Assembly: GCA_963664815.2 (NCBI GenBank)
Contig: CAXXHB010000003.1
Span: 1,280,001 to 1,344,000, forward strand
Reading direction: 5' to 3'
From: Spirochaetota bacterium
GTDB taxonomy: Bacteria; Spirochaetota; UBA4802; UBA5550
DNA: 64,000 nucleotides
Shown here: positions 1 through 64,000 of the stretch, piece after piece
How positions within the stretch are numbered: the stretch's first letter is position 1
Layout: each line of letters starts with the position of its first letter
Notes under the pieces: generated by a model
The model's input: only the letters and a program-made list of their open reading frames with translations
Told to the model about the DNA's origin: nothing
Databases searched by the model: none
Translations under genes and position numbers: made by a program

Positions 1-1806
1 CTCGCCGATGAAGTGAGATGTTACATGCTTGATGTTATTTCAGAGAGAGGGGGGCATCTTGCTTCATCCCTGGGGGTTGTAGAGCTTACTATTGCCCTTC
101 ATCATGTTTTTAATGCACCTGTTGATAAAATAATATGGGATGTGGGCCATCAGACATATTCTCATAAAATACTTACAGGACGACGCGATGAATTTAAAAA
201 TATAAGGTGTTTCGGGGGAATCAGCGGTTTCCCTAAAAGGCATGAGTCCCCTTATGATCCTTATGATGTAGGTCACAGCAGTACAAGTATATCCCTCGCA
301 GTGGGAGAAGCCGTGGGACGTGATCTGGCCGGTAAAAGTTACAAGGTGGTTGCTGTAATCGGTGATGGATCACTTACAGGAGGGATGGCTTTTGAAGCAC
401 TTAACCATATCGGGCATATAGGAAATGATGTAATTATAATTCTCAATGATAATGAACATTCTATTTCAAAAAATGTAGGAGCTCTTTCAACCTATCTTAC
501 CGAGATGATTTCAAGGAGCCTGTATAACAGATTCCGCAAAAAAACGATGAAGATGATAAAAAGCATCCCATGGCTGGGGCAATATGTATTTAATTTTATG
601 TTCAGGGTATCGTCGTCTTTTAAAAGGTTTATTATACCTGGTCAGCTTTTTGAAGATCTTGGCGTGAGATACTTCGGTCCGGTCGACGGACATAATATTA
701 CAAAACTTATAGAAATTTTTGACAGGGTAAAAATAATAAATTCCGGCCCTAAAATAGTTCATGTCATTACAAAAAAAGGGAAGGGGTTTATACCCGCTGA
801 GTCTGATCCATGCAGCTTTCATGGTACAGGTCCTTTCGAACGCAACTCCGGAGAGAGAATTACAAAAAACTCGGGAGAACCATATTCTTCTGTGGCTGGC
901 AGAACACTGGCTGCTATTGGCAGGAGAGATGAAAAGGTAGTAGTGGTTACTGCAGCCATGAAAGAAGGAACCGGGCTTACTGAGTTTGAAAAAATAGCCC
1001 CGACAAGAATTTTTGATGTAGGTATTGCCGAGCAGCATGCGGTTACTTTCTCTTCTGCGCTTGCATCAACAGGTCTTAAACCTTTTGTTCCCATATATTC
1101 GTCATTTATGCAGCGGGCATATGATCAGCTGATACATGATACGGCAATAATGAAACTTCCTGTGAGAATTCTGATTGATAGAGCTGGAGTTGTCGGGGAT
1201 GACGGTGAAACACATCATGGTCTCTTTGACATATCAATGATAAGAAATATTCCGGAATTTGAATTCTTTGCGCCGTCAAATGGTGAAGAGCTTCGCGATA
1301 TGATATATTATGCATGGAAGCATTCCACCGGGCCTATGGCAATAAGGTACCCCAGGGGGACATCTCATACTGATGGATTAAATGTCAGGGAGAATGGAGA
1401 GTTTGTACCGGGCAGAATAAAGATTCTTACAAAGGGGAATGACGCGGCAATTTTTGCTCTTGGAGATATGGTCCAGGTAGCGCTCGATACTGAGAAAATA
1501 TTAAGAAAAAAAGGATTCTCTGTTACTGTAGTTAATATACTTTCAATTAAACCGCTTGATATTGCAGGAATTGAGAGAGTAATTAAACGATGCGGCGGGT
1601 TTATTACAGTTGAAAATGGTTTTTCTGCCGGCGGTGTTGGTGAATATATTTATTCAAGTATTAACCCATCGCTGTGTGTCAGGTGTCTGTTCAGAGCGGG
1701 ATTTCCACAAAAATTTGTCAGTCATGGAACCACCAGTGAACTTTTCAGAGAAAACGGGCTTGATCCCATATCTTTGGCTGAAAGAATTGTAAAAGTCTTA
1801 AAATGA
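1..1806 (+). CDS. dxs: 1-deoxy-D-xylulose-5-phosphate synthase (5' end upstream of window)
   Basis: Motifs GGHLASSLG, WDVGHQ, GHSSTS, ThDP-binding GDGSLTGG...NDN, DVGIAEQHAV, DRAG. Frame is open from base 1 (LADEVR). Confidence 0.97.
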   Translation, partial: LADEVRCYMLDVISERGGHLASSLGVVELTIALHHVFNAPVDKIIWDVGHQTYSHKILTGRRDEFKNIRCFGGISGFPKRHESPYDPYDVGHSSTSISLAVGEAVGRDLAGKSYKVVAVIGDGSLTGGMAFEALNHIGHIGNDVIIILNDNEHSISKNVGALSTYLTEMISRSLYNRFRKKTMKMIKSIPWLGQYVFNFMFRVSSSFKRFIIPGQLFEDLGVRYFGPVDGHNITKLIEIFDRVKIINSGPKIVHVITKKGKGFIPAESDPCSFHGTGPFERNSGERITKNSGEPYSSVAGRTLAAIGRRDEKVVVVTAAMKEGTGLTEFEKIAPTRIFDVGIAEQHAVTFSSALASTGLKPFVPIYSSFMQRAYDQLIHDTAIMKLPVRILIDRAGVVGDDGETHHGLFDISMIRNIPEFEFFAPSNGEELRDMIYYAWKHSTGPMAIRYPRGTSHTDGLNVRENGEFVPGRIKILTKGNDAAIFALGDMVQVALDTEKILRKKGFSVTVVNILSIKPLDIAGIERVIKRCGGFITVENGFSAGGVGEYIYSSINPSLCVRCLFRAGFPQKFVSHGTTSELFRENGLDPISLAERIVKVLK

Positions 1807-2041
1807 TTTCAATGCTTGTTGCTGACTTCTTTTAAAACTTCCATTGAAGCTCATTGTGTAAGCGATATACGGTTTCCAGCAGGATTATTGATTTTAATTG
1901 AAAAAACTGGATGTTTTACCGTTAATATAATATAATAAGTCTATAGCTATGCGTAAAACTGATAGACTGCTTTTGTGATTTAAACTTTAAAACAGGGGGC
2001 GCCGGATATTACGCTCGTCTGTAAGTGGAGATTTTCTGATA

Positions 2042-3034
2042 ATGAAGTTCAGGCATTTTATTCTAATATTATTATGTTCTTTTTTCTTTGTTTTTAAGGT
2101 TTCAGGGAGCACTGCAGCCTGGGAGAATGATTCACAGATAAGTTTCAGGGAGGTGTGGGGCTATCTTATGAGAGGTGAGGAGAAGTATTTTATAAAAGAT
2201 GCCCCGATTACAGATATATTTTATTTCAGCACCTCAGTCAATGAAAAAGGCAGGATCAATACCTCGGTTAATCCGCCGTTCTCCCCGGTTTTCGCAGGGG
2301 GCAGGAAAAGGATACATCTTGTTATTTCTGATCTGGATAATCCTTTACGGATGCATTTATGTCTTAACAAAAGATATGGAGTGAGATCGGAACTCCTGAA
2401 AGATATATATGAAGTTTCACAGAAATTCGATGGTATACAGATTGATTTTGAAGCTATAGAAAAAAAAGATGGAGCGTCATTTATAACATTTCTTCGTGAT
2501 CTGAAAAAAATACTTCCACGGGGTAAAATATTAAGTGTAGCAGTACCTCCAAAGCGTATGTATACTGATGATCCCTATAATTATGCAGTTATCTCACGTA
2601 TTGCAGACCGTGTTCTTGTAATGGCCTATGATCAGCACTGGAGTACAAGCAAACCGGGGCCGGTAGCCTCATTGTCATGGTGCAGAGAGGTCGCGGCATA
2701 TGCTTCAGGAATTATTCCAAAACAGAAACTCGTTATAGGGTTACCTCTTTATGGGCGTGAGTGGCGTGATAAGGGCTACAGCAGGTCATTAAGATGGAAG
2801 CAGGTCAATGCTTTGATGGAAAGAGATGATGCAGTTATTGAATATTCAGTCGATGAGGGTTTTAAAGTTATGTATGATGAGAAGATGAAGAGTACTCTAT
2901 ATTTTGATGATATAAAGGCAACAAGACAGAAACTGGCAATGTATAGTGGTTATACTGCTGGTGTAGGATTCTGGCGGCTTGGTATGGAAAATGAAAATCT
3001 ATGGAATATCATCAGTGTTTCGGGTGGAGGGTGA
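2042..3034 (+). CDS. Secreted glycoside hydrolase family 18 protein
   Basis: Signal-peptide-like N-terminus; catalytic FDGIQIDFE, VMAYD, GLPLYG and GFWRLG motifs typical of GH18. Confidence 0.85.
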   Translation: MKFRHFILILLCSFFFVFKVSGSTAAWENDSQISFREVWGYLMRGEEKYFIKDAPITDIFYFSTSVNEKGRINTSVNPPFSPVFAGGRKRIHLVISDLDNPLRMHLCLNKRYGVRSELLKDIYEVSQKFDGIQIDFEAIEKKDGASFITFLRDLKKILPRGKILSVAVPPKRMYTDDPYNYAVISRIADRVLVMAYDQHWSTSKPGPVASLSWCREVAAYASGIIPKQKLVIGLPLYGREWRDKGYSRSLRWKQVNALMERDDAVIEYSVDEGFKVMYDEKMKSTLYFDDIKATRQKLAMYSGYTAGVGFWRLGMENENLWNIISVSGGG

Positions 3035-3352
3035 TTTATTTTACAGTGTATATTCACACAGTATAGATTTGTTCATCATCCCCTGCCAATAAAAAAGAGA
3101 AGAATTTTATTAATATTTTCATGCGCGAAAGCCATTTATATGTATTTATCCCCATTAAAAAACCGTTAAAAAACAGCTGTTGAATTATATCAGTTGTCAT
3201 GATATTGATTAAATCTGCAGGTTTATTTTTTTCTTTATTTAAGATTGACATTCATCGCTAAATTAGACGTTTGTTAAATTAGCATTGTTGGGCTTATTTT
3301 TAAATTAATATTAATCAGTTATTGTAAATCAGGAAGTTTTTACAGAATTTAT

Positions 3353-5185
3353 ATGAAAAATAAAGAGTTTTTTAAGAGTATTGTAGAGCTTACATCTGAT
3401 ATTATATGGGAGGTTGATGAAAACTGGTGTTACACATATATTTCAGGTAAAGTAAAAGAATATATGGGTTATACCGCAGATGAACTTATAGGTAAAATGC
3501 CTTTATCTTTAATGACCGATGATGAAACAGAGAAAATTAAAAATAAAGTCAGGATTATTTCATCAAGAAGAGGAAACCTTGCAGATATTGAAATAAAGGT
3601 GTTTAATAAAAAAAAAGATATAAGATACCTGATGATAAACGGCATGCCTATTCTTGATTCCGAAAAAAAATTCAGAGGATACAGGGGTGTTGTCAGGGAT
3701 GTTACTGATAAAAAGCTTGCTGAAAGTGCATATAAAGAGAGCGAAAATCATCTCTCTACACTGATGAATAACCTCCCTGGAATGGCATACAGGGGGAGTT
3801 TTACAAACGGATTTAAGATGGAATTCGTCAGTGAAGGAGCCTATGCTTTGTCTGGTTATACACCATCAGTTTTTGTTGAAAAGGGGATATCCAGCAAATC
3901 GATCATTTATCCCGATGATATCAAAATGGTGAAAACAACTGTCAGGAATGCTTTAAATGATAAAAAACAGTATGATGTAATTTTCAGAATTATCACTGCT
4001 GATTCAAAGATAAAATGGATTATGGATAAGGGGTTCGGAATATATAAAGATGGTACCCTTATTGGGATAGAAGGCTTTTCCTTTGATATAACTGAAACAA
4101 GAGAAGCTGTTGAATATGGTATAAAAAATGAAAGAAGGTTCAAGAATCTCTTTGAAAGCAATCCTCAGGGTATTACAATTGCTGACAGAGATGGTTTTAT
4201 TATACAGGCAAACAGAAGATGGAAACAGATGTTCGGTTATACAGATGCCGATATAAGTAAACTGCATATGAGTAGTTTAAGATTGCAGGAGTACAGAAAC
4301 TCTGATATTTCACTTTTTAAATCACTTTTTAACAGGGATAATGCATTTTACAGAATTGAAAGATCTTTTGAAAAAAATGATGGTTCTGTTTTATGGTATG
4401 ACCTGACTGCAGCATTACTTGATGACCCTGATGAGCAGGATCTTTACGTGATTGGTTTATATGTTGATATAACTGAAAGGAAAAAAATTGAAGAGGAACT
4501 GAAAAGGTTGCATGGAGATCTTGAAAACATTGTTATAGAAAGGACTGAAGAGATAAACCGGCTGACACTGAAAGTGATAAACTCTCAGGAGGAGGAGAGG
4601 CAGCGAATTGCAAGGGATCTTCATGACGGAGTAGGACAGTCTATTCTGGCGGCAAAATATGCTTTCAATAGCTTTATGAATGGTGATTGTAAAGACAATA
4701 AACTTCTTGAGAAGGGCAAGTTGCTTATTGATATGGCAAGCCAGGAGCTGAGAGGGGTTTATACCGGAATATATCCTCATATGCTGGGTGAGCTTGGTTT
4801 AAAGGATACGATAGACTGGTTTATAAGAAATTTTCTTGAAGCCTCGGGAATGGAAGTTATTAATAAAAATACCCTTGTATCAGATGTGCCGTACAACCTG
4901 TCGATAAATATTTACAGGATTATGCAGGAGCTGTTTAATAATATTGTAAGGCATGCTGAAGCAGATACCGTTACTGTCTTATTATGTCATGAAGGAAATA
5001 GTGTTGTTATAGAAATATCTGATAATGGGAAGGGTTTTGACATAGAAAAGGCCGGAAAAACCTGCACCGGCGCCGGATTGATTAATGTAAGAAAACGGGT
5101 GGAATACCTGAAAGGGCATCTTGAAATGGAATCAATCCCGGGAAGAACATGGACTAAAATAGAAATACCTGTGGAGCAGAGATGA
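3353..5185 (+). CDS. Cytoplasmic multi-PAS sensor histidine kinase, HisKA_3 (NarX/DegS-like)
   Basis: Three PAS/PAC repeats, EERQRIARDLHDGVGQ H-box, ELFNNIVRHA N-box, DNGKGF and GAGL G-boxes; overlaps the regulator start (ATGA). Confidence 0.93.
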   Translation: MKNKEFFKSIVELTSDIIWEVDENWCYTYISGKVKEYMGYTADELIGKMPLSLMTDDETEKIKNKVRIISSRRGNLADIEIKVFNKKKDIRYLMINGMPILDSEKKFRGYRGVVRDVTDKKLAESAYKESENHLSTLMNNLPGMAYRGSFTNGFKMEFVSEGAYALSGYTPSVFVEKGISSKSIIYPDDIKMVKTTVRNALNDKKQYDVIFRIITADSKIKWIMDKGFGIYKDGTLIGIEGFSFDITETREAVEYGIKNERRFKNLFESNPQGITIADRDGFIIQANRRWKQMFGYTDADISKLHMSSLRLQEYRNSDISLFKSLFNRDNAFYRIERSFEKNDGSVLWYDLTAALLDDPDEQDLYVIGLYVDITERKKIEEELKRLHGDLENIVIERTEEINRLTLKVINSQEEERQRIARDLHDGVGQSILAAKYAFNSFMNGDCKDNKLLEKGKLLIDMASQELRGVYTGIYPHMLGELGLKDTIDWFIRNFLEASGMEVINKNTLVSDVPYNLSINIYRIMQELFNNIVRHAEADTVTVLLCHEGNSVVIEISDNGKGFDIEKAGKTCTGAGLINVRKRVEYLKGHLEMESIPGRTWTKIEIPVEQR

Positions 5186-5844
5186 AAAAGATCAGTATTT
5201 TTCTTGCCGATGATCATGTAATACTTCGGGAGGGTTTGAAGCATATTTTACTGGAAGATGAGAAAATTGAAATTGCAGGTGAAGCGGGAGACGGCCGGGA
5301 GGCTGTTGAAAAAATTGATGAATTAAAACCTGATATTGCAATTCTCGATATATCCATGCCGCTGCTTTCCGGGCTTGATGCGGCCTCGATGATCCGCAGA
5401 TATAACAAGAAGATTAAGCTGATTATACTCACTCGGCATGATAATGAAGAGTATGTTCACCAGGCAATGAAGAATGGAGTTAATGGTTTTATATTAAAGG
5501 ACAGCGCCGGAGATGACCTTTTAAAAGCCGTTAAAGATGTTATGAATGGTAATATTTATCTCAGCCCCAGAATACTTACAAATATAGTTAATTCCGGCCT
5601 GGTAATTCAGGGTAGACAGAACAGGGACAAATTAAAGACGAACAGGGAGTTGCTGACAGGGAGGGAGAAAGAGGTTTTGAAGCTTGTCGCTGAGGGTAAA
5701 TCAAGCAATGAGATTGCGTCTTTATTGAGAATATCATCAAAAACAGTTAAAGTGCATCGTTTAAATATAATGAATAAACTGAATATCCATAATGTTACTG
5801 ATCTTGTGAAATATGCGATTAAATCAGGTCTTGTTGATATTTGA
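5182..5844 (+). CDS. NarL/LuxR-family response regulator
   Basis: REC (ADDH, LDISMP) plus LuxR HTH (LTGREKEVLKLVAEGKSSNEIA...TVKVHR); translationally coupled to the kinase. Confidence 0.95.
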   Translation: MKKISIFLADDHVILREGLKHILLEDEKIEIAGEAGDGREAVEKIDELKPDIAILDISMPLLSGLDAASMIRRYNKKIKLIILTRHDNEEYVHQAMKNGVNGFILKDSAGDDLLKAVKDVMNGNIYLSPRILTNIVNSGLVIQGRQNRDKLKTNRELLTGREKEVLKLVAEGKSSNEIASLLRISSKTVKVHRLNIMNKLNIHNVTDLVKYAIKSGLVDI

Positions 5845-6044
5845 ACGCTGTAAGCATAAAGGCTTATATTTACAAGAGAAATAAGCCTATTTTATTAATA
5901 AGTAATTACTTCGTAATATTTAAATAAGCATAAATAAATAAATATTTAATTACACAGACATATTTACAGATTTTATTATTTGTTTTATAGTGATCATTGT
6001 AAAAAATGAAGAGTTTTCTAATATATCACAGAAAAGGGAAAGAT

Positions 6045-7763
6045 ATGAATTGGTTTAAGAATCTCCGTGTTGCCTATAAAATACTAATGAGTTGTGCTTT
6101 GTTCATTATCATGATTGTCACTATTGTATTATTTTCAGTAAATGCAATGAATAGTGTACAGATTGCCGTCAAAGATTACAGAGAGAATAATGTTATTCCT
6201 ATAATAAAAATGGGTGATTTTGCAAAGAATCTTGTTCAGGCAAGAGGTGATGTTACTGAATTGCAACTGGCATATGCTACAGGGAATCAGGAAGCTTTTT
6301 TAAAGAAATTTGCTGATGGAACGAAAGTGATAAGAGAAAATAATGTTCAGATAATGGATTTTATTAAAAAAAGATCAATGACAGTTAAAGAGAGAGAGAT
6401 TACGGACAATTATGAGAAAAAATACATTGAGTTCGGGAAAAATCTTAGTGATTTACTTGAAGCGATAAAAAGTAAAGATAAAATCAGAACAGAAGCTGCG
6501 CTGACAGCATGGATGAATCAATATAATGAAATAATAAATTTACTGACTGAACTCAAAAAGGAGACTACCCAGGTTGGAGCTGATAAAATAACTGATGAGT
6601 TTGACAGAATGAAAAAGGTGATGATGTATATGTTTGTAATTCTTGGAATTTCTGTTATTGCAGGAGTTATACTGACAAGAATTCTAAGCGGTTCAATATC
6701 AAAGCCTGTGAAACTGGGGCTTGATTTTGCTGAGAAATTAGCCAATGGTGATTTTACTGAAAGGATAGATCTTGATCAGAAGGATGAACTGGGCATGCTG
6801 TCGGATGCGCTTAATAAAGCGGCTGATAATCTTGAACATACTGTAACGGAGATAATAAGTGCGTCAAATAATCTTGCACAGGCGGTTGAACAGATAGCAT
6901 CCGGAAACCAGAACCTGTCACAGAGAACCAGTGAACAGGCCAGCGCTCTTGAAGAGGTTGCTGCGACGATAGAGGAGGCAAACTCTTCAATAAACCAGAA
7001 CTACCAGAACTCTATTCAGGCAAACAAGATGTCTGAAACATCATCTGCAATAGCGATAAACGGCGGCGAACTCGTAGGAGATGCTGTACAGTCGATAAAT
7101 GAAGTAAATTCAAGCGCAAAGAGAATAGGTGAAATTACAACAGTTATCAATGAGATTGCCTTCCAGACTAACCTTCTCGCTCTCAACGCGGCAGTTGAAG
7201 CGGCAAGGGCAGGTGAGCAGGGCCGTGGTTTTGCTGTTGTTGCAGGTGAGGTAAGGAATCTTGCGCAAAGAGCAGGTAACGCAGCAAAAGAGATTGCACA
7301 GTTAATACATGACACTGTGACAAAAGTTGAAAACGGCACGGAAAAAACATATAAAAGCGGAGAGTCGCTTAAGGAGATAATAGAGTCTGTCAAAAACGTT
7401 GCAAATGTAGTGAGCGAGATTGCCGCTTCCTCCAATGAGCAGAAACAGGGGATGGATCAGATTGCCATAGCAATTTCAGATCTGGATTCAATGACACAGC
7501 ATAATGCAGCTCTTGTGGAGGAAACTGCCGGAGCCAGCGAGGAGATGGCAAACCAGGCACAGGAACTTATGAGTCTTATGACGCAGTTTAAAATCCGTGA
7601 TGAGGGGAATGTAAGAAAACAGTCTGTTCTGAGAAAACCTGAGAATAAATCAGCGTCTCAAAAAACTGAAAACCATGGAGGTAACGGAAAAAATAAATCC
7701 GCTGCGTCTGTGGCAGTATCTGCCTCTAAAAAACTTGAAAATGATGGTTATGAAATGTTCTGA
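6045..7763 (+). CDS. Methyl-accepting chemotaxis protein (4HB sensor, HAMP)
   Basis: Two TM helices, HAMP, signalling motif [34 protein letters not shown]. Start placed at ATG 6045 after AAAGGGAA (track start 6006). Confidence 0.95.
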   Translation: MNWFKNLRVAYKILMSCALFIIMIVTIVLFSVNAMNSVQIAVKDYRENNVIPIIKMGDFAKNLVQARGDVTELQLAYATGNQEAFLKKFADGTKVIRENNVQIMDFIKKRSMTVKEREITDNYEKKYIEFGKNLSDLLEAIKSKDKIRTEAALTAWMNQYNEIINLLTELKKETTQVGADKITDEFDRMKKVMMYMFVILGISVIAGVILTRILSGSISKPVKLGLDFAEKLANGDFTERIDLDQKDELGMLSDALNKAADNLEHTVTEIISASNNLAQAVEQIASGNQNLSQRTSEQASALEEVAATIEEANSSINQNYQNSIQANKMSETSSAIAINGGELVGDAVQSINEVNSSAKRIGEITTVINEIAFQTNLLALNAAVEAARAGEQGRGFAVVAGEVRNLAQRAGNAAKEIAQLIHDTVTKVENGTEKTYKSGESLKEIIESVKNVANVVSEIAASSNEQKQGMDQIAIAISDLDSMTQHNAALVEETAGASEEMANQAQELMSLMTQFKIRDEGNVRKQSVLRKPENKSASQKTENHGGNGKNKSAASVAVSASKKLENDGYEMF

Positions 7764-7981
7764 AATATTATACCGGGATATTATTACAACATCTCCCGGA
7801 TTTAGATAGTAACAGATTCGCTGTAAAACTGATTCTATATTGGTTAAAGGGGGGAAGCCCCTTAACCTTCTCCGCTGTGCTGCAAACAGTTTTATCGATA
7901 TGTGGCGTAATTGAGAGTAAGAGACGCAGTTTAACAACAAGGTTAATGTGCTTATATGTGTTAAATATGGTGAGGCTGAAT

Positions 7982-8479
7982 ATGCGAAATACGATTGAAC
8001 AGGAAGATATGCTGAAGGACATTAGTCTTAAGAATAACATGTTTGTGACCTTCATTATAGATAATGAAACATATGGAATAGATGTAAACCGCGTACAGGA
8101 GATAATTGGCATCATTCCTATCGCGCATATTCCTAATTCTGCGGATTATCTTAAAGGAGTAATTAATCTCAGGGGTAAGGTTGTTCCTGTAATTGATGTC
8201 AGAATGAAGTTCAGAATGAAGGAAAGAAAATATGATGCAGCAACAGTCATACTTATTGTTGAATTAAACGATAATGCAATTGGTCTGATTGTCGATTCAG
8301 TGTCAGATGTTCTTGATATTCCTCACGAATCATTGCATGATTACTCGGGGGCTGACTCGAAAATTAAATCCAGCTCTATAGATTCAATAGCGAGTCTGAA
8401 TGATGATCTCATCCTTATTCTTAATCTTGAGAAAATGATTGAAGAGGAAGATTTCGTATCTTTAGAAATCGAGCAGTAG
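7982..8479 (+). CDS. cheW: Chemotaxis coupling protein CheW
   Basis: YGIDVNRVQEII, GVINLRGKVVPVID, GLIVDSV. Start placed at ATG 7982 after GGTGAGG. Confidence 0.93.
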   Translation: MRNTIEQEDMLKDISLKNNMFVTFIIDNETYGIDVNRVQEIIGIIPIAHIPNSADYLKGVINLRGKVVPVIDVRMKFRMKERKYDAATVILIVELNDNAIGLIVDSVSDVLDIPHESLHDYSGADSKIKSSSIDSIASLNDDLILILNLEKMIEEEDFVSLEIEQ

Positions 8480-8633
8480 TAAAAATCTTATCTGTATTAA
8501 TTTTAAAAATATAAATCAGCAAAAAATGCTTATAATTTTCCGCGCCGGTGGTATTAAAAAGTTTTGTATCTCTTTTCACGCTGTAGTATATGTTCAGTAA
8601 TCATTGATAAAAAATATTTAATGAATCTATTAT

Positions 8634-9011
8634 ATGAAACGTAAAACTAAAACAATACTTCTGGTAGAGGATCAGATCATTTCTGCCGCGCCGGCAATAA
8701 AGGTTTTAAAGAATGCCGGTTATGATGTTGTTTATGTTATGAACGGTGAAAACGCTGTTGCTATCGTAGAAGCAGGTTTACCGCTTGATCTGATAGTCAT
8801 GGATGTGGAACTTGGGTTTGGCATATGCGGCATGACTGCATCGGAAAAGATTAATCTGATAAGAGAAATTCCGATTATATTTTTTACAAGTTTTCCGGAA
8901 GAGTATATAAAAGAGAGAATTGGCAATTCTTCATATTTCAATTACCTGTCAAAGAAAAATAATTATGCAAGCCTTGTAGAGTCAGTTGATAGAAAATTTC
9001 ATTTTGTCTGA
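8634..9011 (+). CDS. Single-domain response regulator (REC)
   Basis: ILLVEDQ, phosphoacceptor IVMDVEL, PIIFFT. Confidence 0.88.
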   Translation: MKRKTKTILLVEDQIISAAPAIKVLKNAGYDVVYVMNGENAVAIVEAGLPLDLIVMDVELGFGICGMTASEKINLIREIPIIFFTSFPEEYIKERIGNSSYFNYLSKKNNYASLVESVDRKFHFV

Positions 9012-9537
9012 TAATCCCGAATTTTCTGAGGAACTGAGCCGGATATAATATTTAAACATAACAAAATAACCATTTAACGCTATCATCTTAGCCAGGTACT
9101 GTGTAAACAGCGAATTAATAAAATCATATAAAGGTGCTATTGCCAAGCTGTAGATGAAACATATTTTATCAATCATGCCGGACTTAGATTCTGAAAAATA
9201 TGGTTATTGTGATTTCCCGTTATTTCAAACCTCTTTAAAATAATACTTCTGCATGTCTTTAAATATCATAAGAAAGGCGCTGGTTATAGTTTATATTTTA
9301 AAAATAAAATCCTGATCATATATTTTAATGTGAAAATTAAAATCATATTGGGTTTTTCATATAAAAAACCTCTAATAAAACAGACATACTGCCGTTAAAA
9401 TAGATGTCAGCCTGAAAGGAATTGTTTATTAATGAGAAGTTGATATATAATTGTTTTATTCTCATATTTTACAATCCTTATTGAAATAATTTAGCTTCAG
9501 AAGTATATTTTGATAAATCATGCAGGGAGAAGTATTT

Positions 9538-10317
9538 ATGGGACGAGAAAAAATGCCGGCTCTATTTATTGGTCATGGTTCGCCAATAAACGCGATGCAT
9601 AATAATGATTTTACTTCAGATCTGAAAAAACTTGCAGAAAAAATACCTGAACCGGAAGCAGTGCTTGTAGTCTCGGCGCACTGGCTGACACAAGGTACAA
9701 GAATAACGTCGGGGAGGAACCCTGAACAGATATATGACTTCTACGGATTTCCGGAAGAACTTTATAAAATCAAATACCAGCCGTCAGGCTCGCCCGAAAT
9801 TGCTGCCATGGTATCAAAATCTGTATCTGGAGTAAACATTATACCTGATGAAGAGAGGGGTATAGATCATGCGGCATGGGCGGTCTTAAAACATATCTAT
9901 CCTGAAGAAAATATTCCTGTACTGGAGATCAGCCTTGATATGAATTCATCTCCGGAGGACCATTACAGAATAGGAAAGGAGTTGTCCGTATTAAGAGATA
10001 AAGGTCTCCTGATAATAGGCAGCGGAAATATTGTACACAATCTCCATGTTATGGATTATTATGAGGGTGTTGCTCCACGTGAGTGGGCTTTGGAGTTTGA
10101 TGAGTGCGTGAAAAAAAATTTAACTGAGAATAATTACTCCGAACTCATCGGGTATGAGAAGTGGGGAAAGATTGCAAAATATGCGGTACCTACCGATGAA
10201 CATTATATACCAATGCTTTATGCTGTATCACAGATCATGGATGATGAGAGAGTTGAATTTATTCATGAATCAATATGCTATGGAACTATTTCGATGAGAA
10301 GTTTTATAGTAAAATAG
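9538..10317 (+). CDS. ygiD: DODA-type/LigB-family extradiol dioxygenase
   Basis: PALFIGHGSP, SAHW, IYDFYGFP, DHAAW, GSGNIVHNL, PTDEHY. Start after GGGAGA. Confidence 0.9.
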   Translation: MGREKMPALFIGHGSPINAMHNNDFTSDLKKLAEKIPEPEAVLVVSAHWLTQGTRITSGRNPEQIYDFYGFPEELYKIKYQPSGSPEIAAMVSKSVSGVNIIPDEERGIDHAAWAVLKHIYPEENIPVLEISLDMNSSPEDHYRIGKELSVLRDKGLLIIGSGNIVHNLHVMDYYEGVAPREWALEFDECVKKNLTENNYSELIGYEKWGKIAKYAVPTDEHYIPMLYAVSQIMDDERVEFIHESICYGTISMRSFIVK

Positions 10318-10641
10318 TTTTAATTTAACAGCAAAAATTTAACCTTTTTACCCGGTTCTGCCGATGGTTTTTCTTATTCAGCTTCTCTTCGTAAAGATGA
10401 TTTGCCGGATATTAAAACAGGTTAAGGAAGTATGCTTCAATAATCGGCTTTTTCGAAGATAATATTGAATCAGTTGATGATAAGATTTCGCTGTAGAACA
10501 TTCCTCTTAACAGATAAGAGAGATACTAAGAAAAGAAAACTTAAAGAAATCCTGCCGGAGGATTTAAAGATAACTTTTAATATAAAAAAAGAATCTTTGA
10601 AATACTTGACGTAAAAAATAGTTCAACCTTAGTGTCTGTAT

Positions 10642-10755
10642 TTCTGAACAATAATTATTTCTTAATTTATTATAATACTCTATTCACTCTGCCACTAATA
10701 GCGGCAGAGTAATGTAATCGTTTAATTTATACAAAATATATGTTAAGGGATTATT
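10642..10755. repeat. Dispersed intergenic hairpin element, copy C (most diverged)
   Basis: TTCTGAAC...AATACTCTATT-cACTCTGCC-loop-GGCAGAGT-aatgTAATCGTTT...AAATATATGTTAAGGGATT; similar to the copies at 40502, 48358 and 51629. Confidence 0.6.
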
Positions 10756-10797
10756 ACTTATTTCAGAAACAAATTAAAAAAAGGATATCTTCCTGTT

Positions 10798-11766
10798 ATG
10801 AATAGATTTAAAAGAAAAAAAAGGCTAAACCTGATTCTTATTATTATGCTTTTTCTATCATTGCTGCATTGTCAGACAACCGGGAATAAAGCCGTTTCAC
10901 AGGAAAAAACAACAACTGAACCGGGGATATCAAAAACTTTTATGAGGGCATTATATATCCCGAACCATCGTGGCCGTAACATTGAATATATCAAAACCCT
11001 GATAAATAAGGGGAAACCGTTCGGAATTAACATGCTTGTAATTGATGTACATTCATTTGGCAGTACAAAATTTAAAATCAACAGGAATGTGATGGAATTT
11101 CTTAAAAGTGAAAATATATATACGACAGCCCGTATTGTATGCTTTCAGGATGGAATTAATAAACTTCCGGTTTCTGAATTAAAACTGAAGGAACTGAATG
11201 CACTGGCATCATCAGCGGCGGATTCAGGATTCGATGAAATACAGCTGGATTATATAAGGTTTCAGGATGGAGGGATTTCATATCCTCTGAAAAAGAAATA
11301 TGCAATCATAGAGGAGATACTTAAAAGTTTCCGCAAAATCACAGATGAAAAAAAGGTAAAACTCTCCGCTGATATATTTGGGCGTATTGTTTATAACCAG
11401 AACGATTTTATAGGACAGAAACTGGAAGTTTTTGCATTATATACGGATGTAATATATCCCATGCTTTACCCAAGCCATTATACCGGTGACCGCCATAGAA
11501 TGAGCGCTCCTGGTGAAACCGTTAAAGAGGGAATCTTAAAGGGGCTGAAACGCCTGGAGGGTAAAAGTGTTGCAATACAACCATATATACAGGCATTTCC
11601 ATATAACATACAGTATGCCAGGGTAAAACTGGATCAGTATGTAGCTATGCAGATAAAAGGAGTTGAGGACACAGGCGCAAGAGGATGGGTCGCATGGAAC
11701 CCAAATGGTGATTATTCGTCAGTTTTCAATGCTTTAAATAATGGTATGGTTGTTATACAGAGGTAG
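10798..11766 (+). CDS. Putative glycoside hydrolase (DUF4015/GHL-like TIM barrel), probable lipoprotein
   Basis: Lipobox-like LLHC; GFDEIQLDYIRF, SADIFG, IGQ, PMLYPSHY, PYIQAF, WVAWNP. Confidence 0.8.
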   Translation: MNRFKRKKRLNLILIIMLFLSLLHCQTTGNKAVSQEKTTTEPGISKTFMRALYIPNHRGRNIEYIKTLINKGKPFGINMLVIDVHSFGSTKFKINRNVMEFLKSENIYTTARIVCFQDGINKLPVSELKLKELNALASSAADSGFDEIQLDYIRFQDGGISYPLKKKYAIIEEILKSFRKITDEKKVKLSADIFGRIVYNQNDFIGQKLEVFALYTDVIYPMLYPSHYTGDRHRMSAPGETVKEGILKGLKRLEGKSVAIQPYIQAFPYNIQYARVKLDQYVAMQIKGVEDTGARGWVAWNPNGDYSSVFNALNNGMVVIQR

Positions 11767-11776
11767 AATTTTATTA

Positions 11777-12703
11777 ATGAAAACAATTGATAACAATGCG
11801 GAAACCATATATAACGAGCTGCTGAAACATGTAACTGAAAAAAAGCTTAAAGAAATCAGTGTCGATGTAATCAACAGCTATAAGATAAAAGATCTGAATT
11901 CACTTCTGAGGTATGCTGATATTCTTGAATTCGATGCGGCGGGGATGAATATAAGCCGTCTTTTTGCCCGTATTATACAGAATTATCATCCGGACAAAAC
12001 TGCGATAATACTCTCTGCTATTGAAGAGAGTTTAAAACAAAATCAGGTAAGCGAACTGCTCCGTTATAAAAGAATATATATATTCAACAGGCGCAAAACA
12101 TCAGGGGTAGTCAAGAAATTCGAAATAGATACGAATGAAACATATTCTTACAGTGATGATAATTTCGGATATAGTGAAAAAGACGAAGCATTTGATGATA
12201 AGACTGATGAATTTGAATATGAAGAAAACATAGATGATATAGTTGTTGATGAAATAAATCCGTTTGAGTATGGATTTATTGAAGCGATAAACAGGATGAT
12301 TTTCGGAGGAATAGATGATTCTGTTACTGTTGAAGATCTTCATAATCTTGAGGGTGAACTTGATCTTTCAGACTCCGAGATTGTTGACCTCAGGGGGATT
12401 GAGCATTGCAGAAATATTACAATGCTTAATCTATCAGGTAATCACATTTATAAAATTGATCGTCTTTCCGGTCTTGAAATGCTGGAGTATCTCTATATAT
12501 CCGATAACAGCATAGAATCCATTGATTCTCTTGCTAATCTCCAGAATATCAAAGAACTGGATATCTCCTTCAACAGCATTGAGGATATATCAGTTCTGCT
12601 GGGACTCAATGAACTGGTTTATGTAAACATCATGGATAATCCTGTAAAAAATAAAGGTATTTTAAAAAAACTTGAAGAACGCGGCGTGATTGTAATTTCA
12701 TGA
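11777..12703 (+). CDS. Leucine-rich repeat protein with N-terminal HPDK (J-domain-like) segment and acidic linker
   Basis: C-terminal internalin-type LRRs (LNLSGNHI, LYISDNSI, LDISFNSI); QNYHPDK near the N-terminus. Confidence 0.8.
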   Translation: MKTIDNNAETIYNELLKHVTEKKLKEISVDVINSYKIKDLNSLLRYADILEFDAAGMNISRLFARIIQNYHPDKTAIILSAIEESLKQNQVSELLRYKRIYIFNRRKTSGVVKKFEIDTNETYSYSDDNFGYSEKDEAFDDKTDEFEYEENIDDIVVDEINPFEYGFIEAINRMIFGGIDDSVTVEDLHNLEGELDLSDSEIVDLRGIEHCRNITMLNLSGNHIYKIDRLSGLEMLEYLYISDNSIESIDSLANLQNIKELDISFNSIEDISVLLGLNELVYVNIMDNPVKNKGILKKLEERGVIVIS

Positions 12704-12740
12704 ATTATTATTTACTGATAAGCGAAGAATTGACTAAAAT

Positions 12741-14009
12741 ATGTTAATACCGGAAAAAATTAAAAATTATTTTAAAAGGGATTATATTCAGGATTTTGAA
12801 ACGCTTAAATTCCTGAGATACATCGGCCCGGGGCTTCTTGTCACAGTGGGCTTTATCGATCCGGGGAACTGGGCTTCAAATATTGCTGCCGGATCAGAAT
12901 ACGGCTATACTCTTCTCTGGATGGTGACTCTTTCCACAATTATGCTTGTTATTCTTCAGCATAATGTGGCGCATCTTGGCATTGCTTCCGGGCTATGTCT
13001 TGCAGAGGCAACTTCGTTTCATACACCGGCATGGATTGCCAACATTACACTTATCACGTCAATGTTTGCAGTGATCGCAACTTCACTGGCTGAAATCCTT
13101 GGCGCTGCAATTGGTCTCAATATGCTTTTTAAAATACCATTATTACCCGGAACAATTTTTTCAGCTGTTCTTGTTCTGGTATTCTTATTCACAAACTCAT
13201 ATAAACGGCTTGAAAAATTTATTATAGGATTCGTATCTATTATAGGATTATCCTTTCTGTATGAGTTGACATTATTGAAAATTGACTGGAATTCAGCTGT
13301 CGTCGGATGGATTGTACCTTCAATTCCTCATGGATCAATGCCTGTTATAATGAGTGTGCTTGGTGCCGTGGTGATGCCTCATAATCTTTTTCTTCACTCT
13401 GAAATAATTCAGAGCAGGCAGTGGAATCTTGAAAATGACAGAATTATAAAGAAACAGCTCGATTTCGAATTTTTAGATACTCTTTTTTCAATGGGTATAG
13501 GCTGGGCAATTAACAGTGCTATAATAATTCTTGCTGCTGCGGCATTCTATACAAACAAAATAACTGTTTCGGAACTTCAACAGGCGGAATCTATGTTGAC
13601 TCCTATAGCGGATAATATGGCATCTGTTATTTTCGCAACAGCTCTTCTGTTCGCAGGAATATCTTCAAGTGTTACTGCAGGCATGGCTGGAGGCTCAATT
13701 TTTGCAGGTATGTTCAAGGAACCGTACAATATCAGGGACAAACATTCCCGTATCGGGTTAGTTCTGACAATAGTTGCTGCAGTACTGATTATTTTTTTTA
13801 TTCATGATCCTTACAGGGGACTGATAATGTCGCAGATGTTTTTAAGTATACAACTGCCTGTAACAGTTTTTATGCAGATATATCTTACAAGTTCAAAAAA
13901 AGTTATGGGGAAATATTCAAACGGAAAATTTACTCTGACACTTCTTATGATAATCGGGTGTATAGTCACTGTGCTGAATGTTATGCTGCTGATAAGTTAT
14001 TTTAATTAA
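12741..14009 (+). CDS. mntH: Nramp-family divalent metal (Mn2+/Fe2+) transporter
   Basis: GPGLLVTVGFIDPGNW, GAVVMPHNLFLHS; multiple TM helices. Confidence 0.95.
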   Translation: MLIPEKIKNYFKRDYIQDFETLKFLRYIGPGLLVTVGFIDPGNWASNIAAGSEYGYTLLWMVTLSTIMLVILQHNVAHLGIASGLCLAEATSFHTPAWIANITLITSMFAVIATSLAEILGAAIGLNMLFKIPLLPGTIFSAVLVLVFLFTNSYKRLEKFIIGFVSIIGLSFLYELTLLKIDWNSAVVGWIVPSIPHGSMPVIMSVLGAVVMPHNLFLHSEIIQSRQWNLENDRIIKKQLDFEFLDTLFSMGIGWAINSAIIILAAAAFYTNKITVSELQQAESMLTPIADNMASVIFATALLFAGISSSVTAGMAGGSIFAGMFKEPYNIRDKHSRIGLVLTIVAAVLIIFFIHDPYRGLIMSQMFLSIQLPVTVFMQIYLTSSKKVMGKYSNGKFTLTLLMIIGCIVTVLNVMLLISYFN

Positions 14010-14431
14010 TTATAGTTTAATATATTCAGATTAATGGCAGAACCTGGAATTATAACTACAATTAAAATATTGGAATTTGATACTGTGCATCTTTGTCAGG
14101 TTCAGCGGAATTTTATAAAGCAGATTCTTTCCGGTGATCTTGATGTTAAAATCTCAGTAAAATTACGTAAAATTTTACGAAGCTATAGACTTTTTCCGCT
14201 TTTATTGTTTAATTATATGTAAACCTTTTTTCCTTCTTATTCGTTATGTAAATTCAATAAATAAATCAGGATTTTTTAATATTAGGTTTGTTTTGATCTG
14301 GTTAATGTTAATACACTTTATGCTGGGGTTAATATTCATGTTTTGGTGTTTCGGTCTTATATATAAGTGCAGAACTATTGTGGCAGTTTTAATTATACTT
14401 TTTGTCTGGTAGTCTATCTTCGGAGGATGTG

Positions 14432-16888
14432 ATGCGGGAAATAAAATTAACAGAAATAAAGAAACGGCTGATGTGGAATTTCAGCCTTATATTGCTGCTT
14501 GATCCCCTGATCAATACAATCCTTTTAATGACGCGCGGCAATAATGCGGAGCAGATTAAAAGGATTATTTTTATACTGCTATTTGGAGTTGTTATATGTC
14601 TTGCCACAATATTCATTTATCACCTGGTAACTAATAAGCTTCAGAGAATGATAAATGAAAATATTCGCGACGAGGCGGCAATCCGTTTCGGGAAAAATCT
14701 TCCGCGTAATGTGTCGATCCTTTTCTGCACACCGTTACTTTCCTCATCAATAATGTTATCTACAGTTTCTTATATTATTGGGTTGATTGTCAGTCCTTAT
14801 CAGGTGATCTTTTATTATTTGAAAGATATTCTTCTTATGGGGGGGCTTACCTTTTTTCATTATTACAGATTCAAAATTATATTATATCCTGTATCGATTG
14901 CGGTTAACTTGCGTTCTCTCTCCATCTTTGAAAAGCTTCTTGCTCCTATTTTGAGCTTTATTATTGTGATTCTCCTGTTTGTGGGATTTGGGATTTATTC
15001 AATCAATGTGAACAGGACTATGGAATTCAACAGGTTTAATACTATTACGAGTACTGAAAAAGCCCGCCTTGCTCTGGATCGGGAGTTTGGAAATGTTATA
15101 ACGGAACTGAAATCTTATATGAACCTGGTGAATATTTCCGGAATATCGGCAGGAGAAGCTGCTGCTGTTTCTAAAAAAGTTTTCAGTAAAAGGATTAATA
15201 ACAATATGGAAACTCTTTTTATCTCAAAGGTTAATGGTGAAAGCTATACTAATAACAATAATATAATAAATCTTACCGACAGGGATTATTTCAGGGAGAT
15301 AGTCCGTACCAACACTGTGGCATGGTCGGATATGGTTCAAAGTCGTGATACAGGTAATAAAATTATAGTATGTGCTGTGCCTTACCTTGTAAATGGGAAA
15401 ACAGCAGGGGCAATCGGTGCTACTATTAATGTAGATTCAATAAAAAAAATTGTAGACGATGTCAGTGAAAGTGACGAAACAAAATATTTTCTTATGAACA
15501 GCGCAGGAAAAATTATATACCATCCGGAAAGCCGTTTTATTGACAAGATTATTGGAAAAGATCTTCTGGATAAAAACGGGAAGGATTTGATGGCTTTTGT
15601 TAAAGGGAATGATTCAGATTTCAACAGTTTTATAATAAATGATAAACCTCTCATGCTGAGGAAAATAAAGCTTCAGACAACCGGTCATTATCTGGTTTCA
15701 ACAACATATGAAAAATTTCTCATGAAACGTATCAATGCTGTAATTTTGAATGTTATGATTGGCATCATGTTTATAAATATTTTCATTTTTGTTATTATAT
15801 ATAAAATAGGGCTGAATTTTTCAACACCTATACGCAATACAATTGAAGTTTTCCGAAGACTCTCGGAAGGTGATCTCAAAGCAAAGAGCGACGATTATCT
15901 GCCTGATGAGTTCGGTGATATGATTATTAATCTGAAGAAATTTCAGAAAAGAATAACCGAGGTAGTGAACTCCGCTTTGAATTCATCAAACCAGCTTGCA
16001 GCATCCGCTGAAGAATTGTCAGCAACAAGTACATCGCTTGCTGACAGCGCGCAGGCACAGGCTGCCGCGGTGGAAGAGGCAACAGCGTCACTTGAGGAAA
16101 TCTCTGCTTCAAATGAATCTATAGCTGATAATTCAAAGATCCAGTCTGATCATGCCAAGGATACCTACAGGCTTATTGAAGAACTGGGAGAACTGATAAA
16201 AGCTGTCAACAGCGATGCCATAACAACCCTTAAAGTTGCGAATGATACCACAAATGAGGCCCTAAAAGGGAATGACCTTATGCAGAATACCATCGCCGGA
16301 ATGAACAGTCTCAACGATAATTCACGTAAAATTGCCGAGATGGTTTCCCTGATAGGGGATATATCTGACCAGGTGAATCTCCTTGCTCTGAATGCGGCGA
16401 TAGAAGCTGCAAGGGCAGGTGAACATGGCAGGGGCTTTGCCGTCGTTGCAGATGAAATTGGTAAACTGGCGGAACAGACTGCCGATTCGGCTAAAAATAT
16501 AACAAATCTCGTATCGAATGGTGTAAAGTCAGCAAGGCAGGGAATCCAGGATATTAATGATACATCCAAAGCTCTGGAAAATATTATCAATTTCATAAAT
16601 AAAACAAAAGAGCTGGTACAGAAAATAGCCCAGTCCACGGAAACACAGGCTAAGGCGGGTGAAGAAGTCACAAGCGCTACAAAACTTGTAATGGAGATGT
16701 CAGATAATATATCAAATTCGACACACGAACAGACTATAACGCATCAGGAAATTTCAAAGACAATGGACCAGATAAATGATCAGACTCAACAGCAGGCTTC
16801 CGGGGCAGAGGAGATTGCGTCATCGGCTGAAGAGATAAGTGCTCAGGCGGAAAATATGAAAAATCAGCTGGAGTTTTTTAAAATCTGA
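14432..16888 (+). CDS. Methyl-accepting chemotaxis protein with multi-TM N-terminus and dCache domain
   Basis: DRDYF dCache signature, [36 protein letters not shown]. Start after GGAGG at 14422. Confidence 0.95.
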
Positions 16889-17192
16889 TAACTTCTGGAA
16901 ATACAACTGAAAAGTAATGTTCTTAGTATTTTTAAAATTTATCACGAAAAATAATTCATAACAATAATTCAATATTTGTATGGTAACGATTAATTTCCTT
17001 TAAATAAAACTTTAAAAAAGTGTAATAATATTTTTTTATATTTTTTTTAATGACAGTTCATAGCCATATTATTTATTGATATATATTCCCCGTTTATTAA
17101 GGAGCAATCTAAATATTCAGTATATAAGCTTCGTAATTGATTTATCCCATATTCATTGAAATGAAATACATAATTATACAGATAAAGATTAA

Positions 17193-19295
17193 ATGGTGAA
17201 AAATAAAATTTTTAACAGATTACTGAAATCAGCGGGTTTTATAAAAGTTCATAATGAAAAGTACATTATTGTGAAAGCATTTGAATCTGCAGCTAACGCT
17301 GTAGTCATCACTGACATCAGAGGAAAAATACTATGGGTGAACGAATCCTATTTAAAAGTAACAGGATACAAAAGGGATGAAGTTGTTGATAATTATATTG
17401 ATGTTCTTTTAAATTCGGAGAGATATGATGAAGAATTTTATAAAAATATACTGAATAAACTACTGACAGACGGGATCTGGAGGGGTATTCTTGTTTACGA
17501 AAAAAAAGATGGAACGCTGTATCCCGAAGAACAGACAATAACACCTTTTCGAGATGAAAAGGGTGAAGTTACAGGGTTTATAAGCGTACAGATTGATATT
17601 AAAGAAAAAACCGGTATTGAACAGGATCAGACGGAGAGCAGAAAAAGACTGGAATTGTTTTTCAGGCAGTCTCCGGATGGATTCTTTTTTATGATTCTGG
17701 ATGAGCCTGTAAAGTGGGATGAAAACTCTGACAAAGAGACTCTCCTTGATTATATTTTTGCACACCTGAAAATTACCCATGTCAATCAGGCTTTGATTGT
17801 CCAGTCCGGTGGTACTTTTGAAGAATACATCGGGTTAACTCCATCTGATATTTATAAGCATAATATTCCTGAAGGGAGAAGAGTCTGGAAAGATTTTTTT
17901 GACAGCGGCATTAAACATATAGAGACAATAGCAAGAAAATTTGATGGTACTCCGTTTTATATTGAAGGTGATTATTTTGTAATATATGATAATTATGGCC
18001 GCATCCTGGGGAGCTTCGGAATTCACAGAGATATTACGTTAAGGAAAAAAAATGAAGAAGCATTGAAGCAGAAAAGCGAGGAGATGGAGCGTTTTTTTAC
18101 AGTGACTCTTGATCTTCTGTGTATTATCGATACTGAAGGCTATTTCATAAGGGTTAACAGGGAGTGGGAGAGGATACTCGGTTATTCAATGGATGAACTT
18201 GAAGGGAGAAGCTTCATGGAATTTGTACATCCGGATGATATACAATCCACAAACCGGTTTCTTGAGGCTTTAACTGACCAGGTGCCGGTTCTTAATTTTA
18301 CAAACAGATACCGCAACAGTGAAGGTAATTACAGGTTCATTGAATGGCGCTCTTATCCAACCGGAAAATATATTTATACTGCCGCAAGGGATATTACCGA
18401 AAGAATAAATTATGAACTTGAACTGAATAAACTTGCCGAGCGATTGACACTAGCAACTGAATCTGCGGGAATGGGCATATGGGACTGGGATATAGTAAAT
18501 AATGTAATTATCTGGGATAGCCAGATGTACAATCTATACGGAATAAAAGAGGATGTAACAGAGGGATTATACGGTTTATGGGAAAAAAAAATTCATCCGG
18601 ATGACCGCAAGTCAATTGTATCATTTTTCTCATCAGGCGTGAAGGAGCTTTCAACTTTTAAAGGGAGTTTCAGAATTATATGGCCAGACGGGACAATACA
18701 TTATCTGGAGGGTCACGCTCAGGTAATCAGGGGCCTGGATGGAAAGGCTGAGAGAATTACAGGTGTAACACGCGATATAACCGAGAGTAAAAAAATGGAG
18801 GAGAAACTTGTTGCTCTCTCAACAACGGACCCGCTGACATGCGCGTATAACAGACGCTATCTTTTAATTGTGCTTGAATCTGAAATCAACAGAGCCGTCA
18901 GGTATAATGCTGTTTTTTCGCTTATTATGTTTGATCTGGATCATTTCAAGCATATTAATGATAACTTTGGTCATGATGCAGGTGATGAAATCCTTAAAAA
19001 AATAGTAGCTATGATGAATCGAAGGATACGCAGGAATGATGTTCTCGCAAGATGGGGAGGGGAAGAATTTATGATACTTCTTCCCGGAACAGGTCTTGAT
19101 AGTGCCGGGATATTTGCTGATAAGCTCATAAATGAAGTGAGGAATATGTCATTCAGCCTGTCAGGGAATATAACCGCAAGTTTCGGTGTAACAGAATACC
19201 GCAGGAATGAAACATCAGATTCGGTGCTGAAACGTGTGGATGAACTGGTTTATCTTGCGAAGAATGAGGGGCGTAATTGTGTAAGAGCCTCATAA
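17193..19295 (+). CDS. Multi-PAS diguanylate cyclase
   Basis: Four PAS/PAC domains; DLDHFKHIND, RRND I-site, GGEEF active site. Confidence 0.95.
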   Translation: MVKNKIFNRLLKSAGFIKVHNEKYIIVKAFESAANAVVITDIRGKILWVNESYLKVTGYKRDEVVDNYIDVLLNSERYDEEFYKNILNKLLTDGIWRGILVYEKKDGTLYPEEQTITPFRDEKGEVTGFISVQIDIKEKTGIEQDQTESRKRLELFFRQSPDGFFFMILDEPVKWDENSDKETLLDYIFAHLKITHVNQALIVQSGGTFEEYIGLTPSDIYKHNIPEGRRVWKDFFDSGIKHIETIARKFDGTPFYIEGDYFVIYDNYGRILGSFGIHRDITLRKKNEEALKQKSEEMERFFTVTLDLLCIIDTEGYFIRVNREWERILGYSMDELEGRSFMEFVHPDDIQSTNRFLEALTDQVPVLNFTNRYRNSEGNYRFIEWRSYPTGKYIYTAARDITERINYELELNKLAERLTLATESAGMGIWDWDIVNNVIIWDSQMYNLYGIKEDVTEGLYGLWEKKIHPDDRKSIVSFFSSGVKELSTFKGSFRIIWPDGTIHYLEGHAQVIRGLDGKAERITGVTRDITESKKMEEKLVALSTTDPLTCAYNRRYLLIVLESEINRAVRYNAVFSLIMFDLDHFKHINDNFGHDAGDEILKKIVAMMNRRIRRNDVLARWGGEEFMILLPGTGLDSAGIFADKLINEVRNMSFSLSGNITASFGVTEYRRNETSDSVLKRVDELVYLAKNEGRNCVRAS

Positions 19296-19326
19296 CCGGA
19301 TTCATTAACAAATCAATGAAATAAAA

Positions 19327-19355
19327 TTGACTCTTTAATTGATAGAATATATAAT
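19327..19355 (+). promoter_or_regulatory. Sigma70-type promoter TTGACT-N17-TATAAT upstream of the His-rich gene
   Basis: TTGACT at 19327-19332, 17-nt spacer, TATAAT at 19350-19355. Confidence 0.75.
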
Positions 19356-19550
19356 AGATATGTTGTGAAACTGCATCAAACACTTGCAGTGGTTAGACTC
19401 TGTTTTTATGAAGCTGGGTTCGGGGTTGCGTTGTGTTTGTTCACAGGTCAGTGCCCTTAATAAAGTCCGATCAGGGATTCCTGAGAGCAAAAAACGCCAG
19501 TTTGTAAACAACTCTGTTATTTAATTTTTATTTTTTATATGGAGGAAATT

Positions 19551-19814
19551 ATGAAGGAAAAAGAGGAATATAAACAGGAACATTCTCATCCCCATGTTCA
19601 CAGGCATACGCATGAACATCATCATGAGTTTGGACAGGTACATATTCATCCTCATGAACATGAGCACTCTCATATACATGAGCATATTTATATTCATCCT
19701 TCAGAAAAACGTGAAGGAGAAAGCATTCATGACCATATTCATGACGCGGAACATGGTAAACATGAACACTCTCACTTAAAAGATGAGATAGAATTACATA
19801 ATCATAAACATTAG
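19551..19814 (+). CDS. Histidine-rich small protein (HxH repeats), probable Ni/Co/Zn binder
   Basis: GGAGG RBS at 19541; 28 His in 87 aa. Confidence 0.8.
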   Translation: MKEKEEYKQEHSHPHVHRHTHEHHHEFGQVHIHPHEHEHSHIHEHIYIHPSEKREGESIHDHIHDAEHGKHEHSHLKDEIELHNHKH

Positions 19815-19857
19815 ATTTTATTTGACAATAAGTTCTTTTTTAAGGATAATTATAAAC

Positions 19858-19887
19858 AAAAAACCCGGTTATTTTACCGGGTTTTTT
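19858..19887. terminator. Bidirectional intrinsic terminator between the His-rich gene and csp
   Basis: AAAAAACCCGGT-tatttt-ACCGGGTTTTTT between convergent genes. Confidence 0.85.
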
Positions 19888-19913
19888 ACAGGTTTAAAAT
19901 ATAACGTAATTAT

Positions 19914-20114
19914 TTATATTACAGAGACCTGCACTGCTCTTGGGCCCCTGTCAGTTTTTTCGATATCAAATTGAACGCTGGCACCTTCTTTAAGGGTTTT
20001 AAAGCCTTCACCAAGTATACTTGAGTGGTGAACAAAATAATCTTTACCATCTGTAGCTGAAATAAAACCATAACCTTTTTGGTCGTTAAACCATTTAACT
20101 GTTCCTTGAGACAT
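19914..20114 (-). CDS. cspA: Cold-shock protein
   Basis: GTVKWFN, KGYGFI (RNP1), YFVHHS (RNP2). Confidence 0.96.
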   Translation of the reverse strand: MSQGTVKWFNDQKGYGFISATDGKDYFVHHSSILGEGFKTLKEGASVQFDIEKTDRGPRAVQVSVI

Positions 20115-20236
20115 TGTTGAGCTCCTGAGTGTTTAATAAGGGTTACCCCCGTCTGATCGGGCGTTAAATACTGCTATGAAGTTAACCTTGAGAGGCGAAC
20201 TAGAAGAATTTACGAAGCCTAATCTAACTTACAGTC

Positions 20237-20264
20237 TTTATAATTGATATACGATTTTTGTCAA
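20237..20264 (-). promoter_or_regulatory. Putative csp promoter TTGACA-N16-TATAAA, implying a ~115-nt 5' UTR
   Basis: Minus strand reads TTGACA AAAATCGTATATCAAT TATAAA; a long leader is typical of cspA-like mRNAs. Confidence 0.5.
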
Positions 20265-20328
20265 TTCTTAAATGTAATAAAGGTGTTTTTTTATATTTAT
20301 TGTATAATTCTGTAATAGTATAAAAAGC

Positions 20329-21813
20329 CTATCCTCTTAAACTTCGGTTTCTCCCCTCGGTTTTTGCTTTATAAAGTGCTGAATCCGCTCTTGCAAGAAT
20401 AGAATCGAGGGTATCACCTTTCCTGAATCCTGAAACTCCGCAGCTTATTGTTATATTGTGTTTATCAGATAATCCATTATCATGCTTTTTGAAGAATTCG
20501 CTTGTTTCAACCTGCTTTCTTATTCTCTCTGCAGCGAGAAGGGCGCTCTCCTCGTCGCCATGTGTCAGAATAATAAATTCATCCCCTCCCCATCTGACCA
20601 GTGTGTCTGTAAGTCTCATGACACTTCGTGCAATTACTGCCAGATTTTTTATTGATGAATCCCCTGTTATATGCCCCATTGTGTCATTTATGGTTTTAAA
20701 GTGATCTATATCGAAAATTATGAGTGAAAATGGAGTGCCGTTTCTGTTGTAGTTGTAGACTGATTTTCTGAATTGCAGGTCGAACTCTCTTCTGTTATTC
20801 GCGCCTGTAAGTTCATCTGTTGCTGCCATATATTCGAGCCTGCTCTGGAAATAATTAACAACGAAAATACAAATTCCTATAACAAGGCATGAGAGAATTA
20901 CTCCAAGGAAAAGGTTCGCAATAATGCTTTTCATTATAATACCCATCCTGGATTTTTCATCAATCTCAACAAATAAGAACCAGTTGAATTCAGGAATGTA
21001 TCTTACAGTCAGAAGAATATGTTCGTTGTTTCTGTTAAACTCATACATCGAAGTGGACTCTCTCGATGAAAGAATAACATCTGCTATATCCTTAATGCCT
21101 TTGAGTTTATGAATATCGGCATGCTCTGTCAGTTTTTCATTCGGATGAGCCTGAACTATCCCGTTTATGTTAACAAGGTACACAGTGCTGCCGTACACGT
21201 TCATATATGATTTCAGGAGAGCTGTTATGCTGTCCATTTTTAATCCTGCACCTGTTACACCCAGAAGATTTTTCCGGTAATCGAGAACCCTGTGATTGAT
21301 AAAAATTGTGAGAGTGTTCTTTTCAGCTTCGTTTGTATCTACATCAAGCTCATAATCATGCCCTGATTCAATAAATTTATAGTACCACTCATCATGTGCA
21401 TCATTTTTTGATATAACTTTTGTTATACCGTTGAAGTGATAGTATTTTTTTGTTTTTTCAGAGATAAAAAAAGTAGTAAAAAAACTGTACTTATCGTTAA
21501 TCTCTTTAAGGTATTTTATAATTTTCGAAGGATCGTTTTCCCCGGAAATAGCCCAGTCTTTTAAAAAAGTATCATTTGCCATAAGGGAGGAGAGAAAGAC
21601 CGGTCTTACAAGGTTGGTCTGTATTTCTGTGTAGATGTTATCCCTTGTGAGTGGTAAAACTCCATTAATCAGATTCTCCCTGACAGATTTCTGCGAGGCC
21701 TTATAGTTCAGATAATTGGAAATTACCAGACTCGATAATAATATAGTCGTAAGTGTAAGTGTGAGTTTCAATCTGATTGAAATCTTTCCGGCTGTTAACA
21801 GTTTTGATAACAT
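20329..21813 (-). CDS. Membrane-bound Cache-domain diguanylate cyclase
   Basis: Two TM segments around a Cache-like domain; DIDHFKTIND, RLTD I-site, GGDEF. Confidence 0.93.
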   Translation of the reverse strand: MLSKLLTAGKISIRLKLTLTLTTILLSSLVISNYLNYKASQKSVRENLINGVLPLTRDNIYTEIQTNLVRPVFLSSLMANDTFLKDWAISGENDPSKIIKYLKEINDKYSFFTTFFISEKTKKYYHFNGITKVISKNDAHDEWYYKFIESGHDYELDVDTNEAEKNTLTIFINHRVLDYRKNLLGVTGAGLKMDSITALLKSYMNVYGSTVYLVNINGIVQAHPNEKLTEHADIHKLKGIKDIADVILSSRESTSMYEFNRNNEHILLTVRYIPEFNWFLFVEIDEKSRMGIIMKSIIANLFLGVILSCLVIGICIFVVNYFQSRLEYMAATDELTGANNRREFDLQFRKSVYNYNRNGTPFSLIIFDIDHFKTINDTMGHITGDSSIKNLAVIARSVMRLTDTLVRWGGDEFIILTHGDEESALLAAERIRKQVETSEFFKKHDNGLSDKHNITISCGVSGFRKGDTLDSILARADSALYKAKTEGRNRSLRG

Positions 21814-22026
21814 ACATTTACCTGTCAGAGTGATATTTATTCTGATTGATTAAAAAATATAACGGGTTATGATTATAAAAGACTCTGATCCGTCTGATAA
21901 CTATAGTAATCTGCTTCAGATTTTTAGTAAACAAGGATTTATAATATGAAACTAAAATATTTAATGCCGGTTTTCATTGTGAAAAAAGTATACTTTCCGT
22001 GTGGATAAAAAATGCAGATAAAAAAT

Positions 22027-24582
22027 TCAGTTTTTATCATCTCTCTCAATAAATCTTGAAACTGTTTTGATAAGATAATCCATATTAACCGGTTTTGATA
22101 TATAGTCATCGAGCCCGGCTGCACTGATCTTTTCCCTGTCTTCAGGCATCGTGTAAGCGGTGAGGGCTATTATTGGTATGTCGGATTTATCACCGAACTC
22201 CTCCCTTTTCCTGATGCGTTTTGTAGCTTCAATTCCATCCATCTCAGGCATCTGTATATCCATGAGTATGCAGTCGGGATTCTCTTTTTTGAGAATTTTT
22301 AACGTTTCAATTCCGTTCTCTGCTTCAAGTATTCTGTAACCTGATTTTTCAAGTATCCTCTTTAATGCCAGTCTGTTTATTCTTTCATCTTCAGCAATCA
22401 GTATTGTACACATGTTGCCGCTTTTATTCAGTTTTTCATTTAATACCGGCTTAAGAATTATCGCCTGGTTTTCCGGTAATTTTACTGTTATTGAACATTC
22501 CACAAATGTGCCTTCTCCCGGATTGCTATCAATATTAATAGTCCCGTTCATCAGGTTGACAAGGTGTTTTACAAGAGTTAGTCCCAGACCCGCTCCCTGG
22601 AATGTTCTTCTGTATGAATTCTCACCCTGACGGAATGGTTCAAATATCCTGGTAAGCATATCATTTGCTATTCCAATGCCAGTGTCTTTTACTGATATAA
22701 TAATATTTACTTCTCCATATAGTGAGACATTTTCTGCTGAAATGTTGACGGATATCTCGCCATTTTTTGTAAACTTGACCGCATTTGATACAAGGTTGAC
22801 AAGAATCTGTCGTATCCTGATTTCGTCTCCTATTACTTCATCCGGGACTCCCTCTTCTATATTCAGTAATAGTTTTACCCCTTTTTCCTCACATTCATTA
22901 AAGTACCTCTCTTTAATAAAGCTGAAGATATCCCTGAGGCTGAATTGTGTTTCATTGAGAACGAGTTTATCAGATTCGACCCTGGAGAGATCGAGTATAT
23001 CATTCAGCAGTCTTGTCAGTCTCATACCAGATTTCATTGCTATGTTGACGTAATTGGCCTGTTCATCATTTACGCCGGTAGTCTGTATAAGCTGAAGCAT
23101 ACCGAGAATTCCATTCAGCGGTGTGCGGACTTCATGGCTCATATTGGCAAGAAAATCGCTCTTGATACTGTTTGCAGATTCTGCCGTTTCTTTTGCAGCC
23201 AGGATATCTTCCTCGTATTTTTTTCTTGAAGTATTGTCTTCAATAATTCCCAGGCCCCCTGTTATGCTTCCGTTTGGTAATTTTATAGGTGTGAACATCG
23301 CCCTTATGTTGGTGGATTTGGTTGATGTTACTGAGCGATATTCACCTTCAAAATAACCGGTTTCACCATTGATGACTTTTTTTATGGAGGCAGCAAGTTC
23401 TGTATCCGGGATGTTTAACATGTTAAAGCCGATAAGCCTATCCCTGGTTGAATCAAGTATTCTGGCAAGACTGTCGTTACATGTTGTTATTTCGCCATTG
23501 GGATTGAAATGCAGAATTCCCAGCGGGGCATGCTCGATTATAAGCCTGGAACGCTCCTCGCTTTCCATCAATGCTTTTTCCGAGAATTTATGCCTGGTCA
23601 ACTCTTCTGAAAGACGTATAGTTTGAGTTTTAATCTTTTTCTTTAATGTCCATGACCATATGAGTATAGCAAGATACAGCAGAATTACCGGGATAAATAT
23701 TAATGACATTATTTTTAAAACGATATGGTTAATGTAATTCTCTTCCACTATACCGAACCATTTATTATATATCGTTCCATACCTGCCGTTTATCTTAATG
23801 ATTTTCAATCCTTCATTGATACCGGAAATAAGCTGTTTATCTTTCTTTAAAGAAATATAATAGTACTTCTCAATTATAATGGGGTCACCTGCGGGAACGA
23901 CATTTTCAATACCGTATGTTTTAGTGAGGTATAAACCGAGATATTTATTTAAAATGGTGTAGGAATTATGATTAAGAGAAATGTGTGATATTGAATCAAT
24001 AAGCCTGTCTGTATATTTAATTTTTTTATCCGGGCTGTTTTTTTTAATATAGTCATCTATAAAACTTCTTTTATACGTTACAGGATTCAATCCTTCCAGA
24101 TGGTGGCTGTTAAAGTAATAAATGTCTGTGCTGTTGATAAAAACGGAGTACCTGAATTCATGGTATGGTATTGAATAGTTGTAAATTTTCAGATTTTCAT
24201 CGGTAAGAACCGCTTTCTGGACAATATCAATATTACCAGATTCCAGCTCTTTATAAATTGTCTCAATATCTCCGAGTTTTAATTCGACGTTCCAGCCCAT
24301 CTCTTCTGATATTGCTTTTGTCAGATCCACAGTGAATCCGGCAGGTGACCCGTTATTGTCGATGAATTCATATGGCGGATTGGATGAATCTCCGCCAAAG
24401 ATTACTGTCTTTTTTTTATATCCGGGAATTGCTTCTGCTGATATTGTAAAATCCGGTGTTGCAAAAAATACGATAGTCACAACTACAATAATAAAAGCGC
24501 GGAATGCTGAGATACTGCAGTAATTACAGGATCTTTTACCAGACTTTGGTGTATGTATATAAAAGTTATTCTTCAAATTCAC
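22027..24582 (-). CDS. Hybrid sensor histidine kinase (SBP family 3 - TM - PAS - HisKA - HATPase - REC)
   Basis: PPYEF solute-binding motif, FLANMSHEVRTPLNG, NLVSNAVKFT, DTGIG, GAGLGL, LMDIQMP. Confidence 0.94.
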   Translation of the reverse strand: MNLKNNFYIHTPKSGKRSCNYCSISAFRAFIIVVVTIVFFATPDFTISAEAIPGYKKKTVIFGGDSSNPPYEFIDNNGSPAGFTVDLTKAISEEMGWNVELKLGDIETIYKELESGNIDIVQKAVLTDENLKIYNYSIPYHEFRYSVFINSTDIYYFNSHHLEGLNPVTYKRSFIDDYIKKNSPDKKIKYTDRLIDSISHISLNHNSYTILNKYLGLYLTKTYGIENVVPAGDPIIIEKYYYISLKKDKQLISGINEGLKIIKINGRYGTIYNKWFGIVEENYINHIVLKIMSLIFIPVILLYLAILIWSWTLKKKIKTQTIRLSEELTRHKFSEKALMESEERSRLIIEHAPLGILHFNPNGEITTCNDSLARILDSTRDRLIGFNMLNIPDTELAASIKKVINGETGYFEGEYRSVTSTKSTNIRAMFTPIKLPNGSITGGLGIIEDNTSRKKYEEDILAAKETAESANSIKSDFLANMSHEVRTPLNGILGMLQLIQTTGVNDEQANYVNIAMKSGMRLTRLLNDILDLSRVESDKLVLNETQFSLRDIFSFIKERYFNECEEKGVKLLLNIEEGVPDEVIGDEIRIRQILVNLVSNAVKFTKNGEISVNISAENVSLYGEVNIIISVKDTGIGIANDMLTRIFEPFRQGENSYRRTFQGAGLGLTLVKHLVNLMNGTINIDSNPGEGTFVECSITVKLPENQAIILKPVLNEKLNKSGNMCTILIAEDERINRLALKRILEKSGYRILEAENGIETLKILKKENPDCILMDIQMPEMDGIEATKRIRKREEFGDKSDIPIIALTAYTMPEDREKISAAGLDDYISKPVNMDYLIKTVSRFIERDDKN

Positions 24583-24779
24583 TTATCTCTCAGGAATATA
24601 ATCTTTAAGATTAAAAACGGAATCGCCAGTTTCAGATACAATATACATGTTTTTTATTATTATTTCAATGAAATAAACTAAATCATTTTTAAAGACAGTA
24701 TAATTACGGTAGTAAGTTCGGAGGCCGGCGATTGCGGCAGCTGTATAGAAAAAGTCTAAATTGCCGGAGGATTTTTTAT

Positions 24780-25163
24780 TTACTGGTAGATTATATCTTC
24801 AATCATGTAATATTTTTCAGAACTGGAATTTTCTTTTATAACAGCTCCGATTTTATTCCCGAGAACCTGAGAACCAATCCCGGAGAATATGGATATTTTT
24901 TTGCATTTAATATCGGAATCATCCGGAAAAACAAGATGAAATTCCTCTCTTAAACCATTGCCGATATTTCTTAAGACTATTATTGAGTTTATTTTAACTA
25001 TATTATCCTTGATTTTTTGCGGGTCAACAGGTTTTGATTTAAGGATCTGCTGTTTAAGGTTGTCTAAAAGCTTTTTTTCAGATTCATCCTGAATATGATA
25101 ATTATCAAAAAGACTGAGAATCTTTTCACAATCATTTTTTGAAAATATTCTATCGCTGTTCAT
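24780..25163 (-). CDS. Rnk/GreA-GreB C-terminal family protein
   Basis: VKINSIIV, LVFPDD, ISIFSGIGSQVLG and IEDIIYQ resemble Rnk. Start placed after GGAGGA. Confidence 0.75.
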   Translation of the reverse strand: MNSDRIFSKNDCEKILSLFDNYHIQDESEKKLLDNLKQQILKSKPVDPQKIKDNIVKINSIIVLRNIGNGLREEFHLVFPDDSDIKCKKISIFSGIGSQVLGNKIGAVIKENSSSEKYYMIEDIIYQ

Positions 25164-25298
25164 CAATAGATCCTCCATAATCTTCAGATTACAGGAATAT
25201 TCCTCATTGTACAAAAGTGCCTTTAATGTATTTCAATTCCCTTACATGTGAAACAGAAACAACGTAATTTCCACTTCTTGTGCAGTTATGAATAGGCG

Positions 25299-25356
25299 AT
25301 TATAGTATATGTAAGAAATATTTGTCAAATTCTTTATATAAATATGACAAATATTT
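25299..25356 (-). promoter_or_regulatory. Promoter TTGACA-N18-TATAAT with an inverted repeat overlapping the -35
   Basis: TGTCAA at 25323-25328 and ATTATA at 25299-25304 on +; inverted repeat AAATATTTGTCA (25316-25327) / TGACAAATATTT (25345-25356). Confidence 0.6.
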
Positions 25357-25433
25357 GTATATATTCAATTATTTTCCTGATATTTATATAAATAAGCAGT
25401 ATAAGATTGAAATATCGGTGTTAATTAATGGGA

Positions 25434-27104
25434 TCATCCGCCGTCAAGATATCGTTTAATTTTTGAATTTATCGCATCGGGAATTTTTACACCAAGTGAT
25501 TTTATTCTTGTCAGATATTTGTCAAATGATGTTGAGTGGCTTGTTGTAGTCATAAGTATTTTAAAGTAGGATCTTACAGAACCTTCAACCTCTTTCCTGA
25601 ACTCTATCCTGGTATTAAGAAGGTCCTCAACAGGAGCGATTACCCTGTAGTTCACAGGCCGGCACATTGCCCTGTGTGTTACAAATCTCTGAATTATTTC
25701 ACATTCGTAATTTTCATCTTTAATACTCTTCTCGACAACGTTGAGATTGATACAGTCGATAATCTGGTATTCATACTTCCCGTGGAGGTACCGGTTGAGA
25801 AGATCAATTATCTGCCGGTAGTTTTCACATTCCAGGCATTCCCCGGAATCCTGGTTATCAATTCGCAGGTATATTATAATGTCTATATCAGAGCTGCTGC
25901 TTGAAAGACCCATGTTAAGCGATCCTACAATATCGAAAGCTATCTCTCCATGCTCATCTGTTATCTGTTCAAGAACGCTTTCCAGTTCCTGCATCCTTAT
26001 TTCTGATTCCCTGGTCTGAAACCTTCTGAAAAAATTCCGTATATCGAGGAAGAGTTCTATTTCCGGAATATGGGAATATTTTTCTGTTTTCATATCATAG
26101 TTTAGTTGAAGTTTCAGGGCATTATATCTCTCCGGATCAAGTATTTTCTCGGTGTATCTGCCGTTTTTATGAAAGTAATCGGCAATGGGGTATATGTTTT
26201 TATTGGCAAACTTCTGAAACTGGATGCGGGTAATTATTTTATCTGTACTATTCATGGTAATCTCGTAGAAAAACCCCCCTTCTGCAACTTCCCCTTTTAC
26301 AGTGGTAACTTCGCCGAAATTTGATGGATTAAGAAAGAGAGTCGAGTCACTCTGAAATAATCCCCAGTCCTCATGTATATGTCCGGTCAGGCATGCCTTT
26401 ACTCTGCTGTTTTCACAGTATGTGCGAAGCGCCGGAGAACCAGACGGACCTTTCCATGAAATCCTGTCGTGGATACCATGTGCCGGCTGGTGGGATATTA
26501 TAAAGTCCGGTTTTACAGCTTTAAAGAAGAGGTACATTTCGTTGTTTTTATCGGGTATGTTTATTCCGGCCTGGTATTTGATTATATATCTTTCGGGAAT
26601 ACCTGCTGACCATATATCCGCACCTCCATATCCTGCAAATTTTATTCCATCTATTTCATGCCACTGCATATGGAGGTCCCTTTCGTGAAGCGATGTGAAT
26701 CTCAGGTTCATGTCGTAGTTTCCCGGGAGTACAAATATCGAGGAGTTGCCTTTTATCGAGAGTATGTTTTCCAGCACCTTGTATTTCTGCTGCATAACCC
26801 GCCGCGCCCTTATTGTATACTGCTGGTAATCGAAGGCCTTCTCTTTTGTTTCACTATCGGTGGAGGGGTCATCAATCAGCGTATCTACAAAATTCTCAAG
26901 TATTTCGCCTGTTCTTTCCATTTTACGTCTGAGACCATTAAAGAACGTCTGGAGTTCATGGTAGTTGATTGCGGAATCTATATTGTAAAAGGGAATATCA
27001 ATAAGATCACCGGCTATAATATACACATCAGCCACAGTTTCAAGAAGCAGCTCATAAACTCGTGTGAATGAACCGTGTATATCCGTAAGATATATTATTT
27101 TCAT
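25434..27104 (-). CDS. Calcineurin-like metallophosphoesterase fused to a C-terminal nucleotidyltransferase-like domain
   Basis: TDIH, GDL, GNYD, SHQP, GHIH phosphoesterase motifs; C-terminal IVGS...SDIDI...IIDC. Confidence 0.8.
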   Translation of the reverse strand: MKIIYLTDIHGSFTRVYELLLETVADVYIIAGDLIDIPFYNIDSAINYHELQTFFNGLRRKMERTGEILENFVDTLIDDPSTDSETKEKAFDYQQYTIRARRVMQQKYKVLENILSIKGNSSIFVLPGNYDMNLRFTSLHERDLHMQWHEIDGIKFAGYGGADIWSAGIPERYIIKYQAGINIPDKNNEMYLFFKAVKPDFIISHQPAHGIHDRISWKGPSGSPALRTYCENSRVKACLTGHIHEDWGLFQSDSTLFLNPSNFGEVTTVKGEVAEGGFFYEITMNSTDKIITRIQFQKFANKNIYPIADYFHKNGRYTEKILDPERYNALKLQLNYDMKTEKYSHIPEIELFLDIRNFFRRFQTRESEIRMQELESVLEQITDEHGEIAFDIVGSLNMGLSSSSSDIDIIIYLRIDNQDSGECLECENYRQIIDLLNRYLHGKYEYQIIDCINLNVVEKSIKDENYECEIIQRFVTHRAMCRPVNYRVIAPVEDLLNTRIEFRKEVEGSVRSYFKILMTTTSHSTSFDKYLTRIKSLGVKIPDAINSKIKRYLDGG

Positions 27105-27529
27105 TTAAGCATCTCGTTTTGTAAAGTATATTAAGAACCGTATTAAAAGACAATTCATGGTCTGGTGTTTTTCCCCCTGTCATTGATAGCTGCCCGAATG
27201 TATTTCTGTAAAAGAATCTCCTGATGTCGCGTGAAGTCATGTCAGTGCGTTCAGTATACCAGTCTGCAGACAAATGACGGGAAATCATGAAAACAACTGA
27301 CTGGCCCATCCATGAATATCAGGTGGATCGGGTATGGTTGATTTTACACAGTAGTTTTGAATGTCAATTAAAACTATATTCAGATTTATCATCGTTTCAT
27401 GATTCCTGAAACGTAAATTCAAAAAGCTGTGGGTTAAAACTATTTATCATGTAAGCCACCTCTTTTATAACAGGTGCACCAATATTCATTAATCATTTAA
27501 TTGAGTCATATATATAAACTGCTGAATAC

Positions 27530-27557
27530 AATATATAAAAAAAAGGGATTTTGTCAA
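27530..27557 (-). promoter_or_regulatory. Putative promoter TTGACA-N16-TATATT facing the phosphoesterase gene
   Basis: Read from the minus strand about 425 bp upstream of the start at 27104. Confidence 0.4.
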
Positions 27558-28270
27558 CACCGGCCTGTTGGCCACTTTGTCTGATGAAGTGGCCAACATC
27601 AGACATCTGTCAAAACTGAGATTCGGGAGTAGGAAGAACCTGTTAAAACCGCTACAATACTGTTTCAATACTGTTTAAGGCGGAGAAAAACAAGTGTCTA
27701 CAACCGTCAGTAAGGTGTTTGAGATGAATTTGAAGCGAAACTGACCTTTTTGTAAAGAGAATCGGGCTTTTGGCATGAATCTGCTATGGAATTGCATATA
27801 ATTCAGCTGGTAAATGACCTGTGATACATTCTTGTATGCTATGCTAATTCGCAGGTAATCCTGTTAATCCGGTAATCGTGTTCAGAAATATATAACAGGT
27901 TTAAGTACGGAACCGGTTTCTTAGTAGTTATCCCACCAATGTAAAAGATATGTGTAGTTATCAGCATGGTGGAAAGTTTATGAATAAACGGTTTATATAA
28001 TATAAAAATTATTGTGGACTTTTTTTATAATTACAATCTCATATAACTGTTTCCGGAGAAAAAAGATAAATAGCTGAAGGGAATCATAATCGTCCCGAAT
28101 TGAAAAAGATATTATAACATTATATCGCCGGAATCATGATATGGCTCTCAGTTTACAGTGATGAATTTGAATAACAGGCAATCCTTCGTTATCGTCACTC
28201 TATAAATGGCATAGATGTGCAGATTCAGGTAAACAGTGTTAAATAAAAAACCTTAATATGGAGAAGCTAA

Positions 28271-30055
28271 ATGGAATATTTCAGAAGACTTTATTCATTC
28301 GTAGAGGGAGTCTGGTGGTACAGACAGCTTAGAAATAAAAAAGAGATCTCTCTGGGGAGTGTTCTTGAAAAACAGGCTGCAAAATACAAAGATAAACCGC
28401 TGATACTTTTTGAAGACAGGGAAATTTCATACACACTTTTCAATGAAACTGCCAACAGGCATTCGCATCTTTTCCAGAAAAGGGGATTTATTAAAGGGGA
28501 TACTGTTGCTGTTCTTATGGACAACAGGCCGGAGTTTCTCATGGTTCACGCCGGCCTTGCGAAAATAGGTGTAGTCCCCGCTCTTGTCAACAGTAATATA
28601 AAAGGGCAGGTGCTTACTCATGCAATAAATATAGTCGAGGCAAGGGCGCTGATAGTAGGAGCCGAATATTTAGGTGAATATCTGAAAATCAGAAATGACA
28701 TTAAATTCAAAAGACCGGCCAGCGTTTTTGTTGAAACGGGAAACAGCGATATAAAACTTCCAGCCGGAGTGGAGGATCTGAATAAGCTTATTTCAGCAGA
28801 GCCTGTCTCAAATCCCTCAATTCTTCCCCCTGTGAATTCAAAGGATGTGCTCGAATATATTTATACCTCCGGCACTACGGGACTCCCGAAGGCTACCGAA
28901 TTAAAGCATCAGAAGTGGCTTCAGCTTGGTTTTGCATCCGGCGGATATTCCCTAAGATCCCTGCCGGAAGATGTAATGTATATCTGTCTTCCGCTTTACC
29001 ATAACAGTGGTATAAACATAGCATGGTCTGTATCGCTAACACACGGCGGAACTGTCGCACTAAGAAGAAAGTTTTCAGCAGGGAGCTTCTGGGATGATAT
29101 AAGAAAATATAAGGCTACGCTCTTTGTATACATAGGTGAGCTGTGCAGGTATCTGAACAATCAGCCGCTGAAGGAGAATGATTCTGACAATACGCTGAAG
29201 TATATTCTCGGCAACGGGTTAAGGGGAGATTACTGGCTGGAGTTTCAGAACAGGTTCGGTATTAAAAAAATAGTGGAGGTTTACGGCGCTACTGAAGGTG
29301 TCGGCGCAATCGGCAATGTTAAAGGGGTACCGGGGATGATAGGTAAGCTGAGCGGCGGAGGTGTGCGGATGGGGGAGGTTGTTAAATATGATATGGACAA
29401 AGAGGAGATAATACGAGACGATTCCGGTCTTGCTGTTAAATGCAAACCTGAAGAGACAGGGTTGTTCCTTGCCGCAATAAACAATACCAATCCCTTTCCC
29501 GGGTACAAGAATAACAAGAATGCAACAAATTCCAAGATCATTGAAGATGTTTTTAAAAAGGGGGATATGTACTTTATAAGCGGCGATCTTTTTAAGGTAC
29601 ACAGAAAGGGTTATGTTTCATTTGTTGACAGACTGGGAGATACTTTCAAGTGGAAGGGTGAGGTTGTTGCAACAAATGAAGTTTCAGATATACTGAGCAG
29701 GTTCGGAGCTTTTGAAGACTGCAATGTATATGGTGTTACAGTGAAAAACACTGAGGGTCGCGCGGGAATGGCCGCGCTTACTCTGCTTCCCGGCATGAAG
29801 TTTGATCTTAACGGATTCGCGTCGTATATTACCGATAACCTCGCAGTATATGCCAGGCCATACTTTATACGTATAAGAAAAGAGATAGATGCCACCGCTA
29901 GTTTTAAGCAGTTAAAATCAAACCTTCAGAACGAGGGGTTCAATCCTGTTAAAATAAAAGATCCACTGTATTTTCTTGAGCCTGGAAAGAACAGGTATAT
30001 TAAAATTACCAAGAAAGTTCATGATGATATAGAGAAGGGCCATTACAGGTTCTAA
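28271..30055 (+). CDS. Long-chain acyl-CoA synthetase, FATP/FadD6-like
   Basis: YIYTSGTTGLPKA, LPLYH, YIGELCRYL, YGATEG, SGDL, DRLGDTFKWKGE; GGAGA RBS. Confidence 0.94.
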   Translation: MEYFRRLYSFVEGVWWYRQLRNKKEISLGSVLEKQAAKYKDKPLILFEDREISYTLFNETANRHSHLFQKRGFIKGDTVAVLMDNRPEFLMVHAGLAKIGVVPALVNSNIKGQVLTHAINIVEARALIVGAEYLGEYLKIRNDIKFKRPASVFVETGNSDIKLPAGVEDLNKLISAEPVSNPSILPPVNSKDVLEYIYTSGTTGLPKATELKHQKWLQLGFASGGYSLRSLPEDVMYICLPLYHNSGINIAWSVSLTHGGTVALRRKFSAGSFWDDIRKYKATLFVYIGELCRYLNNQPLKENDSDNTLKYILGNGLRGDYWLEFQNRFGIKKIVEVYGATEGVGAIGNVKGVPGMIGKLSGGGVRMGEVVKYDMDKEEIIRDDSGLAVKCKPEETGLFLAAINNTNPFPGYKNNKNATNSKIIEDVFKKGDMYFISGDLFKVHRKGYVSFVDRLGDTFKWKGEVVATNEVSDILSRFGAFEDCNVYGVTVKNTEGRAGMAALTLLPGMKFDLNGFASYITDNLAVYARPYFIRIRKEIDATASFKQLKSNLQNEGFNPVKIKDPLYFLEPGKNRYIKITKKVHDDIEKGHYRF

Positions 30056-30247
30056 GGTTAATAATTATACTGAAACTCTGTTCACTCACGGCCGCATCAG
30101 CTGCCGGTTTCGGCTGCCACAGTTTTGAATAGTGTTTCGTTGCAGGTATCAGTTCTTCAGCAAGTCCAGTATATTTCTTGACAGAAATAAATCCGGGAAT
30201 TTGCTATTATTAATTACCGATTATAAAAGTAATCACCGGAGTTTTAA

Positions 30248-31318
30248 ATGAGAGTAAACAGGCTTAAGAAAATTCTCAGTGAAAAGCAGAGTTTTCCTTA
30301 TCTGATTACAGATCTGAATAATATTAAATACCTTACGGGATTTTCAGGTTCTAATGCATCTCTTGTCATTGATGAGAGAAAATCCTTTTTCATCTCAGAT
30401 TCAAGATATGAGGAATATGTCAAATCGATACTCTCCGGAAGTTTCAGGTTTATTCTGCAGGAGGGGAGTACGGCTGATGCTCTTAAGGATTGTTTACAGA
30501 AAATTGAAAAGAAGAAACTTTTTATAGAATCTCATAATGTAACCCTTTCACAATTTTCTGACATGAAGAAGGGACTGAAGGGTATAAAATTAATTTCCAT
30601 GGATGATGATCCTGTCAGTACTTTGAGGATGGTTAAGGATGAGGGGGAGATTAATATACTCAGGGAAGCGGCTGCAATTACAGACAGCTGTTTTTACCAT
30701 CTTCTTAAATTCATCAGACCGGGTATAACTGAGTGGGATATTGCCATTGAAATTGAAACATATTATAAAAAAAACGGGTGTACTGCCTGTTCCTTTGATT
30801 CGATAGTGGCTTCCGGTTCAGCGTCATCCATGCCTCATTATATGCCGTCTATGGATAAAAAAATCAAGGCTGGTGAAATTTTACTGATTGACATGGGATG
30901 TATGTATAAAGGTTATAATTCGGACTTGACAAGAACTGTATTTATAGGGAAAATAGATAACTCTCTTGAAAAGATATACAATATTGTACTTGAGGCTCAG
31001 GGGAAGGCCCTTAATGCGGTCAGGGCGGGTATTGAAACCTGTGAGCTTGATAATGCTGCCCGTTCGGTTATTGCGGATTATGGTTACGGAGAAAATTTCG
31101 GTCATGGCCTTGGACATGGCGTGGGGATCGAGATTCACGAAATGCCTGCCGTTAAGAAAAGCGGCAGTATAAAATTAAAAAAAAATATGGTCATTACTAT
31201 TGAACCGGGAATATATATTCCGGGAAGCGGCGGCGTAAGGATTGAAGATATGGTTCTTGTCAATTCCGGAGGTTGTGAAGTACTGACTAAATGTTCCAAA
31301 GAATTAATAGTTATTTAA
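30248..31318 (+). CDS. Xaa-Pro aminopeptidase (M24 family)
   Basis: YLTGFSG creatinase N-domain, DMG...YNSDLTRT, HGLGHGVGIEIHE, TIEPGIY, GVRIED. Confidence 0.94.
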   Translation: MRVNRLKKILSEKQSFPYLITDLNNIKYLTGFSGSNASLVIDERKSFFISDSRYEEYVKSILSGSFRFILQEGSTADALKDCLQKIEKKKLFIESHNVTLSQFSDMKKGLKGIKLISMDDDPVSTLRMVKDEGEINILREAAAITDSCFYHLLKFIRPGITEWDIAIEIETYYKKNGCTACSFDSIVASGSASSMPHYMPSMDKKIKAGEILLIDMGCMYKGYNSDLTRTVFIGKIDNSLEKIYNIVLEAQGKALNAVRAGIETCELDNAARSVIADYGYGENFGHGLGHGVGIEIHEMPAVKKSGSIKLKKNMVITIEPGIYIPGSGGVRIEDMVLVNSGGCEVLTKCSKELIVI

Positions 31319-31327
31319 GAGGTTTTT

Positions 31328-31894
31328 ATGGTTTCAGTTAATGATTTAAAAAGAGGACTTGTTGTCAAACTTGACGGGGAGCTCTATTCTGTTATTGAAT
31401 ATCAGCATGTTAAACCGGCCCGAGGTGCGGCTTTTGTAAGAGTAAAGCTGAGACATGTAAAAAAGGGGTCCGTTATAGACAGGACATTCAGGGGCGGTGA
31501 AAAAGTTGAAGATGTAAAACTTGTAAAAAGGCCTATGCAGTATCTTTATGAAGAGGGTGATTCTCTTGTGTTTATGGATACGGAATCATACGAGCAGGAT
31601 TCAATTCCGAAAAAAGCGATAGGTGATGCTCTGCAGTTTATGAAAGAAGAGGACATCGTTGATATAGCCATGTATGAAGGTGAGCCTGTGACAGTTGAGC
31701 CTCCGCAGTTTGTTGTTCTTAAAGTGACTTATGCCGAACCGGGACTTAAAGGAGATACTGCTACTAATGTGCTTAAACCTGTAAAGGTTGAAACAGGCGC
31801 GGAGGTAAGGGTTCCTCTTTTTGTCAATGAAGGGGATTATATCAAGATCAATACTCAGACCCGTGAGTATGTGGAAAGGACAAAACAGCCCTGA
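31328..31894 (+). CDS. efp: Translation elongation factor P
   Basis: HVKPARGAAFVR, PGLKGDTA, ETGAEVRVPLFV; GAGG RBS; conserved peptidase-efp synteny. Confidence 0.97.
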   Translation: MVSVNDLKRGLVVKLDGELYSVIEYQHVKPARGAAFVRVKLRHVKKGSVIDRTFRGGEKVEDVKLVKRPMQYLYEEGDSLVFMDTESYEQDSIPKKAIGDALQFMKEEDIVDIAMYEGEPVTVEPPQFVVLKVTYAEPGLKGDTATNVLKPVKVETGAEVRVPLFVNEGDYIKINTQTREYVERTKQP

Positions 31895-31895
31895 T

Positions 31896-32117
31896 ATGGA
31901 ACTCCCGGGGAAATTATCTGAACTGATGAGTGAGAGTCCGGGGAAAACGGTCGGCGCCATAGCCGGCCTTGTTCTTGGCATTCTTGTTCTTGTTTTTGGC
32001 CTGCTTAAAATCATGGTTGTAATAATATTTATAGTTCTCGGCATCATCATAGGGAAGATGGTTGATGACAGGTCTTCTGTCATTGAAGGAATAACAAATC
32101 TATTCAGAAGAAGATAA
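31896..32117 (+). CDS. Small membrane protein, DUF2273-like
   Basis: PGKTVGAIAGLVLGILVLVFG...GIIIGK pattern; start 2 nt after the efp stop. Confidence 0.75.
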   Translation: MELPGKLSELMSESPGKTVGAIAGLVLGILVLVFGLLKIMVVIIFIVLGIIIGKMVDDRSSVIEGITNLFRRR

Positions 32118-32135
32118 CCCGGAAGACTGAATCAG

Positions 32136-33353
32136 ATGAAACAGTCGGGAGATAAAAATACATTTCAGCATCTTCACGAAGCTTACATTTCGTTTAAAAA
32201 AAAGAAATACACAAACGCGGTAATTATTCTTGAACAGATTAAAGACGGAGGTCAGGAGGATCACTACGCTCTTTTTCTGAAGGCGGTCTGTCTGCTTTAC
32301 CTCGGTAATCTGCAGGGAGCCAATATCCTGATGGATAAAATCCGGATTATTAATCCTGTATATACTCCATTTATCCAGCTTAAGGCCTTTCTTGCTTTGA
32401 AGTCTTCCCTTAGCCGTGAGGATGCAATTGCCGAGTATATAAGTGCGCTTGAGAAAAAATCATCAGACAGGCTACTCCGCAGAGGACTAAGGAGAATAGA
32501 GAAATCGGCTGATTTCTACAGATATCAGAAAGAGGCTAAACTGACCACTCTTGTGTCTGTTCCACGTCCCGGGAGGAGAAGTATTGTTTCTGTCAGTGAC
32601 AGGCCGCAGCGAAGGATAGAGGCAGGTCGCCGGAGAGTTCGTATACCTGTAGTAAAACCGGCTTTAGTTCTGCCGATACTGCTGATCTTACTGTCTGTTG
32701 CCGGTCTTACAGCTTTATTCTATAATATCGAAAAAATTAATTTCTTCGGCAGCCGTGATGCGGTGAAGCTAAGCAGAGAAAAAGTAAGTAAAATAGATAT
32801 GGTGGATATCAGCGGTTCGGGATATGGTATTATTAACAGGATAAATAAAGATAAAACACCGGAATTCTACTCATCGGGAGATATCCTTTTAAACGATTTC
32901 AATGAAGCAAGACTTCTTATGAAAAAGGGATATTTTAATAAGGCTATAATTATACTTAACAGGATAACTAACAGCAATGCCAGTTACCCGGTAAAGGAGA
33001 AAAGCGATTTTCTCATACGGTTTATTATGGAGTCCGATGAGAGAGTTTATGAAGAGATGGATCTGAAACAGTTCAGTGAAAAACCGCATCTCTTCCGGGG
33101 GAGCGCCGTGAAGTTTACAGGCAGAACCGCCAATGTAGCAGAGGGTAAAAGCGGAACAGCCTTCACTGTAATGGTAGGATATGACGGGAATAATTTTAAA
33201 GGTGTCTGTGATGTTTATGATTCCGCAAAAAGTGCTGTTGATAACGGGGACATGGTTGAAGTGCAGGGGCTTTTTATTCTTAATATAGGTAAAGGTGGTA
33301 TACCTTATATATCTGCAGAAAAGGTTAAGGTTATCAGTAAAAATAAAGGTTAA
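32136..33353 (+). CDS. Hypothetical membrane-anchored protein with TPR-like helices and OB-like C-terminus
   Basis: 405-aa ORF in the operon; helical repeats, single TM (LVLPILLILLSVAGL), GDMVEVQG beta-rich end. Confidence 0.65.
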   Translation: MKQSGDKNTFQHLHEAYISFKKKKYTNAVIILEQIKDGGQEDHYALFLKAVCLLYLGNLQGANILMDKIRIINPVYTPFIQLKAFLALKSSLSREDAIAEYISALEKKSSDRLLRRGLRRIEKSADFYRYQKEAKLTTLVSVPRPGRRSIVSVSDRPQRRIEAGRRRVRIPVVKPALVLPILLILLSVAGLTALFYNIEKINFFGSRDAVKLSREKVSKIDMVDISGSGYGIINRINKDKTPEFYSSGDILLNDFNEARLLMKKGYFNKAIIILNRITNSNASYPVKEKSDFLIRFIMESDERVYEEMDLKQFSEKPHLFRGSAVKFTGRTANVAEGKSGTAFTVMVGYDGNNFKGVCDVYDSAKSAVDNGDMVEVQGLFILNIGKGGIPYISAEKVKVISKNKG

Positions 33354-33394
33354 ACAATCCGCCGTTGCATCAGTATAAGAGTTCTTTTAATTTG

Positions 33395-34057
33395 TTATCT
33401 CTCCGCCGAAATAATCCAGTGTGAAATGACCTTTGATATATCTCCTATAATTGTTCTCTCCATCCAGCCGTAACTGAAAATCCCGAATATGCTGAATATA
33501 TCTTTTAACTCCTCCTCGCTGAAGAATGAGACAACGCCCCCGGTAAGATCGTCCAGTCCGGTTTTCCAGGTGTTATTTCCCAGATGATCCCCCGTTTTTA
33601 AATATGTATCATTGTCTCTTCTTAATGTGGCAAACAGAGTCCCTCCTTTTTTTATTACTCTTTTTGTCTCTCCAAGCATAAAACGCATTTCTTCTTTTGT
33701 CGAGTAGTGAAGGGAGCCCCAGGCGACGGCTATATCAAAGGTTTCATTTCTAAACGGCAGACTTTTATTGTCACAGTTAATCAGATTGTGAAAGCCTGCT
33801 TCACTGCAGATATTAAGAGCGTTAAGGCTGTAATCGCTTCCGAAAACTTCCGGAATTCCCGATTCTCTAAGGAGTGAAATATGCCTGCCGCTTCCGCATC
33901 CTATATCAATTGCGTTTAATTTATCTTTATTGCCGGCTTTTTTAAGTTTGCCTGCTATCAGACGCACAAGATTTTCATCAGGATATGATAATACAGATTT
34001 GTTTTTTTTATAATGGCTGTTCCATTCGTTCATTTTCATTCTGTATAATTTCTTCAT
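33395..34057 (-). CDS. Class I SAM-dependent methyltransferase
   Basis: IDIGCGSGRH, LPFRNETFD, WGSLHY, KKGG; exact start uncertain. Confidence 0.9.
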   Translation of the reverse strand: MKKLYRMKMNEWNSHYKKNKSVLSYPDENLVRLIAGKLKKAGNKDKLNAIDIGCGSGRHISLLRESGIPEVFGSDYSLNALNICSEAGFHNLINCDNKSLPFRNETFDIAVAWGSLHYSTKEEMRFMLGETKRVIKKGGTLFATLRRDNDTYLKTGDHLGNNTWKTGLDDLTGGVVSFFSEEELKDIFSIFGIFSYGWMERTIIGDISKVISHWIISAER

Positions 34058-35294
34058 CCTCTTTTTTTGATTCTTTTTTTATCCGGATATTCATCTCTTT
34101 TTCAGCTGAATCTGCATTTTCAATTGCGTGTTGAACAGTCTTGCCTGATGCAACTATTACACCAATACGGTCATGATTAGTTAAAGGGCGTGTAGTTTTT
34201 TCTCCAATATGCTTGAAGATTCTTGTGAAAATTATATCATCCATTTTCTGAACAGAATCGGTATTACATGATGTAAGTACACCGTTTGTTCCGGTTATAT
34301 ATTTTACAGCAACAGGATTATTTAATGATAATTTCAGCGGAATTTTAAAATCATATGAAGACGACGCCCTGAGCGTATTACCGAGATGATTGTAGCCTGT
34401 GGCGGCCGGTATCATTATATCCGGAATGAATTCACCGCCAAACTCCGGTACAGCCTCAAGGAGGTAAAGTTTTTCATCGCTGTCAACAACAAACTCCATA
34501 ATCAATGGTGCAGTATGTATGTTAAAGGCATCTGCAATTTTCTGCCCGGTTTCAACTGTGTTATTTACCAGATGCTGGTACTTTGACGGTGCAGTATGCA
34601 TGATGTCGACAAAGTGTGGATGTGGAGTTGTTTTTTTATCGCTGACAAGTATATGGTAGTATTTTTTTTCATGAATAAGACCGGCGCAGATTATTTCATC
34701 TCCCGTTATGAACTGTTCAATAATATAATCCTGTGCGGAGTGATGTTTCATGAATTTATCAAATTCAGCGGAGTTCTTTATGAGTATCACATCCATTTTT
34801 GCATGGCCGGTTTGCGGCTTGGCAATAACTGGGTAGAGTGTCTCTTTAATACCGGAAATTTTTGTTTTCTGTGTAATATTTACGGATGCGGGTGTAAGTA
34901 TTCCATTCTCGTCGTATATTTTTTTTGTAGTTTTTTTATTAAGAAATTTTTTACTGTTTTCAAAAGGGAGGAAGGGCAGGCCGAATTTTTCACAGAGATA
35001 TGCTGTGGTGATAATTGCATTACCATATGATTTTGTCATTATAGTGGAAATTTTACCATCTACGAGCATCTCCCTGAGCTTTACATAGATACTTTCATAA
35101 TCTTCAACAGATTCCTGAATTTTAAGATCACAATGATAGAAGCCTGGTGCTGATGCATTCATATCAACTGCAATAACCTGAAACCCGTTTCTTTTTGCTT
35201 CTTTTATCAGTGGTATCTGATTTATACCTGCACCTATTGAAACAAAATAATCATTTGAAGGTCTGGTTTTTTTCCCGAATATTTTAAACTTCAT
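34008..35294 (-). CDS. ATP-grasp domain protein
   Basis: IGAGINQ Rossmann-like start, NKKTTK, PVIAKP, IIEQFITGDE, EF...LLEA. Confidence 0.85.
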   Translation of the reverse strand: MKFKIFGKKTRPSNDYFVSIGAGINQIPLIKEAKRNGFQVIAVDMNASAPGFYHCDLKIQESVEDYESIYVKLREMLVDGKISTIMTKSYGNAIITTAYLCEKFGLPFLPFENSKKFLNKKTTKKIYDENGILTPASVNITQKTKISGIKETLYPVIAKPQTGHAKMDVILIKNSAEFDKFMKHHSAQDYIIEQFITGDEIICAGLIHEKKYYHILVSDKKTTPHPHFVDIMHTAPSKYQHLVNNTVETGQKIADAFNIHTAPLIMEFVVDSDEKLYLLEAVPEFGGEFIPDIMIPAATGYNHLGNTLRASSSYDFKIPLKLSLNNPVAVKYITGTNGVLTSCNTDSVQKMDDIIFTRIFKHIGEKTTRPLTNHDRIGVIVASGKTVQHAIENADSAEKEMNIRIKKESKKEDEEIIQNENERMEQPL

Positions 35295-35546
35295 ATTATA
35301 TTTCCGGCCCTCCAGTGATATTTGTAGACACTTTTAAGTAACAATTATAAACACTAAATCAACGACAGTGGTTTTATATATCTTAATCGCTCTGAAGCGA
35401 AATGTTAAAAACAACCTTTCTGATTTAAAAGTCGGGAAATTTTTAAAAATTCTAAACTATATATAGTTATATAGCAATACAAATTTTATATGATTGGAAG
35501 GATTAATTGAATTTAGGTGTTATTGTATGCGGATAAAGAGGATTTA

Positions 35547-36032
35547 TCAGGTTTTACAGAATGATGAATAAACCAGTTTCTGTACATCTTCACAACTTAC
35601 AATTTTTTTATAAACAGGACAGTCTCTGCAGGAAGGAAAAGGATCGAGACATTTTTCTACAGTTGCCCAGCAGGGTTTTGTGCTTATATTGTAAGCTTTA
35701 CAGAGAGTCCCATGTTTTGAATTGCATTTTCTAAGCTTGAAACATGGTACAAATGCAAGCAGCCTTCTTATCCCCTCAAAATTCAGTCCCTCTTCCTGTA
35801 TCATTTTTTTTATGCATTTGACTTTTTCAATCTCCAGGTCGGAGTATAATCTTCTCCCTGTGGTGGTTTTGTAAGTGATTATCAGCCCTTCCGCTTCGTA
35901 TAATCTCAGGGTGTGCACTGATACGCCGAGTTTTGCCGCAGCCACACCTATCGTATAAACAGGCTCAAAGAAGTCCCGTGAGTCGCGGTTTATTTCAGGA
36001 GTATATTCACTTTCATCTTTTATAGTGTTCAT
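35547..36032 (-). CDS. MerR-family (HspR-like HTH) regulator with Cys-rich C-terminal domain
   Basis: YTIGVAAAKLGVSVHTLRLYEAEGLI, GRRLYS; C-terminus PCF...C...C...PCW...C...CRDCPVY. Confidence 0.9.
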   Translation of the reverse strand: MNTIKDESEYTPEINRDSRDFFEPVYTIGVAAAKLGVSVHTLRLYEAEGLIITYKTTTGRRLYSDLEIEKVKCIKKMIQEEGLNFEGIRRLLAFVPCFKLRKCNSKHGTLCKAYNISTKPCWATVEKCLDPFPSCRDCPVYKKIVSCEDVQKLVYSSFCKT

Positions 36033-36105
36033 ATTTTGTTTAAGTCCGGTTCCCTGTCAGAAAACATTTTTCTGCAACTCTTTGAACAAAGCAATGATTT
36101 TTTTA

Positions 36106-36143
36106 AATAAAAGTAACGTCATATTTAAGGCGTTACTTTTATT
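36106..36143. terminator. Hairpin between fadL-like gene and merR (terminator or processing stem)
   Basis: AATAAAAGTAACG-N12-CGTTACTTTTATT. Confidence 0.5.
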
Positions 36144-36293
36144 CTGTGTTATAACTGTAAAGTTAATTATTTTCTGAATAATGATCATCTATATGCTGTA
36201 AAAAAGATTTTCATTGTTCTTTTTAATTCTCATCTGAGCATCCGGTTCGAATTTATGCTATATATATAAATGAAAACCGCCTGATCCAGGTTG

Positions 36294-37472
36294 TCAGAAA
36301 TTATATGCTATACCCATATCCAGTGAGTATTGCGACATCTTTGTCTCACCCAGAGAAGATTTAACCTTAGCTTCCGGTGAATACATGTAACCGAGTTCAA
36401 GGGAAAGTTTTTCGCCAAGTTTAACACCTGCACCGGCTGTATAGTGCCATTCTGAAACAGCAGGAAAAAACATGTTTGCATTTAGAGCATTAGAGTTATC
36501 TTCACTTAACGGCATCTTCCCGTAATTCAGACCAGCCCTTATTTTCAGGATAGGCATAACATTATACTGTAAGCCGAATTTATATACAATCTGGTCATCC
36601 CACTGCATGTCGAAGCTTCTGTCACCGGTTGCAGAACCGGTATATTCGGGCAGATTATTCCCGTTGGTTTCAGACCATCTGATCCACTGCAGATCAAAAG
36701 CAATAACAAGTCCGGTAACAGGTTTAAATCCAAAACCGATAGTAGCACTCATGGGCTGGTCAAATGTCAGAGTATTCCGGGCAGTTCCTGCGGTTGATAT
36801 GTATTGATTGAATTTAAAATCCTGAAATTTACTTTTTGTTTCATAAACAATACCTACAGTCAGCATATCAACAGGTTTTACAGTAACACCTATTGTGCCG
36901 CCATAACCGAATGCAGATGACGTCATGTCAACAATCTGTGCGCCAAAACCCGGGTTGTACATTGAATATTCCATTGTGGCATACATAACATTCAGCGTAG
37001 CTCCAATAGATATCATATCATTTACTTTGTAGGAAATTCCTGGTGCGAATCTCATGTTGGTATAGTTCGTGTAAAGCAGACCACCGGATGAGGCACCAAG
37101 ATCGTAGTCAACTCCCATTCCCGAAACTCCATACGCTCCAAGACCAAATGTCATATCTGCATTAAGAGGTATAATCATTCCGAATGCAGGTACAGGAGAT
37201 GCCTTTTTATCTGATGTAAACTCTGCTCCCGATGCCGTTTCGGTTTTAACTGTCGGGGCAAAGTACGAGGCACCGAAATCGACTCTTCCTCCAAGCGACT
37301 GGATTCCTGCAGGATTGGTAAGAATAGATGCCGCGTCAAGATTAACTCCGGTACTCGCTCCACCCATGGAATCCTGTACCGGGCCAAAACCTATCATTCT
37401 CATGCCGTTTGTGGCAAAAGCGTTTGATACTGCTACCAACATTAGTATTGACAAAATGAAACTTTTTTTCAT
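36294..37472 (-). CDS. fadL: OmpP1/FadL/TodX-family outer-membrane transporter
   Basis: Signal peptide, ATNG...SMGGA...NPA hatch motif, amphipathic beta strands, C-terminal YNF. Confidence 0.88.
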   Translation of the reverse strand: MKKSFILSILMLVAVSNAFATNGMRMIGFGPVQDSMGGASTGVNLDAASILTNPAGIQSLGGRVDFGASYFAPTVKTETASGAEFTSDKKASPVPAFGMIIPLNADMTFGLGAYGVSGMGVDYDLGASSGGLLYTNYTNMRFAPGISYKVNDMISIGATLNVMYATMEYSMYNPGFGAQIVDMTSSAFGYGGTIGVTVKPVDMLTVGIVYETKSKFQDFKFNQYISTAGTARNTLTFDQPMSATIGFGFKPVTGLVIAFDLQWIRWSETNGNNLPEYTGSATGDRSFDMQWDDQIVYKFGLQYNVMPILKIRAGLNYGKMPLSEDNSNALNANMFFPAVSEWHYTAGAGVKLGEKLSLELGYMYSPEAKVKSSLGETKMSQYSLDMGIAYNF

Positions 37473-37547
37473 ACTGAACCTCGCTTTATAGTTTTAACCT
37501 GCCCTGTGCCTCTCTACAGGCCGGGCAGGGTTTTTTAAGAGTATTTT

Positions 37548-38795
37548 TTATATTTTTAGATTTTCACATACAATCTCTGTCAGGTATTTAACCTCCACAT
37601 CAAGTCCATAACCGCTTTTAATCAGCTGCAGCTGAGTCACGCAGTTTTCGCAGGCTGAGACCACTACTTTAGCGCCGGTTTTAACTATCTGTTCTTTTTT
37701 AGGTTTTCCGGTTTTAATACGGAACTCCTCGTTGTCCAGGGCTCCAAGACCACCGCCGCCTCCGCAGCACCAGTTCTGTTCCCGGTTTGGAGTCATTTCC
37801 CTGTAATCTGAAGCTATGAATTTAAGGACATCGCGCGGTTCCTCGTAAATACCACCATTTCTGCCGAGCTGACAAGGGTCATGGTATGTAATGGCTTCAG
37901 TTACGGATTTTTCTTTCAGTTTAATTCTTCCGCTTTTCATATACCGGTATATTACCTCGACAATACTTGAGACCCTGAAGGGGAGTTCTCCCATAAGGCT
38001 GTGAAGAATCCTGAAAGCAGTACCGCATTCAACCATAACAACTTCTTTTACTTTTAACGATATGGCCTCCTTAATTATCCGTTGGGCGATGAAATCAGCT
38101 TTTTCCGGATCTCCGGCAAAGAATCCGAAATTAACACCTTCAAAGTAACTGAGAGTCCAGTTTTCCTTTGCAGCATTGAAAATTACAGCCGGATTTACTA
38201 TAGAGTGAGCACCCGCAAGTCCTACATATAATATGTCCGCATTCATTTTCTCCATAGGTATAAGATTTTCAGATGAAGGGAGCATAAGCTTTTCCTGAAC
38301 AGTTTTTTCAAGGTCATGAATTATATCACGGTATCCATTTTTGAATTCATCTATACTTTTTCCTTTTTCAACTGCGGCGTCGGCTAGCATCACAAGCTCT
38401 TCAGGTGCTGTGCCGTTTTTTACAAGGAGATGTTTGGCTACACCCATCATCATCCCGGTATCAATTCCGAACGGACAGTTCACCATACAGCGACGGCATC
38501 CCGTGCAGGACCATGCAGCTTCATGCAGCTGATCCATTACAGTGTCGCTGAATTCTGCTGCATCAGTCAGATAAGGGAATAACGTTCCTGACGGGCGGGT
38601 ATATCTTTTGTAAAGTCTGCGTAATACCTCGGCGCGCCCTACCGGGGAAAATTCTTTTTTAGGAATCCCGTTATATGCATGGCATGTATCGTAGCACAAA
38701 CCGCATCGTGTGCATGTATCCACATAATACTTCATGGGCCTGTTTAAACGGGACTTCAGTACACTTTTAAGTTCTCTGATTTTTTCTTTTTCCAT
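37548..38795 (-). CDS. Fe-S oxidoreductase, DsrK/HdrD/TmcB-like (two 4Fe-4S motifs plus CCG domain)
   Basis: CTRCGLCYDTC, CTGCRRCMVNCP, YHDPC, CCGGGGG, SACENC. Confidence 0.88.
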   Translation of the reverse strand: MEKEKIRELKSVLKSRLNRPMKYYVDTCTRCGLCYDTCHAYNGIPKKEFSPVGRAEVLRRLYKRYTRPSGTLFPYLTDAAEFSDTVMDQLHEAAWSCTGCRRCMVNCPFGIDTGMMMGVAKHLLVKNGTAPEELVMLADAAVEKGKSIDEFKNGYRDIIHDLEKTVQEKLMLPSSENLIPMEKMNADILYVGLAGAHSIVNPAVIFNAAKENWTLSYFEGVNFGFFAGDPEKADFIAQRIIKEAISLKVKEVVMVECGTAFRILHSLMGELPFRVSSIVEVIYRYMKSGRIKLKEKSVTEAITYHDPCQLGRNGGIYEEPRDVLKFIASDYREMTPNREQNWCCGGGGGLGALDNEEFRIKTGKPKKEQIVKTGAKVVVSACENCVTQLQLIKSGYGLDVEVKYLTEIVCENLKI

Positions 38796-38798
38796 AAT

Positions 38799-39515
38799 TT
38801 ACTTCCTCTTCAGGTTTAATGAAAGAAATGCAAACACCATATGTACCATCTTTGTGAAAGGGAGCATCATTAAAACGATGTTTGCGAGAAAGATATGCAG
38901 AGCGATGAGTACAAAGTGAGGTGAGCCGGCCATGTTTTCCGGGATAACCGGTTTGAGCGCTATTATGCTTCCCAGATATTCCCTGTACATATCAGCGTTA
39001 ACTCCGAATTGTGCCATCCCATAACGCTCACCGATATGCAGATGAGTGCCGATTACTGATGTGACAAAAAGAAGAAGAAGTATTATAAAGTCCTCCGGAA
39101 CTGATATCTCTCTCCAGGGGGTCCGAAACCTTCTAAAGAGAAAATAGAGCAGAGATGCAATAACTGTCAGTCCGACTGCACCCGCACCCAGAAAAACTTC
39201 ATGGCGGATTAACTGAATGATTTTAAATTCCCTGATGAGTTCAATGTGCCCCAGCAGCAGAAGAAACATTGCAATGTGAAACAGAACAATAAAAAACCAG
39301 AAGACTTTTGCCTTGCCCCAGGCTGAAGGAACAGACAATGCTTCTGCAGCGATGCCGACTGGGCGCGGCAACTTCCGGGGGTATGTCGCAAGTGAACCGC
39401 GGAATTTTTTTGAGAAAAAAACCGCCGCAAGTTTGAAAATTATTCCCCCTGCAAAAACAGCAGCCGCAGTGTACAGCATAGGAACCATGGCAAAATAATA
39501 AATTTTATCCCACAT
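38799..39515 (-). CDS. Membrane cytochrome b, NarI/DsrM-like
   Basis: About five TM helices with His ligands FHIAMFLLLLGH, LHIFLA, TKMVH; LFRR motif. Confidence 0.85.
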   Translation of the reverse strand: MWDKIYYFAMVPMLYTAAAVFAGGIIFKLAAVFFSKKFRGSLATYPRKLPRPVGIAAEALSVPSAWGKAKVFWFFIVLFHIAMFLLLLGHIELIREFKIIQLIRHEVFLGAGAVGLTVIASLLYFLFRRFRTPWREISVPEDFIILLLLFVTSVIGTHLHIGERYGMAQFGVNADMYREYLGSIIALKPVIPENMAGSPHFVLIALHIFLANIVLMMLPFTKMVHMVFAFLSLNLKRK

Positions 39516-39536
39516 AAATAATCCCTCTTACACGGT

Positions 39537-39776
39537 TTATTTTAATTTTTTAATATAGAAAACTGTAACGTTATCTTTTTTTTCTGTGCCGACAATTTCG
39601 TTTCCGGTGGACTTTGCCCAGGCCGGAAAATCGGCATGTGCTCCAGGATCTGTGGTTTCTGCTGCAAGAACCTGTCCAATCTGCATTTTTTTTATCTGCT
39701 GACTTACTTTAATAACAGGCATAGGGCATGCCACACCCTTGAGATCCATGCTGATATCTGATTTAATTTCGCTCAT
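39537..39776 (-). CDS. tusA: TusA-family sulfur carrier protein
   Basis: DLKGVACPMP (CPxP), TDPG...DFPAW. Start after AAGGAGA. Confidence 0.92.
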   Translation of the reverse strand: MSEIKSDISMDLKGVACPMPVIKVSQQIKKMQIGQVLAAETTDPGAHADFPAWAKSTGNEIVGTEKKDNVTVFYIKKLK

Positions 39777-39905
39777 ATTATTTCTCCTTTTAAATTTTAA
39801 AATTATTTCAATTAACGTTTCTGTCTGTAATTCCATAACTGGTGATATCAATACAGAAACATTCCAAATCCTTCAATGAGAATATTGCCTGCAGAATTTA
39901 CTTAA

Positions 39906-40445
39906 TCATATGAATAGCTGTATTTTGCTGTCGCCAGCCTCTTCCAGAAATTTTGCCACTCCGACGAACTCTCTTCCAGGATAGTCGATCATCTCATCCT
40001 GTTTAAAACCCATAAGATCCATTGACATATCGCATATGTAGATCTTAACCTCCATTTCTATTGCCATGGACCGTAATTCTTCAAGTGATGCTACATTTTT
40101 CTTCTTCATCAGATGTTTCATCATTCCTGTTCCCATTCCACCCATGTTCATTCTGGAGAGTTTAACCTTACCTGCACCTTTCGGCAGCATAAATCCGAAC
40201 ATTTTACCGAAGAGATCTTTCCCTTTCCCTTTTTTCTTCTTATCCCTCAGGGAGGGTGTAGCCCAGAATGTGAAAAACATAACTACTTCCATTCCCATTG
40301 CGGCAGCGCCTGTTGCGATTATAAACGCTGCCAGAAGTTTATCCAGGTCGCCGCTGAAGACAACCATTGACAGCTTGTTTTTTCTGTCGTCACGGACCTG
40401 CTTCATTTCGTTCTGCAGTGATTCAATTACTTTTTGAACATCCAT
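39906..40445 (-). CDS. DsrE2-like (DsrE/F/H) sulfur-relay protein
   Basis: VFSGDLDK, AAAMG, FFTFW, LSRMNMGGMG, ICDMSMDLMG; AGAGGAG RBS. Confidence 0.9.
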   Translation of the reverse strand: MDVQKVIESLQNEMKQVRDDRKNKLSMVVFSGDLDKLLAAFIIATGAAAMGMEVVMFFTFWATPSLRDKKKKGKGKDLFGKMFGFMLPKGAGKVKLSRMNMGGMGTGMMKHLMKKKNVASLEELRSMAIEMEVKIYICDMSMDLMGFKQDEMIDYPGREFVGVAKFLEEAGDSKIQLFI

Positions 40446-40501
40446 AATATACTCCTCTTAATTGTATTACTCTGGAAAAATGAAAAATTAACAATAGTAA
40501 C

Positions 40502-40612
40502 TCCTGACCTTTTTTATAATATAAAATACTCTATATCTTACCGCCTCCAAAGTCGGCGGTGAGATATAATCGTTCATTTTAAACTGAAACTTATGATCAT
40601 GAATTAACATCG
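40502..40612. repeat. Dispersed intergenic hairpin element, copy A
   Basis: TCCTGA...AATACTC-TATATCTTACCGCC-N9-GGCGGTGAGATATA-ATCGT...GAATTAACATCG. Confidence 0.75.
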
Positions 40613-40702
40613 AAAATTTAAAATCTTAACCATACATCCTTAAGATATGTAAGGTTTGTGAATAAATCTATAAATGATATAATTTACAATCATATATGCT
40701 TA

Positions 40703-40758
40703 ATTGACACATGCATATAATCTATATTATATAATATAGATTATATGCATGTGTCAAT
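40703..40758. promoter_or_regulatory. Perfect 56-bp palindrome containing TTGACA-N20-TATAAT on both strands
   Basis: ATTGACACATGCATATAATCTATATTAT|ATAATATAGATTATATGCATGTGTCAAT, between the divergent dsrE2 cluster and the araC gene. Confidence 0.8.
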
Positions 40759-40898
40759 ATGTTTTTATCTTTTTTTATTTTTTTTTCATGTTTATAACTG
40801 GCGGTATTTAAAATTTAATTCTTGTTAATTTTATTGTATTAATTACAGACGTGTAATTAGCTTTTAAAATCTATTTGGCGTGTATCAAACGGGAGTAT

Positions 40899-42005
40899 AT
40901 GTTACCTGATATTTCAAATGCGTTTATACTTTTTGGCGGGGGGCTTTCTTTTTTGATTGCCCTTGTACAGCTTCTCCAGGCCAGGAGCAGGTTCAGGAAC
41001 ATTCTGCTTTTTTTAATTTTTTCAAGCCTTGCAGTTATCCAGGTTCAGGGATATGCCTTTTCAAGCACACACTATGAAAGATCCGGTTCAGGGATGATGA
41101 TCTTTCTCCTTGCTAAATTTATCTTCGGCCCGTCGATCTATATTTTTTACCTTTCTGTGTTCCAGAAAGATTATTTTTTTTCTACGAAAGAGTTTGTTCA
41201 TTTTCTTATGGCAGCTTTTGTCCTGTTGGTAATCATTATTGTAATGCTTCCGGCTGGTTACAGGACAGGCTTTCTTGCAATACCATATTCTTTTATAGAA
41301 AATGGTTCTGTTATTGAATACCTCCATTCTTTCGGCTTTGCCCTGATACTCGGTTATATACTTGCAATCTTTTCAAAACTTGAAGTTATGAAGGTTTTAC
41401 GTGATTCCAACAGGGACAGGCTGCTGATTGTAACAATTACAGTTATTACAATTTTATTTCTTATTACAACATTGATTATTGTGTCGATGATTACCGGTTA
41501 TAGTTCTTTTGCAAGGGGTGCCATGACACTTACAACACTCTTTGTAATATACTGGTTTGTAATCTCCCAGATCCATCCCGAGATTTTTCTTGTCGCTGCC
41601 GGCAGAAACAAAAAAACAAACCGGATAGAAGGACTTCTTCAGGGAATAGATATTAAAAAGCTTGAAGCCGGTCTCGATGAACTACTGATGAAAGAGAAAC
41701 TTTATTGCGACGAGGATCTCTCTCTCAGGAGACTTGCCGGACTTATCGGTATTCAGCCGCAGGAGCTTTCGGTATATTTAAATCACCACCTTCAGGTGAA
41801 TTTTAATTCTTTTATCAACAGGTACAGAGTTGATGAGGCAGTTAATATGATGAAGGATGACACAAACCGTTCCCTGCTTTCAATAGCCTTTGCTGTAGGC
41901 TTCAATTCAAAATCTGTTTTTTACGAGGCATTTACAAAACAGACAGGAATATCCCCCGCCCGTTACAGAAAATCCCTTGCTGCCGGACAAAAAAGTCCGG
42001 AATAA
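40899..42005 (+). CDS. AraC-family regulator with multi-TM N-terminal sensor
   Basis: About seven hydrophobic helices; LSLRRLA, NFNSFINRYRV, IAFAVGFNSKSVFYEAF...TGISP. Start after GGGAG. Confidence 0.92.
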   Translation: MLPDISNAFILFGGGLSFLIALVQLLQARSRFRNILLFLIFSSLAVIQVQGYAFSSTHYERSGSGMMIFLLAKFIFGPSIYIFYLSVFQKDYFFSTKEFVHFLMAAFVLLVIIIVMLPAGYRTGFLAIPYSFIENGSVIEYLHSFGFALILGYILAIFSKLEVMKVLRDSNRDRLLIVTITVITILFLITTLIIVSMITGYSSFARGAMTLTTLFVIYWFVISQIHPEIFLVAAGRNKKTNRIEGLLQGIDIKKLEAGLDELLMKEKLYCDEDLSLRRLAGLIGIQPQELSVYLNHHLQVNFNSFINRYRVDEAVNMMKDDTNRSLLSIAFAVGFNSKSVFYEAFTKQTGISPARYRKSLAAGQKSPE

Positions 42006-42251
42006 TTTATCCGGTCGATTTAAACTCAGAAACCGCTCATAGTATAATTAAGGTAGCGCGTTCAGGGTTGACTTTACCAGGTACATTGCGGGTTTGGCCG
42101 GGATAAACGGGAATATATGGATAAGGGATGTTTTTTACACCGCCGGTTCTTTCCAATAAACGGTAAATAACTATATTACTCATGAAACAATCCTGAAAAA
42201 CTACCTGAGAATTATTAAAAGAAAATAAACTGATTTTCAGGAGTGGCCTGT

Positions 42252-45200
42252 ATGAGCTTAAAAAATGTTCTCGGGATTGATATAGGTTCAATTTCGGTAT
42301 CTGTAGTTGAGATGACCCGGGAAAGAGAAATTGTTAAAAAAGATTACGGATTTCATGAAGGGCATATCAGGGAGACACTTCTCGGATTGCTGGAGAGCTA
42401 TAGTTTCAGTGAAATATCAGCTCTGGCTTTAACATCTTCCACGCCGGATATTTTTTGCAAAGGGGGGAGGTTTGACTCCAGAATTTCCATTATATCTGCG
42501 GCAAAGCATATTCATAAAAAGCCGGGGGCAATTCTTCTGATAGGTGGAGAAAAGTTCGGGCTTACCATGTTTGATGAGAATGGAAATTACAGAAATTATA
42601 AATCAAATACCTCATGTGCGGCCGGAACCGGGAGTTTTCTTGAACAGCAGGCAAGGAGGCTTAATCTTCCTGATATACAGACTTTCAGCAGGATTGCGGA
42701 AGGTAACTCAGGAGGCATTCCTAAAATCGCATCAAGGTGTGCCGTATTTGCAAAAACTGACCTGATTCATGCCCAGCAGGAGGGGTACTCCCTGGCAGAG
42801 ATATGTGACGGCCTCTGTCATGGTCTTGCAAGGAGTGTGGCAGACACTCTTTTTGGTAATGAAAATGCCGTTGATCCGATAGTGATGGCGGGGGGTGTTT
42901 CAAAGAACAGAGCTGTAGTGAAACATCTTTCTTCGATAATAGAAAAAGAGATTATAGTCGATGAGAATTCCCATATCTTCGGAGCTATAGGGTGCGCGCT
43001 TCTTTATCTTGAGGGTGCGGAAAACAATACCCTGAAAGATTATGATCTCAGTCTTGATTCTGCAGAAGATATTATTTCAGATCATAAGAAAATGAAAAAT
43101 TACCATTATAAACCTCTTAAACTGGAACTTTCTGAATACCCGGATTTTAAAAGCCTCAGATCGTACGAATATATCCCGAAATATTTCCCTATGGCAACTC
43201 CGGTAGAGATTGATATATACAATAATGTTGATTCATCAAGGGTTGTGCCGGTTTATATGGGAATTGATATAGGATCGACCAGCACAAAGGCTGCTATTGT
43301 TGATATTAACGGTTCTGTCGTTGCGGGATTATATACACGTACGGCGGGGAGACCTGTCGAAGCTGTACAGGCCATTTTTGAAGCAGTTGATGATACAGGT
43401 TTTTCATTTGAATTCCTTGGGGTAGGGACAACAGGGTCCGGCAGAAAGTTCATAGGCAGTATAATCGGGGCTGATTCAGCCCTTGATGAAATTACAGCGC
43501 ACGCCAGGGCTGCGTATATGCTTGATCCTGATGTTGATACGATAATTGAGATCGGGGGGCAGGACGCAAAATTCACCACGCTAAGGAACGGTATGGTAAC
43601 ATTCTCAATAATGAACAATGTCTGCGCTGCAGGGACAGGGAGTTTCATAGAAGAGCAGGCAAGAAAGCTTTCGTGCCCGCTTTCGGAATATGCCGGGAGG
43701 GCTGAAGGGCTCCCCGCACCTCTTTCAAGCGACAGGTGTACTGTCTTTATGGAGCGGGATCTTAATCATTACCTGAGCGAGAACTATACGACAGATGAAG
43801 TGCTGGCCTCTGTGCTTCATTCTGTACGGGAAAACTACCTGACCAAGGTCGCCATAGAAAAAAATATTGGCGATAAGATTTTTTTTCAGGGGGCTACTGC
43901 CAAAAATATAGCGCTTGTAGCAGCCTTTGAGCAGCGTCTTGGCAAGCCGATAATGGTATCAAAATTCTGCCATATTACAGGCGCGCTGGGTGCAGCGCTT
44001 GATCTTATTGATCATAAGGTTGTTGAATCGACATTTCGCGGGATTGGTATTTATAAACAGAAAATTCCTGTTAAAACCGAGGTATGCGGACTCTGTAACA
44101 ACAGCTGCAAGATCAAGATTGCGGAAGTAAACGGCGATACTGTAGCATTCGGATTTTTGTGCGGGAGGGATTATGAGACAAAACGTTTTGTTAACCAGAA
44201 CAGCTCAGGATTTGATCTTCTGAAGGAGAGAAAAAGCCTGATGGATGTAAAACCGCTGAGAGAACCGCAGTATGATTTTACAGTCGGTATTCCCGCTGCA
44301 CTTCATATGTTCGATGAGATTGAGCTGTGGAAAGACTTTTTCGCCAGACTCGGGATAAAGACAGTAACCAGTGAAAAATGCGGAAGCGGGATAAGGGAGG
44401 GTAAAAAGATCTCAGGTTCGGAGTTCTGTGCACCGATGTCGGGCATGCATGGCCATATACAGTACCTTGCCGGTAAAGCTGATTACATTTTTCTGCCTGT
44501 TTTCCTGGAGCAGAAAAACGATGTACAGGGTGTCAGGAGAAATTACTGTTACTATACACAGTTTGTTACGCCGATAATAAATGCCTGCGGGGCTATTGAC
44601 CGGAGGGAAAATATTCTGTCGCCGGTCATACGTTCGCTGGGAAGCACGATTAATCTGAAACTTCAGCTGCTTAAAATGTTCAAAGGCATTTCCGGCAGCA
44701 GCATTACATTTATGCAGGTTTCATCCGCCTACGACTCTGCTTTAAAGAAATTTAATGAGAAAAAAAACAGGCTTGTTTCTCTTTATGAAAAACACAGGAG
44801 TAAAAGTGATATAAACATTGTACTGCTCGGAAGGCCATATACCGTACTTTCATCCTCAATGAATAAAGGCATACCTGAAATTATAGGCAAAATTGGTGTA
44901 AAAGCTTTTTTTCAGGATATGATACCTTCAGACAGTAAAGCAAAGGAGGATGCAGACCCTCTGCTCAGGCTGCTTCACTGGAATTATGCGGCATCAATAC
45001 TCGAATGTGCAGGTGTTGCAGGCAAAGCAGATGGTCTTTATCCCGTGCTTGTAACTTCATTCAAGTGTACTCCCGATGCCTATACGATAGAATATTTTAA
45101 AAAAATAATGGATGCCCATAATAAACCATATCTGATTCTTCAGCTTGACGAACATGATTCGAATGTGGGATACGAAACGCGTATAGAGGCGGGGATAAGG

Positions 45201-46505
45201 TCTTTCAGAAACCATTTCAGCGCAGGAGAAACAAGGCAGGCCGCCGATTATTCGGCAGTTAATCCTCTGGTGGTTACAAAGAGAAGCGTTCTTAGAGGGA
45301 AAACACTTCTCCTTCCAAGATGGGATGGCATTCTCGGGGAATTCATGACAGCCCTTCTGCAGCATGAAGGTATTGACGCGCGTATGGTTGACGAAAGCCG
45401 TGAATCAATACAGAGAAGCCTGAGCCACAATACCGGGCAGTGCATTCCTCTTAACATAATCATTCAGAACTGTGTTGAATATATAAGAAAGCACGATCTC
45501 GATCCAGCAAAGACAGTTATGTGGAATATAAGCTCAAAAATTTCATGTAACCTGGGAATGTTCTCATATTACAGCAAAACCCTGCTTGAGTCAATGGGGG
45601 GAGGCCTTGAGAAAATTGAGGTTTATGCCGGATCAATAACCCTTACAGATATTTCATACCGGGCAGCTCTGAATATGTATACGGCGTGCATGTTTGCAGG
45701 AATGCTTCGCCGCATGGGGTGTTATTTAAGACCCTATGAAACGGTACCGGGGAAAACAGACAGTGTTCTTGAACTTTCAATACCTGTAATATCAGAGGCG
45801 TTCCGGACCGGATCCTCAAGAGAGAAGGCGCTTGAAGAGGTTATAAAGCATTTTGAATCTGTCGAGGTGAAAAGAACCGATCGTCCAAAAGTGGCTATAT
45901 TCGGTGATCTATATGCGCGGGATAATGACATTCTGAACCAGAATATAATATCTGTCATTGAAAGGAACGGTGGAGAGGTTATTACAACGCCATACAGTGA
46001 ACTGATAAAGATCATTGCCGGGCCGTATATAAAAAAATGGATGAAAGAGGGGAGGTATCTTGAAGCCCTGACATCTAAAATTCTGGAACAGGCCATTACG
46101 GTATTTGAGAATAAATACTTTCCATATTTCAACCGCATATTGAAGGGGAATACAGATATTGCTCTTCCTCCGTTCACCGGGGTACTTGAGAAATTCAATA
46201 TGAAGACGGAACATACCGGCGAGTCCATGGAAAATGCGCTTAAAATATATTCCCTGATGATGCATCATCCCGATCTTAAACTTTTTGTACAGACAAACCC
46301 GGCATTCTGCTGCCCGTCGCTTGTCACCGGGGCAATGTCCCGTCATATCGAATCTGTAACAGGTATACCGATTGTAACAATTGAGTATGATGGGACCGGC
46401 GGGTTTAAAAACGATGACATTATTCCCTACCTGAAATACCCGAGGAGTGGTGTCATAAGTAAAAACGGGGATAACCCGGTTAATGATGAATACAACTGTG
46501 CCTGA
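42252..46505 (+). CDS. Acyl-CoA dehydratase activase fusion (2x BadF/BadG/BcrA/BcrD ATPase + DUF2229-like + dehydratase-like domains)
   Basis: GIDIGS twice, CAAGTGSF twice, RCAVF/RCTVF, EIGGQDAK, FCAP, SFKCTPD, LQLDEH, QCIP, PAFCCP. Confidence 0.9.
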   Translation: MSLKNVLGIDIGSISVSVVEMTREREIVKKDYGFHEGHIRETLLGLLESYSFSEISALALTSSTPDIFCKGGRFDSRISIISAAKHIHKKPGAILLIGGEKFGLTMFDENGNYRNYKSNTSCAAGTGSFLEQQARRLNLPDIQTFSRIAEGNSGGIPKIASRCAVFAKTDLIHAQQEGYSLAEICDGLCHGLARSVADTLFGNENAVDPIVMAGGVSKNRAVVKHLSSIIEKEIIVDENSHIFGAIGCALLYLEGAENNTLKDYDLSLDSAEDIISDHKKMKNYHYKPLKLELSEYPDFKSLRSYEYIPKYFPMATPVEIDIYNNVDSSRVVPVYMGIDIGSTSTKAAIVDINGSVVAGLYTRTAGRPVEAVQAIFEAVDDTGFSFEFLGVGTTGSGRKFIGSIIGADSALDEITAHARAAYMLDPDVDTIIEIGGQDAKFTTLRNGMVTFSIMNNVCAAGTGSFIEEQARKLSCPLSEYAGRAEGLPAPLSSDRCTVFMERDLNHYLSENYTTDEVLASVLHSVRENYLTKVAIEKNIGDKIFFQGATAKNIALVAAFEQRLGKPIMVSKFCHITGALGAALDLIDHKVVESTFRGIGIYKQKIPVKTEVCGLCNNSCKIKIAEVNGDTVAFGFLCGRDYETKRFVNQNSSGFDLLKERKSLMDVKPLREPQYDFTVGIPAALHMFDEIELWKDFFARLGIKTVTSEKCGSGIREGKKISGSEFCAPMSGMHGHIQYLAGKADYIFLPVFLEQKNDVQGVRRNYCYYTQFVTPIINACGAIDRRENILSPVIRSLGSTINLKLQLLKMFKGISGSSITFMQVSSAYDSALKKFNEKKNRLVSLYEKHRSKSDINIVLLGRPYTVLSSSMNKGIPEIIGKIGVKAFFQDMIPSDSKAKEDADPLLRLLHWNYAASILECAGVAGKADGLYPVLVTSFKCTPDAYTIEYFKKIMDAHNKPYLILQLDEHDSNVGYETRIEAGIRSFRNHFSAGETRQAADYSAVNPLVVTKRSVLRGKTLLLPRWDGILGEFMTALLQHEGIDARMVDESRESIQRSLSHNTGQCIPLNIIIQNCVEYIRKHDLDPAKTVMWNISSKISCNLGMFSYYSKTLLESMGGGLEKIEVYAGSITLTDISYRAALNMYTACMFAGMLRRMGCYLRPYETVPGKTDSVLELSIPVISEAFRTGSSREKALEEVIKHFESVEVKRTDRPKVAIFGDLYARDNDILNQNIISVIERNGGEVITTPYSELIKIIAGPYIKKWMKEGRYLEALTSKILEQAITVFENKYFPYFNRILKGNTDIALPPFTGVLEKFNMKTEHTGESMENALKIYSLMMHHPDLKLFVQTNPAFCCPSLVTGAMSRHIESVTGIPIVTIEYDGTGGFKNDDIIPYLKYPRSGVISKNGDNPVNDEYNCA

Positions 46506-46617
46506 TTAAACCGGATTTACATGGCATTGCCGGAATCTGAATTATTATATAAGATGCGATTCCGGGTTATGCTCATTCCAGTAACCTGAATGCACATTCC
46601 AGTCTGAATAAAAATTG

Positions 46618-46647
46618 CCTGATCCGGAACAATTATTCCGGATCAGG
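46618..46647. terminator. Stable hairpin downstream of the activase gene
   Basis: CCTGATCCGGAA-caatta-TTCCGGATCAGG, 12-bp perfect stem; no clear U-tract. Confidence 0.45.
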
Positions 46648-46758
46648 TGAAAATATACCCTGTGACTGAAAAATAACCTTCCCTTTTTCTATATTAATTG
46701 TTGACCATTCCTTAAATTTTATATATAAAAGAATCAGGAATACCGGAAATAAATTGCA

Positions 46759-47322
46759 ATGAAAAATGAAAATCCCTTTATCTCTGTGATAGAGTTTAAA
46801 AATGTTTATTCCCATCCCGGAGATATGGAATGTGTTGTCAGGGAATTTCATGCAATATTTGACAAAACAGCGGAATTTCTTAAACCTGTGAAAATAAATA
46901 CAACAGAAGGGCTTGGATGGGTTTTACTTGAACTTCTGAATAACGCTGTGAGATCACCGGTTTCCCTTGCCATGAACCGGGGAGTAATAGATATTAATGA
47001 AACCAATTTTTTTACTGATATTATTATACGCAAATCTGTCTGTGATACAGATAAAGGTAAATCTTTAGAGCTGTCTGTCATGAACAGCGGAGAGTACTCT
47101 GAAAACGTCATAAAATCCATGCAGGAAATACTTGCCGGCGGGATGACGATACTTGACTGTGAGGAGCGTTTTATGCTTAAAGGGAGCTATACCGGTAACG
47201 GGGGTATGGGGATAATTCTATCAAAGAAACAGATTGAGAATGCACTTGGAGGAACTCTGTCACTGGAATGGCACGATGGATACTATGACTTTACCATAAG
47301 ATTTACAGTAAAAGACATTTAA
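46759..47322 (+). CDS. Stand-alone HATPase_c/GHKL-like protein
   Basis: N-box ELLNNAV, NSG (G1-like), GNGGMGI G2 box, GGTLSL. Confidence 0.65.
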   Translation: MKNENPFISVIEFKNVYSHPGDMECVVREFHAIFDKTAEFLKPVKINTTEGLGWVLLELLNNAVRSPVSLAMNRGVIDINETNFFTDIIIRKSVCDTDKGKSLELSVMNSGEYSENVIKSMQEILAGGMTILDCEERFMLKGSYTGNGGMGIILSKKQIENALGGTLSLEWHDGYYDFTIRFTVKDI

Positions 47323-47414
47323 AACGGTATTTCTATATTTATTTTGTAGTTAAATCACAACCGGGATTTTAAAAAATAGTCTGATAAACAGATTGCATAT
47401 ACAGCGGAGGAACT

Positions 47415-48317
47415 ATGAAAGAATCTGAAGTAATAATTATAGGGCAGGGGCCGGCGGGTCTCTCGGCGGGGATATATACATCAAGGGCCGGTATTAAAAC
47501 ATTTATCCTCGGATGTGAACCTAAAATTGCCGGAGATTACGAGATTGATAATTACTTCGGGTTCCCGGAAACGATTTCCGGCAGAGAGCTTATTGAAAGA
47601 GGGATGAAACAGGCGGAGAGATTCGGCGCCTCAATTCTGTGCGACAGGGTAATAGGGATTCATTTTGATGATTCCGGGAAATATATGGTTAAAACTGAAA
47701 ATGACGAGTTTCTGACATGCTCTGTTATTCTTGCCACAGGTGTATCTCGGAAAAAGCCGCGTATCCCTGATATAGATAAATATGAGGGTAAGGGTATTTC
47801 ATACTGTGTAAGCTGCGACGGATTCTTCTTTAAAGGGAAAAAGGTTATAGTTGCAGGGGAGGGATTATATGCCGCAAACCAGGCAATGGAGCTTTATAAT
47901 TATACCACCGACCTCTCTATATGCACGCTTGGAGCGAAGAGCGCTATCCCGTCCGGTTTCATGAAACATCTTTCAGAACGGAATATTCCTGTGATGGAAA
48001 CCGGCATCATGTCACTTCATGGAGAGATGAACCTTGAGAAAGTCACTTTTTCAGATGGTACCGTAATGGATGCATCGGGCATTTTTATTGCGCTGGGTGA
48101 CGCGTCTTCAGTTGATTTTGCAAAGAGTCTTGGAGTAATAACAGAGGGTAATTTTATACAGATCGACAGAGAGATGAAGACTAACGCGCCTGGTATATTT
48201 GCAGCAGGAGACTGTACCGGCGGGTTTTTACAGATAAGCGTTGCTGTGGGAGAAGGGGCTGCGGCCGGCAGATCAGCTATAGAGCATGTAAGGAATACAT
48301 GCAGAACCTCCGTATGA
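47415..48317 (+). CDS. trxB: Thioredoxin reductase-like FAD/NAD(P) oxidoreductase
   Basis: IGQGPAGLSA, ATG, GISYCVSCDG (CxxC), FAAGD; GGAGG RBS. Confidence 0.88.
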   Translation: MKESEVIIIGQGPAGLSAGIYTSRAGIKTFILGCEPKIAGDYEIDNYFGFPETISGRELIERGMKQAERFGASILCDRVIGIHFDDSGKYMVKTENDEFLTCSVILATGVSRKKPRIPDIDKYEGKGISYCVSCDGFFFKGKKVIVAGEGLYAANQAMELYNYTTDLSICTLGAKSAIPSGFMKHLSERNIPVMETGIMSLHGEMNLEKVTFSDGTVMDASGIFIALGDASSVDFAKSLGVITEGNFIQIDREMKTNAPGIFAAGDCTGGFLQISVAVGEGAAAGRSAIEHVRNTCRTSV

Positions 48318-48357
48318 TAATCCGGGTTAAGCAGATATTTTATATTTAAAAAAATAA

Positions 48358-48455
48358 TTCCTGAACTTTTTTATAATAGAAAACCGCCGCCTTTAGCGGC
48401 GGTGAGATATAAGCATTTATTTTACTCTGAAATATTTGTTAAGGAATTAACATCG
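48358..48455. repeat. Dispersed intergenic hairpin element, copy B
   Basis: TTCCTGAACTTTTTTATAATAGAAA-ACCGCCGC-cttta-GCGGCGGT-GAGATATAAG...GAATTAACATCG, between convergent genes. Confidence 0.75.
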
Positions 48456-48467
48456 GGTTAAAACAGG

Positions 48468-51275
48468 TTATCTGCTTACTATTTTTGTTCTTATCCCCTC
48501 CGGTGTGAACTCAAATTCGAACCTTAATTCGGATGTTTTAAAAAACCTCTTCAGATATAATGGAACCGAACCGTTGCTGCTTTCATCCATTCTGAGAACC
48601 GGATAATACCAGTTGCCGTAAACAGTGTTTCCAACTTCGCCCGATCTCCTGTCATATGTATACTCCCCGCCGAGAGGGCATACAGGTTTGAAACCGAAAT
48701 TTCTATATGCAATATCAGGTAATTCCTTACTGTCAGCATCGGGATACATCATACCCAGCAACTTTATTGTTCCGGAATTTCTTCTGCTTTTGGAAAGACC
48801 GCTTTCTATCATGCCGGCCCGGTATGTCTCCTTTTCAAGCAGCATCTCTGAGGGCCTGTAAACGAGCGCCGCATTCTTTTTTATCGAACCTGATTTTGCT
48901 GAAGGGTTGATATCAAGTATCTCTTTCATATACTTTTCGGTTGTAGCTATGTGTATAACATTATCCTTTTCTGCCAGATAGATTCTTGTTATGAGTGAAT
49001 TGAAAAGCGTAAGTTTCAGCACGCGTATATCATTCCTGTTATAAGTAAACAGGTAGCTTTCGCTCTGTATATAGTTACTGAAGCTGCTGCGTTCTATAAT
49101 TTTGTCTATAAGAGTGTTTATTATATTCATACCCTCCCTTGGCCTGTTTACCGGCAGAGCAATTCTCACGGGGTGGGACAACGACCATACCAGCAGTCCT
49201 GTGATAACCTCGGATGAACGGATGATATTGCCGGCGGAGAATTCTGCAATGATGGCAGGATTAAAGTCAGCAAGAGGCAGCGCATCTCCCATGTGAAGCT
49301 GGATCTCCCCTGTGAAGATTTCATTCTGGCCCGGAGCTGATTTCAGAAGTGAGGCTGAGTCGATTCCTGAAAGAGCAAGGTAACTGTTAATTGCAAGCTG
49401 GTTTACTTTAAAGGCAATACTGAGGGTATCACCCCTGATTTTACTGTCCGGATGGAGTTCAACAGGTTTGCCGCCGGCAATTCCCGCAAGCAGAGAATAC
49501 ACCGGGTTATCAGTCAGCGGCAGTATACATGTCTCTATGGATATGCCGGGGTCAGTTTTGATCCTTATTCCGACAGGATCAAAAACATCCCTCCGGAAAC
49601 CGGTGTAGGTATCTGCAAACTTTCTATACTCCTCCGCCTCGCGTCTGGAAACCGCACCAGTTTCAGTTTCTATCAACGGCAGCATGTAGCCGGTTTTCCC
49701 GTAATAATCGCTTCTGGCTGAAAACGAGCCTGGTGTTATTGATATACCCTTAAACCGTTTTGACTCAAGTGCGCCAGGTTTGCTTACGGCATCAATTATA
49801 CCGAGTACCTCGACTGGCGTAAATGCCTGATCACCTGTGATTTTCCTGTAAAACATCTTGAGATCGTAGATAAAATCATCGGGGCCGGGACTTTTTTTCC
49901 TTTTTTTACCGGGCTTTTTTACATCAGGGGGAACAAGTGCTGCTCTAAAGCTGTCCCAGGTGGAGATGTCGGCCTGTTCAAGTTTAATTGCTTTTCCGTA
50001 AAATGAATTTCTTTTCAGCGACTCAAGCTCCTTTTTCCTGGCATCTGTGAAAGATGAACCGCCGGCTGAATCCATAACCTCTTCAATGGAAGAAGGAACC
50101 TTACCAGTGGCCTGGTAGTGGTATATCATGTATTTTTCCAGAACTGCAGCTTTCATCGCTTCATACATCCTTCTCGCCTCTTTGATCTTTAAAGCCGGTG
50201 AAACAAGGTAGCGGATGAACCTGTCAGACAGGTAGATGAATCCGTCTTCATTATCTCTGCCTGCGGGGTAGATTGAGCGCATGTACCTGTAATCCCATGA
50301 ATCAGCTATGGATGTCAGCTTGCCTGAAAACGTGTCAATCACCCTCTCAACGGCTTTGGCTGAGTTCGAAACGACTGCTGTACCGTCTGGAAGTGTGAAG
50401 AAAAATGACCATACCCTGCGGTCGCCGGTAAAAATGTGGCTCCCCTTTATTCCGCAGACAAGAATTTCCCTCTCTGTCGCAGAGTACCTCTCTTTTATAT
50501 ATCTTCTCATACCGCCTATAGCCTGATAGACAATCTGCGGTGATGCCGGACGGATAATAATTGTAACATCGCTCCCTTCAATAAAGAATGGATCTGAACC
50601 TGTAATGGCTATTTCAGTAATTGCCCCGGAATAAAATGCCGCCATATCCTGGCTCTCTCTCATTGCAAGCTGTACCATAAGCTTGTCTTTTACCATGTAA
50701 TCCACCGAAACAGGGGAAAACCGCTTGTATACAGCCGAGCCTGTTTCATTTAAAAAATTGATAAAATCAATGGCTTTTGATCCGTAATTAAAATGCATAT
50801 AGTAAAAATCATCGGGCACGCATTTATCGACAGGATATGTTTTGTAATCCCTGTTCTTCAGCATTTTTTCATATGGGTGTGATTCAATACTGACCGGTGT
50901 AATGGAAGACGGGTTGACATCCCTGATATTATCATCAACCGGCCTTATACTTTCAAGCAGAAGTGATTCCCTGATTGCCAGCCCCCCCGAAAGAAGAGAG
51001 TAGAGGTTGATGCTGTTGCCGCGCAGATTGAGCCGATCTACATCATCAAAGGGATCGCTTTTATATTTCTGAGGCCTTATGCCTGATGATTTTTCAAGGT
51101 GCTGAAGTATTTCGCTTGTGTACCCCAGGTAATCTCCGCCGGAAAGTTCAATATTATATAATTTATCCGCTATCTCCTGCTTTTTCTGTTTTGATATTTC
51201 ACAGATGGAATCGGAAGCCGGGAGAATAAAGGCTGCTGACATTGTCAGGATGGCCGCGGTTTTTTTTATATTCAT
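48468..51275 (-). CDS. Large exported hypothetical protein (935 aa)
   Basis: AAGGAGAG RBS, signal-peptide-like N-terminus, long ORF; no family recognised. Confidence 0.8.
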   Translation of the reverse strand: MNIKKTAAILTMSAAFILPASDSICEISKQKKQEIADKLYNIELSGGDYLGYTSEILQHLEKSSGIRPQKYKSDPFDDVDRLNLRGNSINLYSLLSGGLAIRESLLLESIRPVDDNIRDVNPSSITPVSIESHPYEKMLKNRDYKTYPVDKCVPDDFYYMHFNYGSKAIDFINFLNETGSAVYKRFSPVSVDYMVKDKLMVQLAMRESQDMAAFYSGAITEIAITGSDPFFIEGSDVTIIIRPASPQIVYQAIGGMRRYIKERYSATEREILVCGIKGSHIFTGDRRVWSFFFTLPDGTAVVSNSAKAVERVIDTFSGKLTSIADSWDYRYMRSIYPAGRDNEDGFIYLSDRFIRYLVSPALKIKEARRMYEAMKAAVLEKYMIYHYQATGKVPSSIEEVMDSAGGSSFTDARKKELESLKRNSFYGKAIKLEQADISTWDSFRAALVPPDVKKPGKKRKKSPGPDDFIYDLKMFYRKITGDQAFTPVEVLGIIDAVSKPGALESKRFKGISITPGSFSARSDYYGKTGYMLPLIETETGAVSRREAEEYRKFADTYTGFRRDVFDPVGIRIKTDPGISIETCILPLTDNPVYSLLAGIAGGKPVELHPDSKIRGDTLSIAFKVNQLAINSYLALSGIDSASLLKSAPGQNEIFTGEIQLHMGDALPLADFNPAIIAEFSAGNIIRSSEVITGLLVWSLSHPVRIALPVNRPREGMNIINTLIDKIIERSSFSNYIQSESYLFTYNRNDIRVLKLTLFNSLITRIYLAEKDNVIHIATTEKYMKEILDINPSAKSGSIKKNAALVYRPSEMLLEKETYRAGMIESGLSKSRRNSGTIKLLGMMYPDADSKELPDIAYRNFGFKPVCPLGGEYTYDRRSGEVGNTVYGNWYYPVLRMDESSNGSVPLYLKRFFKTSELRFEFEFTPEGIRTKIVSR

Positions 51276-51628
51276 AATTACTCTCCTTATATTACGAATT
51301 CTGTACCCCGTTAAAAAAATCCAGGAAAATATATATCATTTTAAAAAGAAATATCAGGTCTCAATACATTGAAGGAAAAGACTCTTGTAAATCATGCCGC
51401 AGCGTTGCAATGCCTGACCAGGTTTCAGCCGGTGTAAAACGGTACAGGCAGGGCTTCCATGCGGGTGCAGGATGCAGTTTCAAAACAGGTCTGCTGATAA
51501 ATAAGAATTAATAAATACTGTACTTTTTTAATTATCAGTGTTAAACTTGTTATTATCTGGTTGTTTTATACAGAAAAATGTTTTTTAATGTCAAGATGAA
51601 AAAGCCGTAATAAATTTATTAAATGATC

Positions 51629-51737
51629 CGATGTTGATTTTTTAATATATATTTTAACGTTAAATAGACGATTATATCTCGCCACATTCTTTGACGGTGG
51701 TTAGAATAGAGTATTTTCTACTATAAAAGTTCAGGAA
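51629..51737. repeat. Dispersed intergenic hairpin element, copy D (inverted relative to A-C)
   Basis: Reverse complement reads TTCCTGAACTTTTATAGTAGAAAATACTCTATTCTAACCAC-N11-GTGGCGAGATATAATCGT...AATCAACATCG. Confidence 0.75.
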
Positions 51738-51786
51738 TTTCTATTGTAAGATATCATAAATTTCCGGAAAGGGGAATAAGGATAAT

Positions 51787-52806
51787 ATGAGTGAAAATTT
51801 AATACTGGACCATATTGTTAATATAACAGAGCACAGGGATCTTGAAATTCTCGAGATAAGCCTTATGCAGACTATTTTTGAGGTTATACCATGCAGAAAG
51901 GTTTTTATGCTGAGATACAATATGGAACAGGAAAAGTTACTATGTTCGGCCTGTTTTGATATTACCGGCCTGAACAACAGCTGCATTGAGTCGTGTATTG
52001 ATAAGACTCTGGTTATGGAGATGATTAAGGAAGTGAGTGAAACAGGTAAACTCAGGGCATACGCGGATAAAGGGGGGTATATAATATGCCCTGTGTCTCT
52101 CACAGGTAAAAACAGAACTTTTATAGAGGTTGAGTCATCGTCATACTCGGAATCTGATATAAGGGTGCTTGAATCCCTGACAAAGATATATCATAACTAT
52201 GTGTCACTTCTTGTTGACAACCAGCGTGACACCCTTACCGGCCTCCTTAACAGGAAAACATTTGATGACAAAATAATGAAACTGGTTGAAGTGAAAAAAG
52301 GGGAAACGCCGGCCGGAGATTATATAAATGAAAGAAGAAGGCATAATACAAAGCGTTTCTGGCTTGGTATGTATGATATAGATTTTTTTAAAAAAATAAA
52401 TGATTCATACGGCCATGTATTCGGGGACGAGGTATTGATTATTATATCACAGTTAATAACTGAATTTTTCAGAGCCGATGATCTTAAATTCCGTTTCGGC
52501 GGCGAGGAGTTTATAACTGTTATCATTGCTGACAGTACAAGGGATGCATATGAAGTATTTGAAAGGTTCAGGAAAACGGTGGCCTCTCATAAATTCCCCC
52601 AGATAGGAAAGGTCACCGTAAGTATTGGAATTGTTGAGATAACAGGTTACGAAATGTCGACGGCATTTGTCGGTTCGGCGGATAAGGCGCTCTATTACGC
52701 AAAGGAACATGGGAGGGATATGACATGCGTATATTCCGAACTTGTAAAGGATGGCCTTTTAAGCTCGGATATTCATAAAGGGGGAATTATTATATTTGAC
52801 CAGTGA
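51787..52806 (+). CDS. Diguanylate cyclase with GAF-like N-terminus
   Basis: DTLTGLLNR, DIDFFKKIND, RADD I-site, GGEEF. Confidence 0.92.
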   Translation: MSENLILDHIVNITEHRDLEILEISLMQTIFEVIPCRKVFMLRYNMEQEKLLCSACFDITGLNNSCIESCIDKTLVMEMIKEVSETGKLRAYADKGGYIICPVSLTGKNRTFIEVESSSYSESDIRVLESLTKIYHNYVSLLVDNQRDTLTGLLNRKTFDDKIMKLVEVKKGETPAGDYINERRRHNTKRFWLGMYDIDFFKKINDSYGHVFGDEVLIIISQLITEFFRADDLKFRFGGEEFITVIIADSTRDAYEVFERFRKTVASHKFPQIGKVTVSIGIVEITGYEMSTAFVGSADKALYYAKEHGRDMTCVYSELVKDGLLSSDIHKGGIIIFDQ

Positions 52807-52816
52807 CACACTTTCT

Positions 52817-53803
52817 TCAGAACAGGCCTGGTTGTTCATGATCTGTTATATCTGAAGAGCATAATTCCTCTTCAATTTCCCTCAGCCATATATCGGAAAG
52901 ATATTCAGGCGTACCGAGAAATGCGGAATGTTCAAAGCCTTTATCTGAACTGAACATGTTGTAAAACTCAGATGCCCTCAGAACATTGCTGTTGGCGTAA
53001 CAGTATATACAGCCGTGGGTACAGCTGTCGTATATGCCTATATCAGTACTCTCCGTGCAGCCGCACTCTTTGCGTGTGGGGCGGGATTTGAACTTATGGT
53101 GGCCCATTCCTGATATTGATGACAGTATTACACCGTCGATACATCGCCCCTTAAGTATTTTCTCTCCGGTGAGGTAGTCTCCGCAGCATGAATATATCTT
53201 TATCCCGTAGTTCGCGGCTGTTTCAGCAAGTTTACATGCCAGTTCTATCCTGTCATTAATATCAGGTGATATAAGTGATATTCCGGTTTTTCCGGTGAAA
53301 CTTTTAAAGCTTCTGTCCACTTTGCCATATTCAGTGGGGAAACTGATATAGCACCGTTTGACATAACCTGAGAGAGCACGGCATAAAGATTCAAATTTAT
53401 CAAGGTGATAATCCGCGCCGGTAATGTCTGAAACCAGTACCGGGTCGTACCTCCAGTTTATATGCTCAGGTGAAAACCTGCTGCTGAGATATTTCATCGA
53501 TTCAACAGATTCATACTCTCCGGGAGCCGCCGGTTCAAATATGGCGGGGAGTCCTGTTAATGTATAATTGAAAAAGAGTGAGTAGCCTTCATCTTTAAGC
53601 AGCAGGGCATTGTTTAAAAAAGGTGAGAAGTTCTTTGACCACAGAACAATGGAGGCAACATCATCTTTTTTCAATGAAACAATGTGCTTTTTATTATTGA
53701 ACGGATTAATATACCCGGCGAAACCCCCGGCCACACGGTTCATAAACCAGTTTCCGTAAAATGCCGGGATGTCTGTCCGTCTTGACGCTGAAATTATCTT
53801 CAT
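52817..53803 (-). CDS. DUF1848 family protein (radical-SAM-like)
   Basis: IISASRRTDIPAFY, WSKN, WRYDP, RKECGC..STDIG.Y.SCTHGCIYCYA. Confidence 0.9.
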   Translation of the reverse strand: MKIISASRRTDIPAFYGNWFMNRVAGGFAGYINPFNNKKHIVSLKKDDVASIVLWSKNFSPFLNNALLLKDEGYSLFFNYTLTGLPAIFEPAAPGEYESVESMKYLSSRFSPEHINWRYDPVLVSDITGADYHLDKFESLCRALSGYVKRCYISFPTEYGKVDRSFKSFTGKTGISLISPDINDRIELACKLAETAANYGIKIYSCCGDYLTGEKILKGRCIDGVILSSISGMGHHKFKSRPTRKECGCTESTDIGIYDSCTHGCIYCYANSNVLRASEFYNMFSSDKGFEHSAFLGTPEYLSDIWLREIEEELCSSDITDHEQPGLF

Positions 53804-53881
53804 AAACTCCTGAATCTGGTATCATTATATAAAATACCCTGTAATTCAGGTAAACAAAAAAATATTACCGGGAGTATAGAA

Positions 53882-55756
53882 CTATTCTTTATACATGCTG
53901 TCAATCTGCGTCATGTATTTCTGTCCGATCTCTTTTCTTTTAAGTTTCATTGTGGGTGTCAGCTCTCCACCCTCCTGAGTTAACTCGCCGGTGAGAAGAG
54001 TAAATTTTTTTATCTTTTCAACCTGCCCCAGGGATTCAGTTCTCTTTGCGATGATCTCTTCATACAGTTTATGTATTTCAGGTTTCGCCGCCAGCTCGTC
54101 TCTTGAACTGTATGTGATTCCATTCTTTCTGCAGTACTCTTCAAGTATTATAAAATTCGGCACAACCAGCGCCGATATGTACTTTTTCCCTTCGCCGATA
54201 GTGACAAACTGTTCGATAAAAAGCTCATCTCCGAGAAGAACCTCTATCTGCTGCGGTGATATATTCTTTCCTCCGGCTGTTATAATCAGGTCCTTGATCC
54301 TGTCTGTAATTTTAATATATGTAAGCATATCGCCATGTTTCTCTTCGGTGATTAATTCTCCCACGTCCTGGGTTTTAAACCACCCGTCCGGTGTGAAGCA
54401 CGATTTGGTCTCTTCCGGCTTTTTATGGTACCCGCTCATGCACATGCCGCCTTTAAGCTGAATCTCCCCCTCGTCAGACAGTCTCGCCTGGATCATCTGC
54501 AGCATGGGGCCGCAGTATGCGGGTTTCCCCGTGTCCCTGTACCCGACACATACGGGGAAAAACTCCGTGAGTCCGAATCCCTGGATGATATTGATGCCGA
54601 ATGCCTGAAAGAACTCGTTGATCTCCGGGGCAAAGGCCGCACCCCCGATATGGTATACACTACATCTCTCAGTGCCGAGTTTTGCACGTACCGCGCTGAA
54701 TATAAGCCTGTCAGCCAGCCTGTACCTGAAACCGCTCTGACCCCTGCCTGTGTTTATTTTTTTTCTGTATTCCTCAATCCCTACTTTTGAAGCCCATTCG
54801 AAAAGTCTTCTCTTCACAGGTGAGGCCGATTTTATCCCTTCGTGGATTGTGCCGTAGACTTTTTCCCATATTCGTGGGACGCTGGTCATAAAATGAGGTT
54901 TTACATGTGACATTACCTCAATAAACTGTTTGGGGTCGGGACAATAGGCTATTTTAACCCCTTCCGACATGCATCCGTAAGACCACATCCTTTCAAAAAC
55001 ATGACTTAATGGGAGAATGGCAAGGGATACCGTATCCGGGCCTGCCTCGGGAAATCTCATGTATGACGGATATATTCCGTTCATGAAACTCCTGTGTGTA
55101 TGAACGGCGCCTTTAGGTTTGCCGGTTGTTCCGGAGGTATATATAAGAGTGAGTATATCATCAGGCTTAACGCTCTGCAGCCTGTTGTCAAGCTCGGCGT
55201 CGTTGGTCAGATTTTTACCTTTATCAATGAGATCGTTAAAGTGAACGCTGTGGTCCCCTTCAATTTCAGTTTCACTGTCGAAGGCAACAATCAGTTTGAG
55301 TGTTCTGCTCTCTTTTATTATCTGTTTGGCTTTATTATATTGATCCTGATCCCCTGTGAAAATAATCTTCACATCAGCATCATTTATAATATATTCTGCT
55401 TCATCTTTGGAGTTTGTAGCATAGACGGGAACCGATACAGCCCGTGTGGAGAGAATACCAAGGTCGGAGATAGCCCATTCAGCCCTGTTGTGTGAAAATA
55501 TTGCACACATCTCCCCGGGCTGAAGTTTCATATCGATAAGAGCTTTTGCGGTAGCCCTGGTTTTATCCCCCAGTTCGCTCCATTTTATCGATTCCCATTC
55601 ACCTTTACTGTTCTTATGTGTCAGGGCATCGCGGTCCTTAAACCTTTCCGCCCGTTTCAGCATCATGTATGCGAGGGTTTTGTTCTCGTTCAGGTAGTTG
55701 TCAAAATCCTTCTGCCAGTCTCTTTTTGATTCATTTAACGGCTGTATCATATTCAC
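53882..55756 (-). CDS. fadD: AMP-dependent long-chain fatty acid-CoA ligase
   Basis: IYTSGTTGKPKG, LPLSHVFER, VPRIWEK, QGFGLTE, DGWFKT, RIKDLIITAGGKNI, TPTMKLKR; GGAGG before the GTG start. Confidence 0.93.
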   Translation of the reverse strand: MNMIQPLNESKRDWQKDFDNYLNENKTLAYMMLKRAERFKDRDALTHKNSKGEWESIKWSELGDKTRATAKALIDMKLQPGEMCAIFSHNRAEWAISDLGILSTRAVSVPVYATNSKDEAEYIINDADVKIIFTGDQDQYNKAKQIIKESRTLKLIVAFDSETEIEGDHSVHFNDLIDKGKNLTNDAELDNRLQSVKPDDILTLIYTSGTTGKPKGAVHTHRSFMNGIYPSYMRFPEAGPDTVSLAILPLSHVFERMWSYGCMSEGVKIAYCPDPKQFIEVMSHVKPHFMTSVPRIWEKVYGTIHEGIKSASPVKRRLFEWASKVGIEEYRKKINTGRGQSGFRYRLADRLIFSAVRAKLGTERCSVYHIGGAAFAPEINEFFQAFGINIIQGFGLTEFFPVCVGYRDTGKPAYCGPMLQMIQARLSDEGEIQLKGGMCMSGYHKKPEETKSCFTPDGWFKTQDVGELITEEKHGDMLTYIKITDRIKDLIITAGGKNISPQQIEVLLGDELFIEQFVTIGEGKKYISALVVPNFIILEEYCRKNGITYSSRDELAAKPEIHKLYEEIIAKRTESLGQVEKIKKFTLLTGELTQEGGELTPTMKLKRKEIGQKYMTQIDSMYKE

Positions 55757-55914
55757 CCTCCGGGTTATCTTTTTTTTGTTTGTGATATAATATTTTTTTA
55801 GCAGAGGTTTAAGTCAAATATTATTTAGAAATAATGTTCATTTTATAGAACATGGTTCTGTATCGGGGAGAGCTGCTCTCTCAGAGGGTAGGTTTTTTTA
55901 ATACTTCCGGAATT

Positions 55915-55974
55915 ATCGTTCTAACCATCATCGTTCTATCTATCATCGTTTTAACTATCATCGATCTAACCATC
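55915..55974. repeat. Tandem repeat, 4 x 15 bp (ATCGTTCTAACCATC consensus)
   Basis: atcgttctaaccatc atcgttctatctatc atcgttttaactatc atcgatctaaccatc. Confidence 0.9.
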
Positions 55975-55975
55975 C

Positions 55976-57055
55976 TTATACCCTCACTTTATAAAGATTA
56001 TCCGGAAATTCAAATTTACAGGTAACTCCACCTGAATTTTCCATAACCACCCGTCCTCTCATCTGCAGCTCTCCGAGAGTGTAGATCAGCTGTAATCCAA
56101 GAGTGTTATGGTTCTTAAAATCAAATCCGGCCGCTACACCGATCCCGTTATCATGATAATGAAGGATGTTTTCTGAATCACCGCTGGTCAGCGTGATTGT
56201 TATAACTCCTTTATGATCATCAGGAAATGCGTATTTTAATGAATTTGTGATAAGCTCATTGAGAATCAGGCCAAGGGGAATTGCCGTATCAAGAAGAAAA
56301 TAGTGGTCACAGGCATTAATATTTAATGATACTTTATCAACAGGCACCTCGAAATCCTGCATAATCATATCTGACAGTTTATGGATATATTCATTTATGG
56401 GGATCTGCGATAAATTCTGGCTATTATACAGCATCTGGTGCACAAGTGATATTGCCCGGATTCTCTGTTCGGTATTTTTCAAAACGTCCTGAAGCTCTCC
56501 ATTTGAGGGATGCTCCTCGGCCTGCAGAAGCAGCATGCTGATTATTACCTGAAGTGAATTTCTGGTCCGATGGTATAGTTCACGGATAAGCGTTTCTTTT
56601 TCATGCAGCAGCTGCATGAGCCTCTCCTCTGTAATTTTGCGCCCGGCTATCTCCCGTTCTAATGCCTCTATATGAGTCAGCTGAAGGTGGATGTTTACAC
56701 GCGCCAGAACCTCTTCCAGCTGGAATGGTTTTGTGATAAAATCAACCCCGCCGCAAGAGAAGGCCTTCAGTTTATCGATTGTCTCATTAAGGGCGCTTAT
56801 AAAAATAACAGGTATGTCATGAAGCTTTTCATCCTCCTTGAGATATCGGCAGACCTCATATCCGTCCATTTCAGGCATGGTTATATCCAGGAGAATAAGA
56901 TCAGGCGGATTGTTTCTGGCTGACTGCAATGCAAGGTTTCCGTTAAGCGCAGCTCTTATCCTGTATCCTTTCTGTTTCAGCATCCCTGTCAGGAGCTCAA
57001 GGTTTGCCGGTTTATCATCTACAATAAGTATATTTGCCTGTTCATTATGATTCAT
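55976..57055 (-). CDS. REC + HisKA_2-type histidine kinase
   Basis: [45 protein letters not shown]; overlaps the upstream kinase stop. Confidence 0.92.
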
Positions 57056-60000
57056 AATAGCCGTCCCTGATTTTTAGCAGATCTATGAGCCTGTCAAACT
57101 GGTATTTTTTCAGCATATCTGTCATCTCCTGCTTTACCTGCCTGGATAAGGTATAGCTGCTCTCAATAATTTCAAGAAGCAGATCCTGATCGAGGTTTAT
57201 AGCGGCTTCCAGCATCGAATTCCTGGTTTCACAGGTGAGTTGTGCTATATCCTCCTCAAGAACATATACATTACCCGGTTTAATATCCTTTTTTTGTTCA
57301 TGAATCTCATTGCTGTAAATATACTCCAGATCGAGATATTTTTTTATCATGTCAAAAATTTCCCTTTCCCTGAATGGTTTCCTGAGATAATCACTGGCGC
57401 CTATGCCGAGCACTTTAATCCTGTCCTCTTCAAATGCGCTTGCTGTTACGGCAACGATCGGGATATCTCTCCCGCTCTCCATCCCCTTAATCACACGGAT
57501 CGCATCATAACCGCTCATCACCGGCATATTCAGATCCATAAGGATGATATCCGGATTCCACTCTTCAAATATGCGGATTGCATCCCGGCCGTTTTCCGAT
57601 TCCCGGACAGAGAACCCTGCGGATTCAAGCATCTCTTTCATGAGTTTCCTGTTATCGGTTTTATCATCAGCTACCAGCACTCTGAATTCTTTTTCATTAG
57701 CCATGATTTTTATGACGTTTCTCGCGGGAATTTCATAAGATGCTTCATCTTTTATCGCAGGCTCCACGCTGATTTTCATTGTAAAACATGTCCCTTTTCC
57801 TGCCTCGCTCCTGACGTTTATATCCCCTCCGAGGAGTCTCGCATAGTAGATGCATATAGGGAGCCCAAGGCCGGTACCTCCGGCTTTCATTCCTGCGTCA
57901 GTCTGTTCAAAGACCTCAAAAATCCTGTTTATATCACTTTCGGAGATCCCCGTTCCGCTGTCTTCAATGTCAATTACAAGCATCTGCATAATTCCCGGTG
58001 ATTCTTCAATCCGTACCCTTATGGCAATGCCGCCTTCTTCGGTGAATTTTACTGCGTTACCGATAAGGTTTATCAGTATCTGCCGAAGCTTACCCTGATC
58101 GGTGCTGATAAATTCCGGTAGTCCCGGCGGGATTTCAAGGATAAGGCTGAGATTCTTTGCATCGGTTTTTACCTTGAACATCATTTCAATGTCGCGTAGA
58201 AGGGAGTGAAGGCTGAATATAGAAAAGGTTATCCCCATGCGCCCCGATTCAATTTTAGAAATTTCCAGTATGTCATTTATCAGGGAGAGGAGGTGTTCAC
58301 CGCTTCTGTTTATAGTATCCAGTCTTTCTGACTGTTTCATGGTAATCTCCGGATCGCGTTTCATCAGCTGTGAAAAGCCGAGTATGGCATTCATCGGAGT
58401 GCGGATTTCGTGCGACATGCTCGACAGGAAACGGCTTTTTGCATTATTCGCCGCCTCGGCGGCCTCTTTTGCCTCCTGAAGTCTGATCTCGGCGAGCTTG
58501 ATGTCGGATATATCCCTGTTTATTCCCACGATTCCGTAGGGAGTTCCATCCTTATCTGTAAGCGGCACCTTTGTGATGTAATACCATCTGCTTTCGGTAT
58601 TATTAATAACAGTAAGCTCCTCCCTGTTAATGCATTGTTTTTCCTTCTGCAGTAAAAGCTGCTCTTCGCGATATGATTCGTTAGCCCTTTCCTGCGGCAG
58701 CAGGTCAAAATCTGTCTTATCAAGAATACTTTCTGAGGATCCAGGTAAAAGGATCTCCAGTACTTTCGAGTTAGCCAGTATAAATTTTCCATTTGAATCT
58801 TTTGCATAAATCTGATCAGGTATGCTGTTTATCAGGGTTTTTAAGAGGTTTCGTTCGTCCGAAAGCATTCTTTCAGACTCCATGCGTTGTGTAATGTCCT
58901 TGAATACAACTACAGCACCTATAACCTCATGGTTTTCAGCTATCGGAGTGCTTATGTATTCAACGGGGAAAGCGGTTCCGTCCCGTTTCCAGAATATCTC
59001 ATCGCTGATACGGTACTGTCTTTTTTTACTGAAAGCCATGTAAATCGGGCACTCCTCAACCGGATATGGAGAACCGTCGGGCTTCGTATGATGCAGATGG
59101 TTATGACCGTGTTTACCGGTCAGTTCAAAACCCTCCCATCCCAGCATACGAATCCCTGCGGGATTAATAAATGTTATAATTCCATTACTGTCGATTCCAT
59201 AAATACCCTCTCCAATTGAATTGAGAATGAGATCATTCCGCCTTCTTGCATTTTCAACCTCTTTTGTACGTTCAGTTACCATCTCCTCCAGCCGGTCACG
59301 GTAGTTTTTCAGCTCCTCTTCCGCCTTGATCCTGCCTGTGATATCCCTTGAGATAACTACAATTGACTTGCCCCCTGAAGCTCTGTTTATAATGTTGCCG
59401 CCGCATTCCACCCATAACCAGCGGCCGTCACTGTGTCTGAATCTCCATATATCGCGCGATGGTTTGCCGCTGATCAGCAGATCCCCGTATTTTTCTCTGG
59501 CATTCTGCAGGTCATCGGGGTGTATCAAATCTTCAGCGCTTTTTGAGATCATCTCTTCAGGTTCATAACCAAGGACTTTTTTATAGGATGGGCTAAGGTA
59601 GGTATATCTTCCGGTTTCATCGAGTTCACAGATCAGGTCGTTTATATCCTCCACCATCATCCTGTAGCGTTCCCTGCTTTCAACCAGTTCGTTCTGTAAT
59701 CTCTTCAGCTCGTTTATGTCTGAAAAAGTGATTACCATCATCTGAAGTTTTCCGTCTGAACCGAATTCAGGAAAGGCATTAATCAGTACAAATTTAACAT
59801 CATTGGTATGAGGTCTTACAACCCCCATTATATGGTCTTTCAGCGGTTTTAAGCCTGATAAGACTATATTTACAGGATATTCATCAGGCTCGGCCCTGTT
59901 CCCGTCCTCATTTATAAAATACCACCCGGGATCCATGGCGGTTTTCCCTTTCATCTGTTCAATTGTAAGCCCCAGAATCTGTGATGCGTAGTTATTTGCC

Positions 60001-62438
60001 ATGATTATTGATGTATCAGGTCCGTGAACCACAACGCCTGTCTGAAGGTTATCCATGAGGAGCCTGTACTTCTCTTCGCTTCTCCTGAGGGAATTTTCGA
60101 TGTTTCTTCTTGAAAGAATCTTGCTTAATTCATTTGCAATTATCTGAAGGTTAACAACATCATTGTCATTATATTCTTCAGATTTGTTGCCTACACCAAA
60201 GATAATCCTTGCAGTGCCGCCTTCGATCACAGGGATACTCATGAACCTTTTCACCGGTGTATGGCCTTCGGGGAGACCTTTCCGGTTTGGTGAATCGGAG
60301 AAATTATTGTATATTACGGGCCGTTTCTCCCTTACGCAGTCAACCCAGTTCCCCGCTTCGTCAACAGGATAGTGAAAATCATAAAGGGCATTGCACGTTT
60401 TAAGCGCCTCGCTGTTCCATGACGTCAGAACAATTGTTCTGCCGTCATCATCGACAGAGTGACAGAACCCGATAGAGCTGTCTGTCAGCATAACAGCGCA
60501 GTCGAGGGCGAAGTCGAAGAGTTCCTTATCTTTGAAATAATATGCCTTTTCATGAAGTTCAAGAAGAACCCTTCCGCGCTCCTTCTCTTTATATATTATA
60601 TTCTCTGCCCTTAATCTGTCAGATATATCAGTGTCAAAGATAAGGGCTGCGGGTTTCCTCTCCCAGGTGATAGCTGCCGCATGTCTTTCCAGAGTGCTGA
60701 TCGAACCGTCTTTACGGGTTATTCTGAAAGAGTATATTTCCGGCGCCTCTTCTCCATTAAGTCTCCTGCTGTGATAATCAAGCAGAAGTTCACGGTCGTC
60801 CTGATGTACAATGTCCGAGTATCTTGTTCCGGTGATTTCTGCCGCTGTATAACCGGTGGTCTCCATTATATTCCTGTTGGAGAACCTAACCAGATCATCC
60901 TGGATAACAAGAATTGTTTCACCGGCGTTTTCAATCAGGGTCCTGTATTTCTCCTCGGATTCCATGAGCTCGCTTTCCGACTGAAGCAGTGCCTCGTTGG
61001 ATGCTTCATACTCTTCGTTGATTGCCTGCAGTTCCTGGATTGTTTCATTCAGTTTTTCATTTACATCCAGCAGCTCATCATTCGCCTTTCTGACGGATGC
61101 TTCAGCCTCTTCTTTTCCATAAATTTCTTCCTCCAGGGATCTGTTCAGTCCTGTGAGCTCCAAAGTCCTCTCCGCTACCCGTTCCTCCAGCAGTTCATTG
61201 CTTCCGGCAAGATCCCGGTTTGCCTTTTTTATCTTTATATTAAGCCTGAATACTGTGACTGACATTACTGATGTGATTAACAGCAGTAACAGCAGCAGGA
61301 TTGAAGGGTACCTGTATTCCCTGAAGAGATCAACGAAGGTGATTTTCCCGTAATCGCTGTAGGGACCAACGCGAAGTTTCATCATAAGACGGTGCACCGG
61401 CTCATAGGCAAGCGGAGTTGTCCATCCTGCGATTCCTGCGGCTCTGGCGGAGGGGTCGCTTTTTCTTATTCTGAACAGGGCGCTTACTACGTTCCGTGAG
61501 AGTAAATCGGACGTGGTGCGTATTTTAGCCAGCGGCCATTCAGGATAGAGCCTGCTGCTGACGTGCAGCGGAAATTCACCGGAAATCCTGTCATTGAGTA
61601 TCCGGAAGTCTCTGATATCTATTTTACCCGCAGCTGCCATCTGTTCAAGTACACCGGTCCAGACGGCGCCCGCATCACCCCTGCCGTCACGCACTCCATA
61701 TACGATATTATCATGTGGAAATCCGGCAAATAAAACCTCTGCCAGGTCCTTATCCGGATCGATCCCGAGGTCTTTCATCTCACTCTCCGCGATCCACCAT
61801 GTTAACGATCTCTCTGTGGCAGCTATGAATTTTTTCCCTCTGAGATCATTGATATCTCTGATATCTGTCCTTTCTGATTTTGTGAAAATAACCGTTCCAA
61901 CTTTACTGCATTCAATGCTGCCGTTAAGACTGACCCTGGTGGCTATGCGCGTTATATCATATTTCTTTTCGAGAGTAACATAACTGCCCGGATTTGTTAT
62001 AATAAAATCGAGTTCACATTTTTCTATTGCAGGGCCGATTGTATTATGGTCAAAGGGTATAATCCTGAATCTGTATCCGGGGATATTTGCAGTCAGATAA
62101 TCCGCTGTAGGGGCCCATGCTTTTATGGTCTCCTCGTGACCCCTTATTGCGAGAACCCCGATGTTGATATTTTCGTAGGAATAAACTTTTTTTATGAAGA
62201 GGGATGTAATTAGTACTATCACCAGGAGGCATATCGTAATATTCTTCACGGAATTTTGAGCTTTACGTTTTCCCGCTGCATGTTGATGCAGGTTGTCAGC
62301 ATATAATGCTTCAGTTATCATAAACCCGCTGTTCATTATTTTATATAATCCGCACCTATACTTTTTTTTACCGGCTGCAGCCGGGTAATGTGTCTGTCCG
62401 TTCATACCCCGTACTGTTTGTTGATAATCTATAATCAT
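57045..62438 (-). CDS. Large hybrid sensor kinase (PhnD-like binding domain - TM - PAS/GAF/PAS array - HisKA - HATPase - REC)
   Basis: [22 protein letters not shown]; five PAS, one GAF; [24 protein letters not shown]. True start may be GTG 62249. Confidence 0.92.
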
Positions 62439-62743
62439 ACTGCTGATATTATATATATAACTATAAAAGAATAAAATTCCATATTTTTCGGATTTATCAG
62501 GTGACAGTATTAAATAAATTTTAACCTGCCTATGCTTTTTATAGAGTGTTTATACTAGGAATAGGTTTATAATAGCATTTTTTTAATGAATTTCATATTT
62601 TTATATATACAAATATTACACCGGTTTTATAAATGAAGGATTAATAAAAACAGATTATATTGTATGTCCTGTTTTAAATAATTTAATCTGGTCTGTGATA
62701 TGTAATAATTTTAAAAAGCTTATTTATAATAAGGAGTTTGATT

Positions 62744-64000
62744 ATGAGCATTTTCAGCAGTTTAAATAATTTTTTTCTTGATCGGTTTTATGATAAACCA
62801 TTTCTTCTCCAGCAGCGCGTAAAGGCTTTTATGTGGGTGGAGATTGTCCTTGTCACTTTTGTTTCAGTTTCGGTAGCATCTACCAACATTACAAAGCCTG
62901 AATCGGCCGGCCTTCTTTATAATCTGAATAATTGTTCCATAATCGCCGGATGCATTATATGCCTGCTGCTTCTGCGACGGGGCAGATACTGGATTGCCAT
63001 ATATATAGGCATGATTCTGCCGATTCTTCTGCTGGGTATGCAGGGTTATAATGTCCCTACACAGTCCGGCAAGTATATATATATGTTCTACATGATGATG
63101 TTTCTTGTGATGGCGGCTATATTCGGCAACAAAGTTACCATTTCATTTATCGCTGCCTGTATAACAATCATCGGTATTTTTATTGTGCATACGGCAGGTT
63201 CACTGCTGAAACCACGCGATGCCATGAGCACAATGATCAATTATACCATAGTAAATATCGTTATTGCCAACCTCTGTTTTCTCATCTCGACAATTGTACG
63301 GAATTCCATCAATGAAGCGGAGAGTAAAAAAACAGAGGTGGAGCTGCAGTTGAAATCAATAAGAGAGATCGTTGCAACCGGTTCACATGCGGTCTCCACA
63401 ATGACGGAAGCGGTGGGGATTATGGATTCAGGCGCGTCTTCTTTTTCAGATAACGCCCAGGCGCAGGCATCGGGAATTGAGGAGATAACGGCAACAATTG
63501 AAGAGGTCACAGCAACTGCTGAGTCATCTGAAAATACCACAGTACAGCATTCCATGATGATCCTTGAGCTTATTGAAAGCCTTAAAGGGATGCACTCTCT
63601 GGTGACAGAGGTGCGCCTGAAAATGTCGGATGCCCTGCTGATCCGCAGGGATTTAAATACCAGAATGGAGGTTTCCCAGGAGGAGACAAAACGCTGTCTC
63701 ACCGCGATGAAAAACGCAATGGAGAGCAGCAGAAAGGTCGCCGAGGCTACAAGCCTTATAAATGATGTCTCCGATCAGATTAACCTTCTTTCCCTTAATG
63801 CCTCAATTGAAGCTGCAAGGGCGGGAGCGCAGGGGAGGGGTTTTGCGGTAGTCGCCGATGAAGTCGGGAAGCTGGCTGAGCTTACACAGCAGACAGCAAA
63901 GGAGATAACCACCCTTGTAAAACAGACGGAACAGGAGATGATGGCTACCGGCAGCGCACTTGGAAACGTGGCGGAAGCAAATACAGACGTTATCAGGCTG
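62744..64000 (+). CDS. Methyl-accepting chemotaxis protein, multi-TM (runs off window; absent from ORF track)
   Basis: AAGGAG RBS, ATG at 62744, open frame to the end with [37 protein letters not shown]. Confidence 0.93.

Follow-up and report, generated by a model that had tools for sequence, protein, structure and literature searches.

What might a run of six sulfur-related genes do in an uncultured spirochaete in which the canonical Dsr machinery was not found? The window, 64,000 nucleotides of a Spirochaetota bacterium genome, encodes on its minus strand a DsrE2-like protein, TusA, a NarI/DsrM-like cytochrome b, a DsrK/HdrD-like CCG Fe-S protein, FadL and MerR (Table 1; the third and fourth are called M and K, for gene and protein alike). 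The initial annotation had placed six co-oriented genes at 35547-40758, and they are real at these coordinates. It had also noted that dsrAB and dsrC were missing from the window, an observation which extends to the whole genome, as searches of the host assembly (5.2 Mb in 3 contigs, 96.2% complete) gave 0 matches for dsrA and 0 for DsrC (PF04358). The same window contains fatty-acid genes and, 6 kb from the module, an acyl-CoA synthetase-type gene. All genomes compared here are metagenome-assembled and carry their taxon labels as assigned, unverified; in the literature searched, we found no description of this operon.

Table 1 Features of the locus, with positions in the window.
Feature	Coordinates	Strand	Basis
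Promoter/operator, long perfect palindrome	about 40705..40757	.	sequence read; 20-pair stem
DsrE2-like sulfur carrier, 179 aa, single conserved Cys138	39906..40445	-	PF13686 177.8 bits (cut-off 25)
TusA-family sulfur carrier, 79 aa, Cys17 in CPxP	39537..39776	-	PF01206 75.2 bits
M, membrane cytochrome b, NarI/DsrM/TmcC type, 238 aa, ~five helices	38799..39515	-	PF02665 NarI 47.5 bits
K, cytoplasmic Fe-S catalytic subunit, DsrK/TmcB/HmcF/HdrD kind, 415 aa	37548..38795	-	CCG PF02754 52.8 bits
G+C-rich inverted repeat in 75-nt K-fadL spacer	37498..37530	-	read from sequence
FadL/TodX-family outer-membrane channel, 392 aa, no Cys	36294..37472	-	PF03349 106 bits
Terminator-like hairpin between fadL and merR, 15 pairs	36106..36143	.	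stem scoring
MerR-family regulator, 161 aa, 10 Cys	35547..36032	-	PF13411 62.2 bits

The cysteine of the DsrE2-like protein is retained in 29/29 orthologues; the protein scores 94.7 bits against the DsrE2 model NF047629, under the cut-off of 210, and its nearest solved chains are 3pnx (E 1e-31) and 2qs7. TusA carries an ACPMP motif whose Cys17 is retained in 18/18 orthologues, has a mean column identity of 80% over 28 orthologues, and has its conserved start at the ATG at 39776 (79 aa) rather than at the TTG at 39851. Hydropathy gives M about five hydrophobic helices; its matches to TmcC (48.7 bits) and DsrM (36.1 bits) lie far under their cut-offs, His80, His90 and His225 are retained in 31/31 orthologues and His200 and His207 in 30/31, and the protein presumably binds haem. 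K, which starts 3 nt past the M stop, contains two 4Fe-4S motifs and one complete CCG motif, with 14 Cys retained in 31/31 orthologues, and would be expected to bind Fe-S clusters. It matches DsrK (236.5 bits), TmcB (216 bits) and HmcF (203 bits), each under its own cut-off (400 for the NCBIfam DsrK model). The host genome also encodes a MenG/UbiE match above cut-off (227.9 bits), which makes quinone use by the module plausible.

The genes dsrE2-tusA-M-K keep together at 32 of the 39 genome loci; among metagenome loci, 44 could be assessed (at least 1.9 kb present upstream of K), and 41 of these have all four genes together, in two gene orders. Six of the seven remaining genome loci end at a contig edge, and the other is a distant locus (36% identity) without carriers. 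Given this recurrence, the cluster is more than chance, and the coupling of an MK-like pair to dsrE2 and tusA proposed in the initial annotation is borne out. A gene for a YgaP-type membrane domain lies upstream of dsrE2 in 11 loci. In a tree that included a true DsrK and two paralogues, all 30 of the 30 carrier-linked K proteins formed a single clade (SH-aLRT 99) apart from the others, which sets K aside as a lineage of its own. The distribution of K is patchy (59 of the 122 genomes of the order). No DsrC turned up in 38 of these 59 genomes, the host among them, and the other 21 also encode DsrC and a true Dsr system, which indicates that the module is a separate system and not a replacement.

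Co-folding of K with TusA, a pairing that had been put forward for checking, gave a strong score of 0.86, against 0.01 for the best of 3 controls; in the calibration of the tool, 58 of 80 solved complexes attained such a score, as did 2 of 110 mismatched pairs, counts which are only a rough guide for K-TusA because self-made alignments were supplied. Three runs had at least 98% of contacts in common, with a partner pLDDT of at least 88. The interface comprises residues 16-22 of TusA, Cys17 included, and residues 351-352, 383, 387 and 390 of K, adjoining Cys343/344 and Cys382/385. Inside the K clade there is almost no variation on either face, and true DsrK differs on both. No solved complex resembling this one was found by sequence search. 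TusA is predicted by these models to dock on K with its active-site loop beside the CCG cysteines. Judging from the presence of the core in genomes lacking a detectable DsrC and from the predicted docking, the best reading is that TusA, perhaps with DsrE2, acts as a stand-in for DsrC. The earlier proposal that TusA replaces DsrC beside an MK-like pair is therefore retained for the pairing itself, although not as a substitution within the Dsr system, which 21 of the 59 genomes possess in addition.

This predicted contact also bears on the idea that M-K simply feeds the quinone pool, in the manner of ETF:menaquinone oxidoreductases and with no disulfide chemistry, while FadL imports fatty acids. 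Electron transfer unrelated to sulfur is also served by CCG-domain proteins that are fused to, or form pairs with, NarI-like membrane parts, and fatty-acid genes are present in the window. PMC11094781 mentions EMO in the legend of a figure. Nevertheless, we consider such a role very improbable, as etfAB lies beside the module in none of the loci examined, it is TusA and DsrE2 to which the module is strictly linked, K matches the DsrK, TmcB and HmcF families best, and the CCG site of K is where TusA is predicted to bind.

We regard it instead as probable that M-K reduces carrier-bound sulfane sulfur with menaquinol. M, as a dihaem cytochrome b, would receive electrons from menaquinol and pass them, at the cytoplasmic face, to K, whose CCG-bound Fe-S centre would reduce zero-valent (sulfane) sulfur on Cys17 of TusA, present there as persulfide or else bridging to Cys138 of DsrE2. 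Sulfide would then leave and the TusA/DsrE2 carriers would be regenerated. The chemistry would be that of DsrMK acting on the DsrC trisulfide, except that two carriers with one cysteine each take the role of DsrC with its two; a characterised relative of K is reported to reduce a protein-bound trisulfide with menadiol, with release of sulfide (PMC10861901).

The last two genes behave differently from this core. FadL, which begins with a hydrophobic, signal-like helix, adjoins K in 8 of the 59 K-positive genomes of the order, and three arrangements of FadL relative to the core occur; in the other 51 it is not beside K, and in 41 of these no FadL orthologue was found. MerR orthologues occur in 14 of the 122 genomes, in one family only, and their gene contexts are sulfur modules. 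The suggestion that both genes are conserved members of the unit has accordingly been abandoned, and gene-order comparison shows them to be accessory to the four-gene core. MerR has an HspR-like HTH (61.7 bits, against an HspR cut-off of 105) and a C-terminal half with many conserved Cys, whose pattern is common to the 8 orthologues aligned; this half has no family match, and the nearest protein-atlas clusters are unnamed MerR proteins. Downstream of the hairpin that separates it from fadL, a motif conserved in same-genus loci lies ahead of merR, which therefore probably has its own promoter.

The link between FadL and sulfur nonetheless still looks functional from its genomic contexts, as the same FadL-MerR pair appears to serve a PhsABC-like module in K-negative relatives, where it follows genes for a PhsA-like enzyme (best family match thiosulfate reductase PhsA, 481 bits), a 4Fe-4S protein, NrfD, two YedE halves and a rhodanese. 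Among 52 metagenome loci, 7 also have a distant FadL homologue (~30% identity) downstream of K. Elsewhere in the order, FadL homologues lie by a FadR-type regulator and FAD oxidases, by a sulfatase and its maturase, or by sugar genes, and the FadL tree mostly tracks taxonomy. The association of FadL with sulfur that was originally claimed thus survives where the pair and its operator are common to the PhsABC/YedE/rhodanese module and where the homologue follows K, and is weakened by the non-sulfur contexts. Our tentative view, held at somewhat less than even confidence, is that in this genus FadL admits hydrophobic sulfur and MerR senses it and controls the promoter. FadL would be the outer-membrane way in for a compound such as S8, a polysulfide or an organic polysulfane, and the Cys-rich MerR would respond to that compound or to its products. 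No inner-membrane sulfur importer of the YedE type (PF04143) was found in the host genome, which counts against this uptake route.

We take dsrE2-tusA-M-K-fadL to form one transcription unit behind a palindromic operator, with the regulator gene merR next. The cluster end at 40758 given in the initial annotation agrees with this palindrome, which has TTGACA at both ends and, at 40721-40740, a core of the form TCTATA-N8-TATAGA; read towards dsrE2, a TATAAT comes 20 nt after TTGACA. In relatives, the layout TTGAC-N11-13-TCTATA-N8-TMTAGA precedes dsrE2, phsA-like or fadL genes, and one and the same operator-like palindrome stands ahead of dsrE2, phsA or fadL at 11 promoters in 10 genomes. The exact pattern is found upstream of dsrE2 (6 genomes), phsA-like genes (3), fadL (2) and a merR copy (1), one of the two operator-bearing fadL genes being unlinked to the Phs operon of its own genome, and elsewhere once only in 1.38 Mb of loci searched. 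As the bare pattern is no more frequent in the host genome than a reversed control, the weight of the operator comes from its placement alone. MerR may bind this palindrome; the dyad extends into the presumed -10 region instead of occupying the mid-spacer, and so does not establish a classical MerR activation mechanism.

A more ordinary explanation would be that the core repairs or recycles the oxidised TusA and DsrE2 of cofactor or tRNA thiolation, and that FadL is a common hydrophobic-carbon (fatty-acid) channel, next to the core by accident or for lipid metabolism. Most core loci do lie amid housekeeping genes, for example xseAB-like, ileS-like, lspA-like and flagellar ones, the acyl-CoA synthetase-type gene is 6 kb away, and some FadL homologues stand beside a FadR-type regulator. 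We think this quite unlikely, because the operator and regulator of FadL are common to two unrelated sulfur modules, the unlinked fadL included, and K-FadL adjacency recurs in far-diverged lineages in three arrangements. Moreover, a dedicated quinone-linked membrane complex would be an unusual tool for carrier repair, and presence in 59 of 122 genomes is unlike a housekeeping function.

The Phs-type module under the same operator could alternatively indicate that the substrate is a carrier-bound thiosulfonate derived from thiosulfate or tetrathionate, cleaved by K with menaquinol, and that FadL is a general channel merely recruited. The PhsA-like enzyme, the YedE/TsuA-like halves and the rhodanese of that module are all known in thiosulfate handling, and tetrathionate reduction by menaquinol would be strongly downhill. 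DsrE3A and TusA of Metallosphaera are described as binding thiosulfate from tetrathionate (PMC4175335). However, we judge this substrate unlikely: thiosulfate and tetrathionate are hydrophilic and would not need a FadL-type channel, yet FadL is under the same operator; the YedE-type importer was not found in the host genome; and the DsrE2-like protein belongs to PF13686, outside the DsrE3A group studied.

Electrons might also flow the other way. K would oxidise sulfide, or the thiols of the carriers, and leave sulfane sulfur on the carriers as a persulfide or as a bridge (TusA-S-DsrE2), and M would reduce menaquinone. The module would then be an Fe-S counterpart of sulfide:quinone oxidoreductase, for sulfide detoxification or sulfur supply, with FadL passing a hydrophobic product out or in. 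With menaquinol at about -74 mV and persulfide/sulfide at about -270 mV, reduction goes uphill under standard conditions, a position shared by polysulfide reductase, and flow from sulfide to menaquinone is downhill, so that thermodynamics leaves the direction unsettled. Family matches, residue conservation and the co-fold fix neither way, and TusA/DsrE-type proteins of sulfur oxidisers are reported to feed CCG-domain Hdr-like enzymes oxidatively (PMC11094781). Nevertheless, oxidation seems to us improbable, as the alternative partner of the FadL-MerR cassette is of the PhsA/PsrA type, a reductive enzyme class (PhsA 481 bits), the downstream oxidising enzyme (dsrA) was not found in the host genome, and the characterised relative is described as acting reductively (PMC10861901).

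On balance we lean, at a little over even confidence, towards a menaquinol-driven reductase of TusA/DsrE2-borne sulfane sulfur, with FadL as the candidate entry for hydrophobic sulfur. Made up of two small sulfur carriers, a membrane enzyme like the last one of sulfate respiration, an outer-membrane channel for lipophilic molecules and its own regulator, the operon points to an undescribed uptake and reduction of elemental-type sulfur in an uncultured spirochaete.

Among the closest known systems is DsrMK, the core of DsrMKJOP, described as having menadiol:DsrC-trisulfide oxidoreductase activity when acting with DsrC (Barbosa et al. 2024, PMC10861901). Both systems pair a NarI-type dihaem cytochrome b with a cytoplasmic subunit bearing two 4Fe-4S motifs and a CCG site, and for both the substrate would be zero-valent sulfur on a small protein and the proposed product sulfide. 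In contrast to DsrK, K falls in a separate clade and scores 236 bits against the cut-off of 400, a true DsrK in the same family reaching 698; DsrJOP is missing here, DsrC and DsrAB were not found in the genome, and the partner genes encode TusA and DsrE2, with one cysteine apiece. The two-subunit layout of M-K is also that of HdrDE of methanogens, in which a membrane cytochrome b and a CCG Fe-S subunit reduce a disulfide with a quinone-like membrane carrier. The substrate of HdrDE is the small-molecule heterodisulfide CoM-S-S-CoB, and no HdrD-specific model appears among the family matches of K.

As in the Hdr-like sHdr complex, where TusA and DsrE2/DsrE3 carriers are reported to hand over sulfane sulfur (Tanabe et al. 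2024, PMC11094781), the genes for TusA/DsrE-family carriers go together with that of a CCG-domain enzyme; sHdr is, however, described there as soluble and oxidative, with HdrA/HdrB/HdrC and lipoate-binding proteins, whereas the CCG enzyme here is of the DsrK type and would sit on a membrane anchor linked to quinone. With the polysulfide/thiosulfate reductases PsrABC/PhsABC of Wolinella and Salmonella, which work with the Sud rhodanese (PMC10092268), the module would share the reduction of zero-valent or sulfane sulfur by a quinol, and a Phs/Psr-like set fills the same operator-FadL-MerR frame in relatives. Those enzymes are periplasm-facing molybdoenzymes, whereas the present module would face the cytoplasm, rely on Fe-S centres and need protein carriers. 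NAD(P)H-dependent persulfide/sulfur reductases that carry rhodanese, TusA and DsrE domains as fusions, for example Pcar_0429, a proposed terminal S0 reductase (PMC3543383), likewise combine a cytoplasmic reductase with TusA-like and DsrE-like carriers, but they are single-polypeptide flavoproteins with NAD(P)H as donor and no membrane or quinone link. MerR resembles MerR/HspR regulators in its N-terminal HTH and in that the palindromic operator sits at a promoter whose spacer is long (20 nt), and differs from them in that all equivalog models fall under cut-off, the dyad lies over the presumed -10 and the C-terminal half is Cys-rich. FadL, finally, belongs with the FadL/TodX/TbuX channels (PF03349), among which CT2230 of Chlorobaculum tepidum has been suggested to move hydrophobic sulfur chains (bioRxiv 10.1101/172254); the cargo is proposed in both cases, here on the basis of a common operator and recurrent adjacency to sulfur modules.

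The initial annotation described six co-oriented genes, for a DsrE2-like protein, TusA, a NarI/DsrM/TmcC-like cytochrome b (M), a DsrK/HdrD-like Fe-S protein with a CCG site (K), a FadL-type channel and a MerR regulator, and all six are arranged in tandem on the minus strand, with families assigned by profile scores (see table). The stop of M and the start of K are 3 nt apart, K and fadL are separated by 75 nt, and the 261-nt spacer between fadL and merR contains a terminator-like hairpin. Beyond merR, an ATP-grasp gene overlapping a methyltransferase gene is kept in four same-genus loci, and in four same-genus genomes the gene immediately 3' of merR encodes a small secreted protein (~80 aa) that bears two motifs, CxxCH and C-x4-CH, and gives only weak cytochrome c matches; tblastn found no counterpart of it in the window. 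On the other flank, the AraC-family gene divergent from dsrE2 is kept there in three same-genus loci, and the giant CoA-enzyme-activase-like fusion adjoins it also in one relative (L010).

Positions of the operon genes and of the other features discussed. Plain numbers are counted within the window; G numbers denote genomes (G000, the host), C contigs and L gene loci compared. Where two bit scores are given, the second is the score to be passed.
Feature	Position	Strand	Description
ATP-grasp and methyltransferase genes	33395-35294	minus	L-amino-acid-ligase-like; class I methyltransferase
MerR-family regulator	35547-36032	minus	161 aa; PF13411 62.2 bits; 10 Cys
FadL/TodX channel	36294-37472	minus	392 aa; PF03349 106 vs 29.7 bits
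DsrK/TmcB/HmcF-like Fe-S protein (K)	37548-38795	minus	415 aa; CCG domain PF02754 52.8 bits
NarI/DsrM/TmcC-like cytochrome b (M)	38799-39515	minus	238 aa; PF02665 47.5 vs 22.9 bits (gathering score)
TusA	39537-39776	minus	79 aa; PF01206 75.2 vs 28.6 bits; CPxP motif
DsrE2-like	39906-40445	minus	179 aa; PF13686 177.8 vs 25 bits
Long perfect palindrome	~40705-40757		upstream of dsrE2; TTGACA, TATAAT 20 nt later, core TCTATA-N8-TATAGA
Membrane-anchored AraC-family regulator	40875-42005	plus	N-terminal multi-helix part, HTH_18
CoA-enzyme-activase-like giant	42243-46505	plus	1420 aa; two BcrAD/BadFG-type ATPase domains, DUF2229, weak HGD-D match
AraC-family paralogue	L075:760-1857		near G000:C3:3886055; N-terminal multi-helix part, HTH_18
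Second match to operator core	G000:C3:3886055		within AraC-like coding sequence
Small secreted protein	L010:10652-10894		
Small secreted protein	L011:9115-9366		
Small secreted protein	L027:6522-6764		
Small secreted protein	L042:8895-9230		
Broken fadL	G370:C298:5884-6879		K-adjacent; two in-frame stops
Broken K	G039:C29:8701-9938		split; one in-frame TGA
Broken K	G283:C39:25347-26391		split
Variant Phs-type set (L165)	G100:C1:1-19500		
DsrC/DsrE2-family operon (L171)	G051:C18:14000-28500		
Molybdopterin oxidoreductase	G000:C2:568310-569581		one in-frame TGA
Molybdopterin oxidoreductase	G000:C3:687794-689455		one in-frame TGA

Four of the six genes form the conserved unit, dsrE2-tusA-M-K. Among the 39 loci with a relative of K found in our genome survey, these four were consecutive in 32, six had a contig that begins within or just before M-K, and one distant locus (36% identity, Zixibacteria label) carried M-K alone. 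Scanning metagenomes with more distant orthologues of K as queries yielded 80 loci, and all four genes were present in 41 of the 44 that had at least 1.9 kb upstream of K, in the order E2-TusA-M-K in 26 and E2-M-TusA-K in 15 (E2 being the DsrE2-like gene). The remaining neighbours are variable and mostly housekeeping genes, with a small YgaP-type membrane-domain gene 5' of dsrE2 in 11 loci; a housekeeping role of the module itself is one of the main rivals to the reductive mechanism proposed below. The core of the suggested six-gene module thus recurs, whereas fadL and merR are not fixed members. FadL adjoins the core in 8 genomes of the host's order, downstream of K in the window, in four same-genus genomes and in one genome of another family, and 5' of dsrE2 in two others; in one same-genus genome MerR follows K, without FadL.

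Orthologues of K occur in 59 of the 122 genomes surveyed in the order, and among 301 genomes sampled from the phylum those of at least 65% identity were confined to it. The closest relatives are deposited as uncultured Spirochaetota or Leptospirales MAGs and only three labels appeared outside Spirochaetota (Pseudomonadota, Acidobacteriota and Aminicenantes MAGs); all genomes are MAGs with taxon labels as deposited, in which kin are not independent samples and ORFs of relatives were called by a simple script. One metagenome K clade includes a genome of the host's own order, and at least 441 confirmed stretches from anoxic-habitat metagenomes carry the four-gene core. Broken copies of K or of K-adjacent fadL in three relatives may reflect decay or assembly errors.

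Other lineages run the same core under other regulators (metagenome loci L078-L157). In 23 loci dsrE2 is preceded by a MarR-type gene whose product has a Cys-rich N-terminus; downstream of K are CsoR-family, CopZ-like and zinc-ribbon genes in 8-13 loci and small DsrE-like and unassigned proteins of ~95-125 aa in about 10. A persulfide sensor was considered for the CsoR-family gene 3' of K in one metagenome clade, and copper homeostasis seems the likelier role, given its Cys-His-Cys pattern and the accompanying copper chaperone.

The proteins of the core belong to broad families and fall outside the named equivalogs. K has the DsrK/HdrD-type architecture, two 4Fe-4S Cys motifs followed by a C-terminal CX(n)CCG...CXXC, and 14 cysteines (Cys28/31/34/38, Cys97/100/103/107, Cys257, Cys308, Cys343/344 and Cys382/385) are kept in 31/31 orthologues. 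It scored 236.5 bits against the DsrK equivalog NF045796, under the curated cut-off of 400, and 216 and 203 bits against TmcB and HmcF, both far under the curated cut-offs; a true DsrK from a dsr locus in the host's family reached 697.8 bits against NF045796. M passes its Pfam gathering score and stays below the cut-offs for DsrM (NF038037, 36.1 bits, cut-off 300) and TmcC (NF045723, 48.7 bits, cut-off 240). His80, His90 and His225 are present in 31/31 orthologues and His200 and His207 in 30/31, and family, helices (about five) and His pairs mark M as a NarI-type dihaem cytochrome b with predicted haem binding. Both carriers have a single cysteine, Cys17 within the CPxP of TusA (kept in 18/18) and Cys138 in the DsrE2-like protein (kept in 29/29 orthologues), and both pass their Pfam families while missing the equivalogs (E. 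coli-type TusA NF001423, 41.5 vs 78 bits; NF047629, 94.7 bits, cut-off 210). The channel, with its hydrophobic N-terminus, is assigned to the FadL/TodX/OmpP1 family, with putative transport of hydrophobic cargo. MerR has the N-terminal HTH and lies below the cut-off of every equivalog model.

The absence of dsrAB and dsrC first remarked in the window holds genome-wide for dsrA and for the DsrC family (PF04358), neither of which was found in the 5.2-Mb host genome (3 contigs, 96.2% complete), where one PF13686 gene and two TusA genes are present. The co-occurrence expected of DsrMK(JOP), with DsrC and DsrAB as the source of substrate, was therefore not seen in this genome. Across the order, DsrC was found in 29 of the 122 genomes, 21 of them among the 59 K-positive (leaving 38 without detected DsrC) and 8 K-negative. 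One sister genus carries, alongside its own copy of the module, a complete dsr locus with DsrC and with DsrA at 557, DsrB at 489, DsrK at 698 and DsrP at 436 bits. Phylogeny also separates K from true DsrK: 30 carrier-linked K proteins form a single clade (SH-aLRT 99), set apart from the DsrK of that locus and from two paralogues by long branches, whose detail is unreliable in this quick, midpoint-rooted tree. In the loci examined, no hdrA, hdrB1B2, hdrC1C2 or lbpA was seen beside tusA/dsrE. L171 pairs a MerR paralogue with a divergent operon for DsrC-family and DsrE2-family proteins, a sodium:solute symporter, a FAD disulfide-oxidoreductase-type protein and an unassigned protein of 215 aa, which may be another carrier-based sulfur module.

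It had been suggested that TusA replaces DsrC as the partner of the MK-like pair, and co-folding supports a predicted binding of TusA at the catalytic site of K. With 28-row alignments of our own for both proteins, K and TusA scored 0.86 (0.87, 0.85 and 0.86 in three runs), and the strongest of three controls reached 0.01; the score expresses model confidence and is not a measurement. In the calibration of the tool, 58 of the 80 solved complexes attained this mark, as did 2 of the 110 mismatched pairs, counts that are only roughly valid here because our own alignments were supplied. The runs had at least 98% of contacts in common, with partner pLDDT of at least 88. On the TusA side the predicted interface comprises residues 16-22 (including Cys17), 42-49 and 51-57, and on the K side residues 133-162, 193-199 and 217-223, together with 351-352, 383, 387 and 390 on the flanks of Cys343/344 and Cys382/385, so that the Cys17 loop is placed by the CCG cysteines. 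Both faces are nearly invariant within the carrier-linked clade, and the K helix differs in true DsrK. A sequence search returned no similar solved complex.

FadL and MerR are accessory to the core, yet tied to sulfur. At a threshold of E ≤1e-30, FadL orthologues were found in 24 of the 122 genomes (18 K-positive, 6 K-negative), and MerR orthologues in 14, all of one family. In K-negative relatives the FadL-MerR pair (FadL 57-72% identical) closes a Phs-type operon encoding a PhsA-like molybdoenzyme (best model thiosulfate reductase PhsA, 481 bits, cut-off 694), a 4Fe-4S subunit, an NrfD-type anchor, two YedE/TsuA-type sulfur-transporter halves and a rhodanese. In other genomes the Phs-type set comes with MerR but lacks FadL, and one genome retains only fadL-merR (L061), which we read as a deletion form of the Phs-type cluster from the operator position and a remnant resembling a rhodanese 3' end in the spacer; a hotdog thioesterase gene 5' of fadL was rejected as a member of that unit because the operator sits between the two. 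All six Phs-type genomes are K-negative, and the host genome has neither a close PhsA orthologue (best 28% identity) nor a PF04143 gene. A variant set (L165) combines MerR, an HD-domain protein, PhsA-like and 4Fe-4S proteins and a cytochrome b561-type anchor replacing NrfD, with a second merR copy 800 bp on that is preceded by the operator pattern. Among the 52 metagenome loci that extend at least 1 kb beyond K, 7 have a more distant FadL-family gene (27-31% identity) 3' of K, and Pfam confirmed all three tested.

Nevertheless, other observations weigh against a sulfur role for FadL. Its homologues in the order also occur with a FadR-type regulator and FAD oxidases, with a sulfatase and maturase, or with sugar-nucleotide genes, and the FadL tree runs largely along taxonomy, with K-adjacent copies in both main clades. 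Two ~545-aa genes beside the FadR-linked FadL, considered as acyl-CoA synthetases, proved to be the FAD oxidases by Pfam. Weaker MerR paralogues (54-59% identity) beside chorismate synthase, FAD synthetase, a methyltransferase-type gene and an ArsR regulator were set aside as uninformative for sulfur.

A MerR-type promoter would have its operator dyad within a 19-20-nt spacer; at the palindrome upstream of dsrE2 a 20-nt spacer is readable in the window, but the dyad centre overlaps the presumed -10 region. The shared operator pattern, TCTATA-N8-TMTAGA 11-13 nt past a TTGAC box, was found as an exact match before dsrE2 in 6/6 genus-level genomes, before the phsA-like gene in three genomes, before fadL in two (in one of them unlinked to the same genome's Phs operon) and next to a second merR copy in one. 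Elsewhere in the 172 loci (1.38 Mb) it occurred exactly once more, within coding sequence. Genome-wide the bare pattern shows no enrichment, with 2 sites where the reversed control has 3 and 2, and the evidence for an operator is therefore its placement. The only other genomic match to its core falls within the coding sequence of the AraC paralogue and was taken as chance. A sigma-70 scan, which is blind to a 20-nt spacer, gave counts at shuffle level, and Rfam returned for 35300-41000 only sub-threshold microRNA look-alikes on the palindrome, rejected as hairpin artefacts. The shared operator and the Phs-type swap lend support to the proposed link of FadL to sulfur; in the suggested uptake path for S8 or polysulfide, FadL would not be a fixed member.

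In the best-supported mechanism, menaquinol would reduce M (MenG/UbiE is present in the host genome), M would pass the reduction on to K, and K would reduce sulfane sulfur on Cys17 of TusA to sulfide, possibly bridged to Cys138 of the DsrE2-like protein; the two carriers, with one cysteine each, could imitate the arm of DsrC and its two cysteines. Direction, substrate form and quinone use are all candidate assignments, and the main rivals, besides housekeeping, are that the same module runs in the oxidative direction or that its substrate is a carrier-bound thiosulfonate. In the host genus the module appears to have come under a Cys-rich MerR-type regulator along with a FadL channel. As the same FadL-MerR frame serves a Phs/Psr-like reductase in sister genera, both modules arguably handle the same external sulfur compound, whose hydrophobicity would call for FadL. 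Conceivably, S8 or an organic polysulfane partitions across the inner membrane, as an analogy with fatty-acid uptake would suggest, and the carriers then capture it through their thiols. The host itself looks like a respiring anaerobe and not a pure fermenter; two of its seven molybdopterin oxidoreductase genes, outside the window, have in-frame TGA codons, which suggests selenocysteine enzymes.

The uptake and reduction of water-insoluble elemental sulfur by cells is a long-standing gap. To our knowledge, terminal sulfur reductases are molybdenum or flavin enzymes, and we know of no demonstrated outer-membrane route for S8. The literature on such routes yielded only one suggestion, in the accessible part of a preprint, that a FadL-family protein of Chlorobaculum tepidum moves hydrophobic sulfur (bioRxiv 10.1101/172254). 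No publication we found describes a dsrE2-tusA-MK operon or reports a FadL gene as a member of one, although subscription papers and supplements (PMC10504309, HMSS2, sHdr papers) may do so. The operon offers a testable set: a channel, two one-Cys carriers, a DsrMK-like quinol-linked enzyme predicted to dock TusA, and a regulator with a defined operator. Because the core is common in anoxic metagenomes and present in half the genomes of one spirochaete order, usually in the absence of Dsr, it may explain sulfide production or sulfane-sulfur handling overlooked by markers such as dsrAB or psrA. A bolder reading, which we consider rather unlikely as a whole, is a third kind of terminal reductase for sulfur respiration beside molybdenum Psr/Sre and flavin Npsr/NSR, namely a quinol-driven DsrMK-like enzyme acting on sulfur borne by TusA/DsrE2, with FadL as the first dedicated outer-membrane entry for insoluble S0 and a Cys-rich MerR-type sulfur sensor switching interchangeable periplasmic Phs-like and cytoplasmic MK-like modules.

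Compared with known systems, the proposed reaction of K would be analogous to the way DsrMKJOP reduces the DsrC trisulfide, as outlined in the portion of PMC10861901 available to us. The carrier logic is common to the sHdr pathway (PMC11094781) and to a cytoplasmic flavoprotein, proposed to reduce S0, that is fused to domains of the rhodanese, TusA and DsrE types (PMC3543383), as far as the available parts of these two papers describe them. The operon also bears on the evolution of DsrMK, because the same catalytic pair would work with carriers other than DsrC. The module appears to operate like DsrMK/DsrC and HdrDE, yet falls outside DsrK, DsrM and the Dsr system in its family scores and gene content.
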